Positions 1-64,000 of a DNA stretch of 64,000 nucleotides are shown piece by piece. The notes under the pieces were generated by a model that was not told the origin of the DNA, did not search any database, and saw only the letters and a program-made list of their open reading frames with translations. The translations under genes were made by a program, and so were the position numbers. Position 1 is the first letter of the stretch. Each line of letters starts with the position of its first letter. Source of the DNA: Geosiphon pyriformis uo1 (Eukaryota; Fungi; Glomeromycota); NCBI GenBank assembly GCA_016748015.1, contig JAAOMT010000231.1, positions 2,968-66,967 of the forward strand, written 5' to 3'.

Positions 1-748
1 GTATTTCAGTGTTTAATTAGAAAACAAGTTGATTATTAATTTTGTAATCCATTATAGATTTAAAACACAGCAAAAAAAGTCAGATGCACTTTTAAAATAT
101 TTTGAATATTAGCTTAATAAAAGATATAAGACTTTTAGTTAACACAAAAAATAATGATTAAACCAGATTAAATACAAAAAGCTTTAAAATACCTATAATT
201 TATCTTTAAAAATAAATTAATATCTATTATTATTATAACTTGAAAACTTCCAATTTTACAAACTTATTATAACTTATTAGCTATTGAATACACTAGAAAT
301 AATAAAGTTTTTGAATTAAATATCATAAACTTTTGGTAATTTCCATTAACAGATTTTTAAAAATTATCTTCAGTTTTGTAATATATTTGCAAGAGCAAAA
401 CATTTATTTTATGAACCATTACAATTATTTTTAGTATTTATTTGACAATTGCAATCAATTTTTATGAACATTGTTACAAATTTTAATGAATTAAATTTTA
501 CCTTAGTTATTGCTAATTTATTTATTAAAATTGCACCTATAATTTACTTTTTTGTTAATCTATAGCTTTAACAAGTTTACTAATCTCTGGATTATGTAAT
601 TATGGCTTAATATTAAATTTTTATTATAGCTGATTACCAAATAATCTACTCTAATAAAAATTCAAAGGGTTCTTTCAGATTATGCAACTTCGGATTAGCG
701 AGAGTGACCATGTTCGAATGATGACATAAAATCTTTAAATTATCAATT

Positions 749-869
749 NNNNNNNNNNNNNNNNNNNNNNNNNNNNNNNNNNNNNNNNNNNNNNNNNNNN
801 NNNNNNNNNNNNNNNNNNNNNNNNNNNNNNNNNNNNNNNNNNNNNNNNNNNNNNNNNNNNNNNNNNNNN
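749..869. other. Assembly gap (run of N)
   Basis: 121 consecutive N. Confidence 0.99.
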
Positions 870-943
870 CTTAATCATTCCTTAAAAGGCTAAGAATTTC
901 TTAAAATGCTAATAATAATCATTTATATCTAGAAAACAAACAA

Positions 944-2375
944 TTATAATCTAGCCAGAATTAGTTCTTTGAAAGCTGGAATATACTGATCCTCCTTGAT
1001 ATCATTAAAAGGTTTTAACATTAACTTCAAATTTCTACCCGCAATATCATAAATTTTGGGCTCCCAGTTAGAATAGTCATTTCTCAGTTTTAATAATGCG
1101 GGACCCAATTTTTCTGATTTGATAATCTTTTCGTCGGAAACAAGCCCACGCATAGCCCATGGGATATAGTTCTTATTTGCTGGTTGTTCAAAGTTATATT
1201 CATTGATTTTCGCCTCAACATTTTGATAGGTTTTTGAATTATACAGATGTTTTATGGCCGATCTAGTAAAAATAAAAGAAACACAACATTTATTTACGAA
1301 ATCTTTTGAATAAAGTTAAAAAGGTGAAAAATTTTCAACTCACGTGTAAACTTCATCTTCTGTGGTTATATGATTGTGTCCCTCATCCTTCAAATACCCC
1401 ATCAAAGAATCGCTGAGATGAACAAGAAGCCCATAATCGGTTAATGAATGATTTCGAAGTTGAATAAGAAGTTCAACTAACTCGACAGGAAACCGCTTTT
1501 CTTGATAGATGGTTGAACTAACAAAAAGACCACGCATGATTGATGGATGATCAATAGCCGAGTTGAGTGCAGAATGTAACTAAAATATGACAAAAATTGT
1601 TAATCAAACGGCAAAAAAGAACATCGCCGCTTCCTTTTGACAAAAAACATTTCGAATGAAACCACCATGCTAACTTACCGGCACAACTTCGTCATTTCCA
1701 GAAGCAAAATATAAAAATTTGATACCAAGTTTAAGAGCTTTTTTGTGTAGCAAGGGTTTAATGTTGGGAAATCAACGTTTTCGAGTTTTGAAAATCAAAC
1801 AATTCTTCACTTGCTGGATCTCGCACTAATCCTGCGATTCCTCTCAGCAAGTTATATTTTTGAGCGGGTCCATGAGAGATCCCGGCCAAAAGTAATACAC
1901 AAACACGTTGGCGTGATGGATCACTCAACTTTTCATCCAGTAAACGAGAGAGTAATAATACACTTGTAGGAACACCTTGGGAATGACCAACAATGAAAAC
2001 TGTCTTTGCATTCTTTATTTTCTGGCTCCAAATTGGAGTCGCCTTAATTTGATCTAAATATCGGTTGCTACGATCGTTACAGACCCCGTGACCATTTAAT
2101 GGAATATTGAATATATCACCTTGACCTGGTGCAAGACCTAATTCTTTTCTCAAATTAGCCTCAAGTTTTTCCCAAAAAGGTTGGGATTTCAAATTTTGTA
2201 CTGGCTGAAGAATTTCTGGGAGCCAGCCATGAACACCGATAATGGTGATTGGTTCTGATTTATCATAAAAGCTTTCTGATGGAACAAGAACTTTAGTTCC
2301 ATTGGAAGTATCTTCGTACTTTGGGAAAATCATATTTATTAAGAAAGAGAGATTTGATATGTTTTGGGAGCTCAA
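944..2375 (-). pseudogene. YML020W-like alpha/beta-hydrolase-fold gene, multi-exon, apparently disrupted
   Basis: Motifs IIGVHGWLP, IVGHSQG (nucleophile elbow), LLAGISHGP, ELFDFQ, FASGNDEVVP|LHSALNSAIDHPSIMR, LLVHLSDSLMG..GHNHI; GT-AG introns. In-frame TAA at 1758-1760 (SQH*TLATQK) is followed by one extra A in a 6-A run before ALKLGIKF. Confidence 0.7.
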
Positions 2376-5300
2376 ATTTTTTATGAATTAGCGTCTAATA
2401 GAAATCTGATTGGGATGTTGAATTTTTTAATGAACTTTGGTAGTTACAAGAGCTTCCTTTATATCATTTCAAAAACGCAAAGCCACCTCCCTGTTCTGAA
2501 TTTCGAAAAAAGAAATTACTTTCGCTAATATTTTTCAAAACATTGATAGCTTGCAACAGCGGCTGTAACATCTTTCGTTACAAAGAACTATAAACTACAG
2601 TGGTTTCCTTTTTTCAACAATCGGTTTGATTGCAATTGGTATTTTTCTGATTCATTTTCATGGGTATTTTTATTTTTCTTGTTTTCATTCAAATTGCTTT
2701 AAAGGGGCGACAATCAATTCCTGTTTTGAAATTTAATCCCCCGAGTTATCATGTGGAATCATTTTAAAAATCTTTACACAATGAATAAAAACTTCTGTAA
2801 TTGTTTTTCATGAGAAATTCAGTCTCGATTTCTTTTAAAACTCCGGTTACAAATCATAGGAATGAGGCGTGCTACATATACTGAAAAATATATTGCTTAT
2901 TATCTATTTTAGATTTTAGCTTATTTTCAAACTTATTATCTATCTATCTATCTCACTTTATTGAAAATTAATTAATGAAATCATACTGAATTCAAATAAG
3001 AATTTATAACCATTTTGAATATAGCTGCCATTCACGGGTAAATATGAACGGGGAATATCACTTTTTGAGATTAATGGTCCACTTAAAAGAGCATAATTCA
3101 ATATTCAGTAATATAAACAATACGTAATGACCTTTTGAGAACAGTTCCCCGATTAAAACTTGATATTTTGTGATGTTAATAATATTTTAGTGATCGCTTT
3201 TACATGGGATATCTTGAGAACAAAGGTGTTTCAATTTTTGAATTATTTTATTCGGATAAAAGCTTTAACTATTTAAGAATTTATTTATTGATGGATCATA
3301 GGTGCCACCTCCTACACGTGATATTATTCATACTGTTGTATGGTATTCATCTTTTCTTGTCTTTGTCGATCTTGATTATTATTATTATTATTGTGATTTT
3401 TTATTATCATTTGATAGAGATGCGTCAGCATCTCTATCAATCGAGTTGTTAAGCAGAATATGATTCTTGTAAGATATATCTCTCATAATAATATTGTCAC
3501 GCATTATTTTGCACACTCAGATTCCTGATCCCTTAACTATTACGCTGTTCCTATGATTCTGATTCTACCATACGCACAAGGAACCAAACACCTTTTCACT
3601 ACAGCAATCATAACCCTTTTGACCTCACAATCGAATAGCCCCATTAACATCTTAAGTGATTGCCAAAATATTTGTAAATTTTCACTAATTATCAAAACTT
3701 GAAAATGTTGAATTTAGAATTAACACTATGTAGATATTTTTACAACTTAATAATAAGAGTCAAATAATAAAATTCAAATTCAACAACATTCAAAATATTG
3801 ATTCAAATTTCAACTTATATATATATCAAAAGCAAGTTCCCAGAATATCTCAACCATAAAAAGTGCAGATGAAAACATAAAATATTACCTGAAATATGAA
3901 CTTTTTAAAAGTCATTTTACAATTTGATATATTAAATAGTTTTATTTTAGTATTTTATTGGCTAGCTATTAAGAAAATTGAGATTTTTTTTCGGGAATGG
4001 TTTAAATTACCAATAATTAATTTTTCATACGAAATATTATCTATTTAATTAATAAATTAGTTTTATTGTTTTTTAATATTCAAATAATTATTTTCAATGC
4101 ATTATTTCATTAAATTAAAATCGAGAAATTGGATTGATCAATTAGAAAATATTTTAAATAAATATATATATTTCTTTTTAAAAAACCACATTTTCTTGTT
4201 TTAAAATATTGAAATATTAAAAATTTTTAATATTCAAAAAAATAATGTTACATTTGATTATTAGGATAAAATTCTCAATTAGTAAGATTTGTCACTCTTA
4301 CCAAAAAAAATATAAATTATTAATTTAAATAAATTTTTTCATTTTTCAACTGACTGATTTCTTGTTTTATAAACCAGTTTAAGTCAAAAGGTTTTTTGGT
4401 AATTTTATTTTTTAAATTATGATTATTTAATATTTAAAAATAAAATAATAAATTGGCCAAAATAAAAAATTATTATTTATTTAAAATATCAAAAAGACAA
4501 AAAAATAAAACAACTAATCTGATTAAAGTTCTTAATACAATTATTTGTTTAAGTTGTTTTAATTTAGTTAATGAAAGATGCATTGTTTTATATTTTAAAA
4601 AATTATAATTGCTTATATTAATTTCAATTATTACAATAATTACAGAATTTTTCAAATCATTTTAAATTATAACTTTTAAATATAATATTATCTTTATTTT
4701 GTGTTTTTTTTTATATGTATTAATAAATATAAATTGTCTTGAACAATTTTTGAATATTTGATATTAGTTAAATGTTGCATAATTTTTTTTAATTTAGGCT
4801 TTGTTTTTAAATATAAAAATTTAACTATTGAATAATTTTTTTTGAAAAAGCTTCAATTTTTATTTTAAATATTTAAAATTACACATAACTTAATCATATG
4901 CAAGTTTTTAAAATATTAAAGCTAAAGTAAATAAATAATAAATGAATAAAAAAGTTTTAAAAAGTCATTTTTCAGTTATTTGCTGGCAGCAAAATACAAA
5001 ACCACAAACAATCTTCGACGAAACTTAGAATCTGGAAATTTGATATTCAAAAATTTCACTAACATCCATTTATAATTACAAGTTCAATTCTTTTTCTAGT
5101 TCAAGCTTATTGGATACTTTGAGTTGCTTGTTTTTGTCTAATAGAATTTTAGGATAAGTTGGCTTTCGATTGGATTAATCATTTGTTAATAAATTATTTT
5201 AATGTGTCGAAGATTGCCAGAAAATTATTCATGAGCTTTTAAAACTACAATTTATTTAAAAATTATTGAGTTCTAAGGTTGTTCAATAGAAAAGTAAAAG

Positions 5301-8300
5301 GTTAAAATTTGACCTTTACATTATCTGCAAAATAAACACCTGTTAATTGTTTTTATTTACTGAACAAATTTTCAAAAATAAAGAAAATTTTTATTTTATT
5401 TTATTATTACTTACCATATTTTAATGAATTTTTAATTTAAAATTTCAAAAAAAACTGAATTTCTAAATTTACATTAAACTTATACTATTAAAATGCCAAT
5501 GATTTTTTTTACTAATTTTACTAAGTGAGTTAAGTTTAATTTAGATTCAAAGTTTGTATTAAATATAACTTTTTTTAAAGTACCAGTTTTGATAATAGCA
5601 GTATTAAGAATTTTTTAAAACTTAAAAATAAGAATAATAATTAGATTTAAGTAATAAAAAAATAAAACATCTTTACTTATGTACTTAAACAATAATATTA
5701 TTAATTTTATAAGTTGTATAGTTAAAAAAATTTAATTAATTTAATATTAAAGTGTTTTGTAAGACAATTTTTTTTTTGGCTTAGAAGAAAAAAATTCAAA
5801 TACTATTTTTTATTAAAACTTATTAATAAACAAAAACAGTATTAACAAATTTATATTTTTAAAATAAACAATAACATATTATTATAAGTTAACAGATTTT
5901 TAACTTAATAAGAATAACTTTACTAAATATATTAAAAGTATATTTAGTATTATTATTAGAAATTTATTAGAAATTTATTAGAAATTTATTAGGAAAAAGA
6001 TTAAAAATACAATAACAATAAAAATAAAAACAAAGCTAAAAGCCATGACAATTTTGTAATTTTAAGTATAATAAAAATAGATTTAGCAAATACAATTTCG
6101 GTGATAATATTTCAAGGCTTCTTAAAATGCAAGCTTTATATAATAGGTATTTTAATGCTACTAAAACTATACAATAATTAGAATACAGATCTAATATAAG
6201 CTTAATTTAATTTTGTGAAAAATATTAAGTATTAAAGTAAAAACTGTTCATTCAAAAAAATTTAATTAGTAATTGTTTTTAAGTATTATTAAAACTGACA
6301 GCATTTCTAAAAAAATTACTTTAGTGTTTATTTTATGATTAAAAATTAATGCATGAATTAAAAATATTTTTGGATCGAAGGAGTAATTCTGTAAGATACA
6401 TATGGCTTTTAACAAGTAAAGATTAAGTTTTGCAAGATAGAAATTTTTATAATTATAAGGAAGACTTTTCTAACCGTTATATATGATATATTTTTATTTT
6501 ATTTTTTCCTTATTTGTACATAAATATTCGAAAAGCTAACATTGCAAACATAGTATGTATCTCTTTAATAAAAGGAATTTCACAAAATTCTAAACACTTG
6601 TGCATTAAAGTGTGAAAGAGTTTACCGAACATGAAGATATTTTATTTTACTTGTTAGTATCATAAATTACAAATATTACATATAAATTAACTATAAATGA
6701 TTCTAGTGATGGCACGTTTTTATACTTTAAAAGCTACTATAATATATACAATTATTTGACATCTTGGATTGATTCAACCTGAAAACTCAGAAATAACAGC
6801 AAGGTAAAATAATATTTGGAATCCATGTAGAAGTACTTTCATTTCATAATTATTCTCATGATTCTATCCTTATAATAGCTATTCTCTATATTAAAAAACT
6901 CAAATCACCTCCCTTTATCGTCCGAAGAAAAAATACAGCTATAACAATATATCTTATGATGAATGGCTCTCTGATTATCCTAAATATGAATGATGTAAAT
7001 TTCTAAAATTTATTTCCTTCTCGATTCCACATATAAGCTGTTATAATATTAAGTTATTGCAAACCATTTGCTTTTTAAAAATATTCCGAATTCATGCGTA
7101 TGCTATTTTCTTATGTCTATTTTAATTATCCTTTCGAGCCTCATATTGGCTGACCAACAATACAAATATCTCTTTGTGTCTTCTTTAGCTGCAAAAAGAT
7201 GTTCAGTTTCCGCCGCAAGAAAAGCAAAGTATGTTACAAGAGTTAAATAGCCTTAACATTAAAAAGAATTATAACATAGAGATACATTATTAATCCTTGA
7301 TAAAGCTCAAAACTAAAGAGATTGATAAAACATAACCTTCTTTTGAAACTGGATGAATACTATTCTATCTATATTTATTTTATATTGATTCTGACTCCAG
7401 TTTGAACTAATTCTTTCTCTAGAAATAAAAGTCACGAAATAAAAAATAAAAATAATAAAAAATAGAGAAGCTCAACTGTATTGAATATAATTATTCTTAA
7501 CTGAAATCATTAAATGTGTCCATCCACCATGTTTCATAAAATTCATATCTATATTCGAACGCAGAGATGAAAGCTTGTCAATTGCTTATCTTTCAGAATA
7601 TAAGATGCGCTCATTTACTTAATCCAATACTAAAAACTTTCAAAATAAGTTTTTGCATATTATGAACATTAAATCCTATAACGTCTTTAAATTCTTTGAA
7701 AATAATTTCAAGACATTAATTACATGATAATGTGTTGCAAAATAAGCCAGCATATCACTATTTTGGGCTTTTTTGTCAATTATTTCTTTGACTGTTTTAT
7801 TTGAAGGGATATATGTTAAAATATGATAGATATTTATGACAAGTATACTAATGAGGCTTTGCAAGGTACTCTTGTATGTGAAGTTTTGATTTTCATTCAT
7901 TCTATAATGGAAGAATTTTCAGATAATAACGCATAACGTAGTATGAGTAAGAGAGAGAGATTGAGCTAGTATAAACCCAAAAGGCCACCTAGAATTTAAT
8001 GCTTATGCAAATTTAAGACTGTAGAGTATAGTTGATAAATCATAAATTGCAATTCACGAGATTAAGTATAAGTAATTGAAATCAACAATAATATCTGCTA
8101 ATTTAATTATCAGAAAAATAAACAATGATGATCAGCTTATAAATCAATTATTTGATAAAAATCACAAATTCCAACACTTTGAATTAAAATATTGATTAAT
8201 CAATTATAAAGAGAGTTTCTTTAGCATTAAGGTTTGACTTTCATAATATGATATTATTTACCGCTTCAGAAATTAGTGTTAATATTTATATTTCAAAAAT

Positions 8301-11300
8301 TCGGATTATCAATTCTTTTAAACGGGTAATTAGAAATGAGCTTTAAAGTATGTTTTCAGAATTAAAAAATTTAATTTTGGCTGTTTTGAAAGTAAGTAAC
8401 GGAAACAAATACAATTTTTTTTTTAAACTATGTTTTAAATATTCTTACCTTTAATACTTGCTGCGAATTAAGTATTGGATAAAATTTAATTAGATAAAAC
8501 TTCTGTCTAAGAAATTTATTTTAAGCAAGCAAAAAATATAAAATGCTTAAGTCAAATTATTTTAATAGCAATATTTTTATTATCTTTTAAGAAATTTTAT
8601 AAAAATCAAGTTTAAATGTAAAGAGTATGATATTTTAAAAATATGTAAAAGATTTTATTAAATTTGAAATTTTTCTTATTCCATAAAATTATATCATACA
8701 CTTACTTTTAATCTTATAATCATAATAATAATCATAATAATCATAATAATAATAATAATAATACTTCTTTTTAATGAATAAACATTAGTAAACCTAAATG
8801 TGTATAATAAAATTTTATTAAATCAACAGTTTCGAACAAAATATTAATTAATATAATGTTATAGTAGAAAAAATAAAATAAAAATTCTATGATTTGATGA
8901 GTCTCATGTTGCTTTTATTTAAGATAGAAAATTGGGAATTTGAAATAGAGTGAAAAAAAGCTTACAATATCGAATATAGTGTAGTAAAGTTTGATTATTA
9001 TTGGTTTTTTTGTCATAATCGAAGAAATTATAAATTCAGAAGCCTACATTAATGATTTATTAAATTAATTTACACTTTATATTAACAAAATGATGCTAAT
9101 TATCAAACTTCTAATTATACTACTTGATGATTTTAGATTGGATAGCTCTTAGGAATCTAAACAGAAAACGTTTCATAATAAATAATTCGAAAAATTTAAT
9201 AGATTTTAATATCAAAAAACAGATAATATTAATTAGTATATAATACAAAAAGAATGGTTCCAAAATATTTTAGGCCTTTTTCACTAGATTTTTTACAAAA
9301 TGTCTTTTGTTTAGTCCATTTGTAAGCAACAAAGTTTATATCCAAAGAATAAAGTTCTGTATTAGCTGCTTTGCCTATACATTAAACACAAGTGTAGCAT
9401 TATCTACTGCTGCTTGTATAAGAAAATTGATTAGCGTGTCTTCATATGAAAATTATAAGATATCCCATATCTGATTCTGTGCAAATATAAAGTAAAATTA
9501 AAAAATGAGAGCAGTCTTAAACTTTAAAACTTTGTTTTTACTTTTTGGTTCCCCAATATAAAAAACTTGTTTTTGCATTGTACAAGGAAAAAGACCTTAA
9601 AAAATAATTTTTGATGGTGACACAAATTAGTCAATTCTAGAAAAAGTATTGGTGTATAGTATCAAATTTATTACAAGCGTTAATATTCTGTCTCATTACC
9701 TTATTTGAAAAGTGTTTTAATATGTGGTACCTTATTATATTTTCCCTTTTTAAAAATCTTCATTTCTAAAGATTTTATGCTGTTTGAAATATATTATATG
9801 AAAATAAAAATTTTTAATTACTGCTACCAGGTACCGTCAATTTAGATTGGAAACTTTGAATCCTGATACGTATAAATTAGAAAATTTTGGATTAAATAAA
9901 GTGGATTATTAGAAAACTAAAAATCTTATATAAAAGTTTCTATAATTTTATTCGCTTTTAGCATTAAAATCTTTTTTAAAAATATTTTATCAAATAATTT
10001 GAATATATGAATTCAAAAAAGATGTTTGATTCAAAATCGTTAGACTTCAATATCAACCATCACCTTGAAAAAGGTTGTTTATAACCTTTATGTCTTTAAA
10101 TATTTTAAACATTTCAAGTCATGACTTGATAGATGCAATTTAAGTGTATTTTTCATTTTATTTCTAATTCACTTACATAGATTTTGTACATTATACTATC
10201 TGTGAATCCAATATTTTTACGAAAAACTTTAATTTTTATGATATTTTATTAATTGAAAAATGAAATTCATTATATCAAAAAATATTTCTACTTTGTGGCA
10301 AGTGATACAAAACCAACCATTAAAACCAATATTTGAAAATGAATGATTCGTTAAAAATTTATTAACCTTCAGTCATACAGCTCTATCATAGAAGTTATTT
10401 TTAATAGTCATTAAAAATATTTTTACATAATTTATATTCTGAATAAAATAAATACATGTACATGTGTTTGCATTTTATAATCTATAATTATTTAAAATAT
10501 CTTTTAACTACACAATGACATATCATCAGATTGATTATTATTTTTTTGTGCGATAAAACGTACATGTATTTTTAATGGGTAAGTGATATAATTTTGTGAT
10601 TCTTTGATTTTCAAACCAACCACAATAATAAAAGAGGGTGATCTTTCGTAATTTTATACATGACTTTTTTAATATATACTGTACATATATATATAAATTT
10701 TTTAAACCACTTGACTATCAACAAGTATTTTTATAATCGCAAATTGTGGTTATAGAAACTCCAATGAAAAATTTTTTATATCAAATAACTTTAAAATTCT
10801 AAAAAAAGATAAGATAAACACATTTATTAAAACATTTTTTTGAATGGAAAATTAATCCGAACTGCTAAGAGTGTAAGTGCAAGTTTAAAATCTTGACTGG
10901 GAAATTTTCAATCTGAAAATTAGTAAAAGAACAATATATATCTCCAATTTATGAATTCCTATTGAAAATTAGGAAAAGAAAGAAAAGAGAGAAGCGAACA
11001 AACGTATGTTAATCAAATCCATAATTTTGAAAAATTCAAATCAAAAAATATTCGGCAAGCACTAAAAGTACTTGCCAAAAATCTTCGGGGATTATGAAAA
11101 ATCTTGGCGAAATATTTTCATTTTACAAAGCAAGGGCTCTATTTTTTTTGATTTTTTGACATTATAGACTATAAGAAATTTCCTTAAAGAAAAGTTGCAG
11201 CAAACAGCAAAATTATACTAGAAACAAACTACCAGTAACTTTGCGTATAATTAATGACCCAAAAAACGTTTTTGAAGGCATATGACATATATCAATAAAA

Positions 11301-12783
11301 GAAGAGATTAATTTCTTTATAAAGTTTTTCGAATACTTTGTTTAAAGAGCGTTTCTCGATTGGCAAATTACAAGAAAATAATGCAGAAAATCTTTGCTTT
11401 ATTGTTATCCGAGTTTTTTAGCTTTAAAACTGATAAAGTGTTTGTAATCATACACAATTATCCAAAGAATATTCTAATCTTTTTCGTTTAGGCACTCACT
11501 TTTTTTGAGTTTGTTACATCTGGTTCAAAACCAGCTGCCAAATGCAAAAGCGGTATGGATTATTTTTTAATTCATTATTATTATTATTATTATTAAAAAA
11601 ACAATATTTACAACCTGCAGCAACTGACAAATTTATGGTCAAAACGATGTTATGCATCATACAATTCTTGAAGTTTCCAGAAAGAACTCGTTACAAAAAT
11701 AATTTTTTTATCAAGTTAAAAAACTCAACTATATTTATACCCATTCCAATAATACCCAATAATAATTAATTTTTCCGAAAAATTTATGATTAGCTAATGT
11801 GTACAACAAACACGTCAATCTGTAGGGTCAATTAGCTTGCGTGATTCCAAATTCTGAATCGCTAAATATTAAAAATCCTTTCATAGTTCACGTATGACCC
11901 TATGTAATCTCTTGGAATTTCAAAAACGAGATGTCTCACAATAATATTAAAGATATAATGGCGCCAAAAGTTGGTACATGTAATTGAAAAATGTTCATAT
12001 TGTGCACTTTTATCCATTGTTGTACTAATTCTACTTTCATGATTTGCCAAAAATCAAAATGAAAATCTTACCATAAACGTCGATTGCTTTTTTTACTCCC
12101 TTTCTGTTATTTGATGTTGAATGATGTCAAAATTTTAATTAAGTTGACGATCTCGGATAGGTTCCCCCGACAAAAGAATAAGCTCGGTTTGGACTCTGGG
12201 CTTCCATAAATAGATAAAGAATCCAAGAAAGATGAGATCATAAATTCTGCACTATTTTGGTGGGATCAAGTGTACAAAACAACCCTTTGAGAAACATGCA
12301 ATAACTTTAAATTTCGCATTGTGACTCCAAAAGAAATTAAAGGTTACTTGAAGGAAAGAAGGCCACAAAGTGAGTTGGTCAATTTACCCAAGAATAGGAA
12401 TCAAAGAGTACAAATCAGGTCGTGTTGCATTCCATGTTTGTTAATAGATCTATGACTGACCTTTTTAGAGGCCGAATAACTTGTGGGAGTCTTTATACAA
12501 TCATGCTTCAAAAGGTGTTGTTACGCGAGAAAATGTCGCCGTGTACCAAGAAAACTTGATCGATTTTGGACAAAGTACATATTAGGTTAGTGATAATTTT
12601 ATCTCATACATAAGAAATCCATAAAACCATTTTGAAAGTTTTACGATTCTGCGTCTGTTAATGGATATTTGTCCATCCCGTTCGTTTCTTGGTCTTTTTT
12701 TTATAGAAACATAGTTGAAAGTTTAATGACCCTGCCAAGACTTCTTTAAATTTATGAGAAAACGGATTATTTACGAGATAAAA

Positions 12784-14780
12784 ATGACAAATTTCACGAA
12801 AAACCCACGAATCTTTAATTGTACGACAAAAAAGAGAAGCTTTCTTCTTCTATGTTTCATTTTATACTTCTTTTTGATCTTTATGAAGGTTGCTATTGCT
12901 GACACACCAATTCCACGACGGTGAGTCTCCAAGTCTTTATTTTCTTGACCTACCAATTCAAAATTAAAATCATTTCTGATATTTATATAGAAATCATGCA
13001 TCAATACTAATAAATAACAAGTAAGTTTGCTATTTTTAACCACTCAAGAAATCTTAGCTTTATCATGACATCTTTCACAATTTTTGTATACATTTCTCGT
13101 TACCACCCTCTGGGCGTTTTCTCTTGTTTCGTAGAATATACGTGTACGGTGGTCGACTAACAAAGACACCATACGTAGATGATAAATCGGTGGATACAAA
13201 CGAACTTTGGACCCTGGATATTTCTAAGCCTTTTACTACCGCTTCACCATCCTGGGTACAAGAGCCCTCGGAAAACGCCCCAATAGCATCTTACGAAACA
13301 GCCTCATTAGGTGGTGTCAACAATGATTTACTAGTAATTTATAATGGTGAAACCTCATTAAACCCGCCTCCCCCAGACGCTTTATCCTTTTTCAACACAA
13401 CGTCCAATGTATGGAACACCCCAAAATTAAATGCTACCACTACAGCATCAACCACGCGAAGACTTGATCATACAGCTGTCACAAATTTTAATGATTCTTC
13501 TATTTGGATTCTGGGTGGCTTAAAGTTCAACCCGAATAATTCATCTGATAAAATATATACCGATGATTTTTTTTCTATCACATTATCCGACGTGAATGGT
13601 ACAGATTCTTGGCAAGCAGTTGATAGGCAAAAGGCTCCGGATACTAGGGCAAGACATACGGCTACATTGTTGAAGAATGGGAAAATATATGTTATTGGAG
13701 GGATTAGTTCGAACGGTTTTGCTAGCATGTCTCAAATTAATGTTTATGATCTGAATTTGAATACTTGGTCGGTTCAGGTAACAAATCTGAAAGCTAAATA
13801 TTTGTTTAAATATTTCTTTTATTGAATCCACAAATTCTTTTTATTTGCAGTCATCACGAGGAAGTGTCCCAGGGCAACGTCAATATCATAGAGCAGTAGC
13901 AAGTATGTCAATAATATTCCTTCATTTTTATACAAGATAAACTTTTAACTCTTGAAACATTTCTGTTATGAAAGTTTCAGATACTAATATACTCATTTGG
14001 GGAGGAACAACTGATTATAAATACTATTTTAATGATTTATACATTCTGGACACAAGTGCTTCACCGTACAATTGGATACTTCAACCAACTCTTGGGAAGT
14101 TACCTGCCGGAAGAGCAGCACATTCAATGGTTATGGCTGGAACAAATCTTGTCATCAATTTTGGTAAGTGAAAAAAAAGGGGGTTGAAAAATATAATCAT
14201 TAAATATATCGCAATTTTGAATTCAATTTGATGATTTTAGGACTATACGTAAGTTTTTGTTTCCTCATATTCTGTGAATTCATGTCAAAATTTGAATGCT
14301 TATTTGAATTCGATTTTTGTAAACTCACAGGAAAATGCAACAGCTGATGGAGTGCCAAATACTTTGATACTTGATACAACATCGTTCACATGGACATCAG
14401 AATATACACCAATCAGATTAGAGCTGACTTCAACATCTTCTATTGCTCCCTCAAACAATACATCATACGACAACCCAGGTGTTTCAAATGGACCCCTTCC
14501 ATCCACGAACCCAAAAAAAAATACAACTGATTCAAACGCATATCAATCCTCATCAGCAAAGAATATTGGTGTCATTGTCGGTTCCACGGCGGGTAGCAGT
14601 ATATTGTTATTTTCTAGTATTGCAATATTTCTGTTGTATCGACAACGCAAAAAAAGATTTGGTCGTAGTGATCATGAGGTCGAAGGTCGGGTACGAGAAT
14701 CGTCATTCATATCTGTTAGAGATAAAAAGCGTCCGTCCATTTATTTGGAATCTGATACGAATAATCAAGTTGTCATTTAA
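12784..14780 (+). CDS. Kelch-repeat type I membrane protein (signal peptide, kelch propeller, S/T-rich stalk, single TM, short basic tail)
   Basis: Exon 1 MTNF..LLLCFILYFFLIFMKVAIADTPIPRR|gtgagt; 30-nt exon NHASILINNK; repeated kelch motifs IYVYGG, IWILGG, ARHTATL..IYVIGG, ILIWGG, GRAAHSM; TM segment IGVIVGSTAGSSILLFSSIAIFLLY then RQRKKR. Confidence 0.85.
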
Positions 14781-17700
14781 TAATCTCGACTATAAACATT
14801 TTCCAAATATAATTAGAAAATCCTTTTTATTGAGTTGGGAAATTAATTGCGGCTAAATTATTTTAACAGCTAATAAATAAATAGCAAACATGTTAACATT
14901 CACTGATACTTTTTTGTAAATGGTTTGAAATTTATCCAATTCAGTCAATATATTTTATATTGATTCATGTGTCACGCTTTATGAAAATAAATCACATATT
15001 TTTAGATCAATGACAATTGTGGATAATTGAGAAAAAAACACTTGAATTTTAGATAGTTCAAGCGATAAAGTTTATTTGAAACGGAAAAATCTCGAAATGA
15101 TTGTGTTTAAAATTTTCACATTCGTTCAAAACAAAAAAAATCTATATTTTAATTTAATTTATATTAAAGAGTATATGTTTAAGTACCAATCAAAAATTTT
15201 CATATACAGTTTATGGTATTTAATTTTCAAAACCTTGACTTGTGTGACCTACCTGCATATATTTTTATTCCCTGTTAAGCATCTCAAAACACAAAAGGTA
15301 AAATTCAGAAAAGTAGACTTTTTTAAGGTTATGCATAGAATCCCTGACATTTCAAAATCTTTTAAATTTATTATTATTATTATTATCAATATAGATTTTT
15401 TTAACATTGGAAACATTTTTTCCAAGTTTGAATCAGATTTATCTTCTTCTTCTTCTTCTTCTTCTTATTATGATACTGAAAGAATAGACTTTGCAGCAAA
15501 ATATAAAACAAACTTTATATTATTAATTGCAACTAAAACGTTAAGATTTTCAATTAAACCGAACATAATAATCTTACAAAAAAATTTTATTTATATATTT
15601 ATATAAAATAAAATTTGATTTGCCATTCATCTTATTTATAAAAATATTTTTGTTTTGTTGTTCAAGATTAATTATTAAAAGCTATTGACGCTGGTTTTTT
15701 TTGGTTACAATTTTAATAAAAATCTACATCTTTGATTACTTTATTCAGTCTAATGAATTTATTTATTTATTTATTTATTTTTATTTATTTGTGTGAACTA
15801 AAAAAAAAAATAGCCTCATAAATGTGTTTTTATGATTACCCAGTGTCCAAAATAATGGTACCCCAGTTTTAAAAAAGAATATTCAAGTAATCTTGCTTAC
15901 GCTATATTTTTTTAAACTTTAATTTGACGTGAAAATGAAATAATTTTTTTCAAGAGTTTCTTCATCAGAATTTACTGAATATGAAATTTAAGAAAAACTT
16001 CTTCGCAATCAATGTCACCAAAAAGAGAAAAATAGAGGTTAGAACTGTTAAAAAAACATGTCTTTTATTTAAATTTTTGTAACGTGGTCAACTATTGTAT
16101 TGTAAAAATTCGCTACAGCATCAGAATTTGATAATAATACAAATTATTCATCCGAATCTCCAAAATCTTGTGTCCTGTTAACTGAACAATATATTTATTA
16201 ATAAAAACGGGTAAATTAAATATTGCAAAAATTCTTTGCATAATTTTTCTAACGTTAATTGGAGATTCAAGAAAAGCTATATCGGCATATGTGTGCCGCG
16301 CTTTGGACGTTGGAGATTTAATCTTTACTGATATTGCTATATTTACTGGATGATTTTAAGAGTGAATCAAAAATGCTGAGAGAAAGATTTCCCGAGCGCA
16401 TTTTTTTTCTCTATCCATTACAGTCCTACAATTTCTGCCTTTTTATACCTCGGAACTTCCGATTCTATAGACTTTACCACCCCAGCTACGTATAAGCTTC
16501 ATTTCGAACAATGACACACATTTCAAAATTTTCTGCTTTGGCTACCAGATGTTGGCTAAATCAATAATAGAATGAATTCGGTTGACGAACAATCTTTGAT
16601 TCTATTTATTTATGTTTATTAATATCTAAACAATAAATAAAATTTAATAATTATTATTTCACTAATTTCGATGCAATATTTAAAACTCATACCTGTAAAC
16701 ACTGCAACATTTGTATCATAAGTAAGAGGGATGCAAAAGTTATTTTGGAATGTGGACTGGGAAGTTGACAGATATCCACAAGTGTCCAAAAGAAAATACC
16801 AGGTGCCGCTTGCCCTATTGCATAAAGTTCGCAATGTAAACCTCCATGTCTGTTTCGGCTACCCAATGTTCTTAAACTCTATGTTTTGACATCTTTTAAG
16901 ATTTCGAATAAAATCTCTGAGGCTTGTTTCAGTTTCATCGACGTCATACTTCCATAATACGAATATTTTGTCACGATTTTACGCCACCGACGATATTTTA
17001 TTGCTTCTGAATACCGTTATCCACTGAAATTATTATAAAGTATTAATTAGATAAAAAAAATTGTATTTATAACTAAATATAAAGAGGTTGATTTTATAAT
17101 ATTTGTGCTATATATATTTTGAAACATCTGGTTTTGATTCACTGTCTAAGGTTTAAGATTATGAACTGTAAAATATATTGGAATTATATTTTTATAAAAT
17201 TTTGAACTACAAGGACAAACATAACAATTTAAAAAAATACCCAAGTTATGACTTTGAATTTTAAACGTATGATTTTATATTAAGGCACTTAGTATTATAA
17301 ATAGAAATTTTGAGAATTATTATTTTGTAGAGTTTTTAATTGGGGTTCAAAATGGTAAGAAATTAAATATTTGATTAAAAAAATCAATAATTTATTTTCA
17401 AAATAGTCTGAAAGAATTCAACAAGGCCAAAAGTTTTTATGTCAAATGAAATAAAATTTTTGAACCATAAAATTTACAGTTTTAATTTTCAAAAAATTGA
17501 TAATTATAAGAAAATTTTGTTTAAAAAAAGCCTTTTTTTCAGAAAATGTCCAATTTCATTTGAAAAATATTGTTGTATTGAAAAGGTATAATACCTATGA
17601 GTCTGATTTTAATTTCTGTTTGTTTTTTACATTAATTATTTTTATTTTTTATTGTTTAAAAAATAATTTGTTTGGAGACCTTTTCTTTAAATTTATAGAA

Positions 17701-19284
17701 AAGCTTGATTTTTTGGTACATTTTTTAATTGATAATTTTCTTTTATCCCAAGTTATTGAAATTTTGGATCTCAAAGAGCCAGATTATTTTATACTGTTAC
17801 TTGATATAATGAAATTTGTCAAATAACTGATAAATCATGAATGATTTTTATATTAATTTCAAGTTTTGAGATAGATCTTACAAATTAGGATTGACTAGTT
17901 TCAATATCACTCATTTTATTGTAACATAGATTCAGATTTCAATGTTTCATGTTAAGAATAAGAACTATCATTCCCAGAATTGATTAAAAAACAAAGCAAT
18001 AAAACTAAATCTTTTTTGGGGTAAGTCTTGATTGCGATTAAGAGGCAGTATCCTCCTTGCAGAATGTATAGCAAAATACTATTTTCCCGGGATGATATCC
18101 TCACTAATTTTTTGCATATTTTATAGGGACAGAAAAATTATGTTACCAAAAAATTCCTGGAAAACCTCTACACAAAATAACAGGTCTAAGAAAAATAATG
18201 TCCCGAAAGAAGAATCGTTTCGAGGGTCAATTTGAAATGAAATTGAAGTCAATCGACTAGACTCTTTTGCGGAAATGTTTCAACATACTATTAAAGAAGC
18301 CTGGGAAGGGAAAAAGGGCTTCGTTCTAATTATGTGGATTTAGTTTATTTAAAAGAAGTTAGTCTTTACATAGTAATGTCTATTTTTTGAATAGATTTTA
18401 TCAACGTCCCATCCTCTTGCTTGAAGAAGGTCCCCTAAATTACGTTACTCGTGATCTTGTCCTAGAAGAAAAAGCAAAGCATCCCGAGTCAAAAACAGAT
18501 CCCTCCGCAAATCAGTGTCATTTTGCAAGACCTTAATTTATGGTAGATTATAATCTTAATTTGTATTATCAATTTATATTTATTTTATTGTTAATTAGGA
18601 AGAAGTCGTATCTTGGAATGCCTTTCATCAGTGGATGCAACGATCGTATATCCAATTAGCAGGCGAGATGGAAGATTTTCTATTTCATGCATCAGCCTTT
18701 TACACGTATTAGCCTTTATATAAGTTTTAAATTTCCAAATTTCAATTTTTTTTAATTTTATCGATTAAATATTAAACTCTTTTTAATTACAGAACCTCGA
18801 TAGAAATTTAAATTAATATAATATTGGGGTGAAGAAATTACTTTACTATCAGAAAATAGTAGTTGTTAAATATTTTGAAGTTCAAAACCCAAAATTGTTG
18901 TGTGTATCAAATTTTCGTATTTTTGGGCGTATCCATACTGTTATAATGTACTTTTTAAAAGGTATTTATAATTATTCAATTAAATATTGACAGAAGGTTC
19001 AGAAATTTTCTTATTTTCTAATCATCAAAAAATGTATGATAAAAGCGTTTGAAACAGAAACTGAAACATAATAAATTTAGTATTTTAATCATTTGAAATT
19101 TCAAAAAAAATAATCATTCATTAATACTTCATACGGATAAAAAATTAGAAATTATGTTATTAATATTAAATTTTTCAAAATTCGTTTTATTTATAAAAAA
19201 GTATGATCATAAGTTTTGAAAAGCATATTAATTCTAATTACTGTAATTTTCCACAAACCACCTGGAGTCTGTTCTTTTAAATCT

Positions 19285-19470
19285 TTTGAAGTATTGAGTA
19301 AGACCCAAGAGAGTTTTCTGTGTAAAACTGGTGGTTCTCTCCGACGATGAAATCTCCAATCAGCATAAACTTTCCCTGGCATTCTTGCAGAATGTAAGGA
19401 TGGCGAGTAGCTAAATTCAGAAGAGAGCACCAGAACAAGCAAAAAGTGAAAGACGAAAATCAGGACAACG
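19285..19470 (+). pseudogene. IS607-family serine recombinase (TnpA) fragments
   Basis: VLSKTQE (19291-19311, compare catalytic RVSSxxQ with TCG>TTG); CVKLVVLSDDEIS (19319-19357, compare GVKIVVL); ISINFPWHSCRM*GWRVAKFRRE (19359-19427, compare LLSIIxVFSCRxYGRRxxK). Internal deletions and frameshifts lie between the motifs. Confidence 0.55.
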
Positions 19471-19546
19471 GCAAAATGCAAAAAGCTACGACACCCGATA
19501 GAAATTTCGACCGCACGTTGCTGCTGAAGGCGTATCTCTAACACCC

Positions 19547-20338
19547 TTGAAGACTGGCGATATTAACCTTGAATACCGTAATGCAGTGGAACAAAAGGTA
19601 TTCTATTGTGTTAAAGAAACAAAATGGCATTGTGGAAAAAAATGGCTGAAGCCTATGATGTTTCAACAAAGACGTCTTCTTATTGATGATTTTTTCGGCT
19701 ATTTGGGGCGAATGAAATTTTTTAGAGCAATCGTACATATCGCACGCTATTAAAAAGTTGCTTAGGTTCTGTCCTGCTAATATAACTGATGTGAAGCCAT
19801 TTATCAAGCGCTAAAGTACGAGACGGAATAGTACAGTGACAAGATATGCCAGCGCAACCTCTTTCTTTCCTAGGTCATTGAATCTCATTTGCGATCGCGC
19901 TCAAAATTTTCAGTATCGTAGAATCGTTTTGATGTCTCATATCTTAATGCATGCATATCCATATTGATCCAAGGTAAATATTTTAGTTTTCAGAAAAAAG
20001 ATAATTTCTAGGACATTTTTCAATTTTTTTTATATCCGCACAAAATTACATATTCTCGAATTGATGTCTTTTTGGGTCTATGAGACAAAAAGACAAGTCC
20101 GCGAACATGCAGTCTCTGTTGATCCTGGAATTCACACACCCTTCCCTCTCTAGATGCGTGTCCGTAAAGTGAAATCCACAGAAAACGAGAAAATTATGCA
20201 AAAGCTCCGAAAAATGCTCTGCTGGGCATCTTACCGTTCCCGTCAATCTCTGATCTCCAAGGCCGAGGAGTCAGGACCGTGAAAAACGAGAAATTTAAGT
20301 ATTTGCCGTCAGCTTTGCTCGCTTATTCCTCGACCTAA
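19547..20338 (+). pseudogene. TnpB/Fanzor2-like RNA-guided nuclease relic
   Basis: In order: KWHCGKKWLKP..QQRRLLIDDFFG (19622-19699, N-terminal KIxLxP..Q..L..xFG motif); CPANI..EAIYQALK (19770-19816); HLRSR (19886-19900, compare FRSRK); VSVDPGIHTPF (20112-20144, RuvC-I DPG); GWASYRSRQSLISKAEESG (20220-20276, compare WxHYRFRQxLxxKA); possible DR(D) remnant at 20275-20283. Stops, frameshifts and large deletions are present. Confidence 0.7.
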
Positions 20339-20387
20339 TAAAATTTCACACAAAGATGCCTAGTTAAGCGAGAATTTATAAGCTTGA
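20309..20387 (+). ncRNA. Candidate omegaRNA scaffold remnant at the 3' end of the Fanzor2/TnpB relic
   Basis: CTCGCTTA (20318-20325) is the exact reverse complement of TAAGCGAG (20365-20372). It is flanked by TCAGCTT (20309-20315) pairing with AAGCTTGA (20380-20387, one bulge). The stem overlaps the ORF end, where TnpB/Fanzor guide RNAs are encoded. Confidence 0.3.
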
Positions 20388-21402
20388 GATCAAAAACGAA
20401 ACCGAATCAAATATTATTTTAGTGTGGTTTTGCGTGACTTAAGTTCTATAAAAGATACTTCTAATCGCAAATTTCTCCTGTTAAACATGAAAATATTTAA
20501 GAGCCATTAAATTCATTGATAATTTGAGCTGTTGATATGTTTCTCCATATAGTATTGGTTCCATATGAATTATTGAATATACCACCTTTTCGAACGAAAA
20601 TGACAGAATGATAATAAATTTATAAAATTACATTCAGTTCTTTGGGGTGAGGTTCGGTTGAAATAGGAAGGTGAGAAACTTCAGGTATCTCAATTGACTC
20701 CGCTTTTAGCTGCAATTAATAATGCGAATCCAGCAACATCTGAAAGTGTCGTTTGTATAGTTTTAGATTAAATCTGGGAGAACTGACCTTAATTTTATTA
20801 AATCTGGTTTCTGATTTATATGACAACATTCCTTAAATAAATCAAGCGTGGAATGCGTCATAAAAAAACCAAACTGTTCAGGATTATATATACTTTTTTA
20901 AATATAGTTTACTCAAGGGGACAAACTCATTATCCCAGTCAGATTTCTATTGAATGTAATAATCGGAACCCATCAAACCTTAGAGGCACGCATAAAAAGA
21001 TGAAAGATAATATTATGACTAAAATAAATTGATTTGTTGAACAGGTTGTTTGTTATCGTACAATGGTCGTATGGGTATAGATAAATGTAACATGATTTAC
21101 ACAATATGTTCATTAGATTTGGGAAAATTAAGATAGCAAATGTTTGAAAGAGCAGGTATGATATTCTGATTTGCCAGATTTTCATTACGCTGCAAATAAT
21201 TAACTTCGTTATTTCTTCAAATAAGCAGTGACTTTTTGGATGTCACGAAAACGCGCGTCATGCAGAGTAAAGAAAAGTTGTGGCTGAAACTCGATACCGA
21301 TACGTGTTCCTTCTGTTTCTATCGCTTTTCATTTCCAAATAGTTTTGATAGTGGCAAAAGAATACCCATTAGTGGTTGCATTAATGCCCAACTAACCTTC
21401 TA

Positions 21403-24400
21403 TCACGCAGTCAATTGCTTTTCACCTTCAGATAGCCTTAAACCGTCGACAAGATTTACATGTGAGGTGGATACTGGTGCGGGATCTGAAAGGTCTTTAT
21501 TCTCAATTTTTTTCTCCTCAATGAGATTAGATGGAATTATTAGAGAGTCACCATTGACAGAATTTTCCTCATTAGATGGTGCAACTGAAGAGTTTAATTG
21601 TGTGCTAGTTAAGGGGACAACATTTGCCCCTCTGTTTTTTGCCTCGATAGTAATACTTGCCGCAGCATTTGTGGCAGGAGATTCTGGGGCTACTGACGTT
21701 TGCATCGTTGTATTGATTTCATTTGAATATGTAACCGAAGATGGTATATTCGAATCCATATTGATGGATAATTGTCCGTTATTTTCATTTTCAACGCTTT
21801 GCTCTGCTACCTTTTGTTTATCTTCACGATCAAGAACGTTGTTACGATTATTAGAAGATCCATTCAACGTACTGGATTGCCTAGAATTATCATTCGATAT
21901 ATCAGACCGCGCAGAAAAATCATTTGATTCACTAGATTGCAGAGAAGAATCATTTGAGGTACTGGCTTGTATTGGAATTTCTGGTCGAGATTCAGTACTC
22001 TCCGATTTTATTTCAGTATTTAATTTAACAGAGTCCTCTTTGGTAATTTTTTCAGGCGTTTCAGCTGGCTCTTGTGATTCTATCTTATCTTTCATTAACT
22101 TCCATGATTCGCTACCAACAATTATAGGAATTACATCATCATCTGAGGTCTGATCAGTTTCGATGGTCACTATTGAGGGAAATGATTTGCTAGCGTCATT
22201 CAAGTTGGGTGAAGGCGGGGAATTCGATAAGATCAATGAAATCTCCTTATTTTCGTCTATTTCCATATCAATCTCCATGGAATCACTACGCCCAATAAAC
22301 GCAATTGGAATATCACCCATAATTGGGCTAGACCCAGCACTTGCATTTTCTAATTCCCCGGGTTCATCAATTGCCATATCCATAGTTCCTTCCTCTTGCT
22401 GATTAAATCCTTTAGAATTATGCTCTTTTTCTTCTTTTTTAGAAGCCAATCCGTTTCCAGTCTTTTCGAGCAATAGTTTTTTAGAGGTGGGTTTTAGCGG
22501 GGATCTCTCTTCAGGGGGTAATAAAGTGTTTACAAATCCTTTTACATCCGCGTCGGAATCTTGGGCCAAAAGTTTTATCAGTTCGACGAGGACTTTAGGC
22601 CGATTTGCCGAATTCGGATATGCTTTTTCTTTTAAAAATACATTATAGAAATTTGCGGTACAATCATAAAGCTGCTCATTATTCTTAAATGACGGTCTAA
22701 GAAAAAAATATATATTACCCGATCGGCAGAGTTCACCGACTAATCGCCCAACTGCAATCCTCACATTCACAACACGATCAGAAGCGAGAGGTTCTAATCT
22801 TGGTAGGAGTTCCGCTTCAAGGTCAGTTTTTGAAATGCTATTATTTGACATAAGACCATTACAAATTTGGGCGTAGCTAAGATTTTGAAACAGAAATAGG
22901 ATTAGGATAAATAATCTGCTTTAATTTTTCGAAGGGGTGAATAAAGAGGTGAAAGTATCACTAGCTACTCACACAACTCTACCACGAAAGCCAGCATCAG
23001 AGGAAAATTTTTTGACATGATTTATTAGCTCTTTGTAGGATGATTCTTCATTCCTTACAACATCAAACAAATCCGGGAACTAGGTAAACAAAAATATTTA
23101 GTAACGTTAGAGAATACCATATTCACTTCCATACTTACACTTCGGACAGCAGTCTGTCTAACACTGGCAACCTCATCTCTAGCAGCCCGAATCGTCAAAG
23201 GTAATATATGATTTATAACATTTTGGCCGTCAAAAAGTCGACATAATGCTGGTATTTGCCTGAAAAAGGCGTCATCGAAAAGTTTATAAAGGTAAAATAA
23301 AAATCAAGAATATTTTGAATAATTTCAAGTAATTACTTCGCAATTTCATCTCGCAGCCGCCATTGATGCTTGACCCCATCCCACACATCGTTTAATTTAG
23401 GTAAATATTCATTACGCGTATTTTGTGGCAAACATTCAATAAAAGCTGCAAGATGCTCCATTAAGCCCGATCGGACCTCGTCAATGTCCACAAGGTAAAA
23501 TGCGAATACGCTTAGCAAGTCTTGTTCAGTTTTCTGAGGGCCGACAACTTTTGCGATTTCATGAAGGGAACATGCCAAGGAGCGCCGAACTTTAATCTTG
23601 TGAACATAAAACAGATGATGATTAAATTCTCTTGGGAGTTTAAATTATATGCATATTGTCTATCTAATTGGAGTCCAAAATTTAATGTTAAATGGATTAT
23701 TATATAGAAGTAAATTGCGCCCGAAGAATATAAGTGTGCATAATTTCATGAGGGAGAACAAATATATGCGAAATAAAGGTGTAATAAAAAGAGATTTAGA
23801 CTATTCTAACCTGGATGTCCCGTGTTAATGAGGCATATGTTTCTTTCAAATCGTCCCAACGAATGGCTCCCAATGTTAGGACAATAGCTATGAAGAGTGA
23901 TTCTATATGAATAGAAGCAATATTCGACAATAAGAATTTTTTTTATTTATACTTACCAGGAAAATTGTAGGCACAAATAACTTGCCGTTCTGGGTCTTTT
24001 TGACTCAATCCTCCATATGTGTTGGCGGAATGATCTCTTCCAGGTCCCAAACTGAGAAAATGCTGTACCAATTTCTCAGGTACATCACCCTCCGGTTGAA
24101 AAGTGGCGATCAATTCTCCAATGATTTCACCAGCAGCTGAACGTACACTTCGGCTCACATCACCAGCAAATAAATCAATACCTTTCGTTGCCCGGTCAGC
24201 TTTCATTTCCGGAGACAAACGAGAACATATTGTTGGGAGCACTATACAGCAAGATCGTCGCACGTGCCAAATTGGATCGGTAGAGAAATGGTCATATATG
24301 GGCAACTTTATCATTTAGTTTATAAAAAACGAACATATGTATTAATTTTCAAAAGTGCGCTTCAACTGCAATAGTAATCCTGGTTGCTCACCAATTTAGA

Positions 24401-26306
24401 CGTAATTATATCAAGCGGTACCACACGAGCCAAACCGCCAACAGCCATGGCTGCTTCCTAGAATGAAAATCAAGTTGACTTAAGGTTTTATCATAAATTA
24501 GAAATTAATGGGATTTCAAGTATACACACCTTGCGTACATAAAAAACAGGCTCATCAGCCAGCTTATCTAGTTCAGGAATAAATAAACGGGTTGACCTTT
24601 CGGGGCCAACAATTGAGGCTAATGAAGATATCAGCTGAAAACAAGAAAGTATCGAAATTTAATTAAGAGCAACAAAGGTTCAATTATAAGTTAGTGGGTT
24701 CCAGAAATATACAAAATTTTTGATCAACTTACCGACATCATTGTCATTCGTCCCAATTCTGCTTCTTCCTCGCTACCCGCGACACCCCCAATACTTTGTT
24801 CATCATTATCATTGTCCCATTCACCCATTTCTTCACGTTTCGCTCTTTCTTGATCCAAACGACCAATTCCTAAGACTACTCCTTCCAAAGTTTCCCTTTC
24901 AAGATATTCTTTCTCAATAGCGGATACTTCAGTATCCTCCAAAATTTTCTCGACAAGGGAAAGAACTACATTTTGTGCTGCCGTTGCAATACCAGTATTT
25001 TGATCAAGAAGAAGAGCGTGAAGAAGGGGTGTGAATGCTTGTGGAGATAGAGCAGGTATTTGTGATGATGGAGTCTGTGATCTCGGTGGTAACAAAGAGG
25101 ATTCAGGTTTTGGATTCTGCGGTGTTTGCGGTCGTTGGGATGTCTGAGGTCTTTCACGAGGTGTCGATGGCCTTTGAGGTGTATGAGGACGTGGTGGGAT
25201 CGCAATCGAGTTGTCTGCGGTGGGTTCTTTAATAGGGCAATGCTATGTGCCACCGACGTAAATATCCACGGGTTTTAGACCATATTCATAATTAATGCAT
25301 GTCAATTTGTCATGCACAATCTCTTACATGATACGTACAGAATAGTAGAACCAGATAATTTTGTCCAATTCAGGGGCGAATGCCTCTCTTACAGCGTCAT
25401 CTATAAATAATTGTTGAGTAAATATACGGTGATAGAGAGATTGTATGGTCTCATAAAGAGTAAAGACATAAATATCAAACGTACCTGGATCAGTTCCCAA
25501 AGAATTCATTAGTGGTAGTACATATTCAACTGCATCACTTACTTCAACATCTTTTATTAACATGGGAAGTTCTCTCGCAATAAACACTCTCGTTAAGAAA
25601 ATAAATTTATATTTCAATATCAGGGTTAATATGAATCGTGTTGAAAAAGCTTGAAATCAAAGGTGTTATAAATGCATACCTATGAAATATTTCTTCACTT
25701 TTTGCAGATAAAAAAATCCTTTCCAAGGGGGACAAAGAATCGTCTATAAGATCATCCTCTTCCATGTCGTCGTTAGGAACCTCTAAATAAAATGACTTTT
25801 GGTAAGAAATTAAATAACGAGTTGATCGATTTTCGTCGAGAAAGAGGCAAGTTAAAACTAGCGGTATGATTATGACCACACAACATCACGATATTTTGCA
25901 GTTGGGCGTAAATCTGTGGGTCTAATATAATTATTTTTAAGGCTGCGCCCAATTAATAAGATTGGTTGAACACGGGCGTCCACTTGCCCATCTCACATAC
26001 CCGAAAACTCCCCGTAACTAAAAATTAGTGGACTTTGGAAGACAAGTTCACATACCCGACGGATTTTCGGCCATCACAGCTAATAAGTCTTCATCTTGTT
26101 CGTTGTTATCATAAAGTTCGTCTTCCCTTTCCAGAGGGGTCTGTTCTTGAAAAACAGCGTCTGAAAAGTGATGATGAGAAGCCAGAGTCAAGATGCACAA
26201 AATCAGAAGGTTCAGCCTCAGATTTTACAAAGGCTTAAAACCTTGGCGCACTTGAACTGAAAAGAAGTCGAAAAATGCCTAGAATAAAGAAAAACCTACC
26301 TGACAT
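21403..26306 (-). CDS. Serine/threonine-protein phosphatase 4 regulatory subunit 1-like HEAT-repeat protein
   Basis: Multi-exon. ATG TCA G|gtagg first exon; LIDDSLSPLERIFL, VFIARELP, HEAT repeats DPIWHVRRSC, DVSRSVRSAAGE, VRRSLACSLHEIAKVVG, WRLRDEIAK, LASDRVVNVRIAVGR, LAQDSDADV; long acidic/Ser-rich C-terminal tail. Confidence 0.8.
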
Positions 26307-26763
26307 GACACGTGAAAGAAAAAGGAGGATTTCTTAAGATGGGTGAAATTATAACGGTCTTATTCGTTATCCTCGGGGAAAGCCAGAATACCCAAGTTTG
26401 CAAATCGATGCGGTGTGATGCAAACAATTGTGGCTACCAGTAAGGAGCTTGTCAAGGTCAAATAGATTCAATTACAATTTTATTACGTTGTAACTATACT
26501 TATTCAGGACGGGCTCATGTTTTCGATTTCCCGGAATTTGTATTTATCAGTTTATCATATCATGGTTAGATAATGCCCAATTCAATATGCAGGGTAAAGT
26601 TGACGCACATATTGAATGTACCCAATTTTAACATTCAAGTTTCACCATCTGAAATATTAAGTGCGATAAATAACGCCATAATTAAACTAGTTTTGACATT
26701 GAATTGCAATAAATATTTCATCGAAAAAAGATTAGGGAGTCAAAAAGTTTTTTGACAAAATAT

Positions 26764-28061
26764 TTATTTTGTTCTTGTAGATGGTTTTTGTAGGTGTATC
26801 TCTTGTTTGATTTTTTCCTCCTTTGCACTGACTATCCCCAAACTTATACCCCATTCATTTTTCTGTTTGCGCATCGCACTTCTGATACGCCAAGCTAATC
26901 CACCTAAACCTCCAAATCCATGATATAAAACTGCTCGGCGACTTGGTGCTGGAACGATGTTTTCCACATAATGCTCAGAAATCAAACCAACAACGTCAAA
27001 TTTGTAACAAAAAACTCCTGAAAAACTTGATCTTGAAATACGGGTGCTTCTTTCAGACAGCATTGAGAGAATATATGATGAGCGTGGTATTCCTTCTACC
27101 CTCCAACGAACATAAAGTCGTGTGTCTCTATCAGATGGAGAAATATTTTTGACCTGATAATTTGCTGCCCATGATAGCTTTTTTTCCTCATCTCCAACTA
27201 TATGCGAATTTTTTTTGATATAATTCCCAAAGTCCTGTTCTAAGTTTTCACTTCGCACTGTAGGATTGTGGTAGTAAATATGAGTGCCTTCTTGAGGTTC
27301 ATTGTAGCCATTTTCATCTTCTCCCAAAGATGCATCAAATACACGTATCTTGACAATTTCAAAAAGTAACTCGTCGAAATACCAAATTAAACTCCATCTT
27401 AATAAATTGGCAATGGCGAGGTATAGCGGTTTACCTTTGACATAAAGACGGGTGTGATGTGGGTCTGACAACAATATATGCTGAGAATATATTGAAGTGT
27501 CCGTCAAGCCATTTTCAAAGAATCTCGGAAGGTCCGAGCGTATGGCATGAATCGCTGTTCCCCAATTAGAAAATTAAAAAGAGTCAATCAAGATCGCCCC
27601 AATAAAATTGAGCTATTGCAAAGCCAGGACTTCGGTCTAAAAGTTTTGATCTTTTAAATTTCCAATTATAATTACGAGAACATCTTTCAATTTTAAAACA
27701 CACCTCTGCCGACATTTAAAGTGTAGTCGTCGGCCCCTTTTTGACCCTCTAGAGGATTTTCTAATTTGGTTGAAAGCGGCGGAGTTGCCCTCGCAAATAG
27801 TGAAGTAGGCTCACTGCAAGTATCATTCAAGGGAACGTGTCTTGATTGAAACAAATGGCGCTTTATTGTAATTTCTTTAACTCCCGTTTTTGAGGTCGCT
27901 AATTCAAAGTCTCTTGAAGTTGAAAACATGCGAGAAGAGCTTTCTGCTCGTAAAGACTCCCTATAAAATGAGTGGTATAAAAAGCTCTTTGGGAAATGAG
28001 ATCTAAAGTAGGGGGATGAGAGGGGTAAAAGAGGACAAGAAAATACAAGTCTAAAATTCAT
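26764..28061 (-). CDS. C6orf136-like / DUF2358-type protein, probable mitochondrial presequence
   Basis: Two exons: DYTLNVGR|AIHAIRSDLPRFF..TDTSIYSQHILLSDP..KGKPLY; LYVRWRVEG; FSGVFCYKFD..GLISEHYVENIVPAPS. The N-terminus is Arg/Ser-rich and poor in acidic residues. Confidence 0.7.
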
Positions 28062-28172
28062 TTTTCATTTGGGAAGGACAAAGAAATGAAATGGTTTTTC
28101 CATTGCCAGATTCTAAAATATATCAAGATGACTAATTTTGGCATTATCAGTTATCAATTATCTTCAAATTAT

Positions 28173-28708
28173 TCAACGTATCACGTTTTGAAGAACGTCA
28201 ACCTGTTGCTTGATATCCTTACTGCAAAAAGTAAATAAGAACCAAGTTCAAGGAATATCGATTAAAAGTTATTGCCAAGTTGAATCCTTCACTTACATCT
28301 GAGCAGCGAGCTTATGAACCATGGAGAATTCCTGATCAAGGGATTCACACAGGATAATAAGTTTCTTAGTTTTATTCGCAGCTTCTTGAATGGTAGAACA
28401 ATAGTTCGTAATTGTGAGATCATAAATGTCAAAAGATGAACGCGTCAATTTAGATGCCTTTTTTACATGGTAAAATTACAAAAAACAACTGATCAGAAAA
28501 AAAAGCTGGATTGTAATGAAAACGAAGCAATAGTGACGATGCTGATAATAACCTGAAACATTTGCCCTTGCAAATTGCTCAACATGCCATTCAGATCCTT
28601 GGCAACTCCATAAGCGGCTCCTTCTATCTGGTTCACGAAATTCTGATCGATAGATAGTATTTTCCTGGTAGCCGAAAATTTTGGAGAAGTCTGTTGTGAG
28701 GAAGACAT
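28173..28708 (-). CDS. BLOC-1-related complex subunit 6 (BORCS6/lyspersin)-like small coiled-coil protein
   Basis: Three exons give ..IDQNFVNQIEGAAYGVAKDLNGMLSNLQGQMFQASKLTRSSFDIYDLTITNYCSTIQEAANKTKKLIILCESLDQEFSMVHKLAAQIKDIKQQVDVLQNVIR*, matching the BORCS6 C-terminal pattern (CEEL..xxxVxxLAxQIKxIKxxxDxL). Confidence 0.65.
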
Positions 28709-29224
28709 ATTAGTTCAAACTATGAGTACTAGTTGCTTAGGCTCCAGGTTATTGTGATAAATAAGATTAGACACTGATACACAAAACATCACAAAAGCCA
28801 ATCTTTCATTATAGATCTAATGCTTTTTCATTTAAATTGCTTTTTATCATATGAACCCAAAAAAATCTCGCTCATTAACAGATTTCTGCATGAATAATGT
28901 CTTTCGAGCTTCATTTTCTATATTTATAAAAAAGATCTAGGCAAAATTTGATCTATATGTACAACTATTGACCTTAATTAGGAAACAACTCTGGAAACCC
29001 AATATTTCTATAATCTACGTTTAAATACCAATGTTCTTTCAGAATATTGCATGAATTCTTAAAAATCAATTTGATAAAGAATATTACCCATGAACTTTTT
29101 TCTAACGGAAAAAACAACAATTTAATGACGCGGATGTTGCCTATTATCTACAAGTCAACCTGGAATTTGATTTTAGAAAGGAAAACGAGTATGACCGTTG
29201 AAAGGTCTTTCCTTCCCTCTTGAC

Positions 29225-30778
29225 TCACCTGGTAAAGCTTGTTACCACATCAATAACTCGTGCTGCCTTTTTGAGAAGTTCTCTACTAGCATCACAACAT
29301 TCCATTCTCAAAATTTTCAAAGTTTGTTTTTCAACTGCATAGCCAATAATGACCTTAAGGTGGTCATTAGATATTCTGCAATTTTGGTGAAATACTAGTG
29401 TCTTTAAGGGGGCCTTACAATTCTGAAAAAATTCATGCATGGCCTCGACAGAAAAGTCCCAGTCTAGATGCAAATCACGGAGGGATCTGGGTAAAGCTTC
29501 ACCCAATTGAGGTAAAAAGCCAGTGGCGTTTACCCGCCCAGCATAATAATTAGTACGAATTCTCAGATAAGTAAGGAGTCGGCAAGAATTGAGAAGGGTA
29601 ATTAGCTGCCTTTGTTCATGGTCTTGCCATGCCAAGTCTATATACGCAATCTGCGGACAATACTGAGCAACTGTTAAATATATATTCGATGATCCTTGGT
29701 TTTTTACAAGTTGATCAATCGTCAATTTGAGTAGCTTTTGATTAGCAAGTTGTATTATGTTGCAAATAGACTCAGTTGGAATACATGTCCCAATGCAATA
29801 AAACTCTTTAAGATTCATAGAATGGTTCTCTAAATTACGAGGATTCATCAAAAACCCACTTGCTTCTCCGCACGATGAGATTTTGAGAGAAACAAGTTTC
29901 TCAAATGTTGATACTGCATCGAGAGTAATTCCTGAACAGTTTACTTTGTGCAATTCTAATAAATTGAGTGTTTTTTTGTGTTTCTTGAGCTCTGAAAAAA
30001 CAGCCTTCATTCCATGATCACAATCTACTAGAGTCAAATTCTCTAATCTGTTTTGCATTCTAATGAGGAGTGCCAAGTTTTGGGCACAGAAGGATCCCAG
30101 TGACCAGATATGTAAGCGTCGGATCTCTCTGCATATTTGCGACATAGACGTGAAAAAATCTATATTGCGATAGCCAGTATAATTTAGCTCATGAAGATTC
30201 GCAAGACATACCCGAGCACCGGGATAATTGTAAAGTAAAAAATCCTCGTCTGGGATATCCAGAGCTATTCTTTTCTCGGTAACATCAAGAAGGTCAAATG
30301 TCGGGCAACGTAAAAAAAACAACTTGCAAAGCTCTTTTACAACTAAACGGCGTTGTGATTTTGAATCTACAAAGTTGGCTGCAGAACCTTTGTATAATTT
30401 CCACCTTTTAACGTCATGGTCACCAAGTTCATCTACAACGTTTAGGAGCCAATCAGAGACCGATTTGTACAAAGGGGTCAAAACAAGCTCTCGCAAGAAG
30501 ACAGCATAATTAAAGGTTGGAATGGGTCTCTTCAAAGGTAGCTCTACTCCGGCCTCCTCAAATAGTTTGTGTTGCTCTTTTGAAAGGCAAGAAACATATG
30601 TTCTAATAAGCGCACGAGACGGCTGCTCTAGAAAGTGGAAAGGTCTTTTCCACAAAAAACCAACCACATTGGCACACCAGAAACGATCAACCAAGAGGCA
30701 ACTATAAAGGGAGTTGATGTCATTTTCTAAATATTTGATTATTTCTTGAACACAATCGACCACCATAGATGGCGCCAT
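29225..30778 (-). CDS. F-box/RNI-like LRR protein of the family expanded in Glomeromycota
   Basis: Intronless 517-aa ORF; N-terminus DCVQEIIKYLENDINSLYSCLLVDRFWCANVVGFLWKRPF, PTFNYAVFLREL; LRR-like repeats. Confidence 0.85.
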   Translation of the reverse strand: MAPSMVVDCVQEIIKYLENDINSLYSCLLVDRFWCANVVGFLWKRPFHFLEQPSRALIRTYVSCLSKEQHKLFEEAGVELPLKRPIPTFNYAVFLRELVLTPLYKSVSDWLLNVVDELGDHDVKRWKLYKGSAANFVDSKSQRRLVVKELCKLFFLRCPTFDLLDVTEKRIALDIPDEDFLLYNYPGARVCLANLHELNYTGYRNIDFFTSMSQICREIRRLHIWSLGSFCAQNLALLIRMQNRLENLTLVDCDHGMKAVFSELKKHKKTLNLLELHKVNCSGITLDAVSTFEKLVSLKISSCGEASGFLMNPRNLENHSMNLKEFYCIGTCIPTESICNIIQLANQKLLKLTIDQLVKNQGSSNIYLTVAQYCPQIAYIDLAWQDHEQRQLITLLNSCRLLTYLRIRTNYYAGRVNATGFLPQLGEALPRSLRDLHLDWDFSVEAMHEFFQNCKAPLKTLVFHQNCRISNDHLKVIIGYAVEKQTLKILRMECCDASRELLKKAARVIDVVTSFTR

Positions 30779-31043
30779 GGTAATAAATTGTCGTTCCGTT
30801 TACTTTGAGACTTAGGACGTTGGCGAAAGAATGCAAGTTTGTAACTGTTCATAACTTCAATCGGGAAAATAATCGTCCATCGTCTATAATAAGTTCGAGA
30901 ATCGGAGAACTTGTGTTCGAGATTGCCCATCAGGATACACGATCGTCAAACTGATCAACAGAAAATCCAGGGTAAGGTGAGTATTCCAAAATTGGCCATT
31001 GTGAACATAAATACTATAGTTCTAAATCCTCTTGCTTATAAAC

Positions 31044-32845
<1,802 letters not shown>

Positions 32846-33012
32846 TACGGATTGCAATTAAAGAATCCTTGACAAACTGTATCAATTTGAAAAGGACTTA
32901 ATAATTAATTGTAACTAGAATAACTGAATAACTGTTTCAGGTAGAGGTGAATTCTGATCTAAGCTGGTTTATCAATGTGGATCAAAAACAATAAAGTTGA
33001 AGTTTTAATACA

Positions 33013-34027
33013 ATGTTCATACTCTCAGTATTCTCAGATACCGTAAAAATTGCCCCATCTAATTTTCAAAAAAACAGGTATGAAGCCATAACAGACCAAA
33101 TAAATCAAAAATACGCCAACAAGGTAATGCAAACGGCAAAACCGAAGTTTTCACTTTTCTAAATCTAATGTTTTAGCGTTTATTCCCTTGCTCGAAAGCC
33201 TTAATACAATAAAGTTGCTTCTGCAATTCACTTTTATGAATCTACCAATGAAAGAAAGATCTAGTCTTAAAATTGTCTGAGGGAAGAGTTTACTTTTCAC
33301 TCCAAATATTTTTCTATCTTTATTTTATCTCCAAAGGTCGTTCACGATCTTGGCCTCTGCATCTGTCTATATGATATATTAGAAGCTGGTGAAGAGTTCT
33401 TGTACCACGGGAGTGAAGGAGCTAGTTTTGTGAAAGGTAAGGAATATTTTTTTATCCTTTTTTTATTCTCGATTCTAACTATCTTTTGTGTTTTAGTTAA
33501 GTTCAGGTTAGTTGTTTTTCGTCCGTTTATCGGCGAAGTCCTTGTTGGAAAAATTCACCATTGCAGGGTTGACCAGATAAGAGGTATTTATATATTCTAT
33601 TATGTAATTATACAAAACATAACGTTGCCACTAATTTTTTTCAATAACAAAGTGACTTTAGGTTTCTTTGATGATATTAGAATACCAGCGGCACTCATAA
33701 GGAGACAAATGACATTGCAAGTACCTTTGCACATTTAATTCTTGCATACTGACAATAACATTAAATTGATGATATTGCTTCACCAGTGATCATCACTATC
33801 AAGGGTTTGTATGGGACTATGGAGAGGGCTGTATGTGGTTGCAGAAAGGTGACTTAATTCGTTTTCGCGTCCATGCGGAATCTTTTGCGGATACCACACC
33901 CACTGAGTTGCGAGGATCAGCTAGGCCTCGTCACTGGACCAGGAATTCTTTAAGGGTTGCCCCATATGAATTAATTTGTTCTTTGCAAGAAGATGGGGCT
34001 GGGCCTTGCGACTATTGGGAAGATTGA
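33013..34027 (+). CDS. RPC25: RNA polymerase III subunit Rpc25 (RPC8/POLR3H)
   Basis: MFILSVFSDTVKIAP..AITDQINQKYANK|VVHDLGLCICLYDIL, FRLVVFRPFIGEVLVGKI, LGFFDDIRIP, IRFRV; the C-terminus PYELICSLQEDGAGPCDYWED is somewhat divergent. Confidence 0.85.
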
Positions 34028-34449
34028 AGAAAAAAATTTTTGAGTTCAAAAATGCCACCAGAATCTCTTCCGTCTTTTAAGTTTTTAACTTATATGATAC
34101 TGAATTAAAGATATACAAAATCCCGCCTGAACATAATTTAGATCTTACAGTCAGAGCCAACAATCAGTGGCAATTGTACTGGCATGATATATAAAAAATC
34201 TTGGAAAGGAAATTTTATTAAAATTTCCTCTAAATAAAAAATAAAGCAAATAAAATATAATAAAAAGCAATTTTGTTAATATTAAAACCAAAAAATTCTA
34301 ATCGACAAAAACCATTCAATAAAATCAAGATATAATATTTTTTAATTTTAATATATATTTAATTTAATCTTTTATTTAAAAACAAATTTGTTAAAAAAAA
34401 TTAAATATATAATAAATATGGTTTAATAAAAATTTTGGAATATAATAAA

Positions 34450-35060
34450 AAAATTCTTTCTTTTCTGTATTTTTATGACTACAACCAGAACAAAAAATAA
34501 AAAAGTCACAATTCTTTATTTTTTGAAGCAACTGGTAGTATCTTTACTAATAAAACATTTACAGCTATAAAAACTGCTTAATAGCATTTTGTAGAAATAC
34601 TTTTTTTAAATAAAGTAGTTGTGAACCAGTTTTCTGCTGGCTTTAAAACACTTTTTTTGGTTTTAATTAAAAGTTTTTTTCTATTTAAAGTCTTTTTTAA
34701 GTAATAATTTAAAAGTTTTGAAACTTTTAACAACAAACTAGTAGCTAACCTATTTATTATTATTATTTTTTCTTTTATATTAGCTCAAATAACCAAAAAA
34801 ACCAAAAGAACAAAGAAGCAATTACTTTTTTTTTACTTAAAAATATCAATTTTTTTAAAATACTTAAAAATTTTTTTTCTTAATATTTTTTTAAATTTTG
34901 AAGCCAGCTTTTTTTTTATAAAAAATTGAACATTGATTTTATTTGATTTTTTTGGTAATTATACTAATTCTATTATAATTGTATTAGTTATAATACTTAA
35001 TTTAAATTTGACTGTAAATAATAACTTTTTTTTTGAATAATAACAATAACAACATATTTA
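34450..35060 (+). mobile_element. Extremely AT-shifted relic (5' part) of the ORF1-only retroelement family seen at 58740-61022
   Basis: ATGACTACAACCAGAACAAAAAATAAAAAAG versus ATGACCATGACCAGAGCAAAAAGTAAAAAAG (58760); AAATAACCAAAAAAACCAAAAG versus AAATGGTCAAAAAGACCAAAAG; same A-run plus pyrimidine-rich leader. Confidence 0.6.
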
Positions 35061-35649
35061 TTAAAGCTAATTTTAATAAATTATTAACTATATTACTTAT
35101 TATATTGTTACAGATTGAAATAACAAGCTAATAAATAGCAAAAAAGAACAGAATTATAGAGTAATAGAAATAATCAAAGAGGATTTTACAATAAAAATAC
35201 AAATTAAGTATGTATGAATTTAATATATATAATCAATTTTATAAAAATTATAGTCATTAATCTTTTCTAAAAATCTAAAAATAGAGAAATAATTTATGAT
35301 TATTAACAAGATAATACTATTGTTATTATTTTATGTCTCATTTTAGCAATTCTTAAAATCAATAACAGATATTATTGTGCTTTTTAGTTATTTTTTTTAT
35401 TTAATAAATCACAAGAGTAAGCAATTATTTTTTAAATTAATTCTAATAATACAAATCAAGAAAAAAAAAAGATAAAATATGTAAATACCAATAAATAATT
35501 TTTTATTTCAAAATGTTTAGATACTTGAAAATAAAGAAAAAAAAATAAGTAATATAAAAAGAAGTAATTAATAGTGAGTTTTATTTTGTTATTTTAATCA
35601 TATCTTTCTATAGCTAAAAAACTTATTGTTTATATAATTATTGAAAATG

Positions 35650-35790
35650 GTTAATAATTAAGTTAATAACTAAATCAATAATTAAATTATTAATTAGGTC
35701 AACAATTAAGTTATTAATTAGATCAATAATTAAATTAATAATCAGATCAATAATTAAGTTATTAATTAAGTCAATAATAATTATCTAAAA
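35650..35790. repeat. Degenerate 12-bp tandem array (AATAATTAAGTY-like), related to the array at about 50570-50680
   Basis: About 10 units such as AATAATTAAGTT/ATTAATTAGGTC, followed by TAAAAATAAGAT, which also follows the array at about 50664. Confidence 0.6.
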
Positions 35791-35799
35791 ATAAGATGC

Positions 35800-36801
35800 T
35801 GTTACCAGTAGAATTTTAGCTATTAATTAGCATGAAATTACCCTTATAATTCCTATAATTAATTAGTATATTAATATCATTTCAAATTATTATTTATTAT
35901 TTAATCAATTATCACATATCACGATTCAATTAAAATAATTAAATTAGTATAACAGAAAGTAGAATGATCAAATTACACAATACTCTGAACTTTGTAACAT
36001 TCTAAAATTCGCCAAAATTTACAGAAATTCGCCAAAATTTATAAGAAATTTGCCAAAATTTACAGAAATTTGCCGAAATTATGAATAGTTCACTCAAATT
36101 AATCAATAGTTCAGCGAAATAACTTGTAGTTCATCAAAATGTATCTTTAGTTCGCCAAAATTTGAGCAAAGAGAAAAAGTGTAAGTTCATAGACTAGTAC
36201 TACAACAAGTTGTATAAAAGAAAAGCTTTTTTCTTCAAGAAAATGTATCTTACTTTAGATTTATCACTTAGAACCATTCCTATATACACAAAAAGAAATA
36301 AATATCAAATAATTTGAAAAACCAAATTCTTTAATTATTGCACTTGGAAAATTCCCAAAACCCAACTAATGTTTTGAAATTGATTAGCTACCAATTTCAG
36401 TAAACTGTTAGTGACTCCAGGCCTAGATAAAAAACGTTTCCCTTGATAAAATCCTATTTCTTTTACATTTCTTTTATTTTTCTTTTCTTTTCTTATTACA
36501 ATCATTAGGGTAGCCTACAGACGAGATTCCTGTAGAAGAGTTGACTTTCACAGCAAAGTAACTACACATTTTTAGTGAGCTTCCAGATGAGCAATTTCTG
36601 GGAAAGAGTTGACATTTACTACAATGTAACTACATAAAGTAACTGGCAAGGAATTGGCCATTCCACTTATAAGCCCAGCAAGTTCAAATTATAGAATATA
36701 AATTCAGTTATTGGAGATTCAACTACTTCTAAAAAACGTAAATTTGCAACCAACAGACATTTACAATATTCAAGAAAAGAGACCAAAAACCTCTGGTAAC
36801 A
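35800..36801 (+). repeat. 5' LTR (subtype A, about 1 kb)
   Basis: TG..CA ends with terminal inverted repeat TGTTACCAG/CTGGTAACA; homologous to 44719-45692 and, inverted, to 48336-49307; four copies of an internal ~20-bp unit (AAATTCGCCAAAATTTACAG-like). Confidence 0.95.
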
Positions 36802-36803
36802 TT

Positions 36804-36820
36804 TGGTGCTCTCCCACGGA
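36804..36820 (+). promoter_or_regulatory. Primer-binding site candidate
   Basis: TGGTGCTCTCCCACGGA starts 2 nt after the LTR end; the TGG start is complementary to a tRNA CCA end. The specific tRNA is not identified. Confidence 0.7.
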
Positions 36821-36846
36821 AATAACACAACAACAACAAATTCAAA

Positions 36847-39800
36847 GTGGTGACCACACCAGACACAGCAACTCTAGAGTATTACCAGTCAATTTACACC
36901 CACTGCAAGCAAAGATTTAACATTCCAGACGGAATTGAAGTTGTCAAGAAATCAATATACCAATATATTAAAAACTGCATTAACAATTATCTTTTTGGAA
37001 ACTACAACATTTCAGAAGTTAGAAGCAACCTCTACAATAATTTAGTGTACTATTCACAATTGGGAACAGAAGACCTGAACAGTAAAACACTTGCTACCTA
37101 CTTCCAAGAACTTAATTTTAACATTATTGAGTATTGTGAAGAAAAATACCCAGTACAGTCTAAATACTCTTTTGACTTTAAATTAGAAACAGAAACAAGC
37201 AACAAAGGCAAACAAAGATTGAAGCAATACTCAAGAACCACTTCAAACACTTCAACACTACAAAAGACAACTGCCAAACACTTGCAAACACCTGAACAAG
37301 GAACCAGTATCAAATTACCACTTTCTATTACATTATTTCCAATTTCACTTGTTTAACCACAAACACCAAGTTCATCACTTAACCGTTTCTCCAGATCAGA
37401 AGATTTTCAGTCACCTAGAAATCCTACTTAACAACAGGAACCAATATCAACAAGTGCTAATATCATTGATTACTTACAGAAAAACAAAAGTAATCACTCA
37501 GAAAGCTTGGAATGTAAAAAAACTGAATCAGAACCAGAAGAAATTACAGAAAATGAAGAAGAAATGGCAACTGCTTACATTGCAAAAATCCCAGAATTCA
37601 CTAATGAAGACAATGATACCAGTCCTCAAGAATGGCTTGACAAAGTTCAAAAAGCAGGAGATGTCAATGGTTGGATCGCAGCAAGAATGCTCAAAGCAAT
37701 TTTTTACTTTTTCCAAAAAACAGCAGGAGAATGGTTTAAAAACTTAAAAGAACCATTTGATAACTGGCAAACATTTAAAGATGCTTTTCTACAACAATTC
37801 ACTGACAACAATACTTCTATCACTCTCAGAAACTGCTTTCACAATATCAAACAAAAAACATCTGAAACTGTTATAACTTATTTTGGAAGATTTAACAAAC
37901 TTTTCAGACAAATCCGACAATTGGAAACCAATGACTACTATTCTGATGCTCAAATTCTGAATCAGTTTATAGCAGAGTTAAAAGACAAACTGATTAAAAA
38001 AGTCCGTCCACATGCTCCAGCAGACTTAGCAACTGCTATTAGACATACAAAGAGCTATGAAATGGCAATGGAAGAAGCAAATCACACCAAGCTTGTAAAT
38101 CTTGCAATTGGAGAAACCAGCTCAACAGTTGAAGAAAAGATAGACCAACTCACAAAAAAGATTGAAAGCTACTTCACAAACCAACAACAACAGCAACAAC
38201 AACCACAAAGATATCAACTCTCACAATGACACAACTAAAACAATTTTGGATTATTATCCAACAACCAACCTCAAAATTGTCATTATTGTGGAATTTCAGG
38301 ACACTGGAAACAAGATTGTAAGAAATTACAAAGAGACTAACAAAACAGAAGTAATCAACATTACTCTTCACCACAACAATCATATTACCAATCTCCACCA
38401 CCAACCTATTATTCACCAAGATCACAAAATCAAAACAGTTACTATCTACCAGCTCCACAATCAATGCAGCAACAATATCAGCAATCTTTACCAATTCAGC
38501 CATATCAGACACCACCCATTTAACAATATTAAGTACCAGCAAGAAAATTGGTTCAACATAACCAATTCACACCCCAAAATCAATTACAGAGTAACCACAA
38601 CAGAATCAATCCAAATAACCAGTTGGTTCCCCAAAATTCTGGTCAGCAAAGATCCAATCACTATTACACTCAACCCAGTTATCTTACAGTACCAGAGGAA
38701 TCGGATTTTCAACAAACTGCACTTTTTAAAGGTAAAGCTGCAGTGCCAAGATCAAACCCTTTCAACCACACCATTCTACCAACTCAAATTGCCCAAAATG
38801 CCAATCTGTCAGATATATTTCCATTTGAATTTGAAGCAAATGAATCACCATTTCTGCTTAGTAATGCAGCAGTCAATAAACAAAAAGCAATTACTGCTAT
38901 GTATACAGAAGCTACAGTAGAAGGAAAATATATTTGCTTAATCTTAAATAGTGAATTGGCTGGAAGTATCATCACTTACCAGCTGATGCAACAACTCAAA
39001 CGAAACATAGACAGATCAGCTCAAACAGTTATTGTCACAGCTGATAGTATGAAGAAGACTCCAGTAGGAGAAATTGATGATTTCCCCTTTTCAATTGATG
39101 AAATCACCATTCCAGTTAAAGTTCTTGTTATGGATGCACCCCAATACCAAGCTCTAGTTGGAAATAATTGGCTTCTTAAGACCAATGCAAACCTGAACTG
39201 GGAAACTCAAGAACTTAAAATCTCATACCAAGAACAATATACTATAGTACCTGCAATCTGTGGTATCTTTAACAAACAATCAGAAAAAGCCTCAGTATTT
39301 GAATTTGAAAAGGAGAAAGAAATACCACTTACTGAAACCTACATGGCTTTTGGATTAACATCCAATTGGGCTGAAGAAACAGAACAGGAGATTTTTGAAG
39401 AATCAAGAGAATGGAAGAAAGTTAGATATTCTACACCAGAACCACAGAAACAACCACTCTATATTCCACTCAAATGCAAAGATTGCAACAAAAAACTTTC
39501 ATCAATGGGAGCATGTATTTCTCCAGAAGAGGAATATGAAACTCGTACCTATTATTTTTGCAAAACATGCCATAGAGAACGATTTGGATCTTCAAAAAGA
39601 AGTGGAAAATAGGACAACACACCTTGCCTTACATGTGGAGAAATGCTACCAGAAGAATGCAATTAGATTGATGTAGCAATAAGAGGAGGAGTATGTGATC
39701 AAACCTGTTAATATGCTCTATCAATTTCGGAAAAAGTCAGAAGAGGAACACCATTTGATGCAGTATACAACAGTGCTCTCAATAAACTTTACCACTATCC

Positions 39801-42800
39801 TCATGATGCTGAAATGATTTTTGACTTAGCAATAGCATTGATCAATGAAGCCACCCAAGAAGATGTCCGCCAAATGAAAGAAGCTGAATATATTGAGTAT
39901 ATCATGGAATTAGCTGGATTTGATTATGAAGATGAAGTAAAAACCTACCACCAAATTGCAAGCCACACATATCCGACCAAAAAAGCTCAAATTCAATGAT
40001 TAGAGCAAATGAACATTCAATTATGTGAAGAATATGTTATGCCTTGTGATGACCAATGGTGTTTAGAATGTTATGCTCTTAGCATTTTTCTGCCAGATGA
40101 GAATGATGAAAATGAAATCGAATTTGGAGTATCTGAACTAGTAGAAAAACTACCAACCACTCTCATCTATCTTCTTGAAAAACAACCACCTCTACAACTT
40201 AAATATTTTGACAACCATGGCCAAGGAATCAGACCAGAAAAAACACACGAAATTGATGCTAGATATGACCTATAATACTTAGGAAAAGATACTTTGATTC
40301 TCTAACCAAAGTCTTTGACAAAAATCAATCTCAAAATTGCTCTTGAAATTCCACCAGGAGCAATGATTCAAATTGCCTTCAGATCATCATTGGCAAGCAA
40401 AGGAATTAATATTAGAAGAGGAGTTATAGATGCAGAATACACTAGAGACATTACCATCATGTTACAGAATGAAACAGACAAACCATTCAAAATTGAACAT
40501 GCTGAAAAAATTGCTCAAGCAATTTACTTATCCTTAATCAACATTTCGGGTTTACAATCAGTAAACAACAAAAAACAATTGGGAAAAAGTGAAAGAGAAA
40601 CTCAAGGTTTTGGTTCAACTGGACGATTTACAGTCCCAGTAAACATAGTTCTTAATACACAAAATGAATTTCACCAGATTCTTCAACTTCTTCAGCCAAT
40701 TACCATTTCACTTTTTGGAGAACATCACGAAATTTACACTTGCTCAAAACCCACCACTACACAACAAATCTTTGAATCCAATGAACAAATCTGTTTGAAG
40801 CATGAAATATCAATTCCAAACATTTATATTCCCAAAGGAATGAAAAAATTTCGAGTTACATTCTACAACCCCAATAATTACCTTATTGTTTTATTAAACA
40901 AATTAGAAATTGAAATCATACACAGCAATATTTTTCAAGATGAAAACCCTCAAATTGTCTCTAATTTCATCAAAATTGTAAAGCACACTCTACTCCCAAA
41001 TTCAAATATCATTCCCACTACTGAAAACTACCACTTGTTGGAAAAAAAACTCTCTTGAATCAATATAAGTCTCTTAGAACCTCAACAACAAAGACAATTG
41101 AAACAATTGATAGCTGAATTTGCAGATATATTTGCAAAAGACAACAATGAATTGGGAAAAACAGGCATTGTTCAACATCAGATCTATACAGGAGATGCTC
41201 TACCAAAACATCAACAAGCTTATTGAGTGCCACCTACCAGCCACCAATTCATCAGAGAAGAGGTCCAAAGAATGCTCAATAACGAATTAATTCAACCATT
41301 AAGAAGTTTTTAGGCCTCACCAGTAGTTTTAGTTAAAAAGAAAAACGGAAAAATCAGATTCTGTGTTAATTATAGACAACTGAATAGTGTTACAATTGGA
41401 GATGCCTACTCTCTTCCAAGAATTGATGACATGTTAGATGCTCTAGGAAAAGCCAAGTTCTTTTCAACTTTAGACCTAGAAAGTGAATACTGGCAAGTCG
41501 AAATGGACCCAAAAGATAGACCCAAAACAGCATTCACCACTCAAGAAGGAAATTATGAGTTTAATGTTATGCCTTTTGGACTCTGCAATACACCAACAAC
41601 ATTTCAGTGACTCATGGATGTTGTCTATGAAGGGCTCTTGTGGCAATTAGTAGTTGTTTATCTTGATAATACTAATGTATATTCACCAAGCTTTGAAGCC
41701 CATCTCATTCACCTGCGAGAAGTTTTTCAATGATTATGGAAAGCAGGATTAAAGTTAAATATTGAGAAATGTCACTTTGGAAAAACAAGCTTGATTTTTC
41801 TTGAACACATAGTTAGTAAAGATGGAATCAAACCAAATCCAGAAACAATCAATGCTGTCAAAAACTTTCAAACCTCCAGAAATACTACAGAACTAAGAGA
41901 ATTTGTGGGATTAGCTTCTTACTATCAAAAATTCATAAAAGAATTCTCAGAAATTGCCAAACCACTTAATTATCTTACCAACAAAAACGTACCATACAAA
42001 TAGACTAAAGAACAACAAAAAGCTTTTGAAATTTTCAAAACAAAATTGATAACAGCCCCAGTTTTTGCTTACCCAGACTTCAACAAACGATTCCAATTAG
42101 CCACTAATGCCTTACACATAGCATTTGGTGTTATCTTATCACAATTGGATGAAAATAGCCAAGAACAAGTTATTGTTTATGTCAGCAGAACACTCAAGTC
42201 AACAGAACTCAAATATGGCTCAACTGAATTAGAAGCTGCTGCAGTTATTTGGGCTCTTAAACATTTTTAACAATATCTAAAGAATGGAAAAGAATTTGAC
42301 ATAATAATAGACAACATTAGCCTCAAATGGCTCAATAAAAAGAAAACTGAACAAAGTGCCAAACAGTCTCAATGGAATGACTTCTTAGCAGACTACAGAT
42401 ATATTGTACACCACAAACCAGGAAAACTACATATCAATATTGATAGCCTTTCAAGAATGAGACAAGATTAATACCAACAACAATTCCACCACAACTTACC
42501 AACTTACCAACAAAATAACCAAACAAGAATAGATCCCAGAAACTACAGCAATCTTAAAAATTATTTGGAGACTCTTACCATATCAAAAAACTGGTCTCCA
42601 AGTGAAAAACACCACTTACAACACCAATTAAAACAATATTTCATACACCAGAACAAAATCTATTATAAAAATCACAGAAAACCAAACCAGCCATTCAGAT
42701 TAGTACAAGAGAATGAAAAAAAAACAATTTTATACAACATGCACACAGATCCATCTTCAGCACACTTGGAAAAAGAGGAAACAATTCAAAGAACCCTTGA

Positions 42801-43914
42801 ACATTATTTTTGGCCTCACATGCAAAAAAACATTCGACAATATGTAGAATCTTGTGATAATTGTCAAAGAAAAGGAGGAACTCACTCCACAGAACCTCTA
42901 AATCCAATCAAAGTTGGACAACCTTTTGACAGAGTTGGAATTGATTTAGTCGGACCATTACCTATCACAACCCAAGGAAATTATTATATTGTAGTTGCAG
43001 TGAATTATCTTATCAAATGGCCTGAAGCTAGAGCCATTCAAAGAGCAGATGCAAAATCAGTAGCAAATTTTATCTATGAAGACATTATCTGTAGACATGG
43101 ATGCCCAATTGAACTCTTATCTGATCAAGGAACACATTTTGTGAACAACTTGATACAAGAAATTTGTGAACAGTTCAATGTTAAAAGACTTCTATTATCA
43201 CCTTATCACCCTCAAACAAATGGACTTATAGAATGTTTCAACAGAACATTGTGTGAATCTCTAGCCAAAGTCTCAACAGACTTTGAGCAGGAATGGGATA
43301 TCTTTATTCCATCAGTGTTACTAGTATACAGAACACTAAAACAAGATACTACGAAACACACACCATTTGATCTTACTTATGGAAGAACAGCAACATTACC
43401 AATTAATTTCACAGTAGAAACATACCCAGTGCAACCAATCAATGAAGAAAACTTTCAAGAGACACTCCAAAGAAGAGTCTACACTCTTCTTAATACACTG
43501 GAAGGAAAAAGAAAAATAGCAGCAACTCATATTGAACATTCCCAAGCTCAACAAAAAGAAAAACATGACAACAAATTACCACCTATTACTAACGAATTTA
43601 AAGTTGGAAATAAAGTTTTCTTACACAGAACTAAGGCTGAAAAACAATGGAGTGGGAAATTTGAAAACAAATGGAATAGACCATTTTATATTCACGAAAT
43701 TCTAGGCAATAGATTATATAAGTTAAGACTTGATGACAAAATATTAGCAAAAATTGCACATAGAGACAGATTGAAACACTATCATTCCAGAAACAATTCT
43801 GAACCATTAATTCCACAAATTGGTACACATTCCCCTTTAATTAATTCTGAAGATATTCCCCGAAATTTAGAACCAATAATTATAATAGAACAACAACCAA
43901 ACTTGAACACTTAA
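36847..43914 (+). pseudogene. Single-frame gag-pol: N-terminal extension, Gag, CCHC knuckle, protease, Cys-rich insert, dUTPase, RT, RNase H, integrase
   Basis: All nine ORF-track fragments lie in the same frame, separated only by stops. CHYCGISGHWKQDC (38278-38319); ILNSELAGS (LDSG in the sister copy); dUTPase motifs RYDL, RSSLA, GVIDAEY, IAQ, GFGSTG; RT VMPFGLCN and YLDN (from YLDD); integrase HHCC, GIDLVGP, SDQG, PQTNGLIE.FNRTL. The order RT-RH-IN is the Ty3/Gypsy order. Confidence 0.95.
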
Positions 43915-44056
43915 ATTTTACAATAATTTTCTAATAAAAACACAAAGACAAAAATAGTAAATAATTACAAAACACCCAAACCCAAAAACAAATAAAAACC
44001 CCATATCCAAAAATAATTTTCTTTATTTTCTCTTTTCATAATTAGTCAATTTTATC

Positions 44057-44738
44057 ATGATTATTCCCTGAAATATTCAACAAATATCCCAAAAATTAAT
44101 GTTAGCCTTGAAAATACTCTCTGACTTATCTATAACGATTAATGGAAGTCAAATTAATTACATTCAGAAAGAAACCACAGCTCCAGTAGCAAATCATTTA
44201 CAAAACTATCACCCCTATAGAAGAAAAACAAGAAGTCACTCTGAGAATAGATTACCAAGACTTTTGAAGCAGACACTAGAAGAAAATCTTTTAATTGCCC
44301 CTATTGACATTTCACCAAATACTACAATGCAACAAAAACTTCTACTACTTCTTAATGAACAGAACAATAAACACACCCCTATTTATAAATACTTTCAAAT
44401 TGGAAAAACACTTTATGAACAAAAACAGGAACTTGAAGCCACAAATCTCACTCCTGAAGTTATACAAAAACAAATCCACAATGAATTTAAAACAGCAGCT
44501 GGACCAACAAACATTTGCTACAGACTTGTTTAATACTTGTGAAAATGTTTTACAAAATCCAATATTGCAACCAATGAAAGTCCAATACATTGGCAAACTC
44601 ACAGAACTGAAATTTCAACAATTTTCAGACCAGATTACTTCAATTATTTTAGATCACTATCTCAATATTACAGATAGTGCTTGGACTTCGACAGAGCTCA
44701 ATCTTGAGGAGGAGATTATGTTACCAGTAGAATTTTAG
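44057..44738 (+). pseudogene. Extra ORF3 downstream of integrase (env position), unknown function
   Basis: ATG at 44057 is in frame with ORF 44099-44533 (one TGA, probably from CGA). After a frameshift near 44515 it continues through the PPT into the 3' LTR. No obvious TM segment. Confidence 0.55.
44706..44715 (+). promoter_or_regulatory. Polypurine tract
   Basis: GAGGAGGAGA lies 3 nt upstream of the 3' LTR. Confidence 0.8.
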
Positions 44739-45692
44739 CTATTAATTAGCATGAAATTACCCTTATAATTCCTATAATTCATTAGTATATTAATATCATT
44801 TCAAATTATCATTTATTATTTAATCAATTATCACATATCACGATTCAATTAAAATAATCTAATTAGTATAACAGAAAGTAGGATGATCAAATTACACAAT
44901 ACCCTGAACTTTGTAACATTCAAAAATTCACCGAAATTTACAGAAATTTGCCAAAATTATGAATAGTTCACCCAAATTAATCAATAGTTCAGTAAAATAA
45001 CTTGTAGTTCATCAAAATGTATCTTTTGTTCACCAAAATTTGAGCAAAGAGAAAAAGTGCAAGTTTATAGACTAGTACTACAAAAAGTTGTATAAAAAAA
45101 GAGCTTTTCTCTTCTGGAAAATGTATCTTACTTTAGATTTATCTCTTAAAACCATTCCTATACACACAAAAAGAAATAAATATCAAATAATTCGAAAAAA
45201 AACCAAATTCTTTAATTATTGTACTTGGAAAATCCCCAAAACCCAACTAACATTTCGAAATTGATTAGCTACCAATTTCAGTAAACTGTTAGTGACTCCA
45301 GGTCTAGATAGAAAACGTTTCTCTTGACAAAAATTCTATTTCTTTTACATTTTTTTTCTTTTTTTTTTCTTTTTTTATTACAATCATTAGGATAGCCTAC
45401 AGACAAGATTTCTGTAGAAGAGTTGACTTTCACAGCAAAGTAACTATACATTTTAGTAAGCTTCCAGACAAGCAATTCCTGGAAAAGAGTTGACGTTTAC
45501 TACAATGTAACTACATAAAGTAACTGGCACAGAATTGGCCATTCCACTTATAAGCCCAGCAGTTCAAATTATAAGAGATAATTTGAAGATAAATTCAGTT
45601 ATTGGAGGTTTAACTACTTCTAGAAAACGTGAATTCACAACAAACAGACATTAACAACATTCAAAAAAAGAGACCAAAAACCTCTAGTAACA
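44719..45692 (+). repeat. 3' LTR (subtype B)
   Basis: TGTTACCAG..CTAGTAACA; two internal ~20-bp units and diagnostic variants shared with 48336-49307. Confidence 0.95.
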
Positions 45693-48600
45693 TCATGGTT
45701 TTGGTGTAGAATATCTAACTTTCTTCCATCCTCTTGATTCTTCAAAAATCTCTTGTTTGGTTTTTTCAGCCCAATTGGATGTTGATCCAAGAGCCATGTA
45801 GGTTTCAGTAAGTGGCATTTTTTTCTCCTCTTCAAATTCAAATACTGGAGCTTTTTCTGATTGTTTGTTAAAGATACTACAGGTTGCAGGTACTATGGTA
45901 TATTGTTCTTGGTATGAGATTTTAAGTTCTTGAGTTTCCCAGTTCAGGTTTGCATTGGCCTTGAAAAGCCAATCATTTCTGACTAGAGCTTGGTATTGGG
46001 GTGTATTCATAACAAGAACTTTAACTGGAATGGTGATTTCATCAATTGAAAAAGGAAAATCATCAATTTCTCCTATTGGAGTTTTCTTCATATCATCAGC
46101 TGTGACAATAACTGTTTGAGCTGGTCTGTCTACGTTTCGTTTGAGTTGTTGTATCAGCTGGTAAGTAATGATACTTCTAGCTGATCCACTATCTAAGATT
46201 AAGCGAATGGATTTTCCTTCCATTGTAGCTTCTGTGTATATGGCAGTAATTGCTTTCTGTTCATTGACTGCTGCATTATTAAACAGAAATGGTGATTCAT
46301 TTGCTTCAAATTCAAATGGAAATATATCTGACAGATTAGCATTTTGGGCAATTTGAGCTGGTGGAATAGTGTGGTTGGAAGAGTTTGATCTTAGTGCTGC
46401 AACTTCATCTTCAGAAAGTGCAGTTTGTTGAAAATCCGATTCCTTTGGTATTGTAAGATAACTGGGTTGAGTATGATAGTAATTGGGTCTTTGCTGACCC
46501 GAATTTTGGGGAACCAACTGGTTATTTTGATTGATTCTGTTGTGGTTATTCTGCAATTGATTTTGGGATGTGAATTGGTTATGTTGAACCAATTTTCTTG
46601 CTGGTACTTGATATTGTTGAGTGGGTAGTGTCTGATATAGCTGAATTGGTAAAGGTTGCTGATATTGTTGCTGCATTGATTGTGGAGCTGGTGGATAGTA
46701 GTTTTGATTTTGTGGTCTTGGTAAATAATAGGTTGGTAATGGAGATTGGTAATAAGATTGTTGTGGTAAAGAGTAATACTGATTACTCCTGTTTTGTTGG
46801 TCTCTTTGCAATTTCCTACAATCTCGTTTCCAGTGTCCTGGAATTCCACAATAATGACAATTTTGAGATTGGTTGTTAGATGGTAATCTAAAATTGTTTT
46901 GGTTGTATCATTGTGGTAGTTGATATCTTTGTGGTTGTTGCTGCTGTTGTTGTTAGTTTGTAAAATAGCTTTCAACTTTCTTTGTGAATTGGTCTATCTT
47001 TTCTTCAGCTGTTGAGCTGGTTTCTCCAATTGCAAGGTTTACAAGCTTGGTGTGATTTGCTTCTTCTATTGCTATTTCATAGCTCTTTGCATGTCTAATA
47101 GCAGTTGCTAAGTCTGCTGGAGCATGTGGACAGACTTTCTTAATCAGTTTGTCTTTTAATCCTGCTATAAACTGATCCAGAATTTGAGCATCAGAATAGT
47201 AGTTATTGGTTTCCAATTGTCGGATTTGTCTAAGAAGTTTGTTAAATCTTCTAAGATAAGTCATAACAGATTCAGATGTTTCTTGTTTGATATTGTGAAA
47301 GCAGTTTCTGAGAGTGATAGAGGTATTGTTGTCGGTAAATTGTTGTAGAAAAGCATCTTTGAATGCTTGTCAGTTTTCAAATAGTTCTTCTAAATTTTTA
47401 AACCATTCTTCTGTTGTTCCTTGGAGAAAGTAGGGAATTGCTTTGAGCATTCTTGCTGCAATCCAACCATTTGCGTCTCCTGCTTTTTGAACCTTGTTAA
47501 GCCATTTTTGAGGACTGGTATCATTGTTTTCACCAGTGAATTCTGGGATTTTTGCAATGTAAACAGTTGCCATTTCTTCTTTGTTTTTTGTAATTTCTTC
47601 TGGTTCTGATTCAGTTTCTTTACTTTCCAAGCTTTTTGAGTGATTACTTTCATTTTCCCATAAGTAATCAATGATATTGGCACTTGTTGATATTGGTTCC
47701 TGCTGTTGAATAGGATTTCTAGGTGACTGAAAATCCTTTGGTCTGGAGAAACGGCTAAGTGGTGAACTTGGTGTTTGTGGTTGAATAAGTGAAATTGGAA
47801 ATAATGTAATAGAAAGTGGTAATTTGATACTGGTTCCTTGTTCAGGTGTTTGCAAGTGTTTGGCAGTTGTTTTTTGTAGTGTTAAAGTGTTTGGAGTGGT
47901 TCTTGAGTATTGCTTCAATCTTTGTTTGTCTTTGTTGCTTGTTTCTGTCTCTGATTCAAAGTCAAAAGAGTATTTAGACTGTACTGGATATTTTTCTTTA
48001 CAATACTCAATAATATTAAAATTAAGTTCTTGGAAGTAGGTAGCAAGTGTTTTACTGTTCAGGTCTTCTGTTCCCAATTGTGAATAGTACACTAAATTAT
48101 TGTAGAGATTGCTTCTAACTTCTGAAATATTGTAGTTTCCAAAAAGATAATTGTTGATGCGGTTTTCAATGTATTGATATACTGATTTCTTTACAACTTC
48201 AATTCCGTCTGAAATGTTGAATTTTTGCTTGCAGTGAGTGTAAATTGACTGGTAATACTTTAGAGTTGTTGTGTCTGGTGTGGTTGCTACTTTGAATTTG
48301 TTGTTGCTGTGTTATTTTCGTGAAAGAGCACTAAATGTTACCAGAGGTTTTTGGTCTCTTTTCTTAAATGTTGGTAATGTTGTTTTGCTGTGAATTCACG
48401 TTCTCATAAAGTAGTTGAACCTCCAATAACTGAATTTATCTTCAAATTATCTTCTATAATTTGAACTTGCTGGGCTTATAAGTGGAATGGCCAATTTTGT
48501 GCCAGTTACTTTATGTAGTTACATTGTAGTAAATGTTAACTTTTTCTCAGGAATTGCTCATCTGGAAGCTTACTAAAATGTATAGTTACTTTGCTGTGAA

Positions 48601-49307
48601 AGTCAACTCTTCTACAGAAATCTTGTCTGTAGGCTACCCTAATAATTGTAATAAGAAAAGAAAAGAAAAATAAAAGAAATGTAAAAGAAATAGAATTTTG
48701 TTAAGAAAAACGTTTTCTATCCAGGCCTGGAGTCACTAACAGTTTACTGAAATTGGTAGCTAATCAATTTCAAAACGTTAGTTGGGTTTTGAGGATTTTT
48801 CAAGTGCAATAATTTAAAGAATTTGGTTTTTTGAATTATTTGATATTTATTTCTTTTTGTGTATATAGGAATGGTTCTAAGTAATAAATCTAAAGTAAGA
48901 TACATTTTCCAGAAGAAAAAAGCTCTTCTTTTATACAACTTGTTGTAGTACTAGTCTATGAACTTGCACTTTTTCTCTTTGCTTAAATTTCAGCAAACTA
49001 AAGATACATTTTGATGAACTACAAGTTATTTCACTGAACTATTGATTAATTTGGGTGAACTATTCATAATTTCGGCGAATTTTTGTAAATTTCGGCAAAT
49101 TTTTGAATGTTACAAAGTTCAGGGTATTGTGTAATTTGATCATCCTACTTTCTGTTATACTAATTAGATTATTTTAATTGAATTGTGATATGTGATAATT
49201 GATTAAATAATAAATGATAATTTGAAATAATATTAATATACTAATGAATTATAGGAATTATAAGAGTAATTTCATGCTAATTAATAGCTAAAATTCTACT
49301 GGTAACA
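45693..49307 (-). mobile_element. Inverted, 3'-truncated second Gypsy copy (LTR 48336-49307, PBS, gag, protease)
   Basis: Minus-strand ORFs closely resemble the + copy (MATVYIAKIPEF, ILDSGSARS). The copy breaks off at KVRYSTPKP exactly at the end of the 44719-45692 LTR. Confidence 0.95.
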
Positions 49308-49508
49308 ACGTTTATTACAATGTAACTACATAAAGTAACTGGCAAGGAATTGGTCATTCCACTTATAAGCTCAGCAAGTTCAAATTATAGAAGATAATTT
49401 GAAGATAAATTCAGTTATTGGAGGTTCAACTACTTCTAAAAAACGTGAATTTGCAACCAACAGACATTTACAATATTCAAAAAAAGAGACCAAAAACCTC
49501 TGGTAACA
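49308..49508 (+). repeat. 3' 200 bp of a subtype-A LTR
   Basis: Carries GGCAAGGAATT and ATTTGCAACCAACAGACATTTAC like LTR 35800-36801, and ends CTCTGGTAACA. Confidence 0.9.
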
Positions 49509-49919
49509 GTGCCTAATTATATAATATTAATGACTAATATATGTAATAACTAATAAAAATTATGAGTTTCAACTATAACAATATTAATTTTTGGCCAATT
49601 TTTACTAATTTAAAAATAAAATAAAACATGGTTTTATATATATTTTTAATTAATTAACTTATTAAATTATTTAATTTTAAAGATTAAATTAATTAAATAA
49701 AAATTGAATTTACATTTTTTTTGTTTTTTAATATTATTATTTTTGGTAATACTTAAAATAAAATTACTAATTATTAAAAATTTGCTAAATAAGTCTTTAT
49801 TTTAGTGTTTAATATCTTTTTATTAATATTGTTTTTTAATTTATATATATTTTATTAATATAAAACTATTTTATGTAAATTTTATTTATTAATTTATTTT
49901 AAATACTATTTTTTAAGTT

Positions 49920-50540
49920 AAGTTTAAAAGTTTATTTTTTTTTTACTATTATTTTTTTATATAATATGTTTAAAAATATATCTGCTGCTAATATAAAAAT
50001 GATTTTTGGTATTTTTGGTAAAATTATTTAAATTATTATAAAATTTGTTAGTATTTGGTAATATATTATTCTGTATTTAAATTTTTTAATACAGTTATAC
50101 TATTTTTATTTCCTAATAAATAAAAATAATATATTAAAATTTTTTTATATTAAAAAAGATTATTTTTTTATAATATGTTTAAAACCAAATTAATTGATTT
50201 TTATTTTGGTTATATTGCTTTTAAAACAGTAATTTGGTTTTTTAAATTAATAATTATATATGTTTTATTTTTTATTTTATTAATTTTATTTAATAATTAT
50301 AATATATTATTATAATTTTTGGTTTTAAAAGAGATTTAAATATTGTTATTAAAATTAATATTTTAAAAAATTGTTATATTTGGTAAAAACTTTTAATTAT
50401 TAATATTATTTTAAATATTAAAATTCAGATTATTTAATTAAAAATTACAAAATATTAATATATTTTTTTCTAAGTTTTTATTTAAGTTTGTAATTAATTT
50501 TAAAGTTTTTAAAAAACAAATTAAATCAGTAAAAATTCAA
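49920..50540 (+). mobile_element. Extremely AT-shifted relic (middle part) of the ORF1-only family
   Basis: TCTGCTGCTAATATAAAAATGATTTTTGGTATTTTTGGT..TTGTTAGTATTTGGTAATAT aligns to TCTGCTGCTAACATTAAGACAGCTCTTAGTGTTTTTGGT..CTGCTGGCATTTGGCAATAT (about 59770-59850). Confidence 0.65.
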
Positions 50541-50596
50541 TATGTAAAATTAGTTTATAAATATCTTAGTTAATAATTAGATTAATGATTAGATTA

Positions 50597-50640
50597 ATAA
50601 TTAAGTCATAATTAAGTCATAATTAAGTCATAATTAAGTC
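50597..50640. repeat. Tandem repeat (ATAATTAAGTC)x4
   Basis: Four exact 11-bp units. Confidence 0.9.
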
Positions 50641-51100
50641 AATAATTATATTAATAATTAATTTTAAAAATAAGATAACTAATTAATAATATTAGTATAA
50701 TTTAATAAGTATTGTTTTTTATTCAAAAATTTTATTAATACAAAATAATTGTTTAATTATTATGTTAAATTAAAGCAGTTATATTAATAATTAAATTGGT
50801 TTAATTAGAATAGTTATTATTATTACTTAATAATAAGTTTGAAAAAAATATTAATATTTTAATAATTTACTCTTTTATAATATATTATAATCAAATTTAT
50901 TTAATTAAAGTATTTAATAAGTTAATTATATATATTATAATTTTTTTTGTTGTATAATTAAAAAAACAAAACTTCTTTCTCTCTTACCTCCTAAAATCCT
51001 CAAAAAGCATATTTCGAAAGAAGTTTTTTTCTGCTATTTCATATTGTCTTCCATCACTTTACAAGAAACAAATCCTTTTGTTATTGACCTGGCTGCTCCC

Positions 51101-52963
51101 ATGAGTGGTACTGGTGCTAAAAAAAGGTCGACCAGAGTTCCAACTTCTGGTTCAGTTAGTAGTAATTCAAGTTATAAGGTCAAGAAACCTCCTGGTGGTG
51201 CTAAGCTATCAAGTAGTGGTGTGGCTCTCAAAGATAGTGGATCTGATCAAGTAATTGGGCAGTTTAATAGCATGGATACTGATGGGGAGACTTTTGAAAG
51301 TGAAAAAGTATCCAATTCTAAGATGAATACACCCCAAGCCAAGCGTTTCAATAATAGTGCAATTGTTGACTCTCCTCTCGGCTCTATTAATTTTGACATG
51401 GAAGAGAAAGAGGAGGTTTCTCTTCCCCCTTATAAGTTTTTTTCTTTGGATAAGACGTGGATTGATCCCAAAATCATTAAAACTCAGGTGGAAGTGGCTG
51501 TAAAAAAATCTTTTGCTTTAGACATCAATTTTTCGGCTGTGAAAAGAAAATCGGCAATGACCAAAACTCACATCATAAGAAAATTATTTTCAAGAATCAA
51601 TGGTTTTGGGGGGACCACTACCCCCTCAAAATTTGAAGAAATCATCAAATCTACCTTCATCTCTGAAGCAAACATAGAAAAAGCCATCTCATTGGCCAGA
51701 GAAAATGACATCATAGTAAACAGCAATCTTAAGAGACAAGAAATTAGGTCAGATTGGGCTGTGGTGATCAAAGAAATTCTCATGGACATGCCAAAGGATA
51801 TGATCATCACCACAGTGTCTGAATTTGGGGAAATTAAATCAATCAAAATTCAGCTGATCGGCATGTGGCAGAAAGCTGTGGTGGAATTTGCCGAACTAAG
51901 ACAGACAGAGCAATTGGCTTCAAAATGGTTCTTCTTAATTGGAAAAAATTCAGTTCGTGTGGCCATGACCATGAGAGATCATGATACATAGGCTTCAAGA
52001 GATTGGTTTAAAGCACTGTTGTTTACTTTGCTAATGGGAACAACTATGCACGATTTTGGCAATCTTTTGGAGAAGGCCAGTGGAAAAACTTGTATCATCA
52101 ATCATTCATTGGAAACTGGCAATAGATTTCATTGTGCTGTGGTCTGTTTTGAATTTGATGAAGCTATGAAATCAGCTTTTCGCATGGAACCAATCTTTGG
52201 TGGTGTGAAACTCTCATGGGCTAGGTTAAATTTAGTTTATTGTGAACAGTATGGGAAGTTTGGTCATTCTGCCTTGGAATGTGATGCTGAAGTTGTGTCA
52301 GCTTCTCAGTCGCCTAAGTCATTTAAAAAGCCCGCTAACTTGAATACTCGTCTACAGTTGGCCAAATTATATGCTAAAAAGAAGATTCCAATCTCTTGTC
52401 CTGTTGCTTTTAGAGGCAAATCCTGGGCCCAAGTGGTCTCAATCGCTTCAGCCTCTTATGGTTCTCATGATGGCTCTGGTTCTGGTTCTATGCCCTTTGG
52501 TGCTTCAAGTTCTGGTGGTACCTCTCCCTCTCTTTCTATGGTTAATTTCCTCTTGGGTACACATTTGGCACGTTTGGAACGCTCTGTGGAGCTCTTATCT
52601 GATCAAATTTTGAACATTCTTCTTCATCTTAACAATCTCAGTTTGGTGCCTTTGGCTCTTCATTCTAGTGTGATTCCTTCTGTAAGTACTTCTCACCCAT
52701 CTGTCTCTGATTCTCTTATGGTTGCTGACGCTAACTTGGGTTCCAATATGGTGTTAGATGTTCCTTTGATTCAGCCTATTTTTCTCTCTTCTGGCAATAA
52801 CAATTCTTAATTGAGCCTGAGCAGTTTCAAGGTGCTAACTTCTAAAGTTGGCATTTTAGAGTCAAAGCTGGTTGTCCTCGATGCTTCCATTGGCTCAATT
52901 TTGGCAAAGTTAGAGCAAATGTGTACTGGTTCGGGTCCTCTGGTTCTCTCCTCATCTCAATGA
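51101..52963 (+). pseudogene. LINE ORF1 (RRM-like domains, CCHC knuckle, coiled coil)
   Basis: Single frame; SEFGEIKSIKIQL..QKAVVEF, CAVVCFE, CEQYGKFGHSALEC; the TGA at 52961-52963 overlaps the ORF2 ATG. Start codon uncertain. Confidence 0.8.
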
Positions 52964-55900
52964 CCAATTATATTTAGAAAATTGTCATGTGCAATGTTAG
53001 GGGAATGAACAATTCTGCAAAGCAGGATGATATAGTTTGTTGGCACAAGGACATGGACAATTTGGTTTCTATTTTTACCGAGATGAAGTTGAAGGATAAG
53101 GTTTGTCCCTGGATCATCAACAGATTTGATGGTGTTCGGGTGTTTATTTTTGGTTTGGATTCTGGATATCTGGGTGCTGGTATGGTGGTTGTCATGGACT
53201 CTTCTTTGGCAAGGCATGTGTGCAAGGTTTCTGAAGTGCCTGGCCAGCTTCTGTCTATTAAATTACTTTTCAAGAATAAGCTCTCAGTGTCAATTCTGGG
53301 GCTTTATGCTGGTGCTTCTTTGGTGGTATGATTTTCTTAGGCTAATGAAATCAACTCTCTCATTGCGAGGGCTGTTAACGAATCTTCTTTCGTTGTTCTT
53401 GAGAGTGATTTTAATGAAGACAGTTCTCAAAAGAGTGCAAGTTTTAAAAAATGCTTGGATTTGGGTCTGGTCAATTTTTTAGTCGATAGCCTGGCTGCGA
53501 AAATGCCCACTTGGGAAAATTTTAGGGGTGTTAAAAAAACAATTGATTACATGTTTGTCTCCCCGAATCTGGTCAATGCGATAGCAAATCATGGAGTTTT
53601 AAATGTCGGTAAGCATTTTGACACAGACCATTAAGCTGTTTTAGTGTCTTTGGGTTTGGGTGGACTTTTGAATACACACTTAAATTCTCTTTGCATACAA
53701 GCGAACAGAGATTGTTGGAAGTTTGACATCAAGAGTGCCAATGAAGCTAGGTGGTTGGAGTTCAAAGATGCTTTAGCTGCTAATGCCTCTATGTTTTTGG
53801 ATGCTTTTGGTGTGGCAGTGGAGTTTTCAGATATGGACGCTATATGGAATATTATTTGCAAGATCATGGTGTTTTCAGCAGATAGTACATTTAAGAAAAA
53901 ATGGTTCAAAGATTTTGATGGTGTGTTTACTAAGACTTCCTCTAGGTTTCACAAGTTAGAGCTGCTGGTTTCTAAGCTGGTCAAGGCTTCGCATTTGGCT
54001 TCTAGTAATGGTTTTGCTTTTTTGTTAGAGGTGTGGCACAAGCTCGACTCCCCTGGTGCATCAGTAGTTAAGTCTCTGTTTTTTTCAGGTTCTAATTTTG
54101 ATCTCATTTGTTTTGCGCTGGCCAAAACAAGGAAATTGTACTGCTCTTTCAAATTATTGGAATCCAAGCATGCTGAGGAATCCTTAATCAAGCAGGCTAT
54201 TGGTAAGAAGATAGAAAGTTTTGAGCTAAACAAGGGACACATCATTAGGAATGTTTTGGAGCATCCTTTTCGCAAGATGGTCCTGGATTATCTGATTGTA
54301 GAAGATGAGTTGGTTTTAGAGTCTGGTTTGGTTAAGTCTAAGGTAGATGAAATTATGGAGAGTTGGACCAGAAAGCGTGTGGTGGTATCTGATATCTCTG
54401 AGGATTGGGCCTGCCAATATTGGCCTCTGGATTACGTGTTTGATAGTGCTTTCTCTGATGTCATGTGTTCGATTAGTTTTGATGAATTGTTGTCTGTTGT
54501 CAAGGATCTTCCTGATAAAAAGGCGGCTGGTCTTTCTGGTATCTCCAACAAATTGTAGAAACATTGTAACAAATCTGTTTTGGATTTGCTTTTGGTGCTT
54601 TTGAATTCTTGTTTGGTTGGTGAATCAGTTCCTGGGCCATGAAGAGAAGCTTGAGTTTCAATGATTCCTAAACCATATGAATGGAAGGGAGTTCTCACAA
54701 ACACCCATCCTATAGCTTTAATTAAAATGGCCCACAAGATTCTTTCCAAGATCCTTTCAGATAGAATTTCATTGGCTTGCAGCACTTTTGAGGTTCTTCG
54801 TGGAAACAATTTTTCTGTTCTGAAAGGTACAATGATGTAATCTCCCATTTTTGCTATTGGTTCTGTGATTAAGAATGCCTTGGAGAAAAACCGTGAACTT
54901 TGGCTGGTTTTACAAAACATGCGCAAAGCTTATGACTCGGTTGGTTGGGAACATCTTAGGAGGAGTCTGGTCAGGATCAAGATGTGTGACAGGTTTATTA
55001 GATTTTTTGGTAGTATTCACAATGGTCGCGTCAACAGGGTAATGACTGACTTTGGCTTGACTAATGAGTATTGTGTCCATGATGGGCTGGATCAGGGAGA
55101 AGTTTTCTTGCTCCTTCTTTAGTATATTTTTTATGATTCACTTTTGTGCAAAGTCAAGAGACAGGAGAGTGTGTGTGGTTACAGAATGAATTCTTATTTT
55201 ATTTCCAAAACTGGCCAAGTAGATCCTCAAGCTGGACTGACTTCATTTCTTGCTGCTGATGCTTTCATCGATAATACTATTTGGGTTAGTAGCAGCCAGG
55301 CTGCTACTCAACACATTTTTAATGTTGCTAGTGAATTTTTCAGGTTCAATAACATTTCTGTAAATAACAACAAGATGGTTGTCATCCCTATCAACTGATG
55401 AATGATGGATTCTTGTTTAACCATTAGTGGCTTGCCCATTTTTATTGCCAAGAAGGGGGTATTTCATTGCTATATTGGTATCTTTTTGTCTTTTGAGGGT
55501 CTTTCGAAGCCTAGTTTGGCTAAAGCTCAGGTGAATGTGCAATTTTTTGTGAATCTTGTTTTAAGGAAGGCAGTTTCGAACAAACAGTGTGCATATTTGG
55601 TGTCTGCAGTTCTTTTCCCTATCATCAGCTACAGGACTCAGTTCAGTTTTGTCTCTGTTGGTGTTTGTAATAAATGGGATGCTCTGGTATGCAAGATCTT
55701 GTAATCTAAGTTTGGGTTGCCACATAATTTCCCCAGTAATGCGCTTCATTACCCCTCTTTGTACAATTTAAAGACCTTTGAACAGATCCAGACAGAGAGT
55801 AAATCGGCCTCCATTATTGCTTTTGTGAATTCTACTGGTGTTTTGGGTCACTTGTTTTCTCATAGATCTCATGACCTCCAGGCTCTCAGTTGGCATTCTT

Positions 55901-57648
55901 GTCATCTCTTGCTGTTTCCGGCTCACATTGGTATCAGTTCTTTGAATAATTTTTTGGTGGGTGTGGTTCATATCTTTTCTGGGTATGATTTGTTTTTGGG
56001 TGGCTCTCTGACTTGTGTTTTTTGCTGTCAAGATGGTACTCCTATGTCTCTGGTTTTCGGTGAACATTATTTTTTCAAGTGTGTCTCTTCACTCAGACAT
56101 TATAGAATTGCTTTTGTGGAACAGCTTTGTGACCATAATGGGGATGTTTTCAGTTGGGGAACCTTCAAGCGTTAGAAGAGGCTGGACTTTCGTGGCCCAG
56201 TTCCTTTGTAGTTTGATCTCTCCATTCAATTTCTCGGTGGTGTTGTTCTTTTTTCTATTTGTCCCTCTTTTGTGAAGGATTGTGCTGGTTTTGATGTCCA
56301 TCTGTCTCATAATTTTAGTGTGGTTTGCGACACTCTGCTGACCGTCGATACTGCTCATCTGTTTGTGTATATGGATGGGTTTCTAAGTAGTCTGGACACT
56401 GTTGACATGAAAGCAGGTGCTGCTGTTTTCTTTGAAGACATTAACTCAGGTTTGGGTGTTAGGGTGTCTGGTTTAGTTTCTTCTACTCTGATGGAATTGC
56501 AGGCAATTGCTTTGGCTCTTGAGTGTGTTCTCTTATTTCGGTCAGTTGACTTGTTTTCGAACAGCCAAGCTGCTGTGGATGCATGCAAATCAGAGTCTTT
56601 ATTGGTTTATCCAGATTTTAGAAACCGTTGTTGGATTGAGTGCCGTCACATTGCTAATGTCATTCGTCACAAGAATTTGAAAGTAAATTGGATTAAAGTT
56701 AGGGATCATTCAGGCATCTCAGGCAATGAGTGTGCTGATGCACTTGCTAAGGAGGCCACTTCTTCTGCTTAGCGCCTCCCTCATTTAGTCGGTGAACGTT
56801 TTCTGAAGGCAGGTGGTATCATGGTTTCTGGTAATTCTAGACGCTTTGTTTGTGATGTTTTCTGTTTGGTTCATCACGCTCGCTGGGAGATTGGGTCTGG
56901 GTCTTGGGCTGTGGCTGATGGTTTGCGTGCTGGTATTAATTGGTCCATGTCTTCTCTGGTGTGGCACCCCAATTCTCACTTGGCTGCTGGTTCTACTAGT
57001 ATACGTATGGCTGGCTTTTGGACTTACTTTATGAAGGCCTTTCATTGTTGGCTCCTAGTTGCTGTGCATAAGTGTTTGTATGATAGAAGGTACCCCAGTG
57101 TAGTGTGTTTGTATTGTGGTGATGTTGAGATCTCAGATCATGTATTTTCTTGTTCTTATAACACCACTGGTTGTGCCCAATTGTTGGACATTCATGCTTT
57201 GGCTTGGGCGACTCTTTCTGGTCTGTTTTGGTCTTCTTCATGTGTCTTACAGCTGTTGGCTACCTGTGCTTCCGAAGTTGGGATTGGTGCTACTTTGTAT
57301 AAGGGCTTTGTTTTCAACAATTGGTATCATAAGTCTGTCTCAGTTTTTAGGGATTCTAAGGTTGGGGCTAGTAAAATTGTGGATTTTGTATGTGGGTTCT
57401 GTCTTGTGTTTCGGGATGACATTTGGTTGGTCCACACCAGGCATCAGACATTTATGGAAAAGCATGGTTTGGTTCTACATAATGGCTCCACTCCCGTTTC
57501 AGTTTCTGGTTTGTCTGTGGTTTTTTCAGCTGGTGTAGTTAGATTGCTAAGTGTGGCTAAGGCTTTTGGAGTTGGTTTCGGGTTTTGTAAGTTTTGTCCA
57601 TTCTTTTCAGGTATTGGGGATTTGGTTTCTGTGCGTATAGGTATATAA
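52960..57648 (+). pseudogene. LINE ORF2: AP endonuclease, RT, RNase H, C-terminal Cys/His finger
   Basis: Eight fragments in one frame. APE CNVRGMN, E.KL, SDFN, TIDYMF, TDH; RT LQNMRKAYDSV, GLDQGEV, AFIDNTIW (from FVDD); RNase H YMDG, ELQAI, SNSQAA, HSGISGNECADALAK; CLYCGDVEISDHVFSC. Confidence 0.92.
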
Positions 57649-58736
57649 TATAGTCCTGACTGGCCCGAGTGGCTGGTCACGTATAGAAAGCGCATGATTT
57701 GCTTCTAGTTTAGATCATTTGTATGATGTATGGCACTAGGTCGTGTTTGGATCTTACTTGTTAAATAATAATAATAAAAAAAGTATAATTAAATTAAGAT
57801 TTAATAATCTGTTATTATCAGAAATTTTGCACCAAAAAAATATTTATTTTAGTAATTAGTAAATTAAATTATGTTTAAATATTCTTATTTAATACTTAAA
57901 TAGTTTTGTTTTATTAAAAAAATTTATTGGCATAAAAATTAATATGTTTTTTCTTATTTTTATTTTTTTAAATAAATATAATATTAAATTTAAAATCAAA
58001 TATATAAGTGTAAAAAATAAAAAATTAATTCAAATTAAGTTATTTAAATATAAATTTTATGATCAGTTTTTTTTTAAAATTTCAAAAACTTTTATTGCTG
58101 TGTATTTTAATAATAATTGATATTTTTTTGAAATAATTAATTTAAAAAATAAGTAATTTTAAAAAAATTTGGAGAAATTTTTAACAAATTTATAATAATA
58201 GAAAACCAAACCAAAAAAAACATAGTTTATATATATTTATTAATTATTTAAAATTTTGGACTTTTTTTAATTTTAACCAAGTCAAAAAAAATTTCATTTA
58301 TTATAATAAAATAACCAAAAAATCAAGTAGATTTGTATTTAAAAAAAGCTTTAATTAGATTGATTTTTAAGTCAATATTTCTTAAAAAATCAAAAACCTT
58401 TTATAAATATTTGAGTATATAATAATATTATTTAAGTAAACAAAAACAAAGTTTTTGTTAATTTATTTAAATACTTTGTTCATTAATTATTAAAAAAGAA
58501 AAAAATATTGGTTAATTTAAAAAACATAATTATAAATTTGTAAATATTATACTTGATAATAAAAGTAGTTTATTTATAATTTTTTAAACTTATTTTTACT
58601 TGTTAAAATTCAATAATTAAATTAATAATTAAGAAGAAAATAGTATTATTGAATTGATTTAATATTTTATTAGTTCTAAGAATAAATATATATTTTTTAT
58701 AATAATAATATTTAATTAATAATAATTAATATAAAA

Positions 58737-61022
58737 AAACTCCTTGTCTCCTTAATTTTATGACCATGACCAGAGCAAAAAGTAAAAAAGCTGTACCTGA
58801 TATCTGTTCTAAGATATTTAATAAAATTTCAACCAAAGGAGCTTTTTCTATTGTAGAATCAACTAGGCAAAACGTTTTAGAAGCCTTTCTCTTATCCAAT
58901 AATCATAATAAGCTGTCTTTGGTAGCCATTGAAGCAACTTTCTTATCTTTGACTGGTTTCTTACCAGTCAAAATTTTCTCAAAGAGACACACTTGAGTTA
59001 ATCCCAATGTTGCCTCCATTCCAACTAAGAGCTCAAAAGTTTTTAATAATAGACTAGTAAATAAGCTGGTCTTCTTCTCTATAGATTCAACATCTGGTGC
59101 TTCTAGTATTACCTCTTCAAAAAAAATGGTCAAAAAGACCAAAAGTTCAGAAAAGTGGAAGCAGTCACTTGCCTCTGCTATTGTTACACCAAACTCCTTT
59201 GTGGTTCCCAATAAGATCTTAGATAAAATCTTCATAGCATTATCCAGCATATCATCCAAGATGGGCTTAAATCAACCATTGGTTGTGTTGCCAAATGTGG
59301 TGTCTTCTAGCAGATTATTGCTGGTTTTGGAAGCAAAACAATCTCCTTCTGTTGGGTCACCTGTTTTTAAGAACTGGGCTAATTAAATGGAAACTGAATC
59401 ATCTCCTCCTCTAGTTTCTGGTGCTACTTCTGGTAGTGTTTGGGAAACTATTACTAATTATTAAAAGTTTGCTGGGTGGGTGGTCTCCACTCTGGTGCCT
59501 GATGCTACTTTTAAAATCAAATTGGCTCATGTTAAGACTGTTTTTCAGTCTGTACATGGTTTTTTGGGTGCTAAATCTGTTTTAAAAGACAATGTAAAGC
59601 TTTTTTGTGTGGAATTTGCTTTTCAAACCTTTTTAGATGCTGCATTTTTAGTTGAGCTTACAAGTTCTGTTCATTTTGCCACTCTTAAAATTGCCAAGTC
59701 TTTGGTAGTTTTTGAGTCTGGATCTTTTTCTGCTGCTGTTGCACTGCATGATATGTCTTTGGGTGTGTCTGCTGCTAACATTAAGACAGCTCTTAGTGTT
59801 TTTGGTATGATTACTCATGTTGTGCTAAAGCCTGCTGGCATTTGGCAATATGTGATGGTTCATTTTAAGAAGTTGAATTCTGCCATGTCTGCTTTGAATC
59901 ATTGATTAGTATTGGTGAGCAGGAATAGTGTTAGAATTTTTCTCTTGGTGAATCAAAATGAGACTATTTTGTCTTGTAATAGGTTTAAGACCAAGTTGGT
60001 TAATCTTCCTTCTGGTTGTACTGTCTTTGAAATCAGTAATATGATTTCTCAGATTGGTGGCCAGTCTTGTTTCATTCCTCAGTCTCCTAATTCTGGTTAT
60101 TGTCTCTGCTTTGCTCTAGTTACATTTGGCTCCCAAGCTGATTTGGACCTTGCTGTTGCCAAAACTGGTATGCTTAGAAAGTGCTGTATCTAGTGAAAGA
60201 CTCCTAATTGTTAGTACTGTCTTCAGTATCAAAAAACAGATCACTTGGCTGTAGACTGTAAAGTTGTTTTATCTCCCTTTCTTAAGACTTCTAAGATGTT
60301 CAAACCACATTTTGTTGGTTTTTTGTCTTATGCTAAGGCATTTGTTCCCCCTGTTATGTCTGAATTTCTTCCTTTGGTGGTTTCTGCCCCTCCTATGACT
60401 GTTGTTGATTCTGCTGTTGGGTCCAGATTGGACTCTTTGAAAAAGCAAATTTCGGATTTGGCTGCTTTGGTAAAGTTTATTGTTGAGCCTGTTGGCTCTT
60501 TAATTGTCTTGGTATCTTATCTTCTTGATAATAATACTGTTATAACTGTTCAATTAGAGCAAAATCTTCTTTCTATAAAATATGCTTTTAACAATTTTGC
60601 CAATCTTTTGGTTGGTGTGTCTAAGAACATTGCTTGTTTTAGATCTGAAGTTGACTTTGGTGACATGAATTATGATAATATGTAGGCCACCAAACCTTCT
60701 CTTTTGAGTGATGATACTGTTGAGCGTATTATTGTTTTGTGGCAGATGTCAGGTGCTGAGGTTAGGAGTAGTGTTGAATCTACTAGATTATTTCTTAGTA
60801 AGTTTATTTTTGATTCTAGGAATCTGAATGGTATAATTGAAAAAATTTGTGAGTTGGGTTTATTCCCATTTTTTATTGTTTTAGCTTAGTTAGTGCCTTA
60901 ACTAATTTAGATGGTTTGTCACATGTAAAAAATGTGTGATTCATGTCTAATTTGTAATCCCTTAGTGGTGCATAGTATTAGATAGTGTTTGGATACACCT
61001 TATTAAAACATTAAAAAAAAAA
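58737..61022 (+). mobile_element. ORF1-only non-autonomous retrotransposon (HAL1-like)
   Basis: One 710-codon frame (58760-60889) with RRM-like segments (KLFCVEF, SVFGMITHVVLKPAGIWQYVMVHF) and a degenerate knuckle (C..YQKTDHLAVDC); no RT; 3' UTR homologous to the LINE 3' UTR; poly-A; TSD AATTAATATAAAA at 58724-58736 and 61021-61033. Confidence 0.8.
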
Positions 61023-61659
61023 TTAATATAAAAGCAAAGAATTTTACTTTTTTTAAAAACTATTAAAAAAACTTATTTGCTTTTAATTTTTTGTGTAAAT
61101 CTAAGTTTTTTATCTAATTTATCTCTTTTTTAATGAATTTATTATTGTATTAATTAAATTAATATAATTTTAAATAGATAAAATTAGTTTTTTTGTGATA
61201 TTTGGCTTTTTTTCAGGTTTTTTATTAAAAAATATTATAATAAAACCAACAAATTAACTTGTTATTACCTATAATTTTTTATTATTATTTTTAATATTAT
61301 TTAAAAACTTGTTATTGCTAATAAAAATTGTATAAATAAATTTAATAATTTTTTATTATTTTTTTATTTTTTTATTATTTTAATTATTATTTTTTTTGAT
61401 TTTGTTTTAATTTTAAAGCAGTTATTCAATAGTAATATTTAATTATTATAGATTTTTTACTATATTTTATAATTAATTTATAGAGTTTATAATTAAATAA
61501 TGTTTTAACTTTTTTAAATTATTTATTATTAGCAATAATAATATATTTTTTAGTTTTAAAAACTTTTATATTAGTTTTAATAAAAATATTATTAATGTAA
61601 ACAGAAATAGCTTTAGCTATATTAAAATTTTTTGTTTTATATATATTAATCATAAATCA

Positions 61660-64000
61660 AATTATTATTTTATTTTAATTTTAACGAGTGAGGTCCAAAC
61701 GCGACCTAGTGCTATATATCATACAAATAATCTAAACTAGGTGCGAATCATGCACTTTCTACATGTGACCAGCCACTCAGGCCAGTCAGGACTACACTAT
61801 ACACTTATATGCACAGAAACCGAATCCCCAATACCTGAAAAAAATGGACAAAACTTACGAAACCCAAAACCAACACCAAATGCCTTAGCCACCCCCAGCA
61901 ATCTGATCACACCAGCCAAAAACACCTTAGGCAAACCAGAAACCGAAGCAGGAGTAGAGCCATTACGTGGAATCAAACCATGCTTCTCCATAAACGCTTG
62001 GTGTCTGGCCCGGGCCAACCAAACATCATCCCGAAATGCTAAACAAAACTCACGCACAAAGCTTACAATCTTCTTAGCACCCTCCCTAGAATCTTTAAAG
62101 ACTGAAATAGACTCACGAAACCATTCATTGAAAACAAAACCCTTACACAGAGCAACACCCACTCCAACCTCAGAGACACAAGAAGCTAAAGCCTGTAAGA
62201 CACATGAAGAAGAGCGAGAAAGGCCAAAAAGAGCCTCCCAAGTTGAAGCATGTGCGTCCAACAAACGAGCATGGCCAGCGGCATCTTGAGGACATGAAAA
62301 GACATGATCCGAGGTCTCAACATCACCACATAACAGACAGACCACACTGGGGTAACTCCTATCATATAAACGCTTGTGCACAGCAACAGAAAGCCGATGA
62401 TGAAGAGCCTTTATAAAGTAAGTACGACATCCTGCCGTGCGCATGCTGGTAAAACCGGATGCCAAGTGAGAATCGGAATGCCACACCATAAAAGACATAG
62501 ACCAATTGATATCAGCATGCAAACTATCATCCACAACACGAGAACCCACCCCAATCTCCCAACGAGCTCAGTGAACTGACTGGAAAACATCACGAACAAA
62601 GTGTCTAGAATTACCAAAAACCGCCGTATCACCAGCACATAGAAAACATTCACTGACTAAATGAGGTAGGTGCCAAGCAGAGAGAGCAGCACCCTTGGCA
62701 AGCGCATCAGCATGCTCGTTGCCTGAGACACCTGAATGACCTTTCACCTTAACTCAATTCACATCCAAATTCTTTTGACGAATGACAGTGGCAATGTGAC
62801 AACACTCAATCCAACAGTGGTTCCTGAAATCCGGACAAACCAGTGAAGACTCCAACCTACATGCATCCAAAGCAGCTTGGCTATCCAAGAACAAGTCAAT
62901 CGAACAGGAAAAAAGAACACACTCAAGGGCCAAAGCTATGGCCTGCAGTTCTGTCAGAGTAGAAGAAACCAAACCAGACACCCCAACACCCAAACCCAAA
63001 TTAATGTCCTCAAAAAAAACAGCAGCACCTGCTCTCATGTTAACAGTGCCCAGACCAGAAAGAGACCCATCCATATACACAGAAAGGCGGGCAGCATCAA
63101 TGGTTGGCAAAGTGTCACAAATCACACCAAAATTATGAGAAAGACGAATATCAGACACAGCATGACCATCTACCAAAGAAAAACTTGAGAAGATAGGAAC
63201 AACACTACCAAGAAAGCAAACAGAAAGATCAAACCAGAAAGGGACTGGGCCACGAGAGTCTAGCCTTTTCCAGCACTTGAAAGTACCCCAACTGAAAACA
63301 TCACTATTACGGTCACAAAGCTGTTCTACGAAAGCAATTCCATAATGCCTGAGTGAAGAGATGCACTTGAAAAAACAGGATTCACCAAGAACCAAAGACA
63401 TAGGAGTACCACACTGACAACGAAAAGCACAATCCAGAGGGCCTCCCAAAGACAAATCACACCCAGAAAAAATGTGAACCACACCCGCCAAAAAATTATC
63501 CGAGGGACTAATACCAACATAAACTGGAAACAGCAAAAGATAACGAGGACGCTAGCTAAGAATCTGGAGGTCATGAGACCTATAAGAAAACAAGCGACCC
63601 AAGACACTAGTAGAATTTGCAAAAGCAACAACGGAGGCCGATTTACTCTCAGCCTGTATCTGTTCGAAAGTTTTTAAATTGTACAAAGAGGGGTGATGAA
63701 GTGCGTCACTGGGGAAATCACGTGGCAACCCAGACTTGGACTTTAAGACTTTGCAAACCAGAGCATCCCATTTACTACAAACACCAACAGAAACGAAACT
63801 AAACTAAATCCTGTAGCTGATGATAGGGAAAAGAACTGCAGACACCAAATATGCACACTGTTTGTCCGAAATCGCCTTTCTCAAAACAAGATTCACAAAA
63901 AACCATACATCAGCCTAGGCCTTAGCCAAGCTGGACTTCGAAAGACCCTCAGAAGACAAAAAAATACCCAAATAGTGATGAGATTCCCTTCTCTTGACAA
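61660..64000 (-). mobile_element. Second copy of the RNase H-containing LINE (3' part; runs off the window)
   Basis: RNase H (YMDGSLSG, ELQAIALAL, DSQAA) and CLLCGDVETSDHVFSC; same 3' UTR (61681-61796) and an A-rich tail. Confidence 0.93.

Follow-up and report, generated by a model that had tools for sequence, protein, structure and literature searches.

Positions 19250 to 20282 (+ strand) of the window, by which we mean the whole 64-kb stretch of Geosiphon pyriformis DNA analysed here, very probably represent an inserted copy, now pseudogenised and truncated, of a DNA transposon of the eukaryotic IS607 type ('IS607EU'). The relic is delimited by the GC profile, by DNA matches to other copies and by colinear protein matches to a recombinase (TnpA) and a Fanzor2/TnpB nuclease. 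It lacks the 5′ part of such an element (the left end and TnpA residues 1 to ~135-155, the C-terminal third from residue ~137-159 onwards being kept) and the 3′ part (the nuclease residues after ~381 and the right end), and there are internal deletions as well. Because the left end, the right end and the guide-RNA region are all absent, it is the gene order that points to this copy as an element. The copy belongs to an already known kind and is itself ordinary.

Location and extent of the relic

The GC content is 38-44% over 19200-20400 as compared with ~19-25% in the flanks, which are ordinary AT-rich fungal sequence; the GC-richer + strand block of about 1.1 kb described in an initial annotation of this DNA is thus borne out, and all the peptide fragments it listed were recovered by three-frame reading. 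For the profile search, all 4,422 stop-to-stop pieces of the window were compared with profiles made from natural intact relatives. The matches of these profiles, and those of the intact relatives used in tblastn against the whole window, are confined to the 19250-20282 block and a second relic described below. At the DNA level the region 19321-20281 has at least 53 further matches across the genome, with 65-86% identity. The longest open + strand frame in the relic is at most 68 codons. No single window fragment reaches a curated Pfam cut-off, and a Pfam search of the raw open fragments of the window and its sister copies gave noise only (E 0.03-0.35); close natural relatives were therefore needed as queries, and the assignment rests on them and not on the curated models.

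The initial annotation had placed the end of the block at 20390. Its range holds up to ~20281-20282 and fails for the last ~110 bases (20283-20390, no strand assigned), a GC-richer tail matched by no family member. Beyond 20281-20283 there is neither a DNA match to the family copies nor a profile match, and blastn of 20283-20450 against all the fetched loci produced chance matches only, with no family homology.

The recombinase and nuclease remnants

The best window match to the TnpA profile lies at 19398-19538 (E 2.5e-6 among the 4,422 pieces), and a second match at 19298-19411 is colinear with it and not significant alone (E 0.81). When the whole window was searched with tblastn, residues ~154-218 of intact TnpA proteins (P0003-P0005) aligned with 19322-19375 and 19386-19493 on the + strand, with a joint E of 4e-8 to 1e-7. 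The first piece, 'VKLVVLSDDEISNQHKLS', corresponds to residues ~154-176 (TKLVVLFDDATSDEHELS in the intact relatives) and is the one that scores E 0.81 by itself in the profile search. The second, 'CRM*GWRVAKFRREHQNKQKVKDENQDNGKMQKATT', corresponds to residues ~183-218 with 47-58% identity over 36 residues (profile E 2.5e-6); its frame is offset by one base from that of the first, and it has an in-frame TAA at 19395-19397, where the relatives have Q. It is followed at 19496-19570 (+) by a probable C-terminal tail, 'KFRPHVAAEGVSLTPLKTGDINL', to be compared with '..QPHIESQGLSKSP..DGLDEICL', as suggested by weak colinear tblastn matches with P0010 and P0012 and by comparison by eye with the L002 and L004 copies; the original stop codon of this tail is gone. 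A weak extension upstream to ~19253 is possible from comparison by eye only ('NHLESVLLNLLKY' versus 'RDRLCRFAFDLIQY'). Taken together the remnant amounts to ~100 residues without any catalytic residue, and two of its three parts are weak; by its alignments it can be assigned to an IS607-type serine recombinase for residues ~154-218 only.

The N-terminal, MerR-like helix-turn-helix gave no match near 19250 when TnpA residues 1 to ~135 were sought by tblastn and by profile, and its absence from the window copy is attributed to the 5′ truncation. The catalytic serine motif of the resolvase domain (Y-x-R-V-S-S-x-x-Q) is absent from the window copy too. In intact TnpA ~75 codons (~225 bases) separate this motif from the 'KLVVL' block downstream, and the corresponding position in the window, ~19100, is AT-rich and without homology. 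The 'VLSKTQ' at 19283-19300, which had been read as the catalytic RVSSxxQ, lies ~40 bases and not ~225 bases upstream of that block, and in a different frame; this reading was rejected, as that part of TnpA is missing. Another candidate given up was a nuclease N-terminus at 19400-19450, proposed from a weak HTH_OrfB_IS605 match in the L010 copy (E 0.029): comparison with intact TnpA identified the frame as that of the TnpA tail.

The evidence for the nuclease is spread over a longer stretch. The best window matches to the Fanzor profile are at 20154-20279 (E 7e-7) and 19968-20150 (E 2.3e-4), and tblastn over the whole window places residues 61-250 of the intact nuclease at 19686-20144 and residues 352-381 at 20190-20276. 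A long form of the nuclease, used in single-frame tblastn, covers 19326-20354 with E 3.4e-10, the real match extending only to ~20281. The fragments KWHCGKKWLKP..QQRRLL, CPANI, EAIYQALK, HLRSR, VSVDPGIHTPF and WASYRSRQSLISKAEESG align by eye with residues of the intact nuclease, with small frameshifts between them.

All the nuclease pieces are on the + strand. At 19326-19497, in the +1 frame of tnpA, there is an N-terminal extension made up of 'NWWFSPTMKSPISINFP' (19326-19376) and 'ECKDGE*LNSEESTRTSKK*KTKIRTTAKCKK' (~19390-19497), detected from 19326 by tblastn with the long forms of L064 and L083 and comparable by eye with 'AECKEEEPLFTDENARLGKKRKTKIRTTSARNK' of L078; its second piece includes a basic stretch resembling a nuclear localisation signal (NLS). 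The WED/REC region at 19505-19990 is read in three frames as 'RTLLLKAYL', 'NTVMQWNKR', 'KWLKPMMFQQRRLLIDD', 'SAIWGE', 'RMKFFRAIVHIARY', 'LLRFCPANITDV', 'SHLRSR' and 'DRAQNF', the first of which is the first WED strand (compare 'RTLLVKAYP'). It is covered by tblastn with the L064 nuclease (E 7.6e-6) and with the long form, and is broken by several one-base frameshifts, stops and small deletions. The RuvC-I segment, 'WVYETKRQVRE..HAVSVDPGIHTPF', at 20073-20150 (tblastn; profile E 2.3e-4) still has the aspartate of the D-P-G motif, in agreement with the initial annotation: the DPG codons of 'VSVDPGIHTPF' are at 20121-20129. The next ~85 residues (~255-340 in the intact proteins) are deleted. The copy resumes at 20160-20282 with 'VRKVKSTENEKIMQKLRKMLCWASYRSRQSLISKAEESGP', residues ~340-381, which are the helices before RuvC-II (profile E 7e-7; tblastn 60% identity over 30 residues), and ends at a TGA (20280-20282). 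With this end at residue ~381 the alternative RuvC-II glutamate is gone, and the profile search found neither the C4 zinc finger nor the 'RD' aspartate of RuvC-III in 19250-20390.

The picture of a dead copy, with stops and with RuvC-II and the zinc finger deleted, is therefore well founded; given the stops, the frameshifts, the ~85-residue deletion and the lack of element ends, the copy can presumably neither move nor cut, and has presumably retained no function.

The TnpA remnant lies directly 5′ of the nuclease remnant and overlaps it on the same strand, and so the association with an IS607-type TnpA is present in this copy. Searches with TnpA and Fanzor relatives gave significant colinear matches (E 4e-8 and 7e-7, respectively), with TnpA and nuclease fragments in the expected order. 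The pairing is, however, less simple than two genes side by side: in the intact relatives the nuclease frame overlaps tnpA. This overlap lends some credit to the reading that the relic is one of a Fanzor/TnpB nuclease only, the upstream 'TnpA' pieces being chance matches or part of the N-terminal extension of the nuclease, since part of 19326-19497 does read as such an extension; a nuclease of this family in Diversispora (L077) has, moreover, no TnpA beside it. Yet the TnpA frame is distinct from the nuclease frame and gives both the best TnpA-profile match of the window and the tblastn E of 4e-8, and a recombinase is plainly recognisable in the fuller copies of the family. We regard the nuclease-only reading as largely refuted already, and as very improbable.

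A second, separate relic of the same family is found at 16359-16569 on the − strand, with nuclease residues ~366-436 ('..YY*FSQHLVAKAENFEMCVIVRNEAYT' and 'SWGGKVYRIGSSEV*KGRNCRTVMDREKKCAREIFLSAFL'; joint tblastn E 4e-13, profile E 2e-4 for each piece). It covers the alternative glutamate, of which 'NEAYT' remains, a damaged zinc finger and the RuvC-III region. Its protein coordinates overlap those of the first relic at residues 366-381, and it must be a different copy for that reason.

The ends of an intact element could be placed in L064, at 5890-8157, by homology with L078, and a sharp right end is common to many Geosiphon copies. A search of the window for the right-end 23-mer conserved between L064 and L078 found nothing, even with up to three mismatches allowed. 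A left-end 13-mer has one exact match, at 38855, which was discarded, as it is inside unrelated coding-like sequence and such a match is expected by chance in 16% of shuffles. No Rfam family, omega-RNA and RAGATH-like ones included, matched the window or six related loci.

The family in Geosiphon and its relatives

The relic is one of a large family. There are 256 candidate places for TnpA and 607 for the nuclease in the genome, and among those scored 150 and 113, respectively, matched; a fuller copy of the family has 92 DNA matches, and Pfam PF07282 (TNB zinc-ribbon) has 82. A genome scan with Pfam Resolvase was rejected as a census because it returned far too few places, three as compared with the 150 obtained with a close TnpA protein as the query. 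The fuller copy L033 has 'YGRVSSTKQKEDLERQ..DIGS..NFKRSGL..RDRL' directly upstream of its nuclease pieces, and it carries the catalytic serine motif as 'YGRVSSTKQ', which the intact relatives carry as well. The suggestion that intact members exist elsewhere holds for relatives in other organisms; in Geosiphon every long copy scored so far, from the part of the candidates that was scored, has stops.

Two NCBI gene models of Geosiphon, G9A89_016616 and G9A89_008719, pass through sister relics. These models, together with the GC content of the block above that of its flanks, would fit a relic taken over by the host as a source of regulatory or small RNA or as an exon. The models, however, mix the frames of decayed copies, as annotation artefacts typically do. 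No + strand frame of the relic is open for more than 68 codons, the copies diverge freely at 65-86% identity, and Rfam offers no family match; takeover by the host is accordingly a most unlikely account. The relic family does explain some of the 'hypothetical protein' models in this genome.

Apparently intact relatives were found in other Glomeromycotina, in a chytrid, in metagenomes and on probable giant-virus contigs. The fungi with relatives of any state are Diversispora, Cetraspora, Gigaspora, Rhizophagus and a chytrid. The closest intact relative of the window TnpA is that of L064 (258 aa): against NCBIfam NF033518, 'IS607 family transposase', it reaches 153 bits (cut-off 110), and it also has Pfam matches to MerR (32 bits) and Resolvase. 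The L064 nuclease scores 70 bits for the TNB domain and 95.7 bits for guided_TnpB, just below the cut-off of 100. The right flank of L064 contains a Bacteroidota-type secretion-tail domain (28.1 bits, cut-off 27) and the GC content is mixed, and for these reasons we do not call L064 fungal. The nuclease of L078 was read as a spliced model at the junction, and its exons were compared separately. The layout of the window copy, with TnpA 5′ of the nuclease, is repeated in L033, L064, L078, L079, L081, L082 and L083; the Diversispora copy L077 has no adjoining TnpA.

When compared with solved structures, the intact nuclease has its best match in the mimivirus Fanzor2 L79 (9b0l; E 4.7e-24, residues 234-431 aligned with 315-509), and the intact TnpA matches the catalytic domains of ISC1904, ISC1926 and IS1535 with E 2e-21 to 5e-14. 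In a quick tree the family groups with Diversispora, Cetraspora and the chytrid in a single clade (SH-aLRT 100), and L079, the probable giant-virus copy, nests inside this fungal clade. The sister group of the clade is a polytomy and thus points to no particular donor, bacterial or viral.

It may be asked whether the relic is, instead of an old resident fungal transposon, recently transferred DNA of a bacterium (a Nostoc symbiont or Mollicutes-related endobacteria) or of a giant virus, or assembly contamination. Geosiphon houses cyanobacteria, the closest non-fungal relatives are bacterial (Chloroflexota, Synergistota, and cyanobacteria such as Moorena) and giant-virus elements with 45-50% identity in the RuvC half, and L079 sits within the fungal clade. 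The family nevertheless exists as hundreds of decayed copies, mutually 65-80% identical, and the relics are found on more than 100 contigs amid AT-rich fungal sequence, which makes a misassembled contaminant contig unlikely. The well-supported clade with the fungi, the spliceosomal intron in one close metagenomic relative, and the ordinary AT-rich flanks of the window copy also stand against such an origin, to which we assign a very small probability.

The IS607EU assignment agrees with published descriptions of this class (Bao & Jurka 2013, PMC3627910; Yoon et al. 2023, PMC10711439; review PMC13565253): a serine-recombinase TnpA is followed by a Fanzor2 with DPG, there are no obvious terminal inverted repeats, the element is ~2.3 kb, and the intact relatives show an RD motif and, six residues ahead of the C4 zinc finger, the alternative glutamate. 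The window copy differs in being a dead fragment. The combination of DPG with an alternative glutamate six residues before the first CxxC of the zinc finger is the Fanzor fingerprint (PMC10711439), and it is seen in the L064, Diversispora, Cetraspora and Borealophlyctis proteins. The hosts in Table 1 of Bao & Jurka include no Glomeromycotina, the fungal Fanzor2 entries being yeasts (PMC3627910). Our literature search for Fanzor with Glomeromycota or five arbuscular-mycorrhizal genus or group names found no paper naming them together, though the supplementary tables of the censuses may include these genomes.

In the mimivirus element ISvMimi (Fanzor2 L79, PDB 9b0l) an IS607 TnpA also adjoins the nuclease (PMC10530073); it differs in being an active element of a viral genome, whereas the window copy is a fungal relic, and the sequence match is limited to the RuvC/zinc-finger half, the N-terminal halves not being alignable by sequence here. 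With the bacterial elements IS607, IS1535 and ISC1904 the closest intact relative shares a TnpA that matches the IS607 transposase at the equivalog level, and the nuclease is 45-50% identical in its RuvC half to the cyanobacterial 'pro-Fanzor' and other TnpBs (Moorena, Lyngbya, Chloroflexota, Synergistota). Unlike the bacterial ones, TnpA of the fungal type is extended at its C terminus by ~45-60 residues and contains a low-complexity linker. The family's nuclease has the basic NLS-like stretch, a spliceosomal intron is present in one relative, and in the tree the fungal sequences form a clade apart from the prokaryotic ones.

The live element would have been ~2.3 kb long, with a MerR-HTH serine recombinase and a Fanzor2 nuclease that, from the IS607/Fanzor2 literature, probably used a guide RNA derived from the right end of the element. 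IS607 TnpA moves a double-stranded element, at or next to GG, with no terminal inverted repeats or target duplications. The donor site left empty is then cut by the RNA-guided nuclease, and its repair brings the element back. In the G. pyriformis lineage the family grew to hundreds of copies and then probably died out. By itself the window relic matters little, as one among hundreds of dead copies; its family documents the past success, in an early-diverging member of the Glomeromycotina, of an IS607-type transposon that carried both its own serine recombinase and a Fanzor2. To our knowledge, IS607EU is the only eukaryotic transposon class that uses a serine recombinase. The probable giant-virus copy inside the fungal clade fits the published proposal of giant viruses as vehicles for the spread of Fanzor2.

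A possible coding overlap of tnpA and the nuclease

The window keeps both the TnpA and the nuclease frames between 19326 and 19570. All six intact elements, fungal-type or giant-virus, have 600-740 nt of tnpA without a stop in the +1 frame, and an ATG in this open frame gives a nuclease of 646-651 aa. The chance of such an open frame is 0.006-0.085 per element under synonymous shuffling, and at most 0.004 with codons redrawn from the nuclease-only region. In fungal-type pairs, divergence at four-fold synonymous sites is 2-5 times lower in tnpA than in the nuclease-only region; the deficit is ~2-fold in the giant-virus pair L079/L081 and less strong in bacterial and viral pairs. Most of the 53 non-redundant bacterial and viral relatives have 0-1 stops in the +1 frame as compared with the 2-7 expected.

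We see about an even chance that these ~600 nt encode two proteins, the nuclease being translated in the +1 frame from a start deep inside tnpA. Such overprinting on the recombinase gene may give the nuclease an N-terminal extension of ~200 residues, rich in proline and serine, which in the fungal-type elements may end in a KKRK-type stretch resembling a nuclear localisation signal. The same signal could also reflect a fusion made by programmed +1 frameshifting, or a separate small protein. If the overlap holds, the N-terminus annotation and the expression of TnpB and Fanzor2 would change, for example in their use as compact genome editors. No mention of the overlap was found in the searchable papers, which is not proof that it is unknown; long nuclease forms with the N-terminal extension are already present, unremarked, in public protein sets.

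The decayed element in the window

The window is AT-rich overall, and the GC content rises to 38-44% across positions 19200-20400 against about 19-25% in the flanks. There is no long open frame here; the longest ORF on the + strand around the relic (19250-20282, +) has 68 codons. The peptide fragments listed in the initial annotation can nevertheless all be found in the three + frames. When intact TnpAs, the IS607-type serine recombinases, were searched against all 64 kb by tblastn, the only significant matches were at 19322-19375 and 19386-19493 (E 4e-8 to 1e-7), together covering TnpA residues ~154-218. Matches to the intact Fanzor2/TnpB nuclease are found on the + strand at 19686-20144 (residues 61-250), 20073-20150 (the DPG segment) and 20190-20276 (residues 352-381). 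When all stop-to-stop pieces of the window were screened with profiles made from natural intact relatives, the same places ranked highest (E 2.5e-6 for TnpA; E 7e-7 and 2.3e-4 for the nuclease). Both searches uphold the claimed order of TnpA fragments followed by nuclease fragments, and they show that the succession of TnpA tail, WED/REC, RuvC-I and pre-RuvC-II helices is genuine. Both the tnpA and the nuclease frames are kept over 19326-19570.

The copy was also described as dead, and the damage bears this out: a TAA stop at 19395-19397 (+), several one-base frameshifts, the loss of nuclease residues ~255-340, and a 3' truncation at the TGA at 20280-20282, ahead of the alternative glutamate, the zinc finger and RuvC-III. 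The 5' edge falls at TnpA residue ~137-159, so the relic lacks both the HTH and the catalytic serine. The fragment 'VLSKTQ', which had been taken for the TnpA catalytic motif, is thus a chance resemblance. The last 110 bases of the range first proposed (19250-20390) matched no family member.

A second, independent relic of the nuclease family lies 2.7 kb upstream on the opposite strand, at 16359-16569 (-; joint tblastn E 4e-13). The preserved part spans nuclease residues ~366-436: its alternative-glutamate motif reads 'NEAYT', its zinc finger is damaged, and the RuvC-III region is represented as well.

Since Fanzor2-carrying IS607-like elements were described in eukaryotes and giant viruses in 2013 (PMC3627910), the relic is a decayed example of an already known kind of element. 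A 2026 review names these elements IS607EU and describes them as having neither inverted repeats nor target duplications, and as inserting at GG (PMC13565253). RNA guidance of Fanzor2 was demonstrated in 2023 (PMC10530073), and descent from cyanobacterial 'pro-Fanzors' has been proposed (PMC10711439). Our literature search found no paper pairing Fanzor with Glomeromycota or arbuscular-mycorrhizal genera.

The Geosiphon family and its intact relatives

At least 53 further places in the 128-Mb genome match the relic at 65-86% identity, with 19321-20281 as the common part. The copies are 65-80% identical to one another; many share a sharp right end, while the left starts are ragged. All inspected copies are full of stops. 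The Pfam TnpB zinc-ribbon PF07282 gave 82 genome matches, mostly with stops, several of them directly 3' of copies of the repeat. Using intact proteins as queries, 147 of 256 candidate places for TnpA and 93 of 607 for the nuclease were scored, giving 150 and 113 matches, respectively. Every match that spans a long part of either protein contains stops, and no intact copy was found among these scored places. Another TnpA-bearing relic (G000:C553:157646-158083, -) sits on the same contig, ~91 kb past the window end. Two annotated 'hypothetical proteins', G9A89_016616 and G9A89_008719, are gene models threaded through decayed transposon copies, in which pieces of the nuclease are combined with the alternative frame of tnpA.

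The identity of the two proteins is clearer in other copies. The fuller Geosiphon copy L033 reads 'YGRVSSTKQKEDLERQ ... DIGS.NFKRSGL ... RDRL', with nuclease pieces, including 'CWTHYRFR' and 'IIIQNEV.TYKTC', directly downstream. In another copy, L038, an open stretch of 162 residues matches MerR+Resolvase proteins of 250-270 aa (36-52% identity) as well as proteins annotated as Geosiphon pyriformis. One of the matched proteins is an intact 258-aa TnpA, overlapped by a nuclease gene, on the 29.9-kb metagenome contig L064. This TnpA scores 153 bits on the NCBIfam 'IS607 family transposase' model (cut-off 110), and the nuclease scores 70 bits for the TNB domain and 95.7 bits for guided_TnpB, just below the cut-off of 100. 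By sequence, the nearest solved structure to the intact nuclease is mimivirus Fanzor2 L79 (E 4.7e-24), and those nearest to the intact TnpA are the catalytic domains of ISC1904, ISC1926 and IS1535. The published Fanzor fingerprint, DPG ... E-x6-CxxC ... CxxC ... D (PMC10711439), is present in the L064 nuclease and in proteins of Diversispora epigaea, Cetraspora pellucida and the chytrid Borealophlyctis.

A proposed long overlap of tnpA and the nuclease gene

In L064 the nuclease lies in the +1 frame of tnpA, which has no stops from 6149 on, a point 629 nt upstream of the tnpA stop; the first ATG, at 6158, would give 651 aa, compared with the 453 aa called. All six intact elements keep the +1 frame free of stops over 600-740 nt of tnpA (L064:6149-6777; L078:445-1055; L079:2929-3650; L081:2998-3776; L082:376-1007; L083:525-1165), yielding 646-651 aa where complete, and the +2 frame has 4-12 stops over the same stretch. 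In synonymous shuffles preserving the TnpA protein and codon usage, the +1 frame stays open in 0.6-8.5% of cases, and with codons redrawn from the nuclease-only region in at most 0.4% of trials. Divergence at four-fold sites is much lower in overlapped tnpA than in the nuclease-only region (0.09 vs 0.48, 0.13 vs 0.41 and 0.27 vs 0.54; Fisher p 1e-8 to 4e-4), making the tnpA sites ~1.5-5x more conserved in most pairs; the effect is weaker, in the same direction, in 15 of 15 bacterial and viral pairs tested. Most of 53 non-redundant bacterial and viral relatives have 0-1 stops in the nuclease frame across the final 190 codons of tnpA, against 2-7 expected.

From these patterns long dual coding is our favoured reading of the overlap, at about even odds. 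The same +1 signal would also be produced by a +1 frameshift fusion of TnpA and nuclease, or by a separate product of the +1 frame. Dual coding looks as if it would add an N-terminal extension of 150-200 aa to the nuclease. Public sets already include predicted proteins of 491-685 aa with this extension ('PYWN..LWLP..SWFS'), whose end, immediately ahead of the first WED strand, is basic (KKRKV, KKRKTK, RKRKN). The conserved motifs of the extension do not count as independent evidence, because they are largely forced by the underlying conserved tnpA sequence.

Element ends, relatives and hosts

The ends of the element were placed at L064 5890-8157 by comparison with the 2.6-kb metagenome contig L078 (79-82% DNA identity). 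Two direct 'TGCTTAGTAATRC' repeats stand at the left end (L064:5890-5960; L078:186-260). A conserved 'ATTGATGTATTACAATCCATCCG' is found at the right end (L064:8120-8157; L078:2480-2518), where the two elements close with an identical 23-mer. A sequence related to the left repeat, 'TGCTTAGTATTAC', occurs near the right end of intact elements. Only ~44 bases separate the nuclease stop from the right end, so any guide-RNA scaffold would have to lie within the nuclease coding region. The L033 translation ends in the same 'PIIDVLQSIR' as the intact elements.

Named nuclease relatives come from Diversispora epigaea, Gigaspora rosea, Cetraspora pellucida, Rhizophagus irregularis and Borealophlyctis nickersoniae; the Diversispora copy lies in AT-rich fungal DNA without an adjoining TnpA. 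A quick maximum-likelihood tree of 84 nucleases groups the fungal proteins with L064 and L079 in a single clade (SH-aLRT 100), apart from prokaryotic and IMG/VR sequences and with a polytomy as sister group. Identity in the RuvC half is 45-50% both for bacterial relatives (Chloroflexota, Synergistota, Moorena and other cyanobacteria) and for those from giant viruses, which puts the two groups at about the same distance.

The GC content of the L064 contig jumps from ~25-29% to 40-50% across the element, and its host may be a bacterium, a eukaryote or a chimera. A neighbour of this best intact element, at L064:10350-11351 (-), scores just over the cut-off for a Bacteroidota-type Por secretion tail domain. 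In L078, a 73-nt AT-rich GT..AG insert at 1357-1429 splits the nuclease gene, although the element is otherwise intact; the insert is a spliceosomal intron in the Fanzor2 of an IS607-type element. Removing it restores a frame matching L064, which places the L078 element in a eukaryote.

Two further contigs, L079 (Logan, SRR31320655) and L081 (SRR17222375), carry intact elements. The surroundings, at 43-51% GC, encode a giant-virus minor-capsid P11 C-terminal domain, an RNA ligase, ankyrin repeats and a tRNA, and both contigs look like giant-virus DNA. The presence of fungal-clade elements among giant-virus-type genes hints at exchange between giant viruses and fungi.
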